Below are positions 1 to 64,000 of a stretch of 64,000 nt of DNA, piece after piece; within the stretch, counting starts at the first letter, position 1; each line of letters starts with the position of its first letter. The notes under the pieces are model-generated. The model did not search any database, was not told the DNA's origin, and saw nothing but the letters and a program-made list of their open reading frames with translations. Source of the stretch: Candidatus Zixiibacteriota bacterium (GTDB taxonomy: Bacteria; Zixibacteria; MSB-5A5; GN15; JAAZOE01); NCBI GenBank assembly GCA_043819555.1, contig JBDREQ010000076.1, positions 32,001 to 96,000 on the forward strand, read 5' to 3'. Both the position numbers and the translations under genes were made by a program.

Positions 1-485
1 GTGCCCAAATCCGGTTGTTTTAATATTAAAGCAACCGGCACGGCGACAATTGCAAATGAAAAGAATAATCGTTTGACCGATTCAGGGGGCAATTTGGAAT
101 AAGCGAAATATCTGGCCAGGGCGAGTAGAACCGCCACTTTCGCAAACTCAGATGGCTGAAAATTCACCGGTCCTAATGAAAACCACCGCGAAACACCTGA
201 CTGCGCCCCTACAAATAACACCGCGACAAGCAGAAAAATAATCGATGCATAAAAAATATAGGCGCCGAAATCGTAAAACCTTTGAGGTAAATTGACTATT
301 ATTGCAAAAGCGACAAGCGCGACAACAAGCCAGATTATCTGTTTAACAAAATAGTTCTGAGCGCCGGGATCATCGTTGTAGTATTGCGCCGAAAAAATTA
401 GCATGATTCCAAATAACGAAAGAAGCAATGCCGCGGTGACCAGCTTCCAGTCAAATTCATATGATTTTACCGCATAAATAGACAT
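1..485 (-). CDS. rodA: Rod shape-determining protein RodA (3' end runs off window)
   Basis: Not in ORF track; hand translation from ATG at 485 gives MSIYAVKSYEFDWKLV...RWFSLGPVNFQPSEFAK...LILKQPDLG, the FtsW/RodA motifs; directly follows mrdA. Confidence 0.93.
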   Translation of the reverse strand, partial: MSIYAVKSYEFDWKLVTAALLLSLFGIMLIFSAQYYNDDPGAQNYFVKQIIWLVVALVAFAIIVNLPQRFYDFGAYIFYASIIFLLVAVLFVGAQSGVSRWFSLGPVNFQPSEFAKVAVLLALARYFAYSKLPPESVKRLFFSFAIVAVPVALILKQPDLG

Positions 486-488
486 ATT

Positions 489-2300
489 TTAATTCGCCTT
501 TGTCAGCTTAAAGTCATCCGCCAGCATATTATGTTTTATCAAATACGTTTGGATAATTTTCCGTGCGGCAGGGGCGGCATAATCGGAACCATGCCCCGCG
601 TTTTCAATGATAATACAAACTACAATAGCCGGATCTTCTGCCGGTGCGAACCCAGCAAACCAGGAATGGTTTTCACCATGAGGATTTTGAGCTGTCCCGG
701 TTTTCCCGGCCATAGTCACTCCATCAATTTTCGAACCCCGGGCGGTTCCTTTCTCGCCATGGAATACCGCAATGATGGCCTCATTTAATATATTACGAGT
801 ATTTTGAGAAAATGGAAGATTGAATGAGAATTCTCCTCCCCGTGAAGTCTCTCGGCCATCGGGACCGATTTCAGATTTTAATAGATGGGATTTATAAACT
901 CGACCGTTATTGGCCAGACCGCAATAAAACTGGGCAATTTGCAATGGAGTCGCCAAAATCTCTCCCTGTCCAATCGCCAGATTCAATAGAACTGCCTGAG
1001 TCCACTGACCTTTGCCGATGCGTTTATCATACCACTCCTTATTGGGAGTGTTTCCCGCGGCCTCAATCGGCAAATCAATCCCTGTCTTTTTTCCAAATCC
1101 GCATGCCTGCGAAAAATTATAAAATTCTTCCAATCCCAGTTGAAGACCAAGCTGATAAAAATAAACATCGCATGACTGTTCAATTGCTCGAATTATATTT
1201 GTCTTACCATGGCCTGATTTATCCCAGCACCCGAAAGGCCTGATGCCGAATTGATACCAGCCATTGCAAGCTGACGGGAAAACTGAATTTCTATCTATAA
1301 GACCAAGCTCCAGACCGGCTCCGGCAATTACCAGCTTATAAATCGAACCGGGGGGATATAAGCCCACCAGAGGACGATTTAAGAGTGGATTATTGGTATC
1401 GGATACAATGGAGTCCCAGACATCGGAAGGTATTACCGTGGAAAAAATATTGGCATCGTTGGAAGGCTTGGAAACCATTGCCAGAACCTCGCCATTTCTT
1501 GGATCGATAACAATGGCGGCGCCGCAGCAAAATTCGCCGAATGACTCAACGGCCGCATTCTGAATATCGATATCAATCGTCAGGATCAAATCATTGCCAG
1601 GTTCCTCGGGGACACCAGGATGGCTCTCTAAAATTCCCAAAATTTGTCCCGAAGCGGCAATTTCCATATATTCGGTGCCCTCAATACCTCTTAATTCACG
1701 ATCATAGTATTTTTCAATTCCCGCTTTACCGATAACCGCACCGGCGCGATAAATCGAATGAGCCAATTTCTCAATTTCTTCAGAAGAAATCTCGCCAACA
1801 TAACCGGTATAGCATTCGCTTCCCAAACCGGTCGTATATTTACGAGCCTGATCCTTACGGTAAACCGCCCCGGGGAAAAGTTCGTTTTGCTCTTCCAATA
1901 TCGCGACCTTTTCAAAAGCAAGATCCCGCTTGACAAGTGCAGGTTGGAAATGACCTGTAAAATTCTTGCGAATGCGACGATCAAGTTCCGCCTCGCTTAT
2001 TCCCAGAACGTCGGCAATTAAATTCGCTGTTGGGGTTTTGTTAATCTCGGACGGGACTAATCCCAATGAATATGAAGCCCGGTTATCAATAATCATGCGC
2101 CTCTCTCTATCCATTACAACGCCGCGTTTGGGAACAACCGGCTGAATTCGAATCCTGTTATTTTCCGATTGAGTGTATAATTCGACATGACGAAAAGTTT
2201 GCAGATAAAGCATTCGAGCCATTAATAAACCAAGCATAAAAGAGATAACTATAATTCCAATTATAAATCTTTGCTGTTTGCTGGTGCGCCCCTGTGTCAT
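489..2300 (-). CDS. mrdA: Penicillin-binding protein 2
   Basis: N-terminal TM, PBP dimer domain, SIYK (SxxK), SCD (SxN position), KTGTAQ; lies between mreD and rodA. Confidence 0.95.
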   Translation of the reverse strand: MTQGRTSKQQRFIIGIIVISFMLGLLMARMLYLQTFRHVELYTQSENNRIRIQPVVPKRGVVMDRERRMIIDNRASYSLGLVPSEINKTPTANLIADVLGISEAELDRRIRKNFTGHFQPALVKRDLAFEKVAILEEQNELFPGAVYRKDQARKYTTGLGSECYTGYVGEISSEEIEKLAHSIYRAGAVIGKAGIEKYYDRELRGIEGTEYMEIAASGQILGILESHPGVPEEPGNDLILTIDIDIQNAAVESFGEFCCGAAIVIDPRNGEVLAMVSKPSNDANIFSTVIPSDVWDSIVSDTNNPLLNRPLVGLYPPGSIYKLVIAGAGLELGLIDRNSVFPSACNGWYQFGIRPFGCWDKSGHGKTNIIRAIEQSCDVYFYQLGLQLGLEEFYNFSQACGFGKKTGIDLPIEAAGNTPNKEWYDKRIGKGQWTQAVLLNLAIGQGEILATPLQIAQFYCGLANNGRVYKSHLLKSEIGPDGRETSRGGEFSFNLPFSQNTRNILNEAIIAVFHGEKGTARGSKIDGVTMAGKTGTAQNPHGENHSWFAGFAPAEDPAIVVCIIIENAGHGSDYAAPAARKIIQTYLIKHNMLADDFKLTKAN

Positions 2301-2301
2301 A

Positions 2302-2796
2302 TTAGAATAATGTTTTAAGTTTTTTAAATGATATACGACCCAAATGGATTAGAAAGTAAAGCCAGGCAACAACCAATGTATATATTATGCTGGGAATAGT
2401 GGAACGTAATAATACCCCGCCGAATTCGGAAGCGCCGGAGGTAACATAGATTATTTGATATGGTATTGAAAAGGCAATAAGACCGATGGCAACCAGAAGG
2501 ATCAGACTTTTTAACGATTCAAGATTAAATCGTTCCTTAGCCTGAGCGGCGCCAATACCGATCAAAGATAGAATGATTATTTGCACACCGAGAAACGCAG
2601 GAGTCAAAGCGTCAATGACTATTCCTGCCGCGAAACCAAACCATAAGGCTGTCAGATAATTTTTATTCAGGCTCAGAAGAATAACTATCAGGGCTGTTAA
2701 ATAAATCTGTGCCCCTCCAATGGCCAAAGAATCGACTAACAGGGTCCGGTAAAATCCGATTAAGAATAAATAAAGGACAAAGGGAATGTATTTCAC
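2302..2796 (-). CDS. mreD: Rod shape-determining protein MreD
   Basis: Hydrophobic 164 aa, GFAAGIVIDAL motif, between mreC and mrdA. Confidence 0.85.
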   Translation of the reverse strand: MKYIPFVLYLFLIGFYRTLLVDSLAIGGAQIYLTALIVILLSLNKNYLTALWFGFAAGIVIDALTPAFLGVQIIILSLIGIGAAQAKERFNLESLKSLILLVAIGLIAFSIPYQIIYVTSGASEFGGVLLRSTIPSIIYTLVVAWLYFLIHLGRISFKKLKTLF

Positions 2797-3584
2797 AACT
2801 CCTCCTTCGCCAATACATACAACTCATCGAGACCGTTAAAATTCACGGCCGGATTAATTTTTATATTGTAGAAAAATTCTTTTCCCGGATCTTCGATTTC
2901 CCTTATAATTCCAATCACCAAACCCTCGGGAAATATCCCGCCCAAACCCGAAGTTATTACTGTATCCCCGACAGCAACATCACCCTGTTGCGGCAAATTA
3001 TCAAGAAATAATCCTTTACTGAGGCTATATCTGATTATTCCCTGCTCACGGCTACGTTTTACGCGGGCCGCGACGCGGCAGCGTGGTTCGGTCAATAAAT
3101 AAACCGTCGCGTAATCTTCCAGAACTTCACCAATTCGACCGGCAACACCATTTTGATTGATTATTGTCTGGTTAACTTCAATCGAATCGGACAGCCCGAG
3201 ATTAATAAGAACCGTATTGGGAATACTGGGACCTGAAACGCCGATTATTTCGGCCGGGACAATCTTAAAAGATGGCGGTGGGACAAAACCAAGCAGAGAT
3301 CTCAGCCGCTGGTTTTCCTCAATCGTTTCATTGTAGAATTGCATTTGTACCGATAGTTCGGCCAATTTAGAATTGAGGATGTCATTTGCATCCTGTTTAT
3401 CGGAAAGGATAATCAGGCTATTTTTGATTTTTTGAAATGGATTAAAAAAAACAGACGCACTGATATTACAGATAAATTTCGAGATGCCGCCTCCAGTAAT
3501 TAATAAAAAAACTGCTATCAGTAGCACAGCAACGGTATGAACCGCGTCTTGTTTTTCTTTTAACCAGGATTGCTGCCAATCCAT
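2793..3584 (-). CDS. mreC: Rod shape-determining protein MreC
   Basis: TM plus coiled coil (ENQRLRSLL) and GDTVITSGLGGIFPEGLVIG motif. Confidence 0.95.
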   Translation of the reverse strand: MDWQQSWLKEKQDAVHTVAVLLIAVFLLITGGGISKFICNISASVFFNPFQKIKNSLIILSDKQDANDILNSKLAELSVQMQFYNETIEENQRLRSLLGFVPPPSFKIVPAEIIGVSGPSIPNTVLINLGLSDSIEVNQTIINQNGVAGRIGEVLEDYATVYLLTEPRCRVAARVKRSREQGIIRYSLSKGLFLDNLPQQGDVAVGDTVITSGLGGIFPEGLVIGIIREIEDPGKEFFYNIKINPAVNFNGLDELYVLAKEEL

Positions 3585-3605
3585 TGGCGGAATTCCCCGC
3601 AGGTA

Positions 3606-4058
3606 TTATTCTACCGAATCAAGAATTGATAATAATTCTCCCGGAGAATTTACGTTCATAAGTTTTTGACGATTATCCTCGGATTTCATTATAAACGACA
3701 ACCGAGCCATGACATTCAGATGCGCTCCGATAGCGTCTTCAGGAGCGGCAATAAGAAAAAATACATGGACCGGCTTTTTATCCATCGCTTCAAAATCTAT
3801 TCCCTCGTTGTGGCGGCCGAAGGTTATTACAATTCCCTTGGTCGCCTTTGTTTTGGCATGAGGAAACGCGACTCCGTACCCGATACCGGTTGTCACCATT
3901 TGTTCCCGATGATAAATATCGGCCAATAATTGATCGCGGTCTTTGACAAGAGAAGATCCTGCCGCCACGTCAACTAATTCCTCTATGACAGAATTCTTGT
4001 CGGATGCTTTTAGATCAAATGTTATTAGATTTTCATCGCAGAATTTAGAAAGTTTCAT
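3606..4058 (-). CDS. PTS IIA-like (Ntr/fructose type) protein
   Basis: RE...TTGIGYGVAFPHA phospho-His motif; GIDFEAMDKKPV. Confidence 0.92.
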   Translation of the reverse strand: MKLSKFCDENLITFDLKASDKNSVIEELVDVAAGSSLVKDRDQLLADIYHREQMVTTGIGYGVAFPHAKTKATKGIVITFGRHNEGIDFEAMDKKPVHVFFLIAAPEDAIGAHLNVMARLSFIMKSEDNRQKLMNVNSPGELLSILDSVE

Positions 4059-4121
4059 ATTACTTTTGTTCCTTTAATTTCATCAATTATTTTGGCCCCC
4101 CGAAATCCAAAATTATTAGTT

Positions 4122-5084
4122 TTATTGCTCCCGAAAAACTCCCATTGCTCTATATTTGTCAATTCGTTCTTTGATCAATTCCTCAGGGGACATATCCTTC
4201 AATTCATCCAAAGCCTCCAGAACCTGTTTCTTCAGATTCGCCGCCGCTAATTCGTGATCCCGATGGGCGCCGCCTTTAGGTTCAGGAATAATGCCGTCAA
4301 TGAGATTGAGTTTTTGAACGTCTTCGGCCGTTAGTTTTAACGCTTCCGCGGCCTGCGGCGCTTTGGAGGCATCACGCCATAAAATCGCGGCACATCCTTC
4401 CGGAGAAATGACCGAGTACCACGAATTCTCCATCATATACAGCCGATTACCAAGCCCGATCCCAAGAGCTCCGCCTGAAGCTCCCTCGCCTATAATTACG
4501 ATAACAATCGGGACTTCAAGGGTCGTCATTTCTCTCAAATTTCTGGCGATTGATTCGGCCTGCCCCCTCTCCTCGGCCCCGATGCCGGGAAAGGCTCCGG
4601 GCGTATCTATCAAAATTACAATCGGGCGGCCAAATTTAGACGCCATTTCCATTAAACGCAGGGCTTTGCGATATCCTTCGGGATTGGCCATCCCGAAATT
4701 TCGAAAAAGCTTGCTTTTGGTATCCCGTCCTTTTTGCTGCCCCAGGATCATAATTGGCTTCCCGTCCAATTTCGCGAATCCTCCAACCATAGCGCTGTCA
4801 TCAGCAAAACACCTGTCTCCATGTAATTCGATGAAATCGGTTGTTATCAACTCTATATAATCCAGCGTATAGGGGCGCATAGGATGACGCGCCAGCTGTA
4901 CTTTCTGCCACCGTGTCAAATTGGCAAATATGCCATCCTGCATTTTCCTTAGTTTATTTTGGAGCGATTTTATTTCGCTATCAAGCTCAATATTTTCTAC
5001 CCGACTAAACTCCTGCATATCAGAAATTTTCTTCTGGAGTTCTAAAATCGGTTTTTCAAATTCCAGATGTGACCCGTTTGCCAT
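4122..5084 (-). CDS. accA: Acetyl-CoA carboxylase carboxyltransferase alpha
   Basis: [44 protein letters not shown]. Confidence 0.98.
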
Positions 5085-5086
5085 AA

Positions 5087-6145
5087 TTACTTATCTTCCG
5101 TTAACTTCCTGTTATACGCAAGCCTAAATCTAAACAAAATAGCGAAAATTACAACCATAAAAATGACCAAAACCGTAATAACTAACCGTTTATCAAAAAT
5201 TATCATTGCCCCTGACAATATGGCAAAAACCGAGGACATAAGATAAAATAACCAAACGACTTTTGATTTCGATAAGCCATAGGCGGTCAGGTAGTGAAAT
5301 AAATGGCGGGTATCGGCCCTGTAAAAGCTGTGCCCGGAAGCAATTCGGCGAGTAAATGAAATCAGGGTTTCGATAATTGGCACTGCAAGGGCAATTAATG
5401 GGATAAATACCGCCGCTGTCGTGTAAGACTTGATTGGAAATATTATTGAAATGATTGCGAAGAGATAACCCAGAAATAACGAACCGCTGTCACCCATAAA
5501 TATTTTGGCCGGATAATGATTGAAATATAAAAATGCCAGGCATGTGCCCATGATACTTATCGAAAAAACGGTAACAGAAGTCAGACTAAAAGTTATGCCG
5601 ATAAATAAAATCGCCAATGCGGCAATAGCCGATACTCCGGCGGCAAGCCCGTCAAGTCCATCAATGAGGTTAATGCAATTGGTTACGCCCACTATCCAGA
5701 TCAAAGTCACCGGCAATGCCCAACCGTTCAACTCAATCGCGCCGTAAAGGGGAATAAATAGAATTGAGATTTTAAGACCACCCAGATATACGATAAAGCC
5801 CGCCATGATTTGACCGACCAGCTTAAACGGAGCGGAAAGTCCGCTGATATCATCAACAATACCGATCAGAAATATCAGGATACCTCCCGCCACAACATAA
5901 TATAAAATCCCGGCTAATTCCTCGGATAGAAAATTAAATTGAGAATTCGAATAAATCACGGCCGCGCAAAATCCGATAAATATCGCCAGACCGCCCAAAT
6001 TGGGGGTCGGAAATCGGTGCCGCTTATGCTGTCCGGGCATATCGAGCAACCCCAGTCGGAAACATAAACGACTGATTGCGGGAACTAATATCGCGGTAAC
6101 GGCGGCGGCCACGGCGAAGATTTTTGCCAGATCAAACCAGTTCAC
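5087..6145 (-). CDS. Undecaprenyl-phosphate alpha-N-acetylglucosaminyl 1-phosphate transferase (WecA/TagO, MraY family)
   Basis: [32 protein letters not shown] motifs; multi-TM. Confidence 0.9.
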
Positions 6146-6999
6146 TTGCGAAATCTAAATAATTCAAAGGCCAAAGACAAGACGCAGTTGAATAAAATAA
6201 TGGGAAACAGAATTAATGCGGTTCTAAATTTTCCATTATGTTTAAAAAAATAAAAAAGCGCCGAATGATGCTGCCAAAAGATGCGCCGAAAACGATACCA
6301 TTTTGTAGAATAACCCCAATAATGCTTACCCCGGGCATTCGGAACAAAAATTACACTCCGCTGCATTTTAAATGCCCGATAGCAAAGGTCAGTATCTTCA
6401 AAATACATAAAAAATGATTCGTCGAAACCCGACAGCTTTTTAAATACTTCTCTGGAAATCATCATAAGCGCCGCCGCGGTCGCGTCGACCTGTATGATTT
6501 CATTGGAATCGGGGTATGTATAAATAGATTTTTCAGGATTGAATAATCTGCCCAAAATTGATCCCCTCGAAAATAGTATATTTTTCATCGTCGGAAATCG
6601 GCGACACGACGGTTGAAATTCACCGGCGCGGCCGATTAATTTACCGGCCGCGATTCCATCGGGGGCATTTTTCATTAATGCTTTAAATAGTATCGTTATG
6701 CTTTCCGGGGATATTAATAAATCAGGATTCAGAAAAAGTAAGTAGTCTCCTGAAGAATTTGACGCTCCAAGATTACAGGCCGCCGCAAAACCAATGTTTT
6801 TCTCGGTTGAAATTCTGGTTACTCCAAAATCAAAGTCTCCTGAATAATCTTTGGGCGATGAAATCGGAGGATTATCAACAATAATAATTTCCAAATTTAG
6901 ATTTTGCTCTCCAGCCGCGATATGTTCAAGGCACTCATCGAGAATATCATCAGCCCGATGATTTACAATAATAATTGAAATTGTTTGAGAGTCTGTCAC
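6142..6999 (-). CDS. Glycosyltransferase family 2 (WbbL/rhamnosyltransferase-like)
   Basis: IIIVDN, NIGFAAACN.G, LFLNPD, GFDESFFMYFEDTDLC. Confidence 0.88.
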   Translation of the reverse strand: MTDSQTISIIIVNHRADDILDECLEHIAAGEQNLNLEIIIVDNPPISSPKDYSGDFDFGVTRISTEKNIGFAAACNLGASNSSGDYLLFLNPDLLISPESITILFKALMKNAPDGIAAGKLIGRAGEFQPSCRRFPTMKNILFSRGSILGRLFNPEKSIYTYPDSNEIIQVDATAAALMMISREVFKKLSGFDESFFMYFEDTDLCYRAFKMQRSVIFVPNARGKHYWGYSTKWYRFRRIFWQHHSALFYFFKHNGKFRTALILFPIILFNCVLSLAFELFRFRK

Positions 7000-7016
7000 G
7001 GGATTTCCAATTTAGA

Positions 7017-7745
7017 TTATAGCTTCCCCAGAATTTTTGCCAACCGCAGCCACCAAACCATCCAGATAGCTTCCCGTACAATTTTTTTAGACATTTTGGA
7101 AGCGCCCGCCTGGCGTTCATAGAAAATAATAGGGATTTCCTTAATTCTGAATTTTCTAATTGACGCCCGCATCGTTATTTCTATTTGAAATGTATATCCA
7201 TTTGATTTGACCTCATCGAGATTTATCGCTTCGAGTACCTCTCGCCGAAAACATTTAAATCCGCCGGTAGCGTCTTTAATTTTAAGACCGGTCACTATTC
7301 CTGTATATTTATTCGCGAAATACGATAGTAACAATCTTGACATTGGCCAGTTGATAACATTGACTCCGCTGATGTATCGGGATCCCAATACCAGGTCATT
7401 ATCTTTTATTGCCTTCAGAAAATCGGGGAGGAATTCCGGGTCATGCGAAAAATCGGCATCCATCTCAAAAATGTAATCGAATTTCTTTTCGATAGCCCAT
7501 TTGAATCCGTGCAAGTATGCCTTGCCCAGTCCGGCCTTTCCGGGACGGTGTTCAACATTTATGCGATCATTTTGGGATGCCATATTATCCGCAATCAAAC
7601 CGGTGCCGTCGGGGGAATTGTCATCGACAATCAGAATATGAAGCCTATTATCGACCCTGAGAACGGCAGATACGATTTTTTCGATATTATCCATTTCGTT
7701 GTAAGTTGGGAAAATTACCAGAGCCCGTTTATCCCGTTCATTCAT
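7017..7745 (-). CDS. Polyprenol monophosphomannose synthase (Dpm1/Ppm1-like GT2)
   Basis: PTYNE, VDDNSPDGT, GLGKAY..GF, EMDADFSHDP, DATGGFKCFRR. Confidence 0.92.
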   Translation of the reverse strand: MNERDKRALVIFPTYNEMDNIEKIVSAVLRVDNRLHILIVDDNSPDGTGLIADNMASQNDRINVEHRPGKAGLGKAYLHGFKWAIEKKFDYIFEMDADFSHDPEFLPDFLKAIKDNDLVLGSRYISGVNVINWPMSRLLLSYFANKYTGIVTGLKIKDATGGFKCFRREVLEAINLDEVKSNGYTFQIEITMRASIRKFRIKEIPIIFYERQAGASKMSKKIVREAIWMVWWLRLAKILGKL

Positions 7746-10155
7746 CCGGATGTTCCTCCACTGCCCCGCTTGTGCCTTTAATTACAAAACCGCCAATAAC
7801 AATACCCGCCAGGGCAAATATAAATCCAAAAAGAGTCAGCATTTTACCGGTTGAATATGCTTCGGAAATATACTTAAATTCAACCGTATGCTCGCCGGCA
7901 GAAACAACCACACCACGGAAAGCTGCATTGGCCATCATTACTTCGACTTCGCTTCCATCAATAAATGCCTTCCAGGCCGGATACCAGTTGTCGGCCAGGA
8001 CTAATAAGCCATCGGCGTCGGTCGAAACCTGAAGGGATATATAATCGTTTTTGTACTCGGTAATAGTCACCTTATCCCCGGCCAAAAGCGCTGTGTCGGT
8101 CGCAGGTTCAATACCAGGGTCATGGAACAGGGCCGCCGTGGTTTTAGGATTGAATGACCGCATTAAAACCAAACTGTCAATCCGGGAAGTATCCGGTTCG
8201 ACAACCCATTCATGAACCATAATAGCCCTGTCATTGGCATTTGGATTTTCAAACACTTCAAAATTCTGCCATTGGAACGCTCGGCCAAATCCGGCGCTTT
8301 CAAATTGATTGCCTTTAATCGGAGAAGCCGGTGAGATTAATATATACCGCGTATTGGTCATATCGAGCATATTGCGATTAAAAATATTTGGAGTCCCGGT
8401 ACCACCAATTAATTTATAGAACCAATTGGGTTCGCTGCCATGATACGAGGTCACTTCCTCCACGCCGAAGAATGGAAGATAATTGGTCGGCAGATAATAT
8501 TGTCCGGTAGTATCCAAAACTCTGAATTTACCCGGTTGAGATTTAAAGAACTCTACGATGGGATTTTTTGTAAATATTGTCGCCGGGTCGTATGTTTTGA
8601 CAAACTGCTTATCGAAACGATAGGCGTCAACCAAGGCAACCAAAACAACCGCCCATAGGAGGAAGACTTTAATTTTTTTCTGAGCGAATAGCCATATAAA
8701 AACAGCGGCGACGGTCGTAAATAAAAATGTCGTCCAGAATCCGCTCGCAATTGTCTCAAGATGGCTGCGCAGCGCGATTGCCTGCTGCGATGGAATAACA
8801 TTATAGAATATCGATATATAGATACTGATGGCTGATTCGGGAGCGGCCGAAAACATCAGACCTCCCAGAAAGGTCAAGGCCGGAATACTAAACAGCGTCA
8901 GCACAAGCATTCGTTTATCTTTCGCTTTCAGTTTTTGTCCCTGCTCGATAATAAAATCAAGCGCAAACGCTGCCAGCAAAGCAGACGAAAACGAAAATAA
9001 AAACATTATCATCGACCATGCCCGCATTGATTTCACGTTGGGTATCAGATGAAAGAACAGATAGAAAAACCATGTATTGCCGGCCAATGCATGTATCAGC
9101 GCGAAGATCGCTAATCCTCCAAAGAACCAGGTTTTGCGATTACGAATCATTGCTACCGCGACAATGGCAAGCATCAGAGGAATGACTCCGGTATATTCGG
9201 AATTGTCTTTAAAACCATTGCGTCCCCAATAGCTGTTTCCCTTTTCTCCGGAAACACCGCAAAACTCGGGAACAATTAGTGAAAAAGTTTCTTCAGGATG
9301 AAGCGAAAACGACCGCGCCCACTCCTCTCCCCGCTTCTCACTGCTTCGCGGCGAATATTTTTTGATGTATTGATAGCCCGGATAAAAATGAATTGCCGAT
9401 ATCGCCAGACCGATAACAACAGCACCGACAAATAAAGAAGTCGGCTTGATTAATCCGAGAACAGACTTTGTATCGATATAGAGAAAGATTAATTTATATG
9501 CCGTATAGAAAGCACACGCCCAGAGCGTATAATAGGCCATCTGCGGGTGGGGTGTCAGGATGATAATTCCAATGGTCAGTCCGAGAAGAGAAAAATACAA
9601 AATCGGTTTTCGCCTGAATGCCAGCTCAATAAACATAATCGTCAGCGGAAATAGGGACGTGACAAACATTTTTCCGTCATGGCCCGGTGCCATCTGAGAT
9701 ATAAAATATGCGGCGAACATATAAGAAACCGCAGCCAGCGCCGAAGCCATCTGCGATCTGCGAAAAACCCGGGCGCAGAAAAACATTGTTATTCCGGCGA
9801 TAAAGACATGAATAAGAAGATTCCAACCCCAGGCGCGGAAGATATTGGTAAACAATAAGAGTTTTGAAAAAGGATAAAAAGTATCGCCGTGAAAACCGTC
9901 TATATATGGTATCCCGCAAAATTGATAAGGATTCCACACCGGAACTTCACCAGTTTCCTGATAATAATCCGCATAGAAGCCCCGGAAAAACATACCGGCC
10001 TGAATCGCATCAGAACCATATAGTCCTTTGTCGGAGAATACGAATGAGCTGAAAAGGGCAATAACCGCTATCAACAACGCCCCAAACAAAATAATATTAA
10101 ACAGCCACGGCTTTAGTTTTACGTTTCCGGAATTATTTATTTTTGACTTTGTCAC
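7738..10155 (-). CDS. YfhO-family membrane protein (GT-C-type glycosyltransferase)
   Basis: PVWNPYQFCGIP, many TMs, C-terminal GLLVLADNWYPAWKAFIDG...GEHTVEFKY. Confidence 0.85.
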   Translation of the reverse strand: MTKSKINNSGNVKLKPWLFNIILFGALLIAVIALFSSFVFSDKGLYGSDAIQAGMFFRGFYADYYQETGEVPVWNPYQFCGIPYIDGFHGDTFYPFSKLLLFTNIFRAWGWNLLIHVFIAGITMFFCARVFRRSQMASALAAVSYMFAAYFISQMAPGHDGKMFVTSLFPLTIMFIELAFRRKPILYFSLLGLTIGIIILTPHPQMAYYTLWACAFYTAYKLIFLYIDTKSVLGLIKPTSLFVGAVVIGLAISAIHFYPGYQYIKKYSPRSSEKRGEEWARSFSLHPEETFSLIVPEFCGVSGEKGNSYWGRNGFKDNSEYTGVIPLMLAIVAVAMIRNRKTWFFGGLAIFALIHALAGNTWFFYLFFHLIPNVKSMRAWSMIMFLFSFSSALLAAFALDFIIEQGQKLKAKDKRMLVLTLFSIPALTFLGGLMFSAAPESAISIYISIFYNVIPSQQAIALRSHLETIASGFWTTFLFTTVAAVFIWLFAQKKIKVFLLWAVVLVALVDAYRFDKQFVKTYDPATIFTKNPIVEFFKSQPGKFRVLDTTGQYYLPTNYLPFFGVEEVTSYHGSEPNWFYKLIGGTGTPNIFNRNMLDMTNTRYILISPASPIKGNQFESAGFGRAFQWQNFEVFENPNANDRAIMVHEWVVEPDTSRIDSLVLMRSFNPKTTAALFHDPGIEPATDTALLAGDKVTITEYKNDYISLQVSTDADGLLVLADNWYPAWKAFIDGSEVEVMMANAAFRGVVVSAGEHTVEFKYISEAYSTGKMLTLFGFIFALAGIVIGGFVIKGTSGAVEEHPDE

Positions 10156-11122
10156 TTGTCTTCTCCGTTGATTTTATTGTCAACGCAATCAAGGCTGAAA
10201 TCGCTTCCGCCATAATCAACCACAGCCGAGCTGTGATGGCGATCGCGGTTGCCACTCCCGCTCCGAAAAACGGCGCCAGCATAATCTCCATTACCGCCTC
10301 GCGGGGTCCAAGGCCGCCGGGAGCAAAGAGCATCAAATATCCGATCTGGTAGGCAATAATAAAGATTCCCGCCATCGGGAATAATAATGCTTCCTGCGTT
10401 GTTATCCCTTTCAGGAATAACCAGAACGAAAGGCCGTACATGCTCCAGCTTAGAAAATAACCGCCGTAAATAACGGCCGCAAGAGATTTATTCATGCCAA
10501 ATTTAATGGGACGACGTTTTATAAATTTGAGTAATCGGTTGGCGGTTTTCTCAATTGGAGATGGGAAAAAGATAACTGATAAGGAAATTGCAAAAATCAT
10601 AACTGCAACGCCAATCAATCCGGCAGTCGCCCGGGAAGAATAGGAATAGTTTTCATATACCTGAGGATACAGACCCAAAAACAGTAGCCCCGAAAGCAAC
10701 CCTGAAGGAATAGCGAATATTTGGGACAATCCAAATGACGCCACTGATTCCTCTTCGGTCATCCCCTCTTTTTTGGCAAGATATATCATGCCGAATATCT
10801 GCCAGATCTTGCCCGGAATATAACGACCGAGATTGGCGAGGTAGGCAATCTTGAATGATGCCAAAAATCGTATATCTTTTCCCAATGATTTTGCGATTAG
10901 TTTCCACACTGAAGAGAAAAGAAAAAATGTTATTATGACTGATAACATGGCTGCCCCAAGCCAGAAATAATTAATCTCCCAATGAAAGGCGGATACAAGA
11001 TCCCAATTGGTATAAATCTGCTTCCCGAGAAAATAAAAAATCAGGCCGAGTATAATTGCCTGCAATAATCTCCATGTGGTTTTTCTTACACTCTTATTCA
11101 AAGCAATTATTTCCGCTTCCAA
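10133..11122 (-). CDS. Lysylphosphatidylglycerol synthase TM-domain / flippase-like protein (UPF0104)
   Basis: NLGRYIPGKIWQ and APGGLGPREA motifs; multi-TM. Confidence 0.85.
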   Translation of the reverse strand: MEAEIIALNKSVRKTTWRLLQAIILGLIFYFLGKQIYTNWDLVSAFHWEINYFWLGAAMLSVIITFFLFSSVWKLIAKSLGKDIRFLASFKIAYLANLGRYIPGKIWQIFGMIYLAKKEGMTEEESVASFGLSQIFAIPSGLLSGLLFLGLYPQVYENYSYSSRATAGLIGVAVMIFAISLSVIFFPSPIEKTANRLLKFIKRRPIKFGMNKSLAAVIYGGYFLSWSMYGLSFWLFLKGITTQEALLFPMAGIFIIAYQIGYLMLFAPGGLGPREAVMEIMLAPFFGAGVATAIAITARLWLIMAEAISALIALTIKSTEKTSDKVKNK

Positions 11123-12300
11123 TAGTTTGCGGTCGTTTCAAAGAGGTTATACATTTTATCGACCAAAACAGGCGTCGCGAATTTATCCCGCGCTGTATGA
11201 TATGCGCCATCTCCAAGCCGATTTCGCAGTTGTTTATCGGTAATAATTGATTTCATACATTCAGCCAATGCCATATAATCGCCGATTTCAATTAGTAATC
11301 CATTTTTATCATGCTCGATAAAATCGACAATCCCACCCGAATTTGCTCCGATTGTCGGCCGCCCCGTGAGTCCGGCTTCAACAAGAACTAATCCAAATCC
11401 TTCATTTTCGGAAACGAGCAACACCGCGTCACATGCCTGATATAGTTTTGCCAGTTTCTGTTGAGCCACCAGGGGACCTAATTTGATTTTATCTTCAAGA
11501 TTATTTTCGGCTATTAAACTCTTCAATTTTTCTTCCAGAGGCCCTTCGCCAACCATGATAATCCTGAATTCGAACCCAGCATTATTAAGTACTTCAGCGG
11601 CTTCGATAATACTATCCAAATGCTTTTGTTTTGTATAGCGTGCAACGGACAAAAAGACCGGTGCGCCTTCGTCATTAAATGGTTTTCTGGGAAATGTCTC
11701 CATTCCGACCGGCATCGGAATTACTTCAACTATATCTTTAGATAAAACGGACAAGTTATTAATTAATATATCGTTAAGAAAGCTCGACACAACTGTTGCC
11801 CGCTGTGTTCGTCGATAGACATATTTCGATAATCTTTGAATAATTCCGGGCTTACCAAGCAGTGCAATATCCGTCCCATGAGATGATATAATCAGGGGAA
11901 GATTTAACTTTGCAGCAATCTTCGAGGCTGCCAATCCCGGAGGAATCCACCAATTGGCCCAGATTAAATCGGGTTTTTCTTCGCGGCAAACCCGCAATCC
12001 AAAACGATATATCGAATATAAAAAGCCTATAAACACCATTTTGGCAAATAACGACCGGGATACAATTTCATGCATATTCCCGGCGTATACTATTGGCTTT
12101 TTATTTGAAAATGGATAACCGAACCTCTTAATGCGCACGCCATCTATTACATCTTCTTTGAGAAGCCCTTCGGCGTGAGGGCAAACTATCGTGAGCTCTA
12201 TTCCTTTTGAGACTAATCCTGATGATAATCGGTGGAGATACAGGGCGGTCAAATCCCCCTGGCGACGGATATAATTATGGGTAATGACAACGACTTTCAA
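11107..12300 (-). CDS. Glycosyltransferase family 4
   Basis: HGTD, KQK, EGFGLVLVEA (ExxxxxxxE), GGIVDFI. Confidence 0.92.
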   Translation of the reverse strand: MKVVVITHNYIRRQGDLTALYLHRLSSGLVSKGIELTIVCPHAEGLLKEDVIDGVRIKRFGYPFSNKKPIVYAGNMHEIVSRSLFAKMVFIGFLYSIYRFGLRVCREEKPDLIWANWWIPPGLAASKIAAKLNLPLIISSHGTDIALLGKPGIIQRLSKYVYRRTQRATVVSSFLNDILINNLSVLSKDIVEVIPMPVGMETFPRKPFNDEGAPVFLSVARYTKQKHLDSIIEAAEVLNNAGFEFRIIMVGEGPLEEKLKSLIAENNLEDKIKLGPLVAQQKLAKLYQACDAVLLVSENEGFGLVLVEAGLTGRPTIGANSGGIVDFIEHDKNGLLIEIGDYMALAECMKSIITDKQLRNRLGDGAYHTARDKFATPVLVDKMYNLFETTANYWKRK

Positions 12301-13277
12301 TGGCCGTTATTATCCTTATTGTTATTCTTGAATTGATTTTCCAGGCGTCGCACCGACTGCCTGACTCCCGACAATTCTTCTTTAATGGCTGTCAATCCCT
12401 CAGCCAAAAATCCGAGAATAAATGATAACGCTCCCAGTACCATAAGTAATATAACGAGATATAATAAAGGCCTGAATCCGATATCATGGAAAAATCTCAG
12501 ATAGATGGCGCTTAAACCGGCAAAAAGGCCCAAACCGATTAGCAAACCCCCAATAATTCCAAAAAACAGCAGGGGTTTTCTGAGCAGGGTCAGTTGCGAT
12601 TTAACGGCCAGCATATCAAGAATCCCGATCGGTATCCGTCCCAAACCGGAAAATTTGGATGATCCGCTGTACCGGTCATAGAGAGGTATTTTTACTTCAT
12701 CGACGCGATATCCTCGTTCAACGGCAAGAGCGACCAGATACCGATGCCAGTCTTTGCGCAGGAAAATATCTTCGACAATATTCCGACGAAAAGCTTTAAC
12801 CGAATTCAAATCATGCACTTTTAAGCCGAATAGTTTTCTCGACAGACCATTATAAACCCGTGATACAAGCCGCTTAGAGTATTTTCCCTGTTTCCACCCT
12901 GTTACCAGATCGTTGCCTTCGTTAATTTTTTCAATCATAGCGGGAATATTTTCAGGTTTATATTGCAGGTCCGCAGGATAAAAAACAAAAATATCTCCTC
13001 GGGCCATTGAAAATCCTGTCTGCAAAGCCTGAGTTAATCCACGATTGTTGCCATGAGAAGCGGTACGGAGAAACGAATGAGTTTTTGACATTTGACCCAA
13101 TATCTGAGGCGTTGTATCGGTTGAGCCGTCGTCAATAATAATCACTTCAAACGAAAATCGCGCCTCCCGGCCCATCTGTTCAAACTGACGGCACAATTCC
13201 TCGATATTGCCTTCTTCATTGAAAGCCGGAATTATGATAGACACATATGGAGTTTTTGGCGAAGTCGTCATTTCCAT
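12297..13277 (-). CDS. Glycosyltransferase family 2, ArnC/GtrB-like with C-terminal TMs
   Basis: IPAFNEEGNI, IDDGSTD, ADLQY, HRYL, two C-terminal TM helices. Confidence 0.88.
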   Translation of the reverse strand: MEMTTSPKTPYVSIIIPAFNEEGNIEELCRQFEQMGREARFSFEVIIIDDGSTDTTPQILGQMSKTHSFLRTASHGNNRGLTQALQTGFSMARGDIFVFYPADLQYKPENIPAMIEKINEGNDLVTGWKQGKYSKRLVSRVYNGLSRKLFGLKVHDLNSVKAFRRNIVEDIFLRKDWHRYLVALAVERGYRVDEVKIPLYDRYSGSSKFSGLGRIPIGILDMLAVKSQLTLLRKPLLFFGIIGGLLIGLGLFAGLSAIYLRFFHDIGFRPLLYLVILLMVLGALSFILGFLAEGLTAIKEELSGVRQSVRRLENQFKNNNKDNNGH

Positions 13278-13673
13278 ATCCTATTGCCCAAAGCTATCCT
13301 TATAGAATCTTTCGTCAAATTAAGCTGAAGCTGTAATTAATATTAGCAAATCCTTTCGTGACCCGAAAAACCGGTTAGATAAATGAAAAATCCAAATTAC
13401 TCGCCGGCAATATATATTCTTCCTAATAATGTGTGAATATAAAAAACCAAGCCAGAAATATCCACTCTCAAATCATACAAATATTTGTCGCCAGTTCATT
13501 TAACTTGGGATAAACATTATACAAAATAACGGCCAAATCTATTAATAAGAACAATATATTGATATCTCTGCTCAATCGGACTGGGAAAAGGCGGGATTTT
13601 GGATGGCCGGAAAAATCAATACACACTGATAAAAAAGGGCAAGTTATATCAAAACCATTAAATGTTAAGGCTG

Positions 13674-14408
13674 TTAATCAAATGAAGCAATAATTCCATT
13701 TTTATAAACCGGAACAACTTCCAGACAATTTAGCTTTATCGCCAACTCTACATCTTTATTATATCCCCATTCACTCAATTCCAATCCGCTTTTGCATTTG
13801 GAAACTTCGTTCTCAAGATTATCCTTATGTTTAATAAAATAGTTTTCACAAAGTGCGGCTTCATTAGTCTTTTCACATGGCAACTGAGATATGATCGCAC
13901 CAGCACCCAGATAATCTTCATCGGCCTTTCTGAGTTCACCTTCAAAGCTTTCATATTCCCGTTCTCCGCACGCAATCACCGTAACCGATTTTCCGGACGA
14001 TTTCATAATTTCCATTGCATATACGCAGACAGCCTTGGCGTTTATAAATCCTCCAATAATTATTTCGAACGCCCCATTTGAATTCAGGCAACATCTGGCC
14101 CCGTTGGGAGAAACCAGAACGACTTTTTCGCCTGCTTTGATATCCAGAAAGGTCGCGGGTGAGAGGGAATATTTCCCTTTGGACGGCACTTCCGAACGCG
14201 AGACAGAAATTATCGCCTTTTCACGGAAAGCTATTTCTTCCGCCATATTCGGATGATAGTACGGAATTATTATCGCACTATTGCTAACGGCATAGGCAAC
14301 CGTTGTCGAAAAACTCAGGACATCGACAATTATTACTATATCTCCCTGGTCAGCCGCCTTTAATGCTCCTTTCGGGAACCAATCAAAATGACATTTAGTA
14401 TTAGACAT
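13674..14408 (-). CDS. comB: 2-phosphosulfolactate phosphatase family protein
   Basis: IVDVLSFSTT, LSP, SPNG, ACGER, EDYLGAGAII; start moved to ATG 14408 because the longer ORF overlaps a terminator. Confidence 0.85.
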   Translation of the reverse strand: MSNTKCHFDWFPKGALKAADQGDIVIIVDVLSFSTTVAYAVSNSAIIIPYYHPNMAEEIAFREKAIISVSRSEVPSKGKYSLSPATFLDIKAGEKVVLVSPNGARCCLNSNGAFEIIIGGFINAKAVCVYAMEIMKSSGKSVTVIACGEREYESFEGELRKADEDYLGAGAIISQLPCEKTNEAALCENYFIKHKDNLENEVSKCKSGLELSEWGYNKDVELAIKLNCLEVVPVYKNGIIASFD

Positions 14409-14417
14409 ATTCAAAAT

Positions 14418-14450
14418 AAAAAGGCCGGATTTCAAAATTTATATCCGGCC
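14418..14450 (-). terminator. Intrinsic terminator at end of the pyr operon
   Basis: GGCCGGAT...ATCCGGCC stem followed by U-tract on minus strand. Confidence 0.7.
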
Positions 14451-14469
14451 ATAATTATAAAATCAAAAA

Positions 14470-14892
14470 CTAATTCTTCGATGATAAAATTCTATTTTCC
14501 CATTTTCGGGTTGCCATATATTGCAAAATATGTAAAACAAGAAAAATAATCACAAACACCGAATTTATCACAATCATCACGCTATTGGACAAAGATATAA
14601 AAGCGCTGAATATCATCCCGATAATCCAGGCGCCGATTCCGGCCAGAGCTGGCTGATATACTTTACTTTTATTTTTGAGATAACCATAGATGGCCCCAAA
14701 AATAAGAGATATATAATATGCCAAAAGCGTTGGAATCAAAAGCACATCGGGGGCAGATTCCAGCCAGCCGACTCCCAATACTTTGCCCATAAATCCAAAG
14801 ATTATCATAATCCCCAAAAGAGGTATGGGCGCATATGTCATAAACGCCAGAAATCTAAAAGGTCTTGTTTTATCCATAATTCTATTTTCCAA
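14470..14892 (-). CDS. Hypothetical membrane protein (about 4 TM)
   Basis: Hydrophobic ORF tightly following pyrC; start may be ATG 14877. Confidence 0.7.
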   Translation of the reverse strand: MENRIMDKTRPFRFLAFMTYAPIPLLGIMIIFGFMGKVLGVGWLESAPDVLLIPTLLAYYISLIFGAIYGYLKNKSKVYQPALAGIGAWIIGMIFSAFISLSNSVMIVINSVFVIIFLVLHILQYMATRKWENRILSSKN

Positions 14893-14896
14893 TACG

Positions 14897-16204
14897 TTAT
14901 TCAGCTTTAAGGGTTACGCGTCCATTCATTATAGTAGCAAGCACTTTTCCTTTGAGTTTTCTCCCGACAAAAGGTGAATTCTTGCATTTTGATTTGAACT
15001 TATTCTCTTTTACAACCCAAGCCGCATCTGGATTAAATATTAAAAGATCGGCTATTTCGCCTTCTCTGAGTCTATTAGTTGTAAGCCCCATAATCTGAGT
15101 TGGATTAACGCTCATTTTGGCCAGCATATCGGATAGAGACAAATAACCTTTGCCTACCAATTGCGTAATCGCTAATCCCAGCGATGTCTCCAAACCGATT
15201 ATTCCGGGAGGCGCCTGATCAAAAACAGTATCTTTCTCCTCATCAGTATGAGGCGCATGATCGGTCGCGATACAATCAATAGTGCCGTCAATCAGACCCT
15301 CGATGATTGACTGCCTGTCTGCTTCTGTTCTTATGGGAGGACTTACGCGTAAATTGGTATCAAACCGTTCAGCAATCATATCATCGGTCAGAGTGAAATG
15401 GTGCGGCGTCGCTTCCGCGGTTACTTTGACGCCCTCCGCCTTACCCCTGCGAATTGCCTCAACTCCACCCGAAGTTGAAACGTGGGCAATATGCAGCCTG
15501 CTGCCAGTTAACCCGGCCAGCTTAATATCGCGGATGATAGCGATCTCTTCGGCAACGGCGGGGGTTCCGGGCATGCCGAGTCTGGTTGATTGAAACGATT
15601 CATTCATAACGCCGCCGGCGGCGAGGAACTCATCCTCGGCATGTGAGATGACCGGTATATCAAACATCCGGGCATATTCAAGAGCCCGTCTCATCATATC
15701 CGGGTTTTGGACATAATTGCCATCATCGGAAATCGCCACAATCCCCGCCTTTACCAGATCTCCGATTTCAGAAAGTTCTTTGCCTTCGCGGTTTTTTGTT
15801 ATGGCTCCAATGCAGTGCACACGGCAATCGGCATTCTCGGCCAACGAAGTAACGAATTTAACTGTTTCCTGATTATCAATCGCGGGCTGTGTATTGGGCA
15901 TACAGCAAATCGAAGTAAATCCGCCTGCCGCCGCAGCCTGGCATCCGGAGACAATCGTTTCTTCATCTTCCCGCCCAGGCTCGCGAAGATGAACATGGAT
16001 ATCAACCAGCCCGGGAGTCACTACGGCGCCTTTAGCGTCGAGAATTGATTCTTCCGGGAAAGTCGATATTACTTTCTTCGTTAATTTCCCCGGCTCATAT
16101 ATTTTCTCGATTTTTCCATTTTTGATGCCGATATCGCCTTTTTTTGAAAATCCAAAGGCGGGGTCAATCAGTTTTCCATTTATTATTAACAGGTCAAATT
16201 TCAT
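14897..16204 (-). CDS. pyrC: Dihydroorotase
   Basis: PGLVDIHVHLREPG, AAGGFT, MPNT, IATDHAPH. Confidence 0.97.
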   Translation of the reverse strand: MKFDLLIINGKLIDPAFGFSKKGDIGIKNGKIEKIYEPGKLTKKVISTFPEESILDAKGAVVTPGLVDIHVHLREPGREDEETIVSGCQAAAAGGFTSICCMPNTQPAIDNQETVKFVTSLAENADCRVHCIGAITKNREGKELSEIGDLVKAGIVAISDDGNYVQNPDMMRRALEYARMFDIPVISHAEDEFLAAGGVMNESFQSTRLGMPGTPAVAEEIAIIRDIKLAGLTGSRLHIAHVSTSGGVEAIRRGKAEGVKVTAEATPHHFTLTDDMIAERFDTNLRVSPPIRTEADRQSIIEGLIDGTIDCIATDHAPHTDEEKDTVFDQAPPGIIGLETSLGLAITQLVGKGYLSLSDMLAKMSVNPTQIMGLTTNRLREGEIADLLIFNPDAAWVVKENKFKSKCKNSPFVGRKLKGKVLATIMNGRVTLKAE

Positions 16205-16217
16205 CTTTTACCCTTTT

Positions 16218-17165
16218 CTATTCAGAATCTCCCGTGGATTCTCGTTCGTCCACGCCGGATAATAAATACAATACCGCCATTCGCACCGCTTGTCCATTGG
16301 TTACTTGTTCCAGTATAACCGAGGCAGGACAATCGGCAACTTCGTTCGTAATCTCAACGCCTCGATTCATCGGGCCAGGGTGCATAATCGTGAAATTTTT
16401 ATTCAGGCGTTTCAACCTCTCGCTTGAAATGCCAAAAAGATTAGTGTATTCGCGTTGGGATGGAAATAATCCGGCCTTTTGCCGTTCCAGTTGAATGCGG
16501 AGGATATTAACAACGTCCACGCCCTCCAACGCTTCATCGATATCGGTATAAATGTCAACCCCGAATCGCTCAGCTTCGTACGGCAATAGCGTCGTCGGTC
16601 CGCAGATCGCCACCGATGCTCCCAGTGTTTTTAGCCCCCAAATATTCGACCGAGCTACCCGAGAATGCTTGATATCCCCGACCAAAAGGACTCGCAGTCC
16701 CTTGATTTTTTTATATTTCTGGCGAATTGTGAAAATATCGAGCAATCCCTGGGTCGGATGTTCGTGCGTGCCGTCTCCGGCATTTATAATATTGGCGTCA
16801 AGGCATTGCGTCAAATAATATGGCACTCCCGGCGAGCTGTGCCGCGCAACGACCATATCAATTTTCATCGCTTCGATATTCCTGACGGTATCCTTTAGAG
16901 ACTCCCCCTTTTTAACCGATGAAGTCGATGCCGAAAAACTTATCGTGTCAGCCGAGAGTCGTTTTTCGGCCAGATCAAATGAAATTCTCGTTCTTGTCGA
17001 TGGTTCATAAAACAAATTGACGACCGTTTTCCCTCTAAGCGGCGGAACTTTTTTAATCGGTCTGTCAAGAATTTCACGAAAACTAACGGCAGAATCAAGG
17101 ATTAACTCCAGATCACTTTTGGGAACACCCTCAAGCTGCAGTAAATGCCGCGATGATAGCCTCAT
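16218..17165 (-). CDS. pyrB: Aspartate carbamoyltransferase catalytic subunit
   Basis: FYEPSTRTRISF, NAGDGTHEHPTQ, HSRVARS, MHPGPMNRG. Confidence 0.98.
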   Translation of the reverse strand: MRLSSRHLLQLEGVPKSDLELILDSAVSFREILDRPIKKVPPLRGKTVVNLFYEPSTRTRISFDLAEKRLSADTISFSASTSSVKKGESLKDTVRNIEAMKIDMVVARHSSPGVPYYLTQCLDANIINAGDGTHEHPTQGLLDIFTIRQKYKKIKGLRVLLVGDIKHSRVARSNIWGLKTLGASVAICGPTTLLPYEAERFGVDIYTDIDEALEGVDVVNILRIQLERQKAGLFPSQREYTNLFGISSERLKRLNKNFTIMHPGPMNRGVEITNEVADCPASVILEQVTNGQAVRMAVLYLLSGVDERESTGDSE

Positions 17166-17743
17166 TCCCCATCCCCCCCTTCAGATTCCAATTGTTTATC
17201 ACCAGTCGGATATAAAACGACTTCATCCACATCATCGCTATCCTGAAAATATACTCTTACATTATCATCAAAATTAGTGGGAATATTCTTCCCCACATAA
17301 TCGGCGCGTATAGGTAATTGGCGGTGAGCCCGGTCAACCAAAACCGCTAACTGGATTGTCATTGCGCGGCCAAATTCTACCAATTGCGACATTGCCGCCC
17401 GAATTGTCCGGCCTGTAAACAAGACATCATCAACCAGAATTAGATTTTTATCAGTGATATCAAAGAGCATTTCGGTCGTGCGCACAATAGGCTGATCCGG
17501 ATTGGAATTGACATCATCCCGATACAAGTTGATATCCATTAATCCAACCGGGATATCCACTCCTTCAATATCTTTAATAATGGCCGCCAATCGTTTGGCC
17601 AGGATCGCTCCTCGCGTCAGGATACCGACCATGACCAACGATTCCGCTCCCGAATTCCTCTCCAGGATTTCATGCGCAATGCGAGTAATCGCCCGCGACA
17701 TTTTGCTTTTGTCCAGGATTACTCTCTTTTTCTTGTTTTTCAA
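17162..17743 (-). CDS. pyrR: Bifunctional pyr attenuation regulator / UPRTase PyrR
   Basis: RIAHEILERN, LYRDD, LVDDVLFTGRTIRAA, LPIRADYVGKN; TTG start with GAGG RBS. Confidence 0.97.
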   Translation of the reverse strand: MKNKKKRVILDKSKMSRAITRIAHEILERNSGAESLVMVGILTRGAILAKRLAAIIKDIEGVDIPVGLMDINLYRDDVNSNPDQPIVRTTEMLFDITDKNLILVDDVLFTGRTIRAAMSQLVEFGRAMTIQLAVLVDRAHRQLPIRADYVGKNIPTNFDDNVRVYFQDSDDVDEVVLYPTGDKQLESEGGDGE

Positions 17744-17754
17744 GGATACCTCTC

Positions 17755-17785
17755 AAAAAATATCGGGATGTATTCTCTCCCGATC
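17755..17785 (-). terminator. Attenuator terminator upstream of pyrR
   Basis: ATCGGGA...TCCCGAT stem plus U-tract directly before the pyrR RBS. Confidence 0.8.
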
Positions 17786-17819
17786 GTTTATATAAGATTA
17801 TGATTTTCAAATTCAATGT

Positions 17820-17851
17820 CCTTTATGGCCTCGCCGGACCGGTTTAAAAGG
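17820..17851 (-). promoter_or_regulatory. PyrR-binding RNA site
   Basis: Minus strand CCUUUUAAACC-GGUCCGGCGAGGCC-AUAAAG resembles the CUUUAA...RUCCnGnGAGGY consensus; lies in the pyrR leader. Confidence 0.85.
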
Positions 17852-17883
17852 TTGCATCTAAATAATTCAGCAAATTCTGACTG

Positions 17884-19422
17884 TCAAGCAATAAATTGAT
17901 CAAGATCAAAAATAGTCGTCGCATCTGAAGTTAATACGCGGTCGCAGTTATTTACCTGATAAGCAATCACTTCAGGCGGTGAAAGCAATTCTCTATATTT
18001 TGATGATTTGAAAAACTCCAGCGTATCTCCGCAATATTCAATCTTCCCGTTTTGCAGAAATGCCATCCTGTCGGCTAATTCCCCAAGCACATCTCCATTA
18101 TGTGAGATAATTAAGATAGCCTTATCATCCGATTTGAGCCTTCTAACCATCCTCGAAAAATGTCGTATTCCGTTTTCGTCCAAACCGCAAGTCGGTTCAT
18201 CGAATATTATCATTTCATATTCCAGAGCAAGGACAATGGCAAAAGCCAGGCGTCTGGCCTCACCGCCGGAGAGAGTATGCGGATCCCTGCTAACGAATAA
18301 CTCCGGAGTAAGACCGGCTAATTTCAGACTATCTTTCACTCGCTTATCCAATAAAGAACTACTTTCAATGTTGTTTTTAATACCATATGCGACTTCATTA
18401 TACACCGTATCAAGAAAAAACTGCCGTTCCGGTTGCTGAAAACTCATTACCGCCCGGCCGTGACCTGTCTGGAATCTTATCCGCCCTTTATCCGGTTTGT
18501 ATATTCCGCATAATATCTGAGCAAGAGTAGATTTGCCGGAACCTGATTCCCCGGCCAGACCGATAACTTCACCGCGATTAATGGTAAGAGTCAAATCATT
18601 TAATACTCCCGTATTCTGTGAACCGTAGGAAAACGATATTTTTTCGATGTTTGTACTCAGTGTTTTTCTATCTGAATTCAGGTATGTCTTTCTATTATCC
18701 AATGGAATCAGGTATTTAAGAGGCGGTCTTAATCCGGCGCGCCGCAACGCATCCAAATCTGAAAACACTTTATCGGGACAATCATCTTTTACGACCTGCC
18801 CGCGATCAATTATTAAGACTCTTGAATATTTTTCAGCGACTGATGGATATTGGGTAACTCGAATAATCGTAATTCCGCCATTTTTGCCGCACATCTCTTC
18901 CAAAACGGTATCCAGCTTTTGGGCGCTGTTAAAATCAAGATATGATGACGGTTCATCGAGAAATAGAATTTTGGGAGCGGCGGCAAATACTCCGGCCAAT
19001 GACAATCTTTGCTTTTCTCCACCAGATAGATTCCAGACCAGGCGATCACGAAATATCTCAAGGCCAAAATCCATGAGAGTCTGATTTACGATTCTTTCAA
19101 TCTTCGGCTGAGGATAATTTAAATTTTCGGGAGTAAAGGCGATCTCTCTCTCAACTGTTGTGGCCACGAGCGCGTTATCGGGGTCCTGAAACAGGAACCC
19201 AAATCCTGGAATGATTCCGCTCTCAACCTTATTTTTTATTGAAATCGTACCGGCTTGAGGCCTCAGAAGTCCGCACATTAGCATTCCCAGCGTAGTCTTT
19301 CCCGAACCGTTCCCCCCCATAATCGCGATTTGCTCACCGGAATTAATCGATAGATTTAATTTATTCAAGATTGCGCGAGAATCTTCGCCATATGAGAATG
19401 TAACGTTTTCAAACTTAATCAT
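17884..19422 (-). CDS. Fused double-domain ECF transporter ATPase (EcfA-EcfA')
   Basis: Two Walker A (GGNGSGKT, GESGSGKS), FQDPD / FQQPERQFF Q-loops, two LSGGE signatures. Confidence 0.88.
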   Translation of the reverse strand: MIKFENVTFSYGEDSRAILNKLNLSINSGEQIAIMGGNGSGKTTLGMLMCGLLRPQAGTISIKNKVESGIIPGFGFLFQDPDNALVATTVEREIAFTPENLNYPQPKIERIVNQTLMDFGLEIFRDRLVWNLSGGEKQRLSLAGVFAAAPKILFLDEPSSYLDFNSAQKLDTVLEEMCGKNGGITIIRVTQYPSVAEKYSRVLIIDRGQVVKDDCPDKVFSDLDALRRAGLRPPLKYLIPLDNRKTYLNSDRKTLSTNIEKISFSYGSQNTGVLNDLTLTINRGEVIGLAGESGSGKSTLAQILCGIYKPDKGRIRFQTGHGRAVMSFQQPERQFFLDTVYNEVAYGIKNNIESSSLLDKRVKDSLKLAGLTPELFVSRDPHTLSGGEARRLAFAIVLALEYEMIIFDEPTCGLDENGIRHFSRMVRRLKSDDKAILIISHNGDVLGELADRMAFLQNGKIEYCGDTLEFFKSSKYRELLSPPEVIAYQVNNCDRVLTSDATTIFDLDQFIA

Positions 19423-19428
19423 GACAAT

Positions 19429-19463
19429 AAAAAACCGACGCTGCCATTGGCAACATCGGTTTT
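19429..19463 (-). terminator. Intrinsic terminator after gcvPB
   Basis: AACCGATGTTGCCAATGGCAGCGTCGGTT stem with U6 on minus strand. Confidence 0.75.
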
Positions 19464-19481
19464 ATCCAATGGCGTTTATCT

Positions 19482-20930
19482 TCATTCAGGATAACAAATA
19501 TCCAGCGTTTTGGTCGCTTTAACTTCGTCAAGACGCCTGACCGGCGTATTATGCGGTGCCTCTCTTACAAGGTCCGGATCACTGTCAATTTCTTTGTCAA
19601 TTTGAAGCATCACGTCCGCAAAATAATCCAGCGTTTCTTTTGACTCCGTTTCGGTCGGTTCAATCATAATCGCCTCTGGAACAATAAGCGGAAAATAAAT
19701 CGTCGGCGCATGAAGCCCAAAATCAAGAAGACGCTTGGCGATATCGGCGGTTCGTATGCCCCGCTTTTTCTGCCTGTTTCCCGAGAGAACAAATTCGTGC
19801 TGGCAAATACCATTAAACGGTACTTCAAACGCGTCTTTCAGCCGTTCCTTAAGATAATTGGCATTGAGAACGGCATTTTCCGACACGCGTTTCACGCCGA
19901 GCGGGCCAAGATGCCTCAAATAAGTATAGGCGCGAACCATATTGGCGAAATTGCCGTAGAATGAATGCATTCTGCCAATGCTCTCCGGGCGATCATAATC
20001 AAGAAAATATTTCCCGTCTTTTTTGGTTATAATCGGTTTGGGCAAAAATGGAATCAACTCATCGGTCACAGCCAATGCCCCGGCACCGGGACCGCCTCCG
20101 CCGTGTGGAGTAGATAGCGTCTTATGCAAATTATAATGGACAATGTCAAAACCCATATCGGCTGGACGAGATTGGCCCATTAGCGCGTTGAGATTGGCGC
20201 CGTCCATATAAAGCATACCGCCGGCCGCATGAACAACTTTTGCTATTTTCTCAATTTCAGTCTCGAACAACCCCAGAGTATTAGGATTGGTAATCATTAT
20301 CCCGGCCGTTTCCTTATCCATAACCTCGGCAATATGCTCAGCCGAAATAATGCCTTTATCCGAAGAACTGAACTGGTTCACCTGATACCCGGATAATATT
20401 ACTGAGGCCGGATTAGTTCCATGAGCAGAATCGGGAATCAAAATTTTCTTCCGGACATCTCCCCGCTTTTTCATTGCCGCCCGTATCAGAAGCAATCCCA
20501 TTAATTCACAGTGAGCCCCGGCCACTGGTTGCAATGTTGCTTGCTTAAATCCGGTTATTGTCGCCAGCATCTCAGCAAGTTCATACATCAATCGCAAGGC
20601 TCCCTGACATTCCTCAATCGGCGCTAATGGATGTAATTTCGAGAAACCATGCAATCCGGCCATGGCATCATTGACTTTTGGGTTATATTTCATCGTGCAT
20701 GAACCCAACGGATAGAATCCCTTGTCGATATGATGATTGCGAGTGGACAATTCTATATAATGACGCACCAGTTCCGGCTCAGATATTTCAGGCAATCCCG
20801 AAGCGTCCTGACGACGGTATTTCTCCGGGATTAATCCGGTTACTTTATCCACACCCGATTTCAATTCCGGCAGGGAAAAACCCGACCTGCCTGATCGGGA
20901 TTTTTCATAAATTAAAATATCTTTGTTCAT
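19482..20930 (-). CDS. gcvPB: Glycine dehydrogenase (decarboxylating) subunit 2
   Basis: YPLGSCTMKYNP, SAHGTNPAS, YMDGANLNA, NLHKTLSTPHGGGGPG (PLP lysine). Confidence 0.97.
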   Translation of the reverse strand: MNKDILIYEKSRSGRSGFSLPELKSGVDKVTGLIPEKYRRQDASGLPEISEPELVRHYIELSTRNHHIDKGFYPLGSCTMKYNPKVNDAMAGLHGFSKLHPLAPIEECQGALRLMYELAEMLATITGFKQATLQPVAGAHCELMGLLLIRAAMKKRGDVRKKILIPDSAHGTNPASVILSGYQVNQFSSSDKGIISAEHIAEVMDKETAGIMITNPNTLGLFETEIEKIAKVVHAAGGMLYMDGANLNALMGQSRPADMGFDIVHYNLHKTLSTPHGGGGPGAGALAVTDELIPFLPKPIITKKDGKYFLDYDRPESIGRMHSFYGNFANMVRAYTYLRHLGPLGVKRVSENAVLNANYLKERLKDAFEVPFNGICQHEFVLSGNRQKKRGIRTADIAKRLLDFGLHAPTIYFPLIVPEAIMIEPTETESKETLDYFADVMLQIDKEIDSDPDLVREAPHNTPVRRLDEVKATKTLDICYPE

Positions 20931-20940
20931 ATTATTTTGA

Positions 20941-21903
20941 TCAGCTGCCTTCGGTTTCCTCCGGAGGATTTTCTATTTCTTCGATTTGTTCTTTAACCCA
21001 GTTTGCGTCTCCGGAATCAGGGTGCTTTTCCAAAAATTCTTTGAATAAAAGCAAGGCCTTATCATTATCGCCCTTTTGCTTGAGGCAATACGGAATATAA
21101 ACCATGGCGTCCAAAATCAATTCTGAATCGGGGTATTCCTTCATAAAGGTCTCAAATGCGGCTATAGCCTCATCATATTTTTCCGCCCGCGATTTTGTCG
21201 TCGCGATAGAAAAAACGGCATCATCAACCAATTCAGACTCAGGATATGTGGTCTGCAATTTCTGAAAAGCCTCTTCGGCCCCGGCATACTGTTTGGCCCG
21301 TTTTTTCATCTGACCCAAATTATACAGGGCACTGTCGGAATAACCATCCTTGTTGGTGGGATCGCCCTGTAATATCTTGCGATAGAAAGTTTCAGCATCG
21401 GTATAGGCGCTGCGGCTGGTATATTTTTCAGCGATTTTGTTATACAATTGCATGGTCGGCGCTGTTTCAGCCTGTTGTAGATAATCTCCCAGGGTATTTT
21501 TGTTCATCAAATAATCATTGACGGTCTGGATGAAATCTTCGGGAGGAGCATAACCCCAAATCCGATCAATTTCGGTTCCATCAGCATTGGCAATTATCTC
21601 GCTTGGATAACCACTAATGCCATAATGTTGAGCCAGGGTAGTATCTTCCCAGCCGTTAACTTTAACGGCCACGAGCTTAGAACTTATCAATTCAATAACT
21701 TCATCGTTTCGATACGTCACGGTATCGAGGACATGGCACCATGGTCATTTGACTCGCCAAAAAGATATTAAGACTTTCTTTCCCTGTTCGTTGGCTGCCT
21801 TAAGCGCATTATCATAAGAATCGACGAATTTAACTTCATTGGCGGCGCTTATACCGGCAAACGCAAATAACACCAAAAGTACAGCCAATACGGCTTTCTT
21901 CAT
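20941..21903 (-). CDS. Putative exported selenoprotein: thioredoxin fold (UxxC) plus TPR repeats, 320 aa, Sec at codon 53
   Basis: ATG 21903 with GAGGA RBS; reads MKKAVLAVLLVLFAFAGISAANEVKFVDSYDNALKAANEQGKKVLISFWRVK-(TGA 21745-21747)-PWCHVLDTVTYR in frame into ORF 20941..21720; cis-Pro GYP motif; SECIS-like hairpin. Confidence 0.85.
21709..21728 (-). promoter_or_regulatory. Candidate bacterial SECIS element
   Basis: UCGAUAC-CGUGAC-GUAUCGA perfect 7-bp stem; loop starts 23 nt after the UGA, with G at the second loop position. Confidence 0.75.
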
Positions 21904-21920
21904 GTTGTCCTCACTTTTGT

Positions 21921-22310
21921 TTAGTTTATATCTATAAATCTTGCTTTATTCCAATCGTCACCAAGAATTACTTCGCCCTCGTGCATAGCATCTTCGATAA
22001 ATTCTTCCGGGACGAGAATAGTATAGCCTCCCCCAACCGAACGTGAGGAAGATATACCCATTTGACCGGTGGCTCCAAAATGTCCCGCCCCTGAAATCAT
22101 TACCACCGGTATGTCCTTTGCTTTTAATCCCTCAATCACCATATAGGCAAGTTGATCACTGAGTAATCTCACCAGAGGAGTCCAATTATCGTAATCCAGT
22201 TCATTTTCTTCATCTTTTACTGGCAAAGAATCAACCAATTTGGCTTCGCAATCGGGACATTCGCCGATTCCCCACTCATATTCATATTTACATTTGGGAC
22301 AAAACGGCAT
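21921..22310 (-). CDS. Zinc-ribbon plus DUF2007-like (putative signal transducing) protein
   Basis: MPFCPKCKYEY...ECPDC zinc ribbon; A..VIEGLKAKDIP...ILVPEE DUF2007-like fold; start ATG 22310. Confidence 0.8.
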   Translation of the reverse strand: MPFCPKCKYEYEWGIGECPDCEAKLVDSLPVKDEENELDYDNWTPLVRLLSDQLAYMVIEGLKAKDIPVVMISGAGHFGATGQMGISSSRSVGGGYTILVPEEFIEDAMHEGEVILGDDWNKARFIDIN

Positions 22311-22314
22311 AGAA

Positions 22315-22638
22315 CTACCCTTCATCCTCTTCAGATGTCTCTTGCTTGCTATCAAGGAATATCTTAACCAATTCCGATGCCTCGGCTTCATATTCGCCCG
22401 GTACCATAATCTTAAACATTTCTACTTTTCCCGAATATAAAGATCTTAATGGCAACCCAGCCGACCCAAATACTCCCGGCTTTGTATCTAATACTGCGGG
22501 GATATCATAGGACTTCAAACCATTCACAGCAAATTCAGCGGTCATACGATCGGGTGCTTCCGCTACTACAACCCAATTAGTTCTGATCTCAGAATTCTCA
22601 TAGAGTTCTTCGTTTATGTTATTATTTTCCGGTTCCAT
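22315..22638 (-). CDS. DUF2007-like protein
   Basis: WVVV...AEFAVNGLKSYDIPA...IMVPGEYEAEASEL pattern; probable start ATG 22638. Confidence 0.75.
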   Translation of the reverse strand: MEPENNNINEELYENSEIRTNWVVVAEAPDRMTAEFAVNGLKSYDIPAVLDTKPGVFGSAGLPLRSLYSGKVEMFKIMVPGEYEAEASELVKIFLDSKQETSEEDEG

Positions 22639-24004
22639 CTCGTATTGAAGCCTTTGCAGGTTTCTCCTCACTATTTATGTGTGACAACACCTCAACTAAT
22701 GCGTCGCAATCCCCAAAACTATTCATCTCTGTAACAGCCAAAAGCAAATGATTGTTCAAATCGGGATAAAAAATACTCAGATCAATCCCGGCTCCAAAAC
22801 CCTTAGCATTGGCGAGTTCAAGTATTTGCCCGGCGGGGGCATTGGTTTCTACTACAAATTCTTTGAAAAACGGCTTCTCATTCCAAACTCGATATCCTTT
22901 GATTTGAGAGATTTTATCGGCTAGATAATGGGCCCGCTCGGTTGATATTTGAGCAACTCGCCGGATACCGTGCCTGCCCATCAGCGACATATAAATCGTC
23001 GCCGCTGTTGCGCATAAGGCTTCGTTGGTGCAAATATTCGAAGTCGCTTTATCACGCCGAATATGCTGCTCTCGCGTTTGGAGCGTTAAAACAAATCCGG
23101 ATTTTCCATCAACATCAGTCGTTCGAGCCGCCAGTCTTCCGGGGATTTTTCGAACAAACTCCTTACGGCAGGCAAATAATCCAAGAAGCGGCCCACCGAA
23201 ATTTTGCGGAATGCCAAATGACTGCCCCTCGCCAACGGCAATGTCGGCATTGTATTCGGCCGGGGTCTTTAATATCCCAAGTGAAATTGGGTCGAAGACA
23301 TTGACGAACAGTCCCCCGGCATCATGAATTGCCTTTTCTCCCCGCTCTATATCCTCAAGATATCCAAAGAAATTCGGCTGACCCAAGATTAAGCAGGCAC
23401 ATTGGTCATCTATAAATTCGTTTAAGATATTGTAATCCGTCGAACCATTGGCATATGGGACAGTGACTATTTCCAAATCCATCCCCTGAATCGACGTTTT
23501 CAATACATCCCGATATATCGGATTGATCGTTTCAGAAATCACAATTTTATTTCGCCGCGTGTGGTTAACGGCCAAAAGAGCCGCTTCGGTCACAGCCGTT
23601 GCCCCATCATAAAGCGAGGCGTTGGCAACATCCAATCCGGTCAGGCGGCATATATGAGTCTGGAACTCATAAATAACCTGAAGCGTTCCCTGCGCGACTT
23701 CGGCCTGATACGGCGTATAGGCTGTCATAAATTCAGGACGCATTGCCAGCGACCAGACTACCGGTGGAATAAAATGATTATAAATTCCGGCCCCAATAAA
23801 ATTAGTTTTACAGGTGTTATTCCTGCCAGCCATCTCTTCCAGATGGCGAACAAGTTCCGGCTCGCTTAAAGCCGGCGGCAATTCGAGCGGTTTCTTCAAA
23901 CGCAATTTTTCAGGAACCGCGGCGAATAAATCAGCGGTTTTAGAAACCCCGATTGATTTAAGCATGGCCTTTATATCATCGGGGCTATTGGGTATGTATA
24001 CCAT
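22622..24004 (-). CDS. gcvPA: Glycine dehydrogenase (decarboxylating) subunit 1
   Basis: TAYTPYQAEVAQGTLQ, NASLYDGAT, TREQHIRRDKATSNICTN. Confidence 0.97.
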   Translation of the reverse strand: MVYIPNSPDDIKAMLKSIGVSKTADLFAAVPEKLRLKKPLELPPALSEPELVRHLEEMAGRNNTCKTNFIGAGIYNHFIPPVVWSLAMRPEFMTAYTPYQAEVAQGTLQVIYEFQTHICRLTGLDVANASLYDGATAVTEAALLAVNHTRRNKIVISETINPIYRDVLKTSIQGMDLEIVTVPYANGSTDYNILNEFIDDQCACLILGQPNFFGYLEDIERGEKAIHDAGGLFVNVFDPISLGILKTPAEYNADIAVGEGQSFGIPQNFGGPLLGLFACRKEFVRKIPGRLAARTTDVDGKSGFVLTLQTREQHIRRDKATSNICTNEALCATAATIYMSLMGRHGIRRVAQISTERAHYLADKISQIKGYRVWNEKPFFKEFVVETNAPAGQILELANAKGFGAGIDLSIFYPDLNNHLLLAVTEMNSFGDCDALVEVLSHINSEEKPAKASIRDGTGK

Positions 24005-24011
24005 AGGCAGT

Positions 24012-24392
24012 TTATTCCGTAATCAATTCTTTGTATTGGTGCGCGCTTAATAAGCTGTCAATTTCTTCAGGTTTTGACATTTTAACTTTAATCATCCAGC
24101 CCTGACCATACGGATCCTTGTTGATAATCCCAGCATCTTCTTCAATCATATCATTTACGGCTCCAACCGTACCGCTGACAGGCGAGAACATTTCCGAAAC
24201 CGCTTTTACAGCTTCAATAGTGCCAAAAGCTTCCATTTTTTTTACATCGCTTCCGATGTTCGGAAGCTCGACAAAAACTATATCTCCCAACTCCCCCTGG
24301 GCAAAATCTGTGATTCCGATTTCGGCCTCGTCATCTTTAATGCGGACCCACTCATGTTCTTTTGTATACTTTAATTCTTCAGGAATATTCAC
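24012..24392 (-). CDS. gcvH: Glycine cleavage system H protein
   Basis: LKYTKEHEW, GITDFAQGELGDIVFVELP, EAVKA lipoyl-Lys; GTG start 24392 with GGAGG RBS. Confidence 0.97.
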   Translation of the reverse strand: MNIPEELKYTKEHEWVRIKDDEAEIGITDFAQGELGDIVFVELPNIGSDVKKMEAFGTIEAVKAVSEMFSPVSGTVGAVNDMIEEDAGIINKDPYGQGWMIKVKMSKPEEIDSLLSAHQYKELITE

Positions 24393-24412
24393 ATAACCTC
24401 CCAATAATATCA

Positions 24413-25798
24413 TCAAGACGTCTGCTTGGTTTTATCCTTTTTCTTCAATCCGGCTTCCTTACTCAAATGCTTCTCGATAAACGAAGTGTCAAAATGTCCT
24501 GATACAAAATCAGGTTGCGTCAAAATTAATTTATGGAAATCAATTGTGGTTGCCACGCCTTCCACAATAAATTCATCCAATGCCGTCAACGTTTTTACAA
24601 TCGCATGCTGCCGGTCATTACCCTTAACAATCAGCTTGCCAATCATTGAATCGTAAAACGGGGGAATAATATATTGACCGTACGCATGAGTATCTACTCG
24701 TACGCCATGTCCCCCCGGCTGATGAAATGTAGTAATTTTTCCCGGAGATGGTCTGAAACCATTTTGAGGATCCTCGGCATTTATCCTGCATTCAATTACA
24801 TGACCCCGAAAGTTGACATCTTCCTGGCGCAATTCCAGCCTCTCTCCCGAAGCGATTTTTATCTGTTCGGCGACGATATCAATTCCGGTCAACTCCTCGG
24901 TCACTGGATGTTCCACCTGGATCCGAGTATTCATTTCCATGAAATAAAATTGGCCATTATTATCGACCAAAAACTCAATCGTTCCGGCGCCTCGATATCC
25001 GACCGAGGCGGCTCCTTTAATCGCGGCCTCACCCATTCGGCGGCGCAAGTCGGCATCGACAATTGGTGAAGGTGATTCTTCCAGTAATTTTTGATGGCGC
25101 CGCTGAACGGAGCAATCACGCTCCCCCAAATGAACGATATTGCCATAATTATCGCCGAGAATCTGCATTTCAACATGATGCGGTTCAAATACGACTCTCT
25201 CTATATATAATGCCCCGTCATTAAAGGCCGCCTCGGCTTCGGCTCGCGCCATATTAAATGCCGTTTCCAGTTCTTCCGGTGCCCTGGCGATTCTCATTCC
25301 CCGACCGCCGCCGCCGGCGGATGCTTTAATTAAAACCGGGTAACCGACCTGTTCGGCAATACGAGCCGCTTCGTCTATACTATGTATCAAGCCATCGGAA
25401 CCGGGAATCGTCGGAACTCCAGCCTTCTGCATCAATTCTTTGGCCTTGGCCTTGGCGCCCATTTGACGAATCATCTGGCCGCTTGGCCCGATAAAGGTGA
25501 TATTGCATTCTTCACAAATTTCAGCGAATTCGGCATTTTCTGCCAAAAAACCATATCCCGGATGGATAGCTTCCGCATTTGTTACTTCGGCCGCGGCAAT
25601 GATTCGTTTGGGATCCAGATAAGATTCAAGGGCCTGCGGTGGGCCAATGCATACATCTTCGTCAGCAAAGCGCACATGCAGTGAATCGGCATCAGCTTCG
25701 GAATACACCGCCACCGTCTTGATTCCAAGGTGTTGACAGGCGCGTATTATCCTGAGCGCGATTTCGCCCCTGTTAGCTACTAATATTTTTTTAAACAA
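24413..25798 (-). CDS. accC: Acetyl-CoA carboxylase biotin carboxylase
   Basis: [43 protein letters not shown]. Confidence 0.97.
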
Positions 25799-25874
25799 CT
25801 ATCTACCTTCCCTTCAAGTTCAATATAATAACCAATCCCCGTTCGTATTTCAACTAAACAAAATAACTTTGAAC

Positions 25875-25902
25875 AAAAAAAAGCCGCCCAAAAGAGGCGG
25901 CT
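25875..25902 (-). terminator. Intrinsic terminator after the pilT-like gene
   Basis: AGCCGCC...GGCGGCT stem with U8 tract on minus strand. Confidence 0.8.
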
Positions 25903-25925
25903 CAAAAGGCGCTGTCAATTGATTA

Positions 25926-27059
25926 TTATTTCAAAAATCCTTCTCTACTTACTTCAGAACCCGAACTCGTCTCGCCCCATCTATCAGACGCGCCGACTAC
26001 TCCCTTTATTCTCATATCAAAATCATCGGGATTGCTTGCGGCGCTCATAGCATCCTCATAACTTATTAAGCCCTGCTTATAGAGATTCATAATCGACTGA
26101 TCAAAAGTCTGCATTCCGTACTGACTCTTGCCCGACTCAATCAAATCCGGTATATTTCCGAATTTTTCCGGATCCATCAGACAATCGCGAACCGCGGCCG
26201 TATTTACAAGAATTTCCAGGGCCGGTACGCGACCCGGTATATCATGGCGGGATAACAATCGCTGACATACGATTGATTTAAGTGTTCCTGACAGCAATAA
26301 CCTAATTTGTTGATGCTGATGGGGCGGGAAAAAGGAGATAATTCTCGAGATCGTTTCCATAGTATTGAGTGTATGCAAGGTCGTAAGAACCAGATGACCG
26401 GTATCGGCCGCCGTCAGAGCGATTGACATCGTCTCCAGGTCTCGAATCTCGCCAATCAGGATTGTATCGGGATCCTGTCGAAAGGCGTGCCTTAAAGCCG
26501 TCGCAAATGATTCGGTATCCCCTCCTACTTCTCGCTGAGCGATAATTGACTTTTTATCCCTGAAAATATATTCTATAGGGTCTTCAATAGTCATAATGTT
26601 GCTGTGGCGATTGGCGTTCATCTCCTCGATAATCGCCGCCAGGGTGGTTGATTTGCCGGAACCTGTTGTCCCGGTAATTATTATCAATCCCCGGTTTTCA
26701 TAAGCCATTTTTCTAATTGAGTCGGGCAGATATAATTCCTCGAAACTCGGTATATGAGTATTTACCGAGCGAATAGCCATGCCCGCGGTACCGCGCTGGC
26801 GGAAAAGATTTATGCGGAATCGGCCAAGCTTGGCCACCGAAAGTGCCAGGTCAAGTTCATTCCGTTTATAAAATTTCTTTTGTTGCTCTTCGGATAAGAT
26901 TTGGGAAATCACCTGTTGCATATTTTCGACCGTCATTGGATCGGTCTCAATTTGCTCTAAATTTCCATTGGTTCTTAAGTAGGGGCGAATTCCGACTCGA
27001 AGGTGAAGGTCAGACGATTTTTTCTTTTGCATTTCGGTCAACATCTTTTTCAGGTTCAT
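25926..27059 (-). CDS. PilT/PilU family type IV pilus ATPase
   Basis: SDLHL, GTTGSGKST, IEDPIEY, RQDPDTILIGEIRD, TGHLVLTTLH, GMQTFDQ. Confidence 0.95.
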   Translation of the reverse strand: MNLKKMLTEMQKKKSSDLHLRVGIRPYLRTNGNLEQIETDPMTVENMQQVISQILSEEQQKKFYKRNELDLALSVAKLGRFRINLFRQRGTAGMAIRSVNTHIPSFEELYLPDSIRKMAYENRGLIIITGTTGSGKSTTLAAIIEEMNANRHSNIMTIEDPIEYIFRDKKSIIAQREVGGDTESFATALRHAFRQDPDTILIGEIRDLETMSIALTAADTGHLVLTTLHTLNTMETISRIISFFPPHQHQQIRLLLSGTLKSIVCQRLLSRHDIPGRVPALEILVNTAAVRDCLMDPEKFGNIPDLIESGKSQYGMQTFDQSIMNLYKQGLISYEDAMSAASNPDDFDMRIKGVVGASDRWGETSSGSEVSREGFLK

Positions 27060-27086
27060 CTAACCCTCCTAATATGTCGGTTTGGC

Positions 27087-27569
27087 CTACCCCGATGGAT
27101 CGACCAGAAATAAAGTTTGACCAAACTCAACCGGTTTGGCATTTTCAACACAGATTTTGACGATCCGGCCGGAAATCTCAGATTCGATTTCGTTCATCAA
27201 CTTCATCGCCTCGACGATACAAACGACATGGCCCTTTTCAATCTTTTGATTCTGCTCCACATACGGCTTTGCATCCGGAGCGGGGGCCGCATAAAAGGTA
27301 CCGACCATAGGCGATTTTATCGCTATATATTTATCCTCATTTGTCACAGGGGCGGCGGCCATCGGAGCCGTTTCATGCGCGGGCGCCGGACTGGAAACCG
27401 CCTGCTGAGGGGCCGCAATCGTCACTACCTGAGTATCTCCATTTGAAATCGAGGAACCATTAAGTTTCCTTGTTATCCGGACTTTTCGCCACCAACTGGA
27501 GACCTCAAGGACGTCTATATTTGATTCTTCGACCAATTGAATTAGTTTCTTTATTGTCTTTTCTTTCAT
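27087..27569 (-). CDS. accB: Acetyl-CoA carboxylase biotin carboxyl carrier protein
   Basis: SPMVGTFY, EAMKLMNEI biotinylation motif, Ala/Pro linker. Confidence 0.97.
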   Translation of the reverse strand: MKEKTIKKLIQLVEESNIDVLEVSSWWRKVRITRKLNGSSISNGDTQVVTIAAPQQAVSSPAPAHETAPMAAAPVTNEDKYIAIKSPMVGTFYAAPAPDAKPYVEQNQKIEKGHVVCIVEAMKLMNEIESEISGRIVKICVENAKPVEFGQTLFLVDPSG

Positions 27570-27611
27570 TTTCTACCTCAAATTTTTGTATCTGGTTAAG
27601 GTAGCAGAAAA

Positions 27612-28709
27612 TTATACAATTTCCAATAAATTTTTTGGAGCTTTTGTAAGGATTGCGCAACCACCTTGGCGAATTACGACATCATCCTCAATCCGGACGC
27701 CTCCCCAACCCGGAAAATACAAACCCGGTTCTATTGTAACGACCATATTTGATTTTAAAATATCTTTGCTCATCATAGATAACCGAGGACCGCTGTGTAC
27801 TTCAATTCCTATGCCGTGACCGGTACCGTGGCCAAAATACTTGGCCAGTTTTTTCTTTTTGAAGTAATCCCGGCAGGCCGCGTCAACCGCCTTACCGCTT
27901 ATACCAGCTCTGGCCTTTTTTATGCCAGCCAGTTGAGACTTCAGAACGGCATCATAAATTCTTTTCTGCCTTGAGGTTGCCCTCCCTAAAACAACCGTCC
28001 GTGTACAATCAGAGACATATCCATTATAAGTTGCCCCAAAATCTATTGTCACAAAATCACCCTTCTCCAATAACTTGCCCGACATTCCCGCATGAGGCAT
28101 CGATGACCTGTAACCGGAAGCAACTGTGCTGGAAAACGCTTCTTTCTCCGCACCCAAAACCTTCATCTGATATTCCAGCTCCGCACCAACCTCTTTTTCT
28201 GAAATTCCCGGCCGTAAAAATCCTAAAATTCTTTCAAATGCCTTATCAGAAATCTGGGCTGCTTTTCTCAAATTTGCAATTTCTGTTTTATCCTTAATAA
28301 TCCACATTTCTTCAAGCATATTCGGATATTCAATAAATATCGCACTGGACATAGCCTTTGCCAATTGATTTTTTAAATCAATAGTCAGCCTATGCGATTC
28401 AATGGCGACCTTTAGATTTTTCTTCTGCGTTTCGTTAATATCAGTCAATGACGGAATAAGAGCTTTTTTCGAAATGATTACCTTGGCTCCAGATACTTCA
28501 TCATGAGACTGTTCGGCGTACCGAAAGTCCGATATAAAATAAGCTGATTTTAGTGTTACAAATACGAGCCCGGTACTGCCCGAAAAACCGGATAGCCATC
28601 GCACCCCCGGGACCTCGGTTGTATCCGAACAATCATTAATAATAACTACGGCCGCGTCTAAATTATCCGCGGCCAATCTTTTCCTGAGCTTGCCAAGGCG
28701 AGATTTCAT
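27612..28709 (-). CDS. Xaa-Pro aminopeptidase (M24B)
   Basis: DFRY, IDFG, SDCTRT, HGTGHGIGIEVH, TIEPGLY, GVRIEDD. Confidence 0.93.
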   Translation of the reverse strand: MKSRLGKLRKRLAADNLDAAVVIINDCSDTTEVPGVRWLSGFSGSTGLVFVTLKSAYFISDFRYAEQSHDEVSGAKVIISKKALIPSLTDINETQKKNLKVAIESHRLTIDLKNQLAKAMSSAIFIEYPNMLEEMWIIKDKTEIANLRKAAQISDKAFERILGFLRPGISEKEVGAELEYQMKVLGAEKEAFSSTVASGYRSSMPHAGMSGKLLEKGDFVTIDFGATYNGYVSDCTRTVVLGRATSRQKRIYDAVLKSQLAGIKKARAGISGKAVDAACRDYFKKKKLAKYFGHGTGHGIGIEVHSGPRLSMMSKDILKSNMVVTIEPGLYFPGWGGVRIEDDVVIRQGGCAILTKAPKNLLEIV

Positions 28710-29322
28710 CGAAATTTCCTTTATCAGTCAATTTTTTTTCTACGGATGAAAGTTTACTTAAAATGCGAGAATTATCTTCATCAATTATTAATCTCCGATA
28801 TACTTCCCGGGCCAGTTTATAATACCCCTGCTCTCTATAAATATCGCCTATCGTCTCAGTTACAAAAGCCGGTTCCAAAACTTTGTCATCTCCCAATGGA
28901 ATTCGCTCACTTTTCCGTTTAATCTTGAGCCTATGCGTCTGAGCTTTTTCTACTTTATTAATTCCGCAATATAATCCCCGACAATTGGGAGCCAACTCAA
29001 AAACCTTGCGATAATAGCTCATCGCAATCGCCTCATGCCCCTCTTCCAAAGAAATATCACCGAGAAATTTCAGGGCCGTCAAGTTATTTGAATCAAAGGT
29101 TAAGGTCTTAAGAAATTCACTTTGTGATCGCTCATAATCACCGGCAAAAAACAATGAACGCGCCATTATTAAATGCGCCGACAATGAGCCTGGATCGTTT
29201 TCGATATGGCGAAGACATATGTCAACGGCCCGCGAGTATTCTCCCGCTTCAAAATGTTTTTGAGCAACCGCGGGCAAATACCCCTGGCTTGCTAATGGTT
29301 GATTATCTTCTTTTATGTTCAT
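28663..29322 (-). CDS. Tetratricopeptide repeat protein
   Basis: Three N-terminal TPRs plus C-terminal TETIGDIYREQG motif. Confidence 0.85.
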   Translation of the reverse strand: MNIKEDNQPLASQGYLPAVAQKHFEAGEYSRAVDICLRHIENDPGSLSAHLIMARSLFFAGDYERSQSEFLKTLTFDSNNLTALKFLGDISLEEGHEAIAMSYYRKVFELAPNCRGLYCGINKVEKAQTHRLKIKRKSERIPLGDDKVLEPAFVTETIGDIYREQGYYKLAREVYRRLIIDEDNSRILSKLSSVEKKLTDKGNFDEISPWQAQEKIGRG

Positions 29323-29485
29323 AAGCGTTTGAGTAAATCAGCTTTTAATGATACGATGTGGCCAATTTATAGTCAAGCCAAAACCCTTTGAAATTCGTAA
29401 TCATTTAAGGACAAGAGTATAAAATATCCGTATCATGTTAATGTGAGGACTTTATCATAACCCAAAATTCAGTGGAGGGATTTTT

Positions 29486-29731
29486 ATGAGTGATCCCAAA
29501 ATTGCCGATAGATTGTCCGTTATCCTCGAATTGGAGCCGGGACGATACTGGTGGTGCGCCTGCGGACGTTCAAAAAATCAGCCGTTTTGCGACGGGTCTC
29601 ATCAGGGTACCGATTTTACGCCCCACGAGTTCGTCGTCACGCAAACAAAAAATATGGCACTTTGCCGGTGCAAACAGACAAAGAATAAACCTCTGTGCGA
29701 TGGTTCACACAAAATTTTGCCGCCAGAATAG
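29486..29731 (+). CDS. Double CDGSH iron-sulfur domain protein (MiNT/NEET-like)
   Basis: WCACGRSKNQPFCDGSH and LCRCKQTKNKPLCDGSH; GGAGG RBS. Confidence 0.95.
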   Translation: MSDPKIADRLSVILELEPGRYWWCACGRSKNQPFCDGSHQGTDFTPHEFVVTQTKNMALCRCKQTKNKPLCDGSHKILPPE

Positions 29732-29803
29732 TAATATATAACGAGCGATATGCATGATAAAACGAAAAGCGATGCCAATGATTTATTAAAACAAGATTTC
29801 AAA

Positions 29804-29889
29804 TGCCGGAGGCCGGACTTGAACCGGCACGAGCCTAACGGCTCAAGGGATTTTAAGTCCCTGGCGTCTACCAATTCCGCCACTCCGGC
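29804..29889 (-). tRNA. tRNA-Leu(TAA)
   Basis: GCCGGAG/CTCCGGC acceptor stem, AGGGA-CTTAAAA-TCCCT anticodon arm, long variable arm, GTTCAAG T-loop; no encoded CCA. Confidence 0.96.
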
Positions 29890-29901
29890 ATTGGTGACGA
29901 G

Positions 29902-29930
29902 AGTATAATCACTTCAAAGAAATAGCGCAA
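29902..29930 (-). promoter_or_regulatory. Sigma70-type promoter for tRNA-Leu
   Basis: TTGCGC-N17-TATACT ending 12 nt before the tRNA. Confidence 0.6.
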
Positions 29931-30026
29931 TACGATTTTTGGAAATGTTAATTCAGATTACTATGGCTAAATCAATCATACTGGAGACGCTCTTCGTCAT
30001 GGTCACCGCCCGCAAATAAATAAGTA

Positions 30027-30055
30027 TTGACTATCTAATATTCATACTTTATATT
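30027..30055 (+). promoter_or_regulatory. Sigma70-type promoter for the lectin gene
   Basis: TTGACT-N17-TATATT. Confidence 0.55.
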
Positions 30056-30130
30056 CCCACTGCGCTCACACAGCATTATTCTAATATAAAAATCGAGCGG
30101 GAAAACATAATTACAAGGTTTGGAGGGGTT

Positions 30131-30769
30131 ATGAAATACATAATATTTGTATTAGCAATAGTTTTCGTGCTATCCAGTTCCGGATACTCGCAGAGTCTAC
30201 TTAATCTTGTACAATGGCCAGTTGATGATGGTGGCAATGATCACTGGTATGCAGTCATGTCGGAACAATACTATTGGGCGGATGCTTTCGTCGCGGCTCC
30301 GACTATTGAAGTTGATGGGTACTTCGGTCATTTAGCGACAATTACTTCTGCTGCTGAAAACGAATTTATATTTTCAAATCTCGTCCTGAATTCAATTGAT
30401 CCCTTGTATGGCGATCAGGCTTGGCTTGGAGCCAGAGACGTTGGTAACAATACTTGGGAATGGATCACTGGCGAGGAAATGATTTATACAAATTGGGCCC
30501 CTGGAGAGCCTAATAATCTCGGAACGGAATTAACAATGTCTATGTGGGATGTTGATACTGATCCCAATAAGCCTAATCAAGTCCCAGGTATGTGGAATAA
30601 TTCTCTGTCGGATCAGCGAGATTGGTGGTCGATTGTGGAATGGGATGTGATACCTTCGCCTTCTCCACCAGTGGATATTGAGCCACCGCCTATCCCCGAA
30701 CCAACAACATTAGTCCTTTTCGGATTGGGGCTTGTGGGATTGCCGGTTGTGAGGAAGTTTCTGCGATAG
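30131..30769 (+). CDS. Secreted C-type lectin domain protein with PEP-CTERM sorting signal
   Basis: Signal peptide; GGNDHWY, GHLATITSAAENEFI, WLGA, WITGE, YTNWAPGEPNN, WNN; Pro linker; IPEPTTLVLFGLGLVG...RK tail. Confidence 0.92.
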   Translation: MKYIIFVLAIVFVLSSSGYSQSLLNLVQWPVDDGGNDHWYAVMSEQYYWADAFVAAPTIEVDGYFGHLATITSAAENEFIFSNLVLNSIDPLYGDQAWLGARDVGNNTWEWITGEEMIYTNWAPGEPNNLGTELTMSMWDVDTDPNKPNQVPGMWNNSLSDQRDWWSIVEWDVIPSPSPPVDIEPPPIPEPTTLVLFGLGLVGLPVVRKFLR

Positions 30770-30804
30770 GATACATATATTTTATTTTATATGCGGACTG
30801 GTGG

Positions 30805-30843
30805 CCCATCTCAAAAATAAGCGCAGCGTTTTTTTGAGGTGGG
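30805..30843. repeat. Long palindromic hairpin (REP-like or terminator)
   Basis: CCCATCTCAAAAA-N13-TTTTTGAGGTGGG. Confidence 0.6.
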
Positions 30844-30859
30844 TTCCCGCTTTGAGCGA

Positions 30860-30889
30860 TTGACATTGGCAGATAAATATTCTTATAAT
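30860..30889 (+). promoter_or_regulatory. Sigma70-type promoter for the HAD gene
   Basis: Perfect TTGACA-N18-TATAAT. Confidence 0.7.
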
Positions 30890-30919
30890 TAATATAAAAC
30901 GATTTGGTTTGTGGTGGCT

Positions 30920-31567
30920 ATGAAAATAAGAGCTTTCTTTTTCGATTTAGATGGAACAATAATCAGGAACATCGATTCTGTTAAATACCTCTGTATGCTA
31001 AATGATGGTTTAGAACAACTTAAAAAAATCGAAAGCCTTGAAGACAATAATATGGTTTCATGGATCGAAGCCGATTATCTTAAGGCAGAACTAATCAAAG
31101 GCATCAGTCTCAAAGATGCAAACGATAAATTCGATGATAATATTGAGCTGATTAAGAATCTGGAACCTGTTTTGACATTCTTGAAAGATAAGGGATTAAA
31201 GTTGGTGCTAATAACTGCGGGCCCAATTCAAGTCGCCAATAAACTCGGGACAAAATATGGCTTCGATGGTATTTACGGAAGTCAATATGAAGTAAAAGAC
31301 AACAAATTTACCGGAAAGATATTAACGCACCTGGGAAGCAAAGGCAAGGTAAATGGTCTTAATGATTTTTGTGAAAAATACGGTATTCGTCCGGATCAGT
31401 GCGCGGCAATTGGAGATAGCGATTCAGATATCGATATTTTTGAGAATTGCAGTAAATCAATAGCCATAAACTATACCGATGAATTGAAGGGAAAGGCCTC
31501 TGATTATATTATCACCGACGATCTTTTTGACATAATTGATATTATTGAACCTTGGCTCACAGAATAA
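30920..31567 (+). CDS. HAD-IB hydrolase, phosphoserine phosphatase-like
   Basis: FFDLDGT, ITAG, GK, IGDSDSD; start may be GTG 30911. Confidence 0.85.
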   Translation: MKIRAFFFDLDGTIIRNIDSVKYLCMLNDGLEQLKKIESLEDNNMVSWIEADYLKAELIKGISLKDANDKFDDNIELIKNLEPVLTFLKDKGLKLVLITAGPIQVANKLGTKYGFDGIYGSQYEVKDNKFTGKILTHLGSKGKVNGLNDFCEKYGIRPDQCAAIGDSDSDIDIFENCSKSIAINYTDELKGKASDYIITDDLFDIIDIIEPWLTE

Positions 31568-31588
31568 AAACTCTCCGCATGCTACTCG

Positions 31589-32707
31589 TTATAATGCCTT
31601 CTGATAAATTCCCATGATTGCGTCTTTTGTAATCTCAGCGGGTGTGATTTTGACATCACCCTTGACGATTGTCTTCTCGGCATAGATCTCAAAATCGCCT
31701 TGATTAATTCCATAGTCCGATAACGAAGTTGAAATACCCAGGCCATTAACAAACTCTTGAATACCACCAACTTTCTCAAACATATTATCGAGTCGCGACA
31801 CTTTTTCAAAAACGGTCGAGTTATCCCTCATGAAATTCATAAACTCCGGCAGTAAAATAGCGTTTGCTTTACCATGCGGAATATTATGATAAACGGTCAA
31901 CGGATACGCCATTATATGAAGCATAATCGTACTGGCATGAGCAATTGTTATTCCGGCCAACATTGAAGCATAAGCCATAGCATCCATCGTATCTTTATCC
32001 TTTGATTTAGCTTTAGCAATATTATCCCGAACAATTTCTATGGCATGCAGAGCGAGGAGGTCATTCATCATAAATGATTCGGTTGATAAATATGCCTCAA
32101 CGGCATGCGTCAACACATCCATCCCGGTATTTACAATCACACTTTCAGGCATAGTGTAAGTTAGTTCCGGGTCAACTATCGACACACGGGGAAAAATGCC
32201 TTCATTACTTATCGCGCCCTTGGATTCATTTTCTTTATCAGTAAAGACAGCATAAGGAGTCACTTCGCTTCCCGTACCGGAAGTCGTGGGGATACAAATG
32301 TTAGGCAGAGGTTTATTCTCGATGGGCTTACCAGCCATATATGTGCCAATATCACCGGGATTAGTCGCCAGTACCGCGATTCCTTTGGCCGCATCCATGC
32401 ATGACCCTCCCCCAATGCCAATGATAATATCTGTCTTGCTCGAAACCGCAATTTCTTTCCCTCTAGTGATTGTTTCGATTGATGGGTTTTCTTCCACGTC
32501 ATCATATATAACAACTATGTGATCTTTTAAATTTTCACAAATGGTTTTCACAGCAGGACTTTTTGAAGCCACAATTTTATCGGTGACTATTAGAATATTA
32601 TCTTCGGATGGAAGCAGGATACTTTCCAATTTGGAAATCTCTCCCCGGCCAAAAATAATTTTCGTCGGGATATGAAATTCAAAATTCTTCATAGTTGTCT
32701 CCATCAA
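31589..32707 (-). CDS. Iron-containing alcohol dehydrogenase
   Basis: PTKIIFG, GGGSCMDAAK, PTTSGTGSEVT, DVLTHAVE, H...PHG. Confidence 0.93.
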   Translation of the reverse strand: MMETTMKNFEFHIPTKIIFGRGEISKLESILLPSEDNILIVTDKIVASKSPAVKTICENLKDHIVVIYDDVEENPSIETITRGKEIAVSSKTDIIIGIGGGSCMDAAKGIAVLATNPGDIGTYMAGKPIENKPLPNICIPTTSGTGSEVTPYAVFTDKENESKGAISNEGIFPRVSIVDPELTYTMPESVIVNTGMDVLTHAVEAYLSTESFMMNDLLALHAIEIVRDNIAKAKSKDKDTMDAMAYASMLAGITIAHASTIMLHIMAYPLTVYHNIPHGKANAILLPEFMNFMRDNSTVFEKVSRLDNMFEKVGGIQEFVNGLGISTSLSDYGINQGDFEIYAEKTIVKGDVKITPAEITKDAIMGIYQKAL

Positions 32708-32810
32708 TCAGTGAAAGTGACTTCTCCAATAGTGCAACGTGCAATTTAACTCAAGAAACAATTTGAGGCAACTGTCAGTAATTTAATTAATATCAAAGCT
32801 GACTTTTATC

Positions 32811-32838
32811 TTGACAGATTTGAAACATTTTATATACT
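32811..32838 (+). promoter_or_regulatory. Sigma70-type promoter for the leader-rsgA-kinase unit
   Basis: TTGACA-N16-TATACT about 250 nt upstream of rsgA. Confidence 0.7.
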
Positions 32839-32895
32839 AAATGCGTAAATTTCGATATTGCATATTTTAATATGTAGTTCCGAAAGGAGAATTTT

Positions 32896-32925
32896 ATGAT
32901 TGAACGGGCGGTAATTCTAATTTAA
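32896..32925 (+). CDS. Putative leader peptide MIERAVILI
   Basis: Strong AAAGGAG RBS 6 nt before ATG; 9 codons then TAA; overlaps one arm of mutually exclusive stems. Confidence 0.6.
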   Translation: MIERAVILI

Positions 32926-33097
32926 TATCATGCCCGTGAACTGTGTTTATTTACTTGACGCAGTCATACGTTGTATTCATTTCTTTTTTGCCGCGGGCGT
33001 GGTATGTCTGCGGATATCCTCTATAAAACTCAATGGATTTCCGTGTATCTGACAGGTACGATGATATCTTAATACCAAATTGAAGGAAATAAAAGAA

Positions 33098-34204
33098 ATG
33101 GGTTTAGAAGTACTGGGCTGGAATAGTTTTTTTGAAAGCCAATTCAATTCTCTGAACAATGGTGATTATGCCCCCGGTCGCATTATTCAGGAGCATCGGA
33201 AATTATATATAGTTGAAACTGAACTGGGGCAATTGCAGGCTGAAGTATCAGGGCGCTTCATGCATTCGGCAAATAACCTAAGCGATTATCCTGCCATCGG
33301 CGACTGGGTTGCGTTGTCTATTCGGCCGGATGAAAAACGGGCAACTATCCATGCCCTTCTCCCCCGCAAAACTTCTTTTAGCCGTAAAGCGGTATTATCA
33401 GGCAGCAAAAAAACAGGCGGAGGAAAAACTGATGAACAGGTTCTGGCCGCCAATATTGATATAGTTTTTCTTGTCTGCGGACTGGATGACAACTTCAATA
33501 TTCGACGTATCGAACGTTATTTATCAATCGGCTGGGACAGCGGCGCCACTCCGGTTATCGTTCTGAATAAAACTGATGTTTGCCCGAATGTTGAAGATTG
33601 TTTCGAAGAAGTCGAATCGGTTGCAATCGGCGTGACAATCCTGGCAGTCAGCGCCATAGAAGGCAGTGGACTTGATGAATTGCAAGCCTGTATCCCTTCG
33701 GGAAAAACAGCGGTTCTTTTGGGATCCTCAGGGGTTGGCAAATCGACTTTAGTAAATTGCCTACTGGGTGAGGACAGGCTTGATACCGGCGGCGTTCGAA
33801 TCGCCGATAGCAGAGGTCGGCATACAACCATCCACCGCGAGCTAATAGTTCTACCATCGGGAGGAATTGTTATTGACACGCCCGGTTTACGCGAGATCCA
33901 GGCCTTCGGTGATGAAGATGGCCTTAGCCGAACCTTCTCCGATATAGAAGTATTGGCTTCGCAATGTCGTTTTGCTGACTGTCAACACCAAAACGAACCA
34001 GGATGTGCTATTCAAAATGCAATTGCATTGGGAGATCTTGATGAGTCTCGGTTTAATAGTTATCTAAAATTGTTAAAAGAAATGGCGCATATAGAAATTC
34101 GCAAAGATGTAAAAGCTCAGAGGCAATTGCGCCGGAATTGGGACAAAAAAATCCGTCAGCACTTTCGAGAAATTAGTGAATTAAAGAAAAAGGGGTTGGC
34201 GTAG
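33098..34204 (+). CDS. rsgA: Ribosome small subunit-dependent GTPase A (RsgA family, probably a secondary paralog)
   Basis: OB fold PAIGDWV, circularly permuted GTPase NKTD / GSSGVGKST / GRHTT / DTPG, zinc finger CRFADCQHQNEPGC; start ATG 33098 or TTG 33080. Confidence 0.93.
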   Translation: MGLEVLGWNSFFESQFNSLNNGDYAPGRIIQEHRKLYIVETELGQLQAEVSGRFMHSANNLSDYPAIGDWVALSIRPDEKRATIHALLPRKTSFSRKAVLSGSKKTGGGKTDEQVLAANIDIVFLVCGLDDNFNIRRIERYLSIGWDSGATPVIVLNKTDVCPNVEDCFEEVESVAIGVTILAVSAIEGSGLDELQACIPSGKTAVLLGSSGVGKSTLVNCLLGEDRLDTGGVRIADSRGRHTTIHRELIVLPSGGIVIDTPGLREIQAFGDEDGLSRTFSDIEVLASQCRFADCQHQNEPGCAIQNAIALGDLDESRFNSYLKLLKEMAHIEIRKDVKAQRQLRRNWDKKIRQHFREISELKKKGLA

Positions 34205-34257
34205 ATCCTGCTTTTTCAATTATAAGCAACATGACATTATAAACCTGGAGGATTACT

Positions 34258-35271
34258 TTGGATCAAAGAAGTAAGGCCGTATATAAAGATCATGAAGAAG
34301 ATATTCTCGCCGCCGTATTAAAATATTTTAGCATTGAAAAATCAGACCTCAAACGCCTCGGTTCATTTGAAAGCTTCGTTTATGAATTCGAACGAAATAA
34401 TCAGGATTATATATTAAAAATCACCCACAGTCTGCATCGAGACGAAAACCAGATTATGGGTGAGTTGGACTGGACCAATTACCTGTCAGATAATGGAATT
34501 TCTGTCGCCCGGCCCATTCAATCGGTGAATAACAAATGGGTCGAGCGAGTTGACGTTGATGATTCATACTTCTTAATCTATGCTTTTGAAAAAGTAAATG
34601 GACATCACATCGGAGAAGATGATTGGGACGATTCTCTAATTATCAAATGGGGCAAAATTACAGGACGGATGCATGCCCTCACAAAGATATACAAGCCAAC
34701 CAGACCGGAGTTTAAGAGAATTGATGTTTTTAATGACGGCTTTTATAATTGGAGGAACATCGATCTGGAAAAATATAAATTCCCAGAAGTCTTAAAGCGA
34801 TGCCATGAGGTTATTGATGATATGAAACAATTGCCCAAAGATGATAATTCATTTGGCTTAATTCACACGGATCTTCATTCCTGGAATTTTTATGTTAATA
34901 ATAGAGATATGACGATTTTTGATTTCGACGATTGTGCTTACAATTGGTTCGCTCACGATATCGCTATCCCCTTATTTTACGAACTTCAGTCAAATCGATT
35001 TGAGCCTCGCGATGCGGCTTTTGCCAGGAGATTTTTCAGGAATTTTATGGAAGGTTACTCATCTGAAAATCAAATTGACACTGATTGGCTAAGCCATATT
35101 CCCCTCTTTATGAAAATGCGGGAAATCGATTGCTTTCTTATTCTTGTTTCAGAAAATGCGGAAGATGAGAATGACTGGTGTCGCAAATTCATGGCTGGCC
35201 GCCGGGAAAAAATCGAAAACGATGTACCGGTAGTGGATATTGATTTTACTGAATTTGATGAGGGAGTATAA
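34258..35271 (+). CDS. APH/choline kinase-fold phosphotransferase, YerI/AmiN-like
   Basis: YILKITHS, IMGELDW, GISVARP, GLIHTDLHSWN (Brenner motif), FDFDDCAYNWF; GGAGG RBS with TTG start. Confidence 0.88.
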   Translation: MDQRSKAVYKDHEEDILAAVLKYFSIEKSDLKRLGSFESFVYEFERNNQDYILKITHSLHRDENQIMGELDWTNYLSDNGISVARPIQSVNNKWVERVDVDDSYFLIYAFEKVNGHHIGEDDWDDSLIIKWGKITGRMHALTKIYKPTRPEFKRIDVFNDGFYNWRNIDLEKYKFPEVLKRCHEVIDDMKQLPKDDNSFGLIHTDLHSWNFYVNNRDMTIFDFDDCAYNWFAHDIAIPLFYELQSNRFEPRDAAFARRFFRNFMEGYSSENQIDTDWLSHIPLFMKMREIDCFLILVSENAEDENDWCRKFMAGRREKIENDVPVVDIDFTEFDEGV

Positions 35272-35273
35272 AT

Positions 35274-36668
35274 TTATACTTTCACATGCAGCCAATTGCC
35301 CCGGCGATAATACAGGTAAAATATCCAGGTTATGGCAATATTCGATATTGACATACACCACCACACCGAGTTTTGATTCATTCCCAGTAAATGAACACAT
35401 ATCAATATCGAAGGGATTTGCATCAGCCAGCCGGAAGTTATATCCATAGTCATTATCGGCTTGTTTTCCCCAACTCCGGTGTAAATATTTTCCATCATAA
35501 AATACGCGCCCAAAAAAGGCAATGCCAGGGCGCTTACATATAAAATTGTAATCCCATATTCGATTATTTCCGGTTCCTCAAAAAATTGCCCCATAATATA
35601 CCGCGCGAATATCACCGTCATTAGACCCAAAAATGTCATTATTCCAACGGCGAGCCGGATTGCCTGAGATGCTGTTTCCCTTGCCCGTTCAAATTTCTTT
35701 GCTCCAAGATTATGTCCAATCAGTGCAGATAAACCTAATCCGATGCCAACCATCAGCATTACTCCCAGTGCCGCGATATGCTGGCTGACACCATAAGCCG
35801 CTACCACCCCGGTTCCATAGGTCGCGATTATCGGCATGATTACCGCCCGCGACGTTGTAAATGAAAATGATCCGACAGCGGCCGGAGCGCCGATTTTCAG
35901 TATCCGCCACATGGTATCGTATCGTATTTTTTCTCTGGACCAAAGCCTGAGTTTGATATTAGTCCCGCCTGCATACATAATTATCATACCAACGATAAAC
36001 GCCAGGGCATAAGATATAACCGAAGCCCAGGCGGCGCCCTTGACGCCCCAGGCCGGAAAAATCCACCATCCGAATATCATAAAAGGATCAAGAATTATAT
36101 TAAAGACCGATAGCGAGATCATCAAGGCCATGGCAATGTTGGGATTCGAAGTCCCCCGCATCGACGTAAAAACCGAGTAAGTCGCAAAATTGAATCCCAG
36201 ACCGATAAAGATTATCCGCGAATAGATAACCGCGATTTTATGAACCTCGCCCTCGGCCCCCAACAAATCCAATGCCCAGGGCGCCAGTAAATATCCGAGA
36301 AAACCAAAAAACAAAGCCGCTATCCATTTTAGCAAAATAGTATCTTTTATTGACCTCTCAGTACGTTCGACATTTTTCTCCCCATAGCGTCTCGATATAA
36401 TCGCGACAGAACCGACTCCAACAATATGATTGGCTGAGTGTGCCACCCACAACATTGGCCCCGCGATCGTCAGCGCCGCGACCGCCTCCGGCCCCAGACC
36501 TGAAAGCCAATACATATCTACCAGGCTATATATATTGCCAAGGCCAAAACCAATCATTGAAGGAAGGCCCATTTTTAATATCGAACCGATAATCGAACCT
36601 TCGGTGTGATCAGTCAGTTTTTTTTGATTCGTTTTGTTATTGGTTATAGATTTTTCCTGGTCGGACAC
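35274..36668 (-). CDS. MATE family efflux transporter
   Basis: TEGSI, YSLVD..W.S.LG..AVAA, NIILDPFMIFG...WGVKGAAWAS; about 12 TM. Confidence 0.93.
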   Translation of the reverse strand: MSDQEKSITNNKTNQKKLTDHTEGSIIGSILKMGLPSMIGFGLGNIYSLVDMYWLSGLGPEAVAALTIAGPMLWVAHSANHIVGVGSVAIISRRYGEKNVERTERSIKDTILLKWIAALFFGFLGYLLAPWALDLLGAEGEVHKIAVIYSRIIFIGLGFNFATYSVFTSMRGTSNPNIAMALMISLSVFNIILDPFMIFGWWIFPAWGVKGAAWASVISYALAFIVGMIIMYAGGTNIKLRLWSREKIRYDTMWRILKIGAPAAVGSFSFTTSRAVIMPIIATYGTGVVAAYGVSQHIAALGVMLMVGIGLGLSALIGHNLGAKKFERARETASQAIRLAVGIMTFLGLMTVIFARYIMGQFFEEPEIIEYGITILYVSALALPFLGAYFMMENIYTGVGENKPIMTMDITSGWLMQIPSILICVHLLGMNQNSVWWCMSISNIAITWIFYLYYRRGNWLHVKV

Positions 36669-36788
36669 AAAACTCCCCGCAGTTATTCAATATTCGATGC
36701 CAATCTACTATTTATTTTGCAAAGCGCCAATTACTTTTTCTTCTAATCTCAAAATTACATATGCGACGAATTATTAGCTATTATATCC

Positions 36789-36820
36789 AAAAAAAACTCC
36801 GAATTTTATAAATTCGGAGT
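36789..36820 (-). terminator. Intrinsic terminator after tRNA-Tyr
   Basis: ACTCCGAATTT/AAATTCGGAGT stem with long U-tract on minus strand. Confidence 0.85.
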
Positions 36821-36829
36821 CTGAATTTA

Positions 36830-36911
36830 TGGAGGGGGAAGGATTCGAACCTTCGAAGGCATCGCCAATAGATTTACAGTCTATCCCCTTTGGCCGCTCG
36901 GGAACCCCTCC
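36830..36911 (-). tRNA. tRNA-Tyr(GTA)
   Basis: GGAGGGG/CCCCTCC acceptor stem, ATAGA-CTGTAAA-TCTAT anticodon arm, variable arm, GTTCGAAT. Confidence 0.96.
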
Positions 36912-36965
36912 GATATTTATAAAAAATTTTTCTGTCGAATCTCCTATTGGCCGTTTTGATTTTAC

Positions 36966-37038
36966 AGCCGGCGAGAGGAATCGAACCCCCGACAGGCTGA
37001 TTACAAATCAGCTACTCTACCATCTGAGTTACGCCGGC
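36966..37038 (-). tRNA. tRNA-Thr(TGT)
   Basis: GCCGGCG/CGCCGGC acceptor stem, GCTGA-TTTGTAA-TCAGC anticodon arm, GTTCGATT. Confidence 0.96.
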
Positions 37039-37321
37039 CTGTCAAAAATCAGGGCTATAACATAGTCATTATCATCGACTTGTCAAGAGGTTTTCTTGAC
37101 GGGCATTACTGCAAGAGTTTCTCAAGTAAAAAATCCAATAATTTCAATTGGGCCATGATTCTCTATAATCAAAACTATTACTTGAAAAGCATTAGAATCA
37201 ACAATATATGCACCCTATTCCTGCTTTGGCAAATTGGATTATATTTAGAGCGGCTTATATCGGAATACCTGGCCAATAAACTAATCTTTGAGTACCGAAT
37301 TCTTTTCGGTATCCGATTCAC

Positions 37322-37405
37322 CGCGCTGTCAGGTCCTGATCTCGGAATGCGAAAGTGTGACCTGACAGTCTAAAAAATGGGGCAGACGGGGACGTCTGAC
37401 GCCCA
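37322..37405. repeat. REP-like palindromic doublet downstream of cysS
   Basis: CTGTCAGGTC...GACCTGACAG 10-bp stem (related copy at 47740-47786) plus a GGGCAGACG-GGA-CGTCTG..GCCCAC hairpin. Confidence 0.7.
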
Positions 37406-37413
37406 CGAAGTAA

Positions 37414-38817
37414 CTACATCTTCCTCTTCCATTTGACGCCCGCCGGGGTGTCTTCAAGGACAATGCCTTGAGCCAATAACTCGTCGCGGATGCTGTCGGC
37501 TTCAGCCCAGTTCTTATCTTTTCGAGCATGATTGCGCGCTTCGATCAACTTCTCGATATCAGAATCCAAGGCGGCTTCGGCTTTTTTACGCAGTCCGAAA
37601 ACACTGTCAAAACCAGACACTGCCTCCAGAACAGCATCAGCTTCTGTTTTGGAGAGTTTATCTTCAGCTTTCAGGCGATTGATATCCCGAATTAAGTTAA
37701 AGACAACTCCAAACGCCTCGGAAATATTCAAATCATCATCTAAAGCCTCAACAAAATCAGCCTTCGCCTTTTCGATAAAACCTGCAACCTCTCCCCCGTC
37801 GGAATTAGACGAGACATCGCCCAGATTATCGATAAAATCATTATACCGTTTGACGCCTTCTCTTGCCGCATCAAGCAACTCAAAAGAAAAAACAAGCTGC
37901 ATCCGATAATGAGTCGAGATTAACAGGTACCGAATCGCCAGAGGCGAGTGGTCTTTATCCAAAAGATCGCGGAGAGTATAAAAATTACCCAGCGATTTCG
38001 ACATCTTATCTTCTTTGAGATTCAAATGTGCGCTGTGCATCCAGTAATTAGCGAATGGCTTGCTGGTGAATGCTTCCGACTGCGCGATTTCATTCTCGTG
38101 ATGCGGGAAAATATTATCGACACCGCCGGTATGAATATCAAACTGCTCGCCAAGGTATTTCATCGACATCGCCGAACATTCAATGTGCCACCCGGGGCGC
38201 CCTTTGCCAATTTCCGTTTCCCAGAAAACATCACCATCGGCTTCATCCCAGCCTTTCCACAAGGCGAAATCTGAAATACTGTCCCGTTCATATTCATCGG
38301 ATGCTACCCGCCGGCTGGCCCCGGCCTGAAGCTCGTCGAGTTTCATGTGCGACAGCTTACCGTAATCATTCTTTTTGGAAATCCTGAAATAAATGTCTCC
38401 GCCCGATTCATAAGCATATTCTTTTTCCAAAAGAGCCTTAACGATCTCGACCATTTCCGGAATATGATCGGTTGCCGCCGGATAATGTTCTGCCCTTTCA
38501 AAATTGAGAGAATCAATATCCTCAAAAAATCCTTTTATATATTGATCCGTAATATCTTTGATGGGAACACCCTGTTCTTTCGCCGCTTTTATCGTCTTGT
38601 CATCGATGTCTGTCAGATTCATAACCTGGGTAACTTTGTACCCTCTATACTTCAAATACCGGCGCAGAATATCCTCAAAAATAAACGTCCGCATGTTGCC
38701 GATATGCGGGAAATTATATACCGTCGGTCCGCAGGTGTACATCCGCACATGGCCGTCTTCAATCGGACGGAACTCTTCTTTGGTTCGAGTCATTGTATTA
38801 AAAAATCTCAATGCCAT
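37414..38817 (-). CDS. cysS: Cysteine--tRNA ligase
   Basis: YTCGPTVY, HIGN, GRPGWHIECSAM, KMSKSLGN. Confidence 0.98.
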   Translation of the reverse strand: MALRFFNTMTRTKEEFRPIEDGHVRMYTCGPTVYNFPHIGNMRTFIFEDILRRYLKYRGYKVTQVMNLTDIDDKTIKAAKEQGVPIKDITDQYIKGFFEDIDSLNFERAEHYPAATDHIPEMVEIVKALLEKEYAYESGGDIYFRISKKNDYGKLSHMKLDELQAGASRRVASDEYERDSISDFALWKGWDEADGDVFWETEIGKGRPGWHIECSAMSMKYLGEQFDIHTGGVDNIFPHHENEIAQSEAFTSKPFANYWMHSAHLNLKEDKMSKSLGNFYTLRDLLDKDHSPLAIRYLLISTHYRMQLVFSFELLDAAREGVKRYNDFIDNLGDVSSNSDGGEVAGFIEKAKADFVEALDDDLNISEAFGVVFNLIRDINRLKAEDKLSKTEADAVLEAVSGFDSVFGLRKKAEAALDSDIEKLIEARNHARKDKNWAEADSIRDELLAQGIVLEDTPAGVKWKRKM

Positions 38818-38821
38818 CACA

Positions 38822-39892
38822 TTACCTCGCGGTCAGAGAGTCAACCGTTTTCTTATCCAGTTTCTTGACGACTTCCACAATCAATTTCAAAGTATTGTCA
38901 TAATCCTTGCGGTACATCATTGAATTATGGCTGTGAATGTACCTTGTCGGAGGCCCGATGTAAATCGACGGCACCCCGCTTCGACTCAAATGAATTCGCG
39001 ATCCATCGCCAGAGCCTCTTTCCATATATGAAAGATTATACGGTAATTTCATTCTTTTAGCCGTATCCATAAATAATTTCCTCAACCGGGTATTGGGAAT
39101 CATGCCGCCTTCATAAATCAATATCGACGGTCCTCCGCCAAACTTTTCCGGGCGACCTTTATATCCAGGAACATCAAGAGCAATACCGACGTCTATTATA
39201 ATCGCTACATTAGGTTTAGAAACATAGGCAATCGTATTGGCGCCCCGCAGTCCGACTTCTTCCTGCACCGATCCGGCCCCAATTATCAAATTGGGATGTT
39301 TGGCTTTTTTAAGCTTCCGCATAACTTCGACCACGAGAGCGCAGGCAATCCTATTATCAATCGCCTTGGCCATATAAACACTTTTATTATTCATTACGGT
39401 AAAATCACTATCGGGTACAATCGCATCGCCGATTTCTACACCCAACTTTTTGGTAATATCAAATTTCTCCATCCCGCCGACATCAATAAACATATCACCA
39501 ATATCCATTACTTTCTGCCGTTCTTCCGGCTTTAACAGATGCGGCGGCTTACTCCCGACTACGCCCAGCACGGGTCCTTTACTGGTCAGGACTTTCATCC
39601 GCTGTCCCAGGGCAACATGCCCCCACCAACCGCCCAGCGGCAGGAATTTGATAAAGCCATCCTTGGTAATCTCTTTGACCATGAAACCGATCTCATCCAT
39701 GTGCGAGTCGATCAATACGCGTGGAGAATCGGATGTTCCTTTCATGGTAGCCATGATCGAGCCGAGTTTATCGTATTGAATCTCCCCCAAATCCTCCAGA
39801 TAGGACGCCATCACCTTTGTAATATCTTCTTCGTGCCCCGAAGGCCCATAGGCATTGGTCATATCCCTTAATAATTCCTGTGTAAAATCCAT
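38822..39892 (-). CDS. M42 family aminopeptidase
   Basis: SGHE, SHMDEIG, KAIDNR, VQEEVGLRGA, RYIHSH. Confidence 0.94.
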   Translation of the reverse strand: MDFTQELLRDMTNAYGPSGHEEDITKVMASYLEDLGEIQYDKLGSIMATMKGTSDSPRVLIDSHMDEIGFMVKEITKDGFIKFLPLGGWWGHVALGQRMKVLTSKGPVLGVVGSKPPHLLKPEERQKVMDIGDMFIDVGGMEKFDITKKLGVEIGDAIVPDSDFTVMNNKSVYMAKAIDNRIACALVVEVMRKLKKAKHPNLIIGAGSVQEEVGLRGANTIAYVSKPNVAIIIDVGIALDVPGYKGRPEKFGGGPSILIYEGGMIPNTRLRKLFMDTAKRMKLPYNLSYMERGSGDGSRIHLSRSGVPSIYIGPPTRYIHSHNSMMYRKDYDNTLKLIVEVVKKLDKKTVDSLTAR

Positions 39893-39911
39893 TACCAAAC
39901 CTTTCTATTTT

Positions 39912-40646
39912 CTATGCGATAATTTTCAATAATTCATCCAGACGATGTATTACCGGAAAGCCATCCGGCATCGGTTCCGGGTACTCCCGGCCTTCACGGT
40001 ATTTCAAGACGCCGTTCATCCCAAGTTCCTGTGGACCGAGCACATCCTCAATAAATCTATCGCCAACATAAACCGTATTTTCCGGAGGCAAATCAATAAG
40101 TTTTAATCCGTACCGGTAAATATCCGGCCAGGGTTTGCGCCATCCAAAGTCGTAAGAATATATCCGAAAATCAAAGTACTGCATGATCTCATAATTGACC
40201 AAATCAACATCATGTTCGTCGCCGGGGAAAATTGTATTGGATATGATTCCCATCGGGATACCGCACTCTTTTAATCCACTCAAAGTCTCATATACTCCGT
40301 CGCAAAGAGTAATTCCATTGCGAACAATTTCATAAAATGTTGCGACAAACTTATTGCTTTGTTCAATTGGATCTCTAATTTCGAATTCCATTAACAACTT
40401 CTCGAATGCGGTATTAATTTTCCATTCCTTCAGAGTTTTCATCGCCATCTCACGAAACTCGTTTTTTATCTCTTCAAGTCGATTATTAAAAGTATCAAAA
40501 TCGGGAATGCCGCCGTTATGTTCAGCCAATTGCCTGTATCCGGCCTCCTGAGCTTCCTGAGTAATTTCCGGCCAGGGGCGATGTTCGAATTCAATCAGAG
40601 TCGATCCCAGATCAAAAATCACGCCCCTGATGTTACGATATTGCAT
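39912..40646 (-). CDS. HAD-IA family hydrolase
   Basis: IFDLGSTL, ISNT, RKP, YVGDRFIEDV. Confidence 0.88.
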   Translation of the reverse strand: MQYRNIRGVIFDLGSTLIEFEHRPWPEITQEAQEAGYRQLAEHNGGIPDFDTFNNRLEEIKNEFREMAMKTLKEWKINTAFEKLLMEFEIRDPIEQSNKFVATFYEIVRNGITLCDGVYETLSGLKECGIPMGIISNTIFPGDEHDVDLVNYEIMQYFDFRIYSYDFGWRKPWPDIYRYGLKLIDLPPENTVYVGDRFIEDVLGPQELGMNGVLKYREGREYPEPMPDGFPVIHRLDELLKIIA

Positions 40647-40647
40647 G

Positions 40648-41682
40648 TTATTCCTTATCCAATGCCAGATGACAGAGGTTTACAAGCAATTCATCAAAGG
40701 ATATCCCGGCTTCTTTGGCCGCCATCGGGAAAAGCGATAATTCGGTCATACCCGGCAAGGTATTTAGCTCGAGGCAGATATAATCATCGACATCTTTGAC
40801 AATAAAATCAACCCGCGCATAACCCCGGCATCCGATTGTCTGATAAAACCTAGAAGCATCATCAGAGAGCCTGTCGGCCAACTCATCGCTAATATTGGCC
40901 GGGCAAAAATACTGTGATTTCCCCTTTGTATATTTGCAGGTATAATCATATAATTTATGAGTTGGTTTGATTTCGACCGGAGGCAGAGTTAAACCATTGA
41001 GAACTGCGATTGTAATTTCCTGCCCTGAATAGTATGTTTCAGCCATAATCTGATGAGACGCGCCAAAAGCTTTTTCAAATGCCGGAGCCAGGTCCCCCAA
41101 ATCCTCGACCAGCGACAAGCCAACTGTTGAACCGCAATCAACCGGTTTGATAATCACTGGAATATCAAACTGAGTTGATATTTGATTAACCATTCCGACA
41201 ACTTGCTGCCCGCTTTCAAATACTTTCCAATATGCCGTGGGAATATTCAGAGTCTTCATTATCCTTTTGGATATATCTTTATTCATGGCAATCGCCGAAG
41301 CCGCCATAGGCGATCCCGTATATGGAATTTGCAAAAATTCCATTATGGCCTGAAAAGTTCCGTTTTCACCGAATCCGCCATGCAGTCCATTAAAAGCAAC
41401 ATCCAGCCCATTATCGCGAGCCTCGGATAGGTTGCCGATTAATTTCTCCATGCCCTTCTCTTGAGCCCCTTCGGGAATTGAGTAATCTTCAGAAGCAATT
41501 TTCTCCGTCCCGTGAATAAAGGATTCTTCAAAGAACTCACCCGACAAAGTATCGATGATGCGAACCGAATTACCGGTTGAAATCAAAGAAGCGGCAATTG
41601 CTCTCGCCGATTCGAGCGATACATCCCGTTCGCCCGATTCGCCTCCGGCCAATACGATAATATTAAGTTTTTTGTCTTCCAT
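40648..41682 (-). CDS. ddl: D-alanine--D-alanine ligase
   Basis: GGESGERDVSLES, LHGGFGENG, IPYTGS, YDYTCKY, ELNTLPGMT. Confidence 0.96.
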   Translation of the reverse strand: MEDKKLNIIVLAGGESGERDVSLESARAIAASLISTGNSVRIIDTLSGEFFEESFIHGTEKIASEDYSIPEGAQEKGMEKLIGNLSEARDNGLDVAFNGLHGGFGENGTFQAIMEFLQIPYTGSPMAASAIAMNKDISKRIMKTLNIPTAYWKVFESGQQVVGMVNQISTQFDIPVIIKPVDCGSTVGLSLVEDLGDLAPAFEKAFGASHQIMAETYYSGQEITIAVLNGLTLPPVEIKPTHKLYDYTCKYTKGKSQYFCPANISDELADRLSDDASRFYQTIGCRGYARVDFIVKDVDDYICLELNTLPGMTELSLFPMAAKEAGISFDELLVNLCHLALDKE

Positions 41683-42301
41683 GAATTATCCGCCTGATTA
41701 CAAAAACGACCCAAATTATAACAAACCCGCCGACTACAACCAAGACTATTTTGGAATATATATTAAACCATTCCAAAATATTATCCACGTAGGCGTGAAA
41801 AAGATACGCCGTAGCGATAAGTACTCCATGAAACAAAACGCTCGAAATATAAGAATAAGTAATCATTCGCACTGTGGGATAGCGGCTGATGCCGGCGCCT
41901 ATCGCAACCGCCACCCGGGCGCCGACAATAAAACGGCTGGCAAGCAATATCAACGCTCCATATTTATCGAACCAGCTATCAACCTGATTGACATCTTGAG
42001 CATTAAAAAATCTATAATTCTTCCTTTCGAAAAATTCCTTGCCGCCTCGATACCCTAATATATATACCAGCATTACCGAGGATATGGTTCCCAGAGTAAT
42101 AAATAATGCTGTTGGCAAAAGGCTCAATTTTCCGATTGCTGCCAGGTAACCGCCCACGATAGTAAATGTATCGCCCGGAATCGGGGGAAAAATATTTTCG
42201 AGAAAAGCAATACCAAAAAGTATCAGATAAATATATATTGGATTAACGCTGTCAACCAATGCCAGCGCTTCATTAAATCCGGCGGATAAAAATTCAATCA
42301 T
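41663..42301 (-). CDS. DedA family membrane protein
   Basis: FLENIFPPIPGD, WFDKYG...SRFIVGAR. Confidence 0.92.
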   Translation of the reverse strand: MIEFLSAGFNEALALVDSVNPIYIYLILFGIAFLENIFPPIPGDTFTIVGGYLAAIGKLSLLPTALFITLGTISSVMLVYILGYRGGKEFFERKNYRFFNAQDVNQVDSWFDKYGALILLASRFIVGARVAVAIGAGISRYPTVRMITYSYISSVLFHGVLIATAYLFHAYVDNILEWFNIYSKIVLVVVGGFVIIWVVFVIRRIIHGRQKT

Positions 42302-42798
42302 ATCGCTTTATACACGGCCGCAGCAGCCAGAGCGGCGATCCCTTCTTCCCGTCCTGCAAATCCGAGCTTTTCGGTCGTGGTTGCTTTAACATTAACCCGG
42401 CTTCTGTCAATTTGTAAAACTCCGGCTAACCGCTCCCGCATTTTATCAAGATATGCCGATAGTTTCGGCTTCTGGGCAATCACTGTCGCATCGATATTGG
42501 AGATACTCCAGCCGCTCGATTTTACTTTCAAAACAGTATTTTCAAGCAAAAACATTGAACTGATATTGCGATACGCCTCATTACTATCAGGATAATGGCC
42601 TCCAATATCGCCCAATCCAACGGCCCCCAAAAGAGCGTCTATGATGGCATGGACTAATACATCGGCGTCGCTATGCCCCGAAAGTCCAAATTCATATTCG
42701 ATCTCAACCCCGCCCAATGTCAATTTGCGATTTTTGGCAAAAGCATGCACATCAAAACCACTTCCAACTCTAAAATCTGACACCTGTTTCTCCTTCAA
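42298..42798 (-). CDS. ispF: 2-C-methyl-D-erythritol 2,4-cyclodiphosphate synthase
   Basis: GSGFDVH, GHSDADVLVHA, GDIG, KATTTEKLGF.GREEG. Confidence 0.97.
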   Translation of the reverse strand: MKEKQVSDFRVGSGFDVHAFAKNRKLTLGGVEIEYEFGLSGHSDADVLVHAIIDALLGAVGLGDIGGHYPDSNEAYRNISSMFLLENTVLKVKSSGWSISNIDATVIAQKPKLSAYLDKMRERLAGVLQIDRSRVNVKATTTEKLGFAGREEGIAALAAAAVYKAI

Positions 42799-43477
42799 GT
42801 AACATTGTGAAATACTTCAGATCATCCTTAGTGGTCAGTTTCGGATTGGGGCCGGATGACGGAATCAGCTTGACCATAAAACCGAGATTTTCTACCAGCG
42901 AGGCGTCATCGGTCGCCTCCAGCCCTTTTTCCTTTCCTTTCAAATATGCTTCTTTTATGAGATCATATTGAAATACCTGCGGGGTTTCGGCGAGATACAA
43001 ATTCTTGCGATCAATTGTCGCCATAATTACTCCATCTCGGGATCGCTTCACTGTTTCGGAAACCGGCCGCGCCAATATCGCCGCTCGATTATTACGGGCT
43101 TCCAGAGTAACCAGATCAATATCTGAAGGTTTCACCAGAGGCCTGACGGAATCATGTATGGCCACGAAACCGGCCGATATGGGAAGTGACTCCAATCCCT
43201 TCATCACTGATTCCATTCTCGTCTCTCCCCCTGGAACAATTTTGGCTACTTTTCTAAAATCGTAGGGATTGACAACCTGATTATTAACGTACAGCAAATA
43301 ATCTTCGGCAGCTACAATGACAATCGCGTCGATCGTCTGTGCGACCTCAAAACGTGAAATCGTCCAGCTTATAACCGGTTTTCCGGCAACTAATTGATAT
43401 TGTTTGGGTATTCCCCCGCCGAATCTCCTCCCACTTCCTCCCGCGACTATTAAGGCATAGGTCTTCATAAGTTTCAT
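42770..43477 (-). CDS. ispD: 2-C-methyl-D-erythritol 4-phosphate cytidylyltransferase
   Basis: AGGSGRRF...PKQY, GGETRMESV, IHDSVRP, TPQVF, TDDAS. Confidence 0.95.
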   Translation of the reverse strand: MKLMKTYALIVAGGSGRRFGGGIPKQYQLVAGKPVISWTISRFEVAQTIDAIVIVAAEDYLLYVNNQVVNPYDFRKVAKIVPGGETRMESVMKGLESLPISAGFVAIHDSVRPLVKPSDIDLVTLEARNNRAAILARPVSETVKRSRDGVIMATIDRKNLYLAETPQVFQYDLIKEAYLKGKEKGLEATDDASLVENLGFMVKLIPSSGPNPKLTTKDDLKYFTMLLEGETGVRF

Positions 43478-43516
43478 AATACTACAGTTTTTACATCGGG
43501 TAAAGTCAAAACAGCT

Positions 43517-44542
43517 TTACAAAATCAGCATGCAGTCGCCATAGCTGTAAAAACGGTACTTTTTTTCAACTGCATGCCGGTACGCTTCAAACAAAAATTC
43601 TTTGCCGCAAAATGCAGCCACCAGCATTAAGAGTGAAGTTTTGGGTAAATGAAAATTCGTAATCAAACTGTTAACAATTTTATAATTGTATGGGGGATAT
43701 ATAAATAAATCAACAAGTTTAGATATTGGTTTAAGTGTGGCGTCTGTCGCAGAAGCATATTCTAAAGTTCTGATTGAGGTCGTGCCCACCGCCAATAGCT
43801 TTTTCCCACAGGCTTTTTTCTCGTTTATTGACCGTGCGATTTCATCCGATATATGCGCCATTTCCGCATCAATTATATGATCTTCTATGCTTTCAGAGGT
43901 CACCGGTTTGAATGTCCCGGGACCGACATGAAGAGTCAATTTTTCAATTGAGATTCCGTTGGAATTCAACTTATCAATAATCAGCTTATCAAAATGCAAT
44001 CCGGCCGTGGGCGCCGCAACCGATCCCGATGAATCGGCATAAATAGTTTGATATCTGTTTATGTCTTCTTCCGTCGCTGTGCGTTTGATATAGGGAGGCA
44101 GCGGAACAAGCCCGAATTTCTCAATTATCTTATTTTCAATTTCGCTCGAATCAAATTCAATAATCCGTTCGACCTGCCCGGGATTATTAATTGCGGTTAT
44201 GTATAAAAAATCAGAAAAATAGATCTTCTCTTTTTTCTTAATTCGTCCTGAGGGTCTAATCAGAGCTATCCATCTATTGCCCGACTCGCGCCGAACAAGA
44301 AATATCTCGACTTTTCCCCCAGTGCCCCGCTTTCCAAACAATCGAGCCTTAAATACTTTACTATCATTAACCACCAAAAAATAAGAATCATCAATTATCT
44401 CCGGCAGTTCATAAAAATACCTGTCTGAAATCGAATGAGTGCTTCTGTCGAGAACCATCATTTTCGATTCCGACCGTTTGTCAGCCGGGTATTGAGCGAT
44501 TAATTCTGGGGGTAATTGATAATCAAAATCTGATAATTTCAT
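43517..44542 (-). CDS. queA: S-adenosylmethionine:tRNA ribosyltransferase-isomerase
   Basis: FDYQLPPELIAQYP, PLPPYIKR, AAPTAGLHF, TNFHLP, YRFYSYGD. Confidence 0.97.
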   Translation of the reverse strand: MKLSDFDYQLPPELIAQYPADKRSESKMMVLDRSTHSISDRYFYELPEIIDDSYFLVVNDSKVFKARLFGKRGTGGKVEIFLVRRESGNRWIALIRPSGRIKKKEKIYFSDFLYITAINNPGQVERIIEFDSSEIENKIIEKFGLVPLPPYIKRTATEEDINRYQTIYADSSGSVAAPTAGLHFDKLIIDKLNSNGISIEKLTLHVGPGTFKPVTSESIEDHIIDAEMAHISDEIARSINEKKACGKKLLAVGTTSIRTLEYASATDATLKPISKLVDLFIYPPYNYKIVNSLITNFHLPKTSLLMLVAAFCGKEFLFEAYRHAVEKKYRFYSYGDCMLIL

Positions 44543-44596
44543 TTTGTCAAAAACAGATTAAGGATGATTGTGAGAATAAACGACTCATAACAATGA

Positions 44597-45628
44597 TTAG
44601 AATAAAGATTCCTGCGGACCGGACGATTCGCCTTTTTTGATTCCAAGATGTTCATAGGCCATATCGGTCGCCACTCTGCCCCGCCTGGTTCTCTGGATAA
44701 GTCCGATTTTCAGCAGATAAGGTTCGACCATATCGACCAGAGTGTCGCTTTCTTCATTGAGTGTTGTCGCGATTGTATCAAGTCCCACCGGACCGCCTTT
44801 GTAATAATCAATTATCACTTTGATGTAACTCCGGTCGAGCTTATCCAGTCCGATATTATCGATCCCTTCGAGTCTCAGCGCTTTCTCAGCAATACCGGCA
44901 TCTATCGTTCCATCGCCTTTGACCTGGCAATAATCCCGAACACGGCGCAGCAGACGATTGGCTACTCGAGGAGTTCCTCGGCTCCGTTTTCCTATAATAA
45001 ATGACGCTTCCTCATCAATATTTATTTCCATTAATCCCGATGATCGCCTGACCACTTCCGCCAACTCTTCAGTTCCATAGAAATCAATATGATGATAAAT
45101 CCCGAAACGGTCGCGCAGCGGCGCCGACAGCATCCCCGCCCGGGTAGTAGCCCCAACCATCGTAAATTGCTTCAACGGCATATTTATTACTCTGGAAAAC
45201 GCGCCTTTATCAACCAAAAATTCAATTCTAAAATCTTCAAGGGCAGGGTACAAAAACTCTTCCACGACCGGATTCAATCGATGTATTTCATCAATGAATA
45301 AAACATCTCCCCGCTTGAGGTTGGTCAAAATACCCATCAAGTCGCCGGATCTGGTCAACGACGGTCCCGAAGTGCAGACAATATTGGCGCCCATTTCTTT
45401 GGCCAGGATAAACGCCAGGGTAGTTTTCCCCAGTCCGGGCGGGCCATAATAAAGGATATGCTCGTGCGGCTCATCGCGCCCTTGGGCGGCCTGAATTGAT
45501 AGGCGCATTTTCTCAACCAGATTGGTCTGCCCGATATACTCATCCAGCGTTTCCGGACGCAGGGATAATATCGCTTTTTCCTCGTCCGGTTTTCCTGCTT
45601 CTGGTGAAATAACACGATCGCGTTTCAT
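44597..45628 (-). CDS. ruvB: Holliday junction helicase RuvB
   Basis: LRP...EYIGQ, GPPGLGKTT, FIDEIHR, GATTR, RGTPRVANRLLRRVRD. Confidence 0.98.
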   Translation of the reverse strand: MKRDRVISPEAGKPDEEKAILSLRPETLDEYIGQTNLVEKMRLSIQAAQGRDEPHEHILYYGPPGLGKTTLAFILAKEMGANIVCTSGPSLTRSGDLMGILTNLKRGDVLFIDEIHRLNPVVEEFLYPALEDFRIEFLVDKGAFSRVINMPLKQFTMVGATTRAGMLSAPLRDRFGIYHHIDFYGTEELAEVVRRSSGLMEINIDEEASFIIGKRSRGTPRVANRLLRRVRDYCQVKGDGTIDAGIAEKALRLEGIDNIGLDKLDRSYIKVIIDYYKGGPVGLDTIATTLNEESDTLVDMVEPYLLKIGLIQRTRRGRVATDMAYEHLGIKKGESSGPQESLF

Positions 45629-46266
45629 GTCACTGCCTTAGTTTCCATCGTGAAAATTATATTCATCATCTCTTCGGTCGATTTAACATCGGGATTTAAT
45701 TCCATAACTTTTTTCAGCATATTATCGATTTCGGCCGGCTTATAACCAAGCTGACTCAGCACCTCAAAAATCTCATCCTCAAAATCAACTTTGAGTTTAT
45801 CAGGAATCGAAAGAGGACGATCGCTGCGCGATAATGCGAATTTTGTTGTCTTACCCGATAATTCCGCCACAATCTTTTCCGCCATGCGAGGCCCGATGCC
45901 GGGCAGTTTCTTCAGCAATGTCGTATCTTTATTTTCAATCGAGCGGGCAATATCCCGGACCGGCAGCGTCAGACATTTAAGAGCCTTTCGCACCCCGATA
46001 CCCGATACTGTGGTAAACAATTTAAAAAATTCTCTATCGGAAGATACCGTAAATCCGATCAATCTCGGAAACATATTCCCGCCGCCGCTCGATGATTCAA
46101 TGTAGTAATGAGTGTATAATATTACCGGATTATCTTCGCGGGCCTGTCGTTTGAGCGGTTCGGTCAATCCTGATGGTATCAATACTTCGTAAAATATCCC
46201 TTCCAGCTCCAGCGTCACCGAATCAATTCCAACGCTGTCGATTCTGCCTCGAATTTTATTTATCAC
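45625..46266 (-). CDS. ruvA: Holliday junction branch migration protein RuvA
   Basis: VSGIGVRKA and LPGIGPRMAEKI HhH motifs; L.QLGY C-terminal domain. Confidence 0.95.
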   Translation of the reverse strand: MINKIRGRIDSVGIDSVTLELEGIFYEVLIPSGLTEPLKRQAREDNPVILYTHYYIESSSGGGNMFPRLIGFTVSSDREFFKLFTTVSGIGVRKALKCLTLPVRDIARSIENKDTTLLKKLPGIGPRMAEKIVAELSGKTTKFALSRSDRPLSIPDKLKVDFEDEIFEVLSQLGYKPAEIDNMLKKVMELNPDVKSTEEMMNIIFTMETKAVT

Positions 46267-46751
46267 GCCAATATCATCCTTGAATTCTGATTAATATGAC
46301 ACAAGGCCACGGCTATGGCATCATAAGTATCGAGCGGTTCTGCCGGGCCGTTCAATCCCAGAATACTCGATGCCATTTCGCGCACCTGTTCCTTCGTCGC
46401 TCTTCCCTGTCCCACCAGAGAATTTTTTATCATTGTCGCGGGATAATGAGAAACCGGTAAATTTAATTGATTCGCCGCGGCCAGTATCGCTCCCCGGGCA
46501 TGAGCCATAATTATGGCTGTTTTAGGATGCTTATAATGCGAATACAAATCTTCCATGGCCATAAAATCCGGTTTGAATTCGGTAATAATATTGGTTATGC
46601 CCGAAAAAATCTCTCCGACTCGGCTTACCAAATCGGTTTCAATCTCAGGCCGCAAAACGCCCCCCTCAATCAAACATATTTTTTCAGATATTTTCTCAAC
46701 CAACCCATATCCAACCGTACGCAAACCGGGGTCTATCCCTAAAACGATCAT
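46263..46751 (-). CDS. ruvC: Crossover junction endodeoxyribonuclease RuvC
   Basis: LGIDPG, AMED, AHARG, GRATKEQV, DAIAVA; probable start ATG near 46751 (track ORF starts at 46772). Confidence 0.95.
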   Translation of the reverse strand: MIVLGIDPGLRTVGYGLVEKISEKICLIEGGVLRPEIETDLVSRVGEIFSGITNIITEFKPDFMAMEDLYSHYKHPKTAIIMAHARGAILAAANQLNLPVSHYPATMIKNSLVGQGRATKEQVREMASSILGLNGPAEPLDTYDAIAVALCHINQNSRMILA

Positions 46752-46752
46752 A

Positions 46753-47505
46753 TCATCCGCCGGACAATTCATCCATTATCTTATCATCGATATCAAAATT
46801 CGCCGAAACCTTCTGGACATCTTCCTGATTTTCAATTCCATCCAGAAGTTTCAAGAGAGATTCCGCCTGTTTCTTTTCCAGTTTGACAGTATTTTGAGGC
46901 AGGCGGCGAACTTCAGCCTCTAAAATCGGAAACTCTGCCTTTTCAATTGCGGAACGAACACTTTCCAAATCCCCGGGTTCAGTCGTGATTTCAAAAGCGT
47001 CTTCCTGGCTGTCCATATCCGAAGCTCCGGCTTCCAGCGCCACTTCCATTAAATTATCTTCATCAATGCCATCTTTATTGACGGTAATTATTCCTTTAGT
47101 ATCAAACATCCATGCCACGCAGCCGTTTTCGCCAAGATTGCCATTGTACTTGGAAAAGACATGTCTGATTTCGGCCACGGTTCGGTTTTTATTATCCGTC
47201 AGCGTATCAATAAAAATCGCCACCCCGCCGGGACCGTAACCTTCGTATGTGGCTTCCTCATAAATCGCTCCCGGAAGTTCGCCGGTACCCTTTTTAATTG
47301 CCTTCTTAATATTATCCGCCGGCATATTTGCCGCTTTTGCGATGGAAATCGCGGTGCGCAGTCGAGGATTGGCCTCGGGATCACCGCCGCCGTCCCGAGC
47401 GACAACCGTAATTTCTTTTATCAACCTGGTAAACATGCGGCCTCGAGCTGCATCGGCTTTGCCTTTTTTACGCTTAATCGTAGCCCATTTTGAGTGACCG
47501 GACAT
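46753..47505 (-). CDS. yebC: YebC/PmpR family protein
   Basis: MSGHSKWATIKRKK, NPRLR, YEGYGPGG, TDNKNRT. Confidence 0.97.
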   Translation of the reverse strand: MSGHSKWATIKRKKGKADAARGRMFTRLIKEITVVARDGGGDPEANPRLRTAISIAKAANMPADNIKKAIKKGTGELPGAIYEEATYEGYGPGGVAIFIDTLTDNKNRTVAEIRHVFSKYNGNLGENGCVAWMFDTKGIITVNKDGIDEDNLMEVALEAGASDMDSQEDAFEITTEPGDLESVRSAIEKAEFPILEAEVRRLPQNTVKLEKKQAESLLKLLDGIENQEDVQKVSANFDIDDKIMDELSGG

Positions 47506-47657
47506 AACTCCTCCGATTTATGCAGAAACAGTAAATCAATTTTAACATATTATAGTAGCCAAAAGATAACCTGTTGGCAATAGCAATATATGTCCAAAAA
47601 TCACTTTTTACAATACCCCGGATAATAACAATTTATAATCACATTGCGCTAATTATG

Positions 47658-47787
47658 TTTTCCCCTCTGGAGAGGGGCCGGGCATGTTATCTTCGCGTAG
47701 CCTTAATTCTCGAGCTGTCGTCATTGTTACTCTGCTAAACGCGCTGCCGGGTCCTGATTTCGCAAAGCGAAATTGTGGCCTGGCGGC
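47658..47787. repeat. Cluster of palindromic elements
   Basis: TTTTCCCCTCT-GG-AGAGGGG (related copy at 50815) and a 47-nt element at 47740-47786 related to 37322-37368. Confidence 0.7.
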
Positions 47788-47947
47788 ATTATTCCAATAA
47801 ATCGGGGCTTGGAGCAAAACAATTGACAAAATCGACATATTAGGTATTTTATTTATGAATATCAGATGTCCTCGTCTTCCGTATTAATAGTTAGTGGAGA
47901 GCATGAATGTACACCGGTTACGATAGAAAATTGCCGTGGGATCGCAT

Positions 47948-49612
47948 ATGAAATTATTCGGAATATTCATCGGTCTTTTTATCATTCTGCTGTCTTTTTC
48001 ATTAGCGTTGAGCTCTGATAATTATTGTAAAACTGTACACGGCAATAATGGTTTCGAAATGACTGTTGATTATGATCGACGGATATTTACTGTCAATGAA
48101 AAGGATATCCCCATCACCATAGATTATCCAGAGTGTCACGAATGTAAAGAAAGCGTCGATACTGTCAAATATCATCAGAGAATAAAGGATTTCGCGGCGA
48201 AAAATGCGGACGCCCGGCTTTATCTGGAGTATGACCGTTTTGATATTTACGCGGATACCGGATTGTACAATAATAACACTGCCCAATTAGAGCTTTTCAT
48301 TGATAAATTTGAACAAAGATATGAAGCGATGGAATCTTTGACCAAATGGAGTGCCGAAAAATTCTACGGAAAGAAACTCGAGATATATTTTGAAGGAGTC
48401 TCGGATTGCGGGCATGGATGGGCTTTGGCCGGGGAAGCGCATATTTATATAAATTCAGACCTTTCCGATCATGATGCCTGCGTCCTTCCATATTATGAAG
48501 ACGGACTCCCCCTTTATGATAATCCGGGAGAATTAGGCGATCAATGGACTTATATGCTGACCGCTTTGCATGAATCATTGCATTCAATAACTCCCCAGCC
48601 GATTTTCAATAGAAGTTGGCTTAGAGAAGGATTGGCGGAATATCATTCTAGAAATATCTTAGTCGCGTTTAATGATATTAATCAGGAGACCGCGAATTAT
48701 TATATCCATCAGGGATCAAGCGTCTATTATAATTGGGAAGATTATGTGGCTAATGATTATCATGACACTTCAATCTATGGAAGCGATATTCAAAATAGTC
48801 TGGGGTACGACATCTCTGCTTGGATGTTTACGATGCTGAGAGAAAATTATGGTCTGAATTGGAGTGAATTTTACGATTTACTGAATAATAATCATGAGAC
48901 CTTAAACAAAGCTCATGAATTAGACGGTGGTGATCATTACAGCTATTTTACGGATGCCTGCATCATAGATATATTCGGCCGAATGTGCGGAATGACATTT
49001 GATGAAATTCAGGCTGTCTTTAGATATGACGGCCCTAATGGCCCCGGCTGGGGCGTGAGGTACTGGGAGAGTTTGGACTGGTATGCTGATTTGACAGCCA
49101 CGATAGATTATTCTACTGAATACCCGTTGGTCAATGAAACCATTGATCTTATTACCACTATTTATAACTCGGCTGATTTTGGCCTTAATACAATTTCCGT
49201 AAATATCTACAACGGTGGAACGCCGATTTTAATCGACACGATTAACATCAATGCTCTGGACTCAACCATAATCAATATCGAATTTATTCCAACTGAAACG
49301 GGCGGTTACACTTTTACTGTCATTGTCGATGAAGAGAATATAAAAATAGAATCAAATGACACAAATAACATGTCAGAAAAAACGCTGACGGTTTATTCTG
49401 ATTATATTTGCGGTGATGCGAATTCCGATGCACAGGCAAACATTGGAGATGCTGTTTTTATAATAAATCACGTATTCAAAGGAGGCCCGGCTCCCGGTTC
49501 ATTCTATGCGGGAAACGCCAATTGTGATGACGATATAAATGCCGGTGATGCCGTTTACATGATTAACCACGTCTTCAAATTCGGCCCCGCCCCCTGTGCC
49601 GGATGTGAGTGA
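47948..49612 (+). CDS. Secreted gluzincin-type metallopeptidase with CARDB and dockerin-like domains
   Basis: Signal peptide; ALHESLH + WLREGLAEY; CARDB (ADL...VDEEN...ESNDTNN); C-terminal CGDAN..D duplicate. Confidence 0.85.
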   Translation: MKLFGIFIGLFIILLSFSLALSSDNYCKTVHGNNGFEMTVDYDRRIFTVNEKDIPITIDYPECHECKESVDTVKYHQRIKDFAAKNADARLYLEYDRFDIYADTGLYNNNTAQLELFIDKFEQRYEAMESLTKWSAEKFYGKKLEIYFEGVSDCGHGWALAGEAHIYINSDLSDHDACVLPYYEDGLPLYDNPGELGDQWTYMLTALHESLHSITPQPIFNRSWLREGLAEYHSRNILVAFNDINQETANYYIHQGSSVYYNWEDYVANDYHDTSIYGSDIQNSLGYDISAWMFTMLRENYGLNWSEFYDLLNNNHETLNKAHELDGGDHYSYFTDACIIDIFGRMCGMTFDEIQAVFRYDGPNGPGWGVRYWESLDWYADLTATIDYSTEYPLVNETIDLITTIYNSADFGLNTISVNIYNGGTPILIDTININALDSTIINIEFIPTETGGYTFTVIVDEENIKIESNDTNNMSEKTLTVYSDYICGDANSDAQANIGDAVFIINHVFKGGPAPGSFYAGNANCDDDINAGDAVYMINHVFKFGPAPCAGCE

Positions 49613-49627
49613 GGATAATATTGACAC

Positions 49628-49714
49628 AAGGGCGGGATCCCCGCGATCCCGCCAATCCCCGGCAAAAGGAGGGATAATATTAATAATGGCAGCATCACAG
49701 GGATGCTGCCCTAC
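49628..49714. repeat. Inverted GTAG-type REP doublet
   Basis: GGCGGGATC-N5-GATCCCGCC facing GGCAGCATC-N5-GATGCTGCC-CTAC, between convergent genes. Confidence 0.7.
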
Positions 49715-49724
49715 TGACTAATAT

Positions 49725-50441
49725 CTAATTCTCCAACTCAGCAACAGCATCATCCCACTCTTGAGGGGAAGTAAATGCAGTACGCCAAACGTTTTTTTCG
49801 AAGTCCCACTTGAAGGTGTAGGCACGGTCTAATGGTGTAATAATATACTGGGAGTCTCCCCACCTGTATTTAATCACAATCCGTAAGTGATTATACGAAA
49901 GCATTTTGTTGATTTTTAGGGAACTACTCACCACTAATGGTTGGTGTGGAAACAATATACTGCCGCCGAAAGATATTTCTTCATTATAGGAGTGGCCAGC
50001 TGAAAGAAGCTCATACCAAATTGTGTCTATAGTAGCATTAGATTTTCCAATATTCTCTAGTGTGAAAAACACAGTATAACTATGTTCAGGATTTGCTTTT
50101 ATTATGCTTCCGTCTAACTGTGTTAGATTTCCTGAGTAAGGTTTAAAATCTTCCAGTTGTTTAATAGGTTGAATGGTTAATGATGGACCTTCAGCATACA
50201 GCAACTGCTTTGACGATAATTCCAACTGAGCCTCAGATAGCTCCAATTGAGATTGAGTCATTTCCAACTGAGAATTTGTCAAGTCTAGTTGATCCCAAAC
50301 TGCATCTAAGCTGGAATAGACTATTATACAAGCGGCTATAATTACACCAATCTCAATAATACCTTTATATCGTGGAACCCATCTCGGCCTCGGCCTATCA
50401 TCGTACTTGTCTTTACCCTTATCCTTGTTATTATCAGACAT
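49725..50441 (-). CDS. Hypothetical single-pass membrane protein with heptad coiled coil
   Basis: Probable start ATG 50441 (AAGGA RBS); TM followed by repeated xxQLxxx heptads; no family recognised. Confidence 0.7.
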   Translation of the reverse strand: MSDNNKDKGKDKYDDRPRPRWVPRYKGIIEIGVIIAACIIVYSSLDAVWDQLDLTNSQLEMTQSQLELSEAQLELSSKQLLYAEGPSLTIQPIKQLEDFKPYSGNLTQLDGSIIKANPEHSYTVFFTLENIGKSNATIDTIWYELLSAGHSYNEEISFGGSILFPHQPLVVSSSLKINKMLSYNHLRIVIKYRWGDSQYIITPLDRAYTFKWDFEKNVWRTAFTSPQEWDDAVAELEN

Positions 50442-50607
50442 ATTTCCTTCATCATTGTCAATATTGGATATCAAATAAGTGTATAAACCCCACCATGTCA
50501 ATAAATTTAAATCTCACCATCGCTTATCCCACCAGCAATTACCCCACAATCCCACCGCTATTTCCGAAATCATCTCCATTATTATGATGAAATACGAATA
50601 TTCACCC

Positions 50608-50681
50608 GTAGGGGCTTGTCGCGACAAGCCCGCATTTGGTTTCTTACAGATAGTTCCGGGGCGCGCGCGAGCGACCCCTAC
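50608..50681. repeat. Inverted GTAG-type REP doublet (REPIN-like)
   Basis: GTAG-GGGCTTGTC-GC-GACAAGCCC and inverted ...GACCCCTAC. Confidence 0.75.
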
Positions 50682-50698
50682 TGAAAAGTGCATTTCTA

Positions 50699-50797
50699 CT
50701 GTCATTCCCGAGAGCGAAGCCCCGTCAGGGGCGAAGCGAGTCGGGAATCCAGACAGCGTCGATATATTCATGGATTCCCGCTCTCGCGAGTATGGCA
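50699..50797. repeat. GTCATTCCC...GGGAATCC palindromic doublet
   Basis: 54-nt element nearly identical to the reverse complement of 62222-62274, plus a degenerate inverted partner at 50771-50797. Confidence 0.85.
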
Positions 50798-50814
50798 ATT
50801 TATGGACTTTTGTC

Positions 50815-50860
50815 TTTTCCCCTCTTCGAGAGGGGTGGCTCAGAGAGAGACGGGGTGTGT
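50815..50860. repeat. CCCCTCT..AGAGGGG palindromic element
   Basis: Same core as 47658-47680. Confidence 0.6.
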
Positions 50861-50965
50861 TCATAATCACCACCGAGTTGATATGACCAAAAACGTTAAT
50901 ATGAGAAAACAAACCCATTTTCGACGCCAAATTTAACAAAAAAAGGGAGGTAACTAAATGGCAAT

Positions 50966-50990
50966 AAAAAAGGCCGGGGATCCCGACCTT
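50966..50990 (-). terminator. Intrinsic terminator of the ECF-anti-sigma-ybjQ operon
   Basis: AGGTCGGG-ATC-CCCGGCCT stem plus U-tract on minus strand. Confidence 0.75.
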
Positions 50991-51046
50991 TGGGAAATTC
51001 TATGATGCGAGGTCATCAGGTGATTGAAAATCAACGCCGTTTTCTA

Positions 51047-51364
51047 CTATTCCTCAACAACAACAGCGGTGCCATAGCATAAAAGTTCGGCGGCGCCCTG
51101 CATCATCGACGAGGTCGAAAAGCGTACGGTTATAACCGCGTTAGCGCCAAGTTTTTCGGCTTCGGCGACCATGCGATCCAGAGACTGCTCGCGCGATTCG
51201 GCAATCATTTTAGTGTAATCGGTTATTTCGCCCCCGATCATGTTACGAAGGCCAGCCAGGATATCGCGTCCCACATGACGGGCACGAATGGTATTGCCTT
51301 TAACTAATCCTAGAACCTTGACTATTTTTTTCCCACAAATATCGTCTGATGTCACCAGAATCAT
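51047..51364 (-). CDS. YbjQ / UPF0145 family protein
   Basis: LGLVKGNTIRARHVGRDI.AGLRN..GGE, GANAV..VRF, YGTAV. Confidence 0.95.
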   Translation of the reverse strand: MILVTSDDICGKKIVKVLGLVKGNTIRARHVGRDILAGLRNMIGGEITDYTKMIAESREQSLDRMVAEAEKLGANAVITVRFSTSSMMQGAAELLCYGTAVVVEE

Positions 51365-51807
51365 CGCTCGATCTCCTTATACCTGTCCCGATTATAAGCA
51401 AACAATCGCTCGCGCGCAACTGAAACCAAAAGGACAACGGCCCCAATGATAAGTCCCCCCACTCCCAGTTTAGGAAATAAAGCAACGGATGGATCCAAAA
51501 AATAATCGCGCACAAGATAGAATCCTCCACAGCCGAGCAGAATTATCGCTCCCAGTGAAGTGAAAATCCACCCGATGCCGCGTTCGAAATGGCGATACAG
51601 GTTTTGCCAATACCCTTCCCAGACTTCCAGCGGCAAATCTTTGTACGTCACTTTGTCGGTTACCTCCCTGACTTTTTGCAACCGGGCAAGTTCATCGCGC
51701 CATTCGGGCGATTCGGCCAGTTTTTTTGAAACCAGCTCAAGCTGCTTTGGGTCAAGCTCCCCATCCTGATACCCTGCCAGCAAAAATTTCATATCATCCC
51801 GGTTCAT
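51361..51807 (-). CDS. Putative anti-sigma factor (degenerate zf-HC2, two TMs)
   Basis: LLAGYQDGEL...E N-terminal anti-sigma helix pattern; directly after ECF sigma; two TM helices. Confidence 0.8.
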   Translation of the reverse strand: MNRDDMKFLLAGYQDGELDPKQLELVSKKLAESPEWRDELARLQKVREVTDKVTYKDLPLEVWEGYWQNLYRHFERGIGWIFTSLGAIILLGCGGFYLVRDYFLDPSVALFPKLGVGGLIIGAVVLLVSVARERLFAYNRDRYKEIER

Positions 51808-51813
51808 AATAAG

Positions 51814-52362
51814 TTATACCTCTTCTTCCATTAGTTCGGCCAAGCGTTTTCTGGCGTAATACAATCGCGACATCACCGTCCCCTTAGGGATGCCCAAAAG
51901 ACTGGAGATTTCATCATAGCTCATCATCCGAAAATGGTTGAGATTGATAATCTCCCGGTCGGCGAAATTCAATTTCATGACAGCCGCGTACAATTGCTGC
52001 TTTTGCTCGTTCTCCAGATAATCGGATTCCGGGGTTTCGCGGTCAGCCAGCATATACTCGACATCAGCAATATCGACCGTGCGAGCGGCGGCAACCTGTC
52101 TTTTGCGGAGGACATTGCGGCATAGATTGGTGACAATTGAATAAAACCAGGGAAAGAAGCTTTGAGATTCGTCAAATGTCGATGCCGAGTTATACACGCG
52201 AAGAAACGCCTCCTGAGAAACATCATAGGCATCATCGGAATTTCCGACCATGCCCAGAGCCAGAAAATAGGCCTGCTTTTTGTACCTTTCCACCAGCCCA
52301 GCCAAAGCCCTGGCTTTGCCCTTTTTAAGCTGAACCATTATTTTGTTATCATCTAAGCTCAT
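51814..52362 (-). CDS. ECF RNA polymerase sigma factor
   Basis: DAYDVSQEAFLR, FFPWFYSI..NLCRN (region 2); MSYDEI..LLGIPKGTVMSRLYYAR (region 4). Confidence 0.95.
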   Translation of the reverse strand: MSLDDNKIMVQLKKGKARALAGLVERYKKQAYFLALGMVGNSDDAYDVSQEAFLRVYNSASTFDESQSFFPWFYSIVTNLCRNVLRKRQVAAARTVDIADVEYMLADRETPESDYLENEQKQQLYAAVMKLNFADREIINLNHFRMMSYDEISSLLGIPKGTVMSRLYYARKRLAELMEEEV

Positions 52363-52508
52363 GACTAAAAGATATACCCGACCGAAGACAAATTATTCAA
52401 AATTTAATTCATCTTAAATACCTGAAAAAAATATAATTTCAGCGTGCACGAATTGAAACAAAAATCTATGAATAGACCAATTTCAAGAAATAATACAATA
52501 TCAGGGAA

Positions 52509-54140
52509 TTAATTGCCCCGCATTCGCTTAAGTTCTTTTTTTATTTCCGTGGCGTTAAGGGAATTAGCATCGATTATGTTGCGGCCTTTTGACGTTTTTT
52601 TGCTTATAGCCAGATGGTTATCAGCCTGGGAAGCTACGGCGGGAAGATGGCTAATGGTGATAACTTGATGATTTTGGGAAAGCTCTTTTAGTTTTTCCGC
52701 CAATTTATGGGCAGTCTGGCCGCCAATACCGGTATCGATTTCATCAAAAATAATGGTTGGAAGTTTGTATTTGCCCGCGATTACGGTTAGAATCGCCAGC
52801 ATAATTCGAGAGATTTCTCCTCCCGAAGCGATCTTTGACATAGGCCGCAAAGGTTCTTTGGGATTGGTCGAAATCAAAAATTCAGCCGTCTCAAAACCGT
52901 AATTATTGGCTTTTAACTTTTCTCCGTTAACTTCAAATCCGCTATCATCGCCTTCTGATGCAAAATTGATTTTGAACTGGGCGTCCTCAATAGCCAGGTC
53001 GTTTAGCTGTTTGATTATTATCTTCTCAAATGCAAACGCGGCTTTGCGGCGTTTTTTTGAAATTTCAAGAGCCAGCTCGTAGTATTCGCGGCGGATTTCG
53101 GCGAGTTTACTTCTTAACTCGGCAATCAGTGTTTGAATATCAGTCGATGATAAACTTTCGCTCTGCAGATCGGCAAGCAATTTTATCAATCCGGTTTCGT
53201 CGCTATTGTATTTTTTCTTAAGGCGATATAATTCGGCAAGTCGTGCATTTATATCGTCCAACCGCTGGGGATTATCGTCAAGACGCGAGAGATATGATTC
53301 AATATTACTTGTCAATTCATTAAGATTGATGCGGCTCTCTGAAAGAAGTTTGGCTTCTTCAGAAAGCCTCTGGTCAATACCGGCGGCATCATTAAGACGA
53401 GATTCAAGTCTGGAAAGAACTGAGATGATTGAATTGTCGTTTTCGCTGAGAGAGTTGATAATCGCCTGTGACGTATCCAGGAGTATCTGTACCGACTCAA
53501 GCTTCTTTTTTTCAATTTCAAGTTCGGCTTCTTCGCCAATTCTGAGATTCGATTTAGACAACTCATCAATCTGAAAATTCATCAAGTCCAGCTTTTCACG
53601 GGCCGCCTGAGCATTTTCCTGAGTATTTTTCAATCTCTTCTCGACGGTAGTAAGAGAATCAAATAATCGCGAAAGTTTTTCGCCCTTTGTGTCCAATCCG
53701 GCGTAGCTATCGAGAAAGAATAAGTGGCGCTCCTGCTCGAGCAATCCTCGCTGGTCCTGCTGAGAGTGCATTTCGCATAGGTCATTTACGATTTTTTGAG
53801 TGATACTAAGATTGGCGAGTTTATCATTGATATAGACTCGTGATGCCCCCGTCGCCGATACTTCGCGAAGAAAAGTTATTTCTGAATCTGTCTTGAAATC
53901 ACCATTTAACTTCTCCAAAGATTTGGAGTCCAAATTAAAAACGGCAAGCGCGGAAGATTTTTTTGCGCCGTGACGAATTAAATCTCTATCTGCGCGGCCG
54001 CCAAGGGCAAGTTTGAGACCGCCAATAATGACCGATTTGCCTGCCCCGGTTTCACCGGTCAGGACAGTCAGCCCCGGTTTAAAATCGATTTCGATCTCGT
54101 CAACCAGAGCATAGTTTTTGATATAGAGTTTTTTTAGCAA
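52509..54140 (-). CDS. recN: DNA repair protein RecN
   Basis: LTGETGAGKS, coiled coil, IASGGEISR, IFDEIDTGIGG, ISHLP. Confidence 0.97.
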   Translation of the reverse strand: MLKKLYIKNYALVDEIEIDFKPGLTVLTGETGAGKSVIIGGLKLALGGRADRDLIRHGAKKSSALAVFNLDSKSLEKLNGDFKTDSEITFLREVSATGASRVYINDKLANLSITQKIVNDLCEMHSQQDQRGLLEQERHLFFLDSYAGLDTKGEKLSRLFDSLTTVEKRLKNTQENAQAAREKLDLMNFQIDELSKSNLRIGEEAELEIEKKKLESVQILLDTSQAIINSLSENDNSIISVLSRLESRLNDAAGIDQRLSEEAKLLSESRINLNELTSNIESYLSRLDDNPQRLDDINARLAELYRLKKKYNSDETGLIKLLADLQSESLSSTDIQTLIAELRSKLAEIRREYYELALEISKKRRKAAFAFEKIIIKQLNDLAIEDAQFKINFASEGDDSGFEVNGEKLKANNYGFETAEFLISTNPKEPLRPMSKIASGGEISRIMLAILTVIAGKYKLPTIIFDEIDTGIGGQTAHKLAEKLKELSQNHQVITISHLPAVASQADNHLAISKKTSKGRNIIDANSLNATEIKKELKRMRGN

Positions 54141-54142
54141 GG

Positions 54143-54739
54143 CTAAATTTGACTATCTAAATACGCTTTTCCTCGAATGGATATAGTGTAGCCATTGCGC
54201 CTGGAGTTGATCAATCCTTCGTTCTTTAGCGCGGTCATCCGTTTCATGACATCATTTCGGGAAATATTAAATTTTTTCGCAATTGAAACTGAATTATGGG
54301 GTGCTTCCACATCCAAAAATCCAAGGAGGTCTTCCGATTTCACCTCAACATCAGAGAGGACGTCGATTTCTACCAGGCGTTCCATGATTTTTATCATATC
54401 CCGTTCGGCCGGTTTTACACCTCCGGCAGTACGATCTTCCGATCCCAGGTAGGTGTATTTTATCCTGATTAATCGGCCCGAGCCGAAATTGAATCCGGGA
54501 TTGCGTTTGCGAAAAGCTTTTTTAAATTCGTCCTGGTCGTAAAAACCGGCGGCCTCCAAATCCTCTTCCGCAATTTTCTTGAAATCGACGAATTCAATTT
54601 CCTCGACCCGAACAAATCCAAGCCCGAAAGACTTGTATTCTTTACCGGCTTCAACCCGCAGCTTATCCCAATCGCGAAAAGTCACTGTGGTTCTCCCCAT
54701 TTTTATATCATCAAATTCTTCTTTCTTAAATAACAGCAT
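54143..54739 (-). CDS. ASCH/PUA-domain protein with C-terminal winged HTH
   Basis: IKMGRTTVTFRDW (GxKxxTxR-like ASCH motif), DLEAAGF; C-terminal IAKKF.ISR...LKNEGLI...GYTISIRG wHTH. Confidence 0.72.
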   Translation of the reverse strand: MLLFKKEEFDDIKMGRTTVTFRDWDKLRVEAGKEYKSFGLGFVRVEEIEFVDFKKIAEEDLEAAGFYDQDEFKKAFRKRNPGFNFGSGRLIRIKYTYLGSEDRTAGGVKPAERDMIKIMERLVEIDVLSDVEVKSEDLLGFLDVEAPHNSVSIAKKFNISRNDVMKRMTALKNEGLINSRRNGYTISIRGKAYLDSQI

Positions 54740-54797
54740 TTAAAACCTCGAATAAAAATTTTACATGACCTGAATTACAGCCCGTAATAAAACTGAT

Positions 54798-56528
54798 TTA
54801 AACCTTCTTTTCAAGCAGATATTTTATTTCGGTCTGTAATTTTATCGCCAAATCCTTGTCGGCACTTTCTTCAGCCGCGGCAAGTTGTTCTTTTAACTGA
54901 GTAATCTGGCGGTTTCGTTTTTGATTTAACAGCATTTGCCGGTATTCCTTGATTACTCCGGCCTGGTCGATATCGCCCCAATCCAAAGTTGAAATAAAGG
55001 CCAATCCCGAAACTAACGATTCGTCCTTTATAGATTCAATCATTTTGTCCGGATTTATTTCGCCGGAACTTTTGTAGGAGTCGAGCATTTTTTTATATAT
55101 TTCGCCATGACCGGGACCGGAAAAATCATCGGGAGAAATATCATTCCAGATTAGTTCAATCAGCGGCGGATGATTAACGCAGAGTGACAACAATTCTGAT
55201 TCAAGGATGTTGATGTTGCGGGTGTGCTCGGGAGCGGGCTGAATGGATGACTCTTGTATCCCCGATTGCAATGAAGCCCGGGAAAGATTAAGCTTTTCCG
55301 AGGCGGAAGAAATAAATATATCTCGTTTGAGGGAATCATCTATTCTGGAAGCTAAAGATTTTATTTCGCGGGCGATGTTTTCTTTTTCTCTAATCGAAAG
55401 TTCATGACTATCAATTCGGTTGAAACGAAAGGTTATAAAATCTTCTGAGTTTTCGACCAGCTTATACACAGCTTCCGGGCCATGTTCGCGAACGAATGAA
55501 TCGGGGTCTTTTTCGGGTGGAGAAGAGACAATCATCGGCTCAATTCCGGCATTATAAAAATTCTCAACAGATCGTAAGGCCGCACTCCGTCCTGCCGAAT
55601 CGGCATCAAAAAAGATGTAGGTCTTTTGAGCGAATCTTGATATCAAACGTGCCTGCTGCGGCGTAAACGATGTCCCCGATACGGCGATGACGTTTTCTAT
55701 CCCTGCCTGATGCAAGGCAATAAGGTCAAAATAACCTTCGACCAATATTGCTGAGCCGGCCTCCCGGATGGATTGTTTGGCAAAATTAAGGCCATAGAGT
55801 ATGAATGACTTATTGTAAAGCGGTGTTTCAGGGGAATTGACGTATTTGGCCGGTTCACCTTTTTTGAGGGCGCGCCCTCCAAAAGCGACTGTTTTCCCCA
55901 TAATATCAAAAATGGGGATTATTAGCCGCATGCGAAATCGGTCGTAATAATCACCGGTCTTGTTGGATTTTGTGGCAAGGCCAGCTTCGACCAATTCTTC
56001 CGGCTTTATATCCTTTTTGCGGGCGTAATCAACAAGTCCTTGCCAGTCGTCGGTTGCCAAACCAATTTGAAATTTCTCAACTGTTGATTTTTCGAGTCCC
56101 CTGACTTTATACAAATAATTTTCAATTTTTTGCCTGTATCTGGAATCAAAAAGGTTAGATTGAAAATACTCGGCCGCAGTCAGATTAGCATAAAGCAGGC
56201 GTTCGGTGCGAGTATCTTTTTCTTTTTCATATTTAGGAAGAACGATTCCGTAACGATCGGCGAGCAATTTAATGGCCTCGATAAAACTCAGTTTTTCATG
56301 TTCCATTAAAAACGTAAAGACATTGCCGCCTTTGCCGCATCCGAAGCAGTGGAAGATTTGCTTTTCGGGTGAGACCGAAAAAGACGGCGTTTTTTCATCG
56401 TGGAAGGGGCAGATGGCCATGAAATTCCTGCCGCGTTTTTTTAGCGGGAGATAACCGGATAGTATTTCCACAATGTCGGCCGCCATGCGGACTTCATCGA
56501 TCTTATTTTCAGGAATACGCGCTGCCAT
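54798..56528 (-). CDS. dnaG: DNA primase
   Basis: CPFHDEKTPSF...CFGC zinc domain, FGGR, KYVNSPET, VEGYFD, FDADSAG, KDPD. Confidence 0.98.
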   Translation of the reverse strand: MAARIPENKIDEVRMAADIVEILSGYLPLKKRGRNFMAICPFHDEKTPSFSVSPEKQIFHCFGCGKGGNVFTFLMEHEKLSFIEAIKLLADRYGIVLPKYEKEKDTRTERLLYANLTAAEYFQSNLFDSRYRQKIENYLYKVRGLEKSTVEKFQIGLATDDWQGLVDYARKKDIKPEELVEAGLATKSNKTGDYYDRFRMRLIIPIFDIMGKTVAFGGRALKKGEPAKYVNSPETPLYNKSFILYGLNFAKQSIREAGSAILVEGYFDLIALHQAGIENVIAVSGTSFTPQQARLISRFAQKTYIFFDADSAGRSAALRSVENFYNAGIEPMIVSSPPEKDPDSFVREHGPEAVYKLVENSEDFITFRFNRIDSHELSIREKENIAREIKSLASRIDDSLKRDIFISSASEKLNLSRASLQSGIQESSIQPAPEHTRNINILESELLSLCVNHPPLIELIWNDISPDDFSGPGHGEIYKKMLDSYKSSGEINPDKMIESIKDESLVSGLAFISTLDWGDIDQAGVIKEYRQMLLNQKRNRQITQLKEQLAAAEESADKDLAIKLQTEIKYLLEKKV

Positions 56529-58915
56529 TATGTTTTAAGCCGGGCGATGGTGACCCCATGCCCGCCCTCATTCCAATTACCAATACGCAGAGATTCCACA
56601 GCCCGGTGGTTTTTTAAATAGGCTGTCAGGTTTTTGCGAAGGATGCCGGCTCCTTTGCCATGAATTACATATACCTGAGGCGCGCCGGCGATAATCGCGT
56701 CATCAAGGAATTTATCCAGTAGTTCCAGGGCTTCTTCGACCGTCATTCCGCGAAGCATTATTTCCGGGCGAAAATTATCACTGGTAGAGGCGTTAACGGT
56801 CCCGGATGATTTAAATTGCTTTTTTTTCGGGACATCAGGCTTATTGTTTCGGCGTGTGACGTCGATGGTATCGATAATCATGGTCGCCTTGCCGATGATG
56901 ACTTTAGCCCGTTTGGCATCGAGCATTTCTATCACTTCTCCCTCAGTATTGATTTTTTCTATCCAAACGGTTTCACCGGGGGAGAGAATTTTGGCATCCT
57001 GAAGTTTTTTTGATTTTAATTTTTGTTTTTGGTCCGCGATTTCTTTCGATCGATTTTTCAGGAGGTTATGTGAATTCTTAACCTGCTTTGAATCGGCCTG
57101 CGATTCCCGAATGCCCTTGACTAATTTGTCAATTTCTCTGCGGCCGTCTTCGACCTGTTTTTCAAGTTCCTGAATATGCTTTTCGGCGAATTCTTTTTCC
57201 TTATCATCAAGATGATTTTTGCGGGCAATATAATATTCTTCGAGGGTTTTAGCCTTTTCAAGACGCTCATCAAGCTCGACTCTTTCCTTTCGAATATGTT
57301 CCAGATCGGTGTCAAGTTTTTCAATCAGTTTATCGAGGGAGCGTGATTGAGTTCCAAGCAGTTTAGCCGATCTGTCGGCCATTTCATCGGGCAGTCCAAG
57401 GCGGCGGGCAATATCAATAGCATAACTGGCTCCGGGAATGCCCAGTTTCAATCTAAAAGTCGGCTTTAGTTGTTCTCGGTCAAACTCAAGTGATGCATTT
57501 ATAAGGCCCGGATATTCCAGTGGCAAAGTTTTCAATTGTGAATAATGGGTCGTTGCCAGGAGATTGCACCCCCGTTCCAGAAGCGTCAGGATAATAACTT
57601 CGGCGAGGGCGGCGCCTTCTTTGGGATCGGTTCCAGCTCCGATTTCATCAAAAAGGACCAGCGTGTTTTTATCAGCATCATTAATGGCCGCGATGATATT
57701 TCTGATATGCGAAGAAAAAGTAGAAAGAGATAATTCGAGTGATTGTTCATCGCCGATATCTGCGAATATTTTACTGTAAATTCCAACGCGGCTTTTCGGA
57801 TCAGCCGGAATTTCAAGACCGGACATGGCCATTAAGGTCAAAAGACCAATGGCTTTTATGGCCACGGTTTTGCCACCCGTATTGGGACCCGTCACCAGAA
57901 TACCCTGATTATCTTTGTCGAGGACAATACTTAGAGGGATGATATCTGAGAAAGATTCGGCCCCATGCATAAGAAGAGGGTGGCGGGCATCGATTAGGTT
58001 TAATTCACCGGTGCGGGAAATTTCGGGGGATGCGGCCTCAATTTTAAGGGCAAATCCGGCGCAGGCATGGACAAAATCGAGTTTTCCGTAGGCGTCAATA
58101 TCGCATATAATATCGTCCGCCGACTGTCCAACCATGGACGTGAGTTCACGGAGTATTCGGCTGATTTCTATTTTTTCATCCTGTTGCAGTTGGCGCAGTT
58201 TATTATTTATTGGGATCGCCGAATCCGGTTCAACAAAGAGGGTCGCGCCACTGTGGGATTTATCATGAATGATTCCCTTGTTATGATTAAAATCTGAAGA
58301 CAGGACGGGAATTACAAAACGGCCATCGCGAATAGTAATGACATCATCCTGCCAGCCGGTATGTTTTTTTCTACCTGACAAGATTTTACTAAGATGGTTT
58401 TTTATTTTGGCGTCGGATTCACTGATATCTCTGCGAATTTTCGCCAGAGCGCTTGATGCTTTATCAAGAATTTCACCGGAAGAATCAATGGCCTTTCCAA
58501 TGGCTTTTGATATTTCACGCCTGGGATGAAATACTTTTATAATGTCTGCAATATCGGGGAATTTTTCATGACGGTTTTCAGACTTGCCGTATCTTACAAG
58601 ATCACTAACGGCATCAAGGAATAGTTTGATTTGCAGCAACGAACTGGGTTCGAGATTCAAACCTTCAATACGGGATTTTTCTATCAATCCCGAGATATCA
58701 TCTATTCGAATAAGGGGAAGAGCTTCCTCAAAGCGAATTATTTCCCTCATTTGCGATGATTGCTTATGGCGCAGGCTTATCTCATCCCGGTCAAATAACG
58801 GTCGTAAATTTTCGGCACGTATTTGTCCGAAGGGAGATAGGGTCAAGCCTCGAATTAATTCAGAAATCTTTGGGAATTCGAGGACTTTGATTGTATGGGC
58901 ATCAATTTCCTGCAT
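56528..58915 (-). CDS. mutS2: Endonuclease MutS2
   Basis: TGPNTGGKT, DIGDEQS...LSTFSSH, DEIGAGTDP.EG, TTHY, C-terminal Smr domain (LRG...IHGKG.G). Confidence 0.97.
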   Translation of the reverse strand: MQEIDAHTIKVLEFPKISELIRGLTLSPFGQIRAENLRPLFDRDEISLRHKQSSQMREIIRFEEALPLIRIDDISGLIEKSRIEGLNLEPSSLLQIKLFLDAVSDLVRYGKSENRHEKFPDIADIIKVFHPRREISKAIGKAIDSSGEILDKASSALAKIRRDISESDAKIKNHLSKILSGRKKHTGWQDDVITIRDGRFVIPVLSSDFNHNKGIIHDKSHSGATLFVEPDSAIPINNKLRQLQQDEKIEISRILRELTSMVGQSADDIICDIDAYGKLDFVHACAGFALKIEAASPEISRTGELNLIDARHPLLMHGAESFSDIIPLSIVLDKDNQGILVTGPNTGGKTVAIKAIGLLTLMAMSGLEIPADPKSRVGIYSKIFADIGDEQSLELSLSTFSSHIRNIIAAINDADKNTLVLFDEIGAGTDPKEGAALAEVIILTLLERGCNLLATTHYSQLKTLPLEYPGLINASLEFDREQLKPTFRLKLGIPGASYAIDIARRLGLPDEMADRSAKLLGTQSRSLDKLIEKLDTDLEHIRKERVELDERLEKAKTLEEYYIARKNHLDDKEKEFAEKHIQELEKQVEDGRREIDKLVKGIRESQADSKQVKNSHNLLKNRSKEIADQKQKLKSKKLQDAKILSPGETVWIEKINTEGEVIEMLDAKRAKVIIGKATMIIDTIDVTRRNNKPDVPKKKQFKSSGTVNASTSDNFRPEIMLRGMTVEEALELLDKFLDDAIIAGAPQVYVIHGKGAGILRKNLTAYLKNHRAVESLRIGNWNEGGHGVTIARLKT

Positions 58916-58947
58916 AAAAAACCGGCAATTTAAATCAAACCGCCGGT
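58916..58947 (-). terminator. Intrinsic terminator after cvpA
   Basis: ACCGGC...GCCGGT stem plus U6 abutting the mutS2 ATG. Confidence 0.6.
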
Positions 58948-58976
58948 AACATACAAAATATTTTGAATATTGCCAA
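58948..58976 (-). promoter_or_regulatory. Putative sigma70 promoter for mutS2-dnaG
   Basis: TTGGCA-N17-TATGTT. Confidence 0.45.
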
Positions 58977-58985
58977 TGATTTCAA

Positions 58986-59609
58986 TCAGGGCGTCGCGGT
59001 TGCGCTGAAAAATCTGTTTATTTGCATAAGAACAAGCTCTACTTCCGCTCGAGTTTCGCCAGTTGGCCGCAATTTGGAGTTTTTCAGCATCAAAGCTGAT
59101 TCAACCTTATTATAAAATGATGGGCTTTTGGGGTGAACGGCGCTTGAAGATTCATAAATAAAAGGAATGGTTTTAATCAGAGAAGGGCCGAATAGAGATT
59201 CTTCAACCACGAGATAAAAACTCGCCGGCATGGGAAGCAAAAAGAGAAGGAAAAATACAAATGCGATTACTATCCAGCCGCGGGCGAATCCGATAAAAGC
59301 TCCACCCATTTGATCCTTTTTGCCTTTTCGCTGAATATTCACAATTCTCGCCAAACCGATTCCCATCAGCTTGAAAGCGGCGTAGGTGAGCCCCAGTAAT
59401 AAAATAAAACTTAAGAAGGCGACGACCATCGGCGAACCGCCAATTTTTTCATAGACCACGACAGAAAAAGTATCCATAAAATTGATTGAGACAATAACCG
59501 CGGGGATTAATGTAAAGAAAGCCGTTAGCTCACGGAGCAAGCCTTTTTTGGAGCCAATGATAATCATGGCCACCAAAAGCCCCAGCAATATATAGTCAAC
59601 AATATTCAT
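58986..59609 (-). CDS. CvpA family (colicin V production) membrane protein
   Basis: MNIVD, G.KKGLLRE, DQMGGAFIGFARG; typical neighbour of mutS2. Confidence 0.88.
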   Translation of the reverse strand: MNIVDYILLGLLVAMIIIGSKKGLLRELTAFFTLIPAVIVSINFMDTFSVVVYEKIGGSPMVVAFLSFILLLGLTYAAFKLMGIGLARIVNIQRKGKKDQMGGAFIGFARGWIVIAFVFFLLFLLPMPASFYLVVEESLFGPSLIKTIPFIYESSSAVHPKSPSFYNKVESALMLKNSKLRPTGETRAEVELVLMQINRFFSATATP

Positions 59610-59702
59610 ATAATCACCCATCCTTTATACGGTTGATATTGAAAAATGGTGAATTTGAAAAATAGAGGCAATAAAAAAATGAACTGAATTTGGAGAGTAT
59701 TA

Positions 59703-60155
59703 TCACGCCTGTGATAACAATCGAGAAACTATCTCTTTGATAACCTTGCCGTCAGCCTGGCCTTTGGTTCGCGGCATGACCGCTTTCATGACTTTTCCCA
59801 TATCCGACATACCTGCCGCCCCGGTTTCCCCGATGACCTCGACCACGAGCCTTTCGATTTCTTCAGGCGATAGTTGCTCAGGCAGGTAGGCAGTAATAAG
59901 AGCCAATTCGGCCGTTTCTTTTTGTACCAGATCGTCACGGCCCCCCTGTTGAAATTTCTCAATTGAATCGCGCCGCTGTTTTGCGGCAGAAGATAAGACT
60001 TTGATGATATCGTCGTCTTTTAGTTCTTCGATTTGATTGTTGATGCGATAGTACTTAATATCAGAATTAAGGCCCCTAAGAGTCGTCACGGTGTCTTTTT
60101 CGCCGCTCTTAAGGGCCTTAATAACATCTTCGTCAATACGTTTTTGGAGAGACAT
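59703..60155 (-). CDS. yqeY: GatB/YqeY domain protein
   Basis: KQRRDSIEKF..GGRDDL, YLPEQLS, DMGKVM, GQADGK. Confidence 0.95.
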   Translation of the reverse strand: MSLQKRIDEDVIKALKSGEKDTVTTLRGLNSDIKYYRINNQIEELKDDDIIKVLSSAAKQRRDSIEKFQQGGRDDLVQKETAELALITAYLPEQLSPEEIERLVVEVIGETGAAGMSDMGKVMKAVMPRTKGQADGKVIKEIVSRLLSQA

Positions 60156-60353
60156 TTAGGACTGGTTCTCCTTCATGAGCTTACGCATTTTTCTTTTGGC
60201 CGCATTGAGTTTCCGTTTTTTTCGTTCGGACGGTTTTTCGAAATGCTGATGCTTTTTGATATCAGATAGTATTCCCATCTTTTCACAAAACTTGTTGAAT
60301 CTCCGCAAGGCTTTTTCGAATGATTCGTCATCGCGAACCTTAACGCCTGTCAT
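60156..60353 (-). CDS. rpsU: 30S ribosomal protein S21
   Basis: [34 protein letters not shown]. Confidence 0.97.
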
Positions 60354-60445
60354 TCTAAATAATCACTCCCTTCAAAACGTATTAGGGTTATAGATATAAC
60401 TTTCCGACTTGAAGATACTCTATTTTTGGGGTTAGTCAAACCAAA

Positions 60446-60805
60446 TTAACACAAATCAAGCTCAATTTTTTCTTCTTCCAATTCTTTTATCCAGGACAGA
60501 AAATGAACATGAAGATGATAGACAATTTGACCGCCTTTGGGGCCATTGTTAATTGTCATCCTAAAGCCGTTCTCCACCTTCAAATATTCGGCCAATTTCC
60601 GGCAAACCTTATGTAAATAAGCGACTTCGTCGTTTGGGGCGTCCATAAATGTGGCGAAGTGCTTTTTGGGGCAGATCAAAAGATGGATATTAGCTTGAGG
60701 GCGATAGTCATGGAATATTATTACCCGTTCGTTTTCGAAGACAATGCGAGCTGGAGAGGTTTTATTGATTATGTCGCAAAAAATACAGTTCATTTTGTTT
60801 TCCAT
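60446..60805 (-). CDS. HIT family hydrolase (HinT-like)
   Basis: CIFCDI, D.RPQA..H.L..PKKH, GQIVYHLHVH triad. Confidence 0.93.
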   Translation of the reverse strand: MENKMNCIFCDIINKTSPARIVFENERVIIFHDYRPQANIHLLICPKKHFATFMDAPNDEVAYLHKVCRKLAEYLKVENGFRMTINNGPKGGQIVYHLHVHFLSWIKELEEEKIELDLC

Positions 60806-60994
60806 GCTAAGACGCCATATATACGGATTTGGGGGTATGTATGCAATAATTAACAAGTTTTGTAGATATACACCCCGACGGTTTTGACAATAAAACAGAT
60901 CCCGCTTGCGTCATTCCCACGAATGCTGTAAACGGGGAGTTGATGAAGAAATGAAGGCCAATTACAAATTTCATTTAAGCATGCAAACCATTAG

Positions 60995-61885
60995 TTATTT
61001 CTTTATTGAGCTCCGTAATAATGCAGAGATTAATCTGGCTTTTTCGGCTATATATTTCATGCGCTTAGCCATCTCCGGGTCAATGGACTCCAGATCATGT
61101 TTATTGAAGTCGTCAATGGCTTCTTTCACGGAAGAATAACCCTCCCATTTATACACTGGTTCGAGGGGGCCAACAAAACCCAAATGTATTGGACTCTGTT
61201 CAACAGGATCAACGGCAAATGGATTTATTGTTATTGGGCCTCCGCGGAGTTTCAATTTCCATTCCTCACAATAGGTTGTAACTAAGGTTATGTCACCCAA
61301 ATATCTGAATCCATATATTTTTAATGGATAAGACGCATCTGAATAATTTCCAATGAAGTATCGCTCATAGACGTCAAATTTATAACTTACTTTATAGCAA
61401 ATGCATTCATTCCCATCTTGGTCAGGGCTATCAGGCCGGTCTGTTTTATCATTTCTAACCTTAGTACCTCTAATTTGACCCTTAAGTAGACAATATCGAT
61501 TACTGGAATTGTTATTATCGGACAATGCAATCAGTTCACCGATGCCATTAATATGATAAGAATCCTCGGTGTCACTGCTATCAATGACCGCTATCAATAC
61601 CTCGCAATCATTATTTTTCTGCTGGCTATTCTCATTCGGATTGTCGGTGTTTGTACTATCTAAATTCCAGATGATTTTCCACTCATCCCCATTTATGGTA
61701 ATAAACGAATTTGCTTCTTTAGTCCCTTGATGATTTGCTATGGGGAAAGATTCTTGATGCTGACCTGTATATAAATCATCAATCTTTGCATTAATGCTCT
61801 GTAACATTACATTTGTCAAAATAACTACTCCGGCGATGACAAGTAATGAATTAATATGCACTGAAACCTCCACTGTCCATGCCAT
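60995..61885 (-). CDS. Hypothetical protein (orphan; possible N-terminal TM)
   Basis: 296-aa AT-rich ORF filling the gap; no family recognised. Confidence 0.6.
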   Translation of the reverse strand: MAWTVEVSVHINSLLVIAGVVILTNVMLQSINAKIDDLYTGQHQESFPIANHQGTKEANSFITINGDEWKIIWNLDSTNTDNPNENSQQKNNDCEVLIAVIDSSDTEDSYHINGIGELIALSDNNNSSNRYCLLKGQIRGTKVRNDKTDRPDSPDQDGNECICYKVSYKFDVYERYFIGNYSDASYPLKIYGFRYLGDITLVTTYCEEWKLKLRGGPITINPFAVDPVEQSPIHLGFVGPLEPVYKWEGYSSVKEAIDDFNKHDLESIDPEMAKRMKYIAEKARLISALLRSSIKK

Positions 61886-62126
61886 TGTCTTGTTGCCCCT
61901 AAAATCAGGATCAAATGGCCTTCAAGATAACAGTTTATAAATTTGTTTATAAAAACTTATTCAGTTAATAATTTGACGATTCAGCGATTATTTTGTCAAA
62001 TAATAAATCGACTATTTGTTCTGTACCAGGCAGATACAGAATTTTTATATAAATTAACTTTTTACTCAAAATATATATCTGCGGCGACAACCCGACATTT
62101 TGCTACCACGCAAATAATGAATTTAT

Positions 62127-62274
62127 TGTCATTCCAGCAAGTTTCGCCATAGCGAAACGGAAGCTGGAATCCATACAGCGATGATGAAAGTATAGAACTT
62201 GCTATTTTTTGATAACTCAGACTGGATTCCCGACTCGCTTTGCCCCTGACAGGCATCGCTCTCGGGAATGACAG
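62127..62274. repeat. Inverted GTCATTCC...GGAATCC palindromic doublet
   Basis: TGTCATTCCAGC...GCTGGAATCCA (62127-62173) facing CTGGATTCCCG...CGGGAATGACAG (62222-62274). Confidence 0.85.
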
Positions 62275-62343
62275 GTATAAAGTATGGCGTGGTAACTGGG
62301 GAAGACACTATTGTCGAAACTGTAGTAGTTTCGACCTTTAAAG

Positions 62344-64000
62344 TTAATTAATCGTCGCAAGTACTTGAAGCATAAAATCCCTGTCCGGGTCGTTGGGGAC
62401 ATTCTCCAAATAGTAAGACAGATACCTTTTTGTCTTGGCTTTATTTCTTAAATAATAGGCGCAGTATCCGGCTGTTTTGTAGTTTTTCATCTCTGCCGGA
62501 TTGGCCTGAATTACTTTTTCAAAATATACCAAGGCTGAATCATATCGCTGCATCGTGTAATATCCGGTACCCAGATACAAATGCGCATCCAAAGAATTTG
62601 GATTAAGGGCAAGCGCAGAACGGCAATATTTCAACATTTCGCTATATTTTTTTTGATATAAATACAACCCCGCAAAATTCAGATGATGCCCCTGATTATA
62701 TGGTTCCAACTCCAATGCCAGCCTGTAATCACGAAGAGCATTCTCATAATTATAAGTTTTCAAATAGGCTGATCCTCGCAATGAGTACCCCTCCGGGCTA
62801 TATGGCTCGTTTTTTAGTATTTTTTCGGCAACAACAAGAGCCTGTTCAACTTTCCCGGAGTCAATTAATTGCTGACCATATCTTACCAGGAGAATATTGG
62901 GGAAGTATTCACTCATTTTCAGATTGATGCTGTCGGCCATTGGTTTTTCTCCGGCCCTAAAATAATAATCTCGCAGAGTTCCCATCCCTGATTTACTTTT
63001 CTCCCGGTCAAGCTCCAGCAGTGAAGTGTAATATTCAATTGATGGTTGGTATTGCAAATTGACTATAAAATAAGGGGCAACCATTAATAAAGACAACAGA
63101 GCCAGAATTGGACAGTATTTTGTAATCTGTATTTTTGAAATGTCAATCGTAATTAGCATAAGTAACGCCGGGCCTAATCCGCTGAGCGCGAATAAATCCC
63201 AATCCCGGCTCATGCCAATGCGAGGGTCAAGAATTAAAATCAATATCAATCCGCCAAGGCTGAAAGATGCCAGGAACCGCCAAATTGAATCTCTTTTCAT
63301 AGATTTGAAACCTATGATGCTTAAATACAGGAGTATGGGCCATAGTGGTATCAACAGGCTATACTCATTGAGGATATCAATAATATGGGGGATCGATATA
63401 AGCTTATAATCATCGGCGGGCGGCTTTCCCTGCAATAAAGGCAGGAAATGGGCTTGAATTGCCAATGATTGGAGATATTTATATAAGAAAGCCGCAATCC
63501 CGGAAATGACCGCTGCGCCGGCGATTGATAATATTACTTTCTTATATCGATGGAAGATTCTTCTTCCAGGGTCTCTGGATATAAGAAGCAGTGGAAATGA
63601 AATCGCAAAAAACAGACTCTGCAAATGGATAATGTGACAAACAATTAGTAATAGTGTTGGCCAGAACAGGCTGCATTTTTTATTCATATATTTAATCGCA
63701 AAGTACAAATAACCGGTCATAGGCGCCCATAATAAAGGATAATTTTCCACGTATCCAAAAAAGAGCAAGGTCCAGCCGCTGAAAATCAGAGTACTCAGGA
63801 TAAATAGACGGTAGCTCTTATCCTCACTCAATTCATGGGCAATGCCGCAAAAGAAAAATATTGAAATAGCACCAGACAGAACAGACACGATAGAGTATGC
63901 GTAAGTGGCGCTCTGTAGGCCGGAATACGGTAATAATTTATTTATAAAATCGGCGACTGCAATCGCGCCAATTTCGGTCCATTTGTATATCACCGGTATC
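62344..64000 (-). CDS. Multi-TM membrane protein with C-terminal TPRs (GT-C-like; 5' end outside window)
   Basis: Frame open to window edge; FFGYVENY and RDWDLF loop motifs; about 5 TPRs. Confidence 0.8.
   Translation of the reverse strand, partial: IPVIYKWTEIGAIAVADFINKLLPYSGLQSATYAYSIVSVLSGAISIFFFCGIAHELSEDKSYRLFILSTLIFSGWTLLFFGYVENYPLLWAPMTGYLYFAIKYMNKKCSLFWPTLLLIVCHIIHLQSLFFAISFPLLLISRDPGRRIFHRYKKVILSIAGAAVISGIAAFLYKYLQSLAIQAHFLPLLQGKPPADDYKLISIPHIIDILNEYSLLIPLWPILLYLSIIGFKSMKRDSIWRFLASFSLGGLILILILDPRIGMSRDWDLFALSGLGPALLMLITIDISKIQITKYCPILALLSLLMVAPYFIVNLQYQPSIEYYTSLLELDREKSKSGMGTLRDYYFRAGEKPMADSINLKMSEYFPNILLVRYGQQLIDSGKVEQALVVAEKILKNEPYSPEGYSLRGSAYLKTYNYENALRDYRLALELEPYNQGHHLNFAGLYLYQKKYSEMLKYCRSALALNPNSLDAHLYLGTGYYTMQRYDSALVYFEKVIQANPAEMKNYKTAGYCAYYLRNKAKTKRYLSYYLENVPNDPDRDFMLQVLATIN

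Follow-up and report, generated by a model that had tools for sequence, protein, structure and literature searches.

An apparent internal stop codon almost certainly encodes selenocysteine in an exported Zixibacteria redox protein that joins a thioredoxin-like domain to a TPR arm

Among bacterial selenoproteins, the most frequent kind is the thioredoxin-fold protein with a UxxC active site, and one such family, the 'thiol:disulfide interchange protein' with PF13098 and a UxxC motif, has appeared in listings from the early surveys onward. DsbH and the C-terminal domain of DsbD are reductases, and CnoX (YbbN), in which an N-terminal thioredoxin domain is followed by a TPR domain, is cytoplasmic. 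In the selenoprotein entries of PMC13188914 and PMC9312934 the interchange-protein family is predicted with high confidence, and the counts given in PMC1794560 include it for Syntrophus and Geobacter species. A term look-up in PMC13188914 and PMC9312934 returned no occurrence of TPR, tetratricopeptide or Zixibacteria. Literature searches for a selenoprotein combining thioredoxin and TPR domains, for selenocysteine (Sec) in Zixibacteria and for a periplasmic CnoX-like protein likewise found no description of the protein presented here. Its gene lies in a 64,000-nt stretch of contig JBDREQ010000076.1 (hereafter, the window) from a Candidatus Zixiibacteriota bacterium, whose assembly amounts to 3.35 Mb in 79 contigs and is 97% complete. 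The apparent internal stop of this gene almost certainly encodes selenocysteine in an exported thioredoxin-like redox protein equipped with a TPR arm.

The full coding sequence occupies positions 20941..21903 of the minus strand, running from an ATG (21901-21903) through 320 codons to a terminal TGA (20941-20943), and it aligns over its full length with its orthologs. A Shine-Dalgarno-like GAGGA (21908..21912, minus strand) is located 4 nt upstream of the ATG. When TGA is translated as U, the protein begins with MKKAVLAVLLVLFAFAGISAA and contains a sole internal stop, the in-frame TGA at 21745-21747, which is codon 53. This codon opens the redox motif U53-P-W-C56 (21736..21747, minus strand), read in its surroundings as FWRVK-U-PWC-HVLD. 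Plain ORF calling splits the frame into a 52-aa product (21745..21903) and a 259-aa one (20941..21720), the latter starting at a GTG (21718..21720, minus strand), a false start that falls inside the loop of a candidate SECIS hairpin. The first-pass annotation of this DNA had proposed a frame continuing upstream through one TGA to an ATG with a GAGGA, had placed the TGA at the first Cys position of a CxxC-type site (K-U-P-W-C), and had warned that standard annotation would miss or truncate the gene. The frame and the ribosome-binding site are where it put them, the TGA/Cys column recurs in 20 of 20 aligned orthologous loci, and both the plain ORF call and the database hold the 259-aa truncation. 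We consider it very probable that this is a single intact gene for a 320-residue selenoprotein with UGA53 as the active-site selenocysteine.

The gene is real, conserved and systematically mis-annotated. Its own database entry is the 259-aa protein P0002. Among the best 30 database homologs (at least 48% identity), 29 are 248-262 aa long and cover 77-82% of the query; the truncated homologs that carry a name are called 'tetratricopeptide repeat protein', 'BamD' or 'TolA-binding protein' and come from Zixibacteria MAGs. The names 'BamD' and 'TolA-binding protein' reflect the TPR part alone. Only one full-length homolog is found among these 30, the 320-aa P0006, and it is a Cys form.

Forty relatives were searched with read-through of stops and the organism's own genome was added, and a match to the thioredoxin-TPR protein was recovered in all 41 genomes. 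Within its own family (f1), exactly one TGA is present inside the match in 12 of 14 genomes, the present one included, and none in the other two, which carry Cys in the codon-53 column; Cys also occupies this column in five of six more distant orthologs. In the 20 aligned loci (13 with TGA, 7 with TGT or TGC), the TGA shares its column with the first Cys of CxxC, and 15 further loci from families f2 and f3 added another 10 TGA and 3 Cys forms at this motif. The hairpin comparison described below excludes loci L053 and L056, which did not fit the motif pattern. In a broader sample of the phylum, a match at E <= 1e-25 was obtained in 186 of 201 genomes; a hand count of the 150 matches listed gave about 83 with one TGA and about 67 with none, the position of the TGA having been inspected in 23 Sec forms and most of the ~83 having been counted without regard to position. 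All 20 members of family f4 among the matches listed are free of TGA. In the 30-sequence alignment A1, in which TGA was read as C, both C53 and C56 are invariant. At codon 53 precisely, homologs thus have a TGA or a Cys, the comparison by which the first-pass annotation had proposed that its reading be judged, and since 11 further genomes of the family, each assembled independently, also have the TGA, this codon is neither a read error nor a private nonsense mutation. Conservation of TGA/Cys at this codon exceeds chance. A look-up of public sequencing runs for positions 20700-22400 of the window listed none, RNA runs included.

The genome also encodes the means of decoding such a codon. Profile searches of the same assembly retrieved selA (486 bits), selB directly downstream of it (322 bits), selD (389 bits), which itself contains one in-frame TGA, and a tRNA-Sec with anticodon TCA (74.3 bits, the gathering score being 47), all of them above curated cut-offs. 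The four components on which the selenoprotein proposal depended (selA, selB, selC and selD) are accordingly all present, and the ability of the organism to insert Sec is strongly supported. The distribution of selA across genomes was considered as a separate line of evidence and set aside: selA is found in 40 of 41 relatives, in Sec and Cys forms alike, so its co-occurrence with the TGA form is uninformative. One genome with a TGA form, G011 (93% complete), yielded no selA match. Incorporation of selenium into the protein is something that we infer from sequence.

A candidate SECIS hairpin (21709..21728, minus strand) begins 17 nt past the UGA and consists of a 7-bp stem and a 6-nt loop, CGUGAC. 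All 12 Sec forms of family f1 share it nucleotide for nucleotide, although protein identity among them is just 45-82%. We examined the 62 columns in which the amino acid is degenerate and invariant across the 12 Sec forms, 7 of them in the hairpin and 55 elsewhere. Within the hairpin (L59-R65), six of the seven positions show one and the same codon throughout the 12 sequences and the remaining position does so in 11 of 12, against a single codon-invariant column among the 55 comparable ones outside the hairpin. The peptide specified by the frozen codons, LDTVTYR, is itself highly conserved. In the Cys forms L034-L039, which have the same or a similar peptide, the synonymous sites vary and the stem is lost. 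The Cys form L032 (TGT) retains the hairpin, and its nearest listed relative, L033, is a Sec form, a pattern that fits a recent switch from Sec to Cys. Families f2 and f3 display different hairpins at the same site, that of f3 having a 6-bp stem and a GGUC loop.

Between nucleotides +13 and +48 the folding energy averages -8.0 kcal/mol for 23 Sec forms and -4.5 kcal/mol for 10 Cys forms (Mann-Whitney test, one-sided, p = 0.0012, a value that overstates the case because the sequences are related). The hairpin is not thermodynamically exceptional: the 48-nt segment has a z-score of -0.85, with 44 of 200 shuffled sequences folding equally well, and a 71-nt stretch has one of -1.08 against shuffles, so that folding energy taken by itself fails to single it out. 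An Rfam scan of positions 21650-21800 at E <= 10 found no SECIS family, its sole match being a chance one to a snoRNA. Codon use, the sequence identity across the 12 Sec forms and the hairpins of families f2 and f3 together lend strong support to the view that the downstream hairpin is under selection as RNA.

The first 21 or so residues (21841..21903, minus strand) have the make-up of a signal peptide, with a KK n-region, a hydrophobic core and an ISAA c-region, the cleavage site being approximate. All family-f1 orthologs share this organization (a KK or RK n-region, a hydrophobic core and a c-region of small residues). A lipobox of the L-x-G-C type (with L-A-G-C and G-G-C among the sequences found) takes its place in loci L035-L039, in orthologs of family f4 and in many full-length Cys-form proteins from the database. 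The protein is therefore inferred to be exported to the cell envelope. Immediately beyond the signal peptide, a thioredoxin-fold domain (21499..21840, minus strand; approximately residues 22-135) is indicated by both Pfam and structure matches. Three thioredoxin-type Pfam domains score above their cut-offs between approximately residues 20 and 129, namely Thioredoxin_2 (PF13098; 45.7 bits, cut-off 27, the best Pfam thioredoxin match), Thioredox_DsbH (43.9 bits) and Thioredoxin_7 (34.7 bits). The extension recovered by reading through the TGA hence consists of a signal peptide followed by the N-terminus of a thioredoxin, as the first-pass annotation had it, and its proposal of an exported protein agrees with the conservation of the signal peptide across family f1 and with the lipobox of sister families.

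We built a structure model from alignment A1 (mean pLDDT 94.2, pTM 0.85). In this model a strand (residues 43-49) leads to U53, which is followed by a helix (54-61), so that the C/UxxC motif is predicted to lie at the N-terminus of helix 1 of a thioredoxin fold, with Z-scores of 15-16 to DsbH, DsbD-gamma and thioredoxins. The GYP motif that had been remarked upon in the initial inspection is found at residues 98-100, just ahead of a strand (101-105) in the model; Pro100 (codon 21604..21606, minus strand) is the putative cis-proline of this loop, and both G98 and P100 are invariant in the 30 sequences. The full set of invariant residues in A1 comprises F48, C/U53, C56, D60, G98, P100, E111, D113, R114 and G117. 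Residues 22-135 superimpose best on envelope proteins, DsbH and the DsbD C-terminal domain (1vrs, 2fwe, 1uc7): the match to DsbH (2ju5) has a Z of 16.1 and an rmsd of 2.2 over 113 aligned residues, and that to the DsbD domain in 1vrs a Z of 15.6 and an rmsd of 2.0 over 107. A putative disulphide isomerase from Bacteroides (2kuc) also reaches a Z of 15.6.

The remainder of the protein is a helical linker and TPR domain (20971..21492, minus strand; approximately residues 138-311) with 11 helices in the model. Pfam recognizes TPR_6 and YfiO (BamD-type) repeats at approximately residues 166-300 (YfiO 50.3 bits against a cut-off of 25), and the best structural matches to residues 187-314 are the TPR domains of BamD (YfiO; 5efr, Z 18.0, rmsd 2.6, 126 aligned; 2yhc, Z 16.9) and of CpoB/YbgF (2xev, Z 16.4, rmsd 2.3, 122 aligned). 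A profile search against the PDB gave a consistent picture for both halves, with E-values of about 1e-17 for the DsbD C-terminal domain (matches reaching 3e-17), 2e-17 for BamD and 2e-14 for CpoB. At the family level the outcome is different. No NCBIfam model, those for selenoproteins included, reaches its cut-off with the read-through protein: BamD (TIGR03302) scores 50.2 against 81.4, YbgF (TIGR02795) 65.7 against 90.1 and CpoB (NF008068) 39 against 383, all three below their curated cut-offs, so that by score the protein does not qualify for these families. The resemblance of the repeats to CpoB and BamD suggested by the first-pass annotation consequently stands as one of fold (5efr, 2xev) and not as one of family. 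DsbD (34.6 bits against 330) and DsbH (20.4 against 190) fall short as well, as does the best of the selenoprotein models, TsoB (45.9 against 805), and trx7_PDZ_seleno (21.3 against 300). Taken together, the model predicts a DsbH/DsbD-gamma-like thioredoxin domain joined to a BamD/YbgF-like TPR domain in a CnoX-like layout.

How the protein relates to described systems depends on which part is compared. With the 'thiol:disulfide interchange protein' selenoproteins it has in common the thioredoxin fold, the UxxC motif and Sec at the attacking position; the table in PMC13188914 defines that family by a PF13098 domain and UxxC, both of which the protein possesses (with UPWC as its motif), the likeness being to the family as the published table describes it. 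From DsbD and DsbH it differs in lacking the DsbD membrane domain, in carrying an additional TPR domain and in having Sec in place of Cys. BamD and CpoB, unlike our protein, have no thioredoxin domain. The layout as a whole, an N-terminal thioredoxin followed by a TPR domain, is that of CnoX/YbbN (3qou, 3qdn), and the E. coli and Salmonella YbbN proteins are indeed the top whole-length Foldseek matches (E 5e-8, 288-299 alignment columns). With a TM-score of 0.27-0.31, an rmsd of 22 Å and 18% identity, however, this is a likeness in layout and not a superposition. The protein further departs from CnoX in its signal peptide or lipobox, its Sec active site and a TPR domain nearer to those of BamD and YbgF. 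Given the weak superposition and the conserved export signal, we rule out membership of the CnoX/YbbN chaperedoxins and regard these as analogues in layout. Exported UxxC selenoproteins with a thioredoxin fold are a known class, to which the protein adds a phylum-wide member distinguished by its BamD/YbgF-like TPR domain.

The genomic neighbourhood is conserved as well. On the minus strand the genes are arranged in the order biotin carboxylase, gcvH, gcvPA, a weak DUF2007-like ORF, a 156-aa zinc-ribbon ORF, the selenoprotein, gcvPB and an ABC-F-type ATPase. The gene for glycine cleavage P-protein subunit 1, gcvPA (22622..24004, minus strand; Pfam GDC-P, 426 bits, and synteny), lies upstream in the same direction, and that for subunit 2, gcvPB (19482..20930, minus strand; Pfam and synteny), starts 10 nt past the selenoprotein stop. 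The zinc-ribbon ORF was considered as a possible 'DG' selenoprotein and rejected, its match scoring 26.4 bits, short of the cut-off of 130, and covering the zinc-ribbon part alone. A search of the genome for glycine reductase GrdA (PF04723) gave no match, but neither did its control, so that this result carries no weight. A wider search of contigs for related loci returned one, L041, at 31% identity. gcvPB follows the thioredoxin-TPR gene in all 21 loci examined, L041 included, and gcvPA precedes it in 19 of them, the two others (L032 and L033) being loci that stop short of it upstream. Gene order is alike for Sec forms and for Cys forms (L032 and L034-L039, the gcvPA side being beyond the end of L032).

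Could the TGA be a true stop, leaving either a pseudogene or two genes, one for a leader peptide of 52 aa and one for a TPR protein of 259 aa that begins with the GTG at 21720? This is precisely the split that plain ORF calling yields, and the databases hold the 259-aa form for this gene and corresponding forms for 28 other close homologs among the best 30. A stop at this position would, on the other hand, cut the thioredoxin fold in two just ahead of its active site, the 52 codons upstream of it are conserved as protein in all orthologs, the Cys-form orthologs are continuous, and the retention of TGA by 12 of the 14 genomes of the family, and by members of other families, is unlike the behaviour of a nonsense mutation; we regard a true stop as highly improbable. 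Decoding of the UGA as another residue, be it through reassignment to Trp or Gly or through near-cognate read-through, would also leave the frame open, as would any code in which TGA is a sense codon. Yet the gene itself terminates with TGA, as do several orthologs, so that TGA does not serve as a general sense codon; homologs invariably have Cys at the aligned position, never Trp or Gly, and a complete Sec system is available in the genome, all of which makes such decoding scarcely credible.

A different matter is whether a genuine selenoprotein might have another role, as an oxidase or isomerase, as an envelope protein handling selenium or metals, or with its UGA serving as a selenium-dependent gate on gcvPB. 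The redox direction does not follow from the fold, and the placement of the gene 10 nt upstream of gcvPB, together with the linkage to gcvPB in 21 of 21 loci and to gcvPA in 19 of 21, invites the last of these ideas. The Cys forms (L032, L034-L039) keep the same gene order, however, which makes the linkage to gcvPB independent of the UGA, and the nearest solved folds of the thioredoxin domain (DsbH and the DsbD C-terminal domain) belong to proteins known from the literature as reductases. Another role is, in our estimate, unlikely.

The most likely function, judging from fold and motif, is that of an envelope thiol-disulfide oxidoreductase with a client-binding TPR arm. In the scheme that we envisage, UGA at codon 53 would be decoded as Sec by SelB and tRNA-Sec under the direction of the hairpin within the coding sequence, 17 nt downstream. 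A Sec-type signal peptide would then send the protein to the cell envelope, where sister lineages would tether a lipoprotein form. The attacking residue would be the Sec of U-x-W-C at the start of helix 1, opposite the G-Y-P loop, and this motif may attack disulfides or sulfenylated cysteines of envelope proteins, while the TPR arm might either hold the client protein or dock the enzyme on a partner or complex of the envelope. The resulting Se-S bond (selenenylsulfide) could be recycled by a membrane electron carrier of the DsbD/CcdA type; two genes of the DsbD_TM family (195.6 and 38.9 bits) are present in the genome as possible electron donors. Within this overall reading, we favour reduction as the direction of the reaction, DsbH and DsbD-gamma, whose folds are nearest, being reductases, and would give that direction roughly an even chance. 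One can also imagine a bolder version, in which the protein would be a phylum-wide selenium-dependent 'periplasmic chaperedoxin', that is, an envelope counterpart of CnoX whose Sec and BamD-like TPR arm would rescue oxidised cysteines of clients in the envelope or in outer-membrane assembly, encoded between the P-protein genes such that decoding of UGA53 could tie gcvPB expression to selenium; we put it forward as a speculation with little chance of being correct.

The truncated annotations lack both the signal peptide and the catalytic site, and the full protein is absent from the public annotation of Zixibacteria. Its recognition adds an envelope thioredoxin-TPR architecture to the catalogue of UxxC selenoproteins. 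Moreover, with three hairpins, repeated exchange between Sec and Cys and one apparently recent convert to Cys that has kept its hairpin, the family offers a natural series for studying how SECIS elements evolve within coding sequences.

The gene for the exported thioredoxin-TPR selenoprotein (Trx-TPR) lies on the minus strand between gcvPA and gcvPB, each of which encodes one half of the P-protein in the glycine cleavage system (window positions 19482-24416). When this stretch was compared across 21 loci (L021-L041), gcvPB was found after the Trx-TPR gene in all of them, at protein identities down to 31%, and gcvPA was located upstream in 19 of the 21. The Trx-TPR to gcvPB order is common to forms with TGA at the first active-site position (Sec forms) and those with TGT or TGC there (Cys forms). 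A functional link between the Trx-TPR gene and gcvPA/gcvPB is not obvious.

Two small, mutually overlapping minus-strand ORFs of 156 aa (21921-22391) and 118 aa (22315-22671) are situated between gcvPA and the selenoprotein gene. The longer one, kept in most relatives' loci, possesses an N-terminal zinc ribbon (CxxC...CxxC) and resembles the 118-aa ORF in its C-terminal part; its score against the NCBIfam 'DG' (seleno)protein, 26 bits, falls far under the cut-off of 130. The 118-aa ORF displays a weak, below-cut-off match to DUF2007 (16.6 bits).

The tRNA-Sec model also yielded two sub-threshold matches in the window (44 and 34 bits versus a gathering score of 47), at 29805-29889 (G000:C76:61805-61889, G000 being the own genome) and 36831-36911 (G000:C76:68831-68911), both probably ordinary long-arm tRNAs. 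The selD gene of the own genome (L001, G000:C63:76059-76982) contains one in-frame TGA, and its product, selenophosphate synthetase, is therefore probably a selenoprotein too.

Relatives encode a second thioredoxin-like paralog family of about 400 aa (G003:C11, G004:C235, G011:C25, G034:C64), whose reading frame contains a single TGA in some genomes but is free of it elsewhere (e.g. G002, G006 and G022). This paralog family may correspond to the Trx7/PDZ (seleno)protein family; no such paralog was seen in the own genome among the matches listed.

Within the Trx-TPR family itself, one Cys form (L032, G013:C154; TGT) still carries, complete, the SECIS-like hairpin found in the Sec forms related to it. 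This locus looks like a recent Sec-to-Cys conversion, in which the RNA element has yet to decay.
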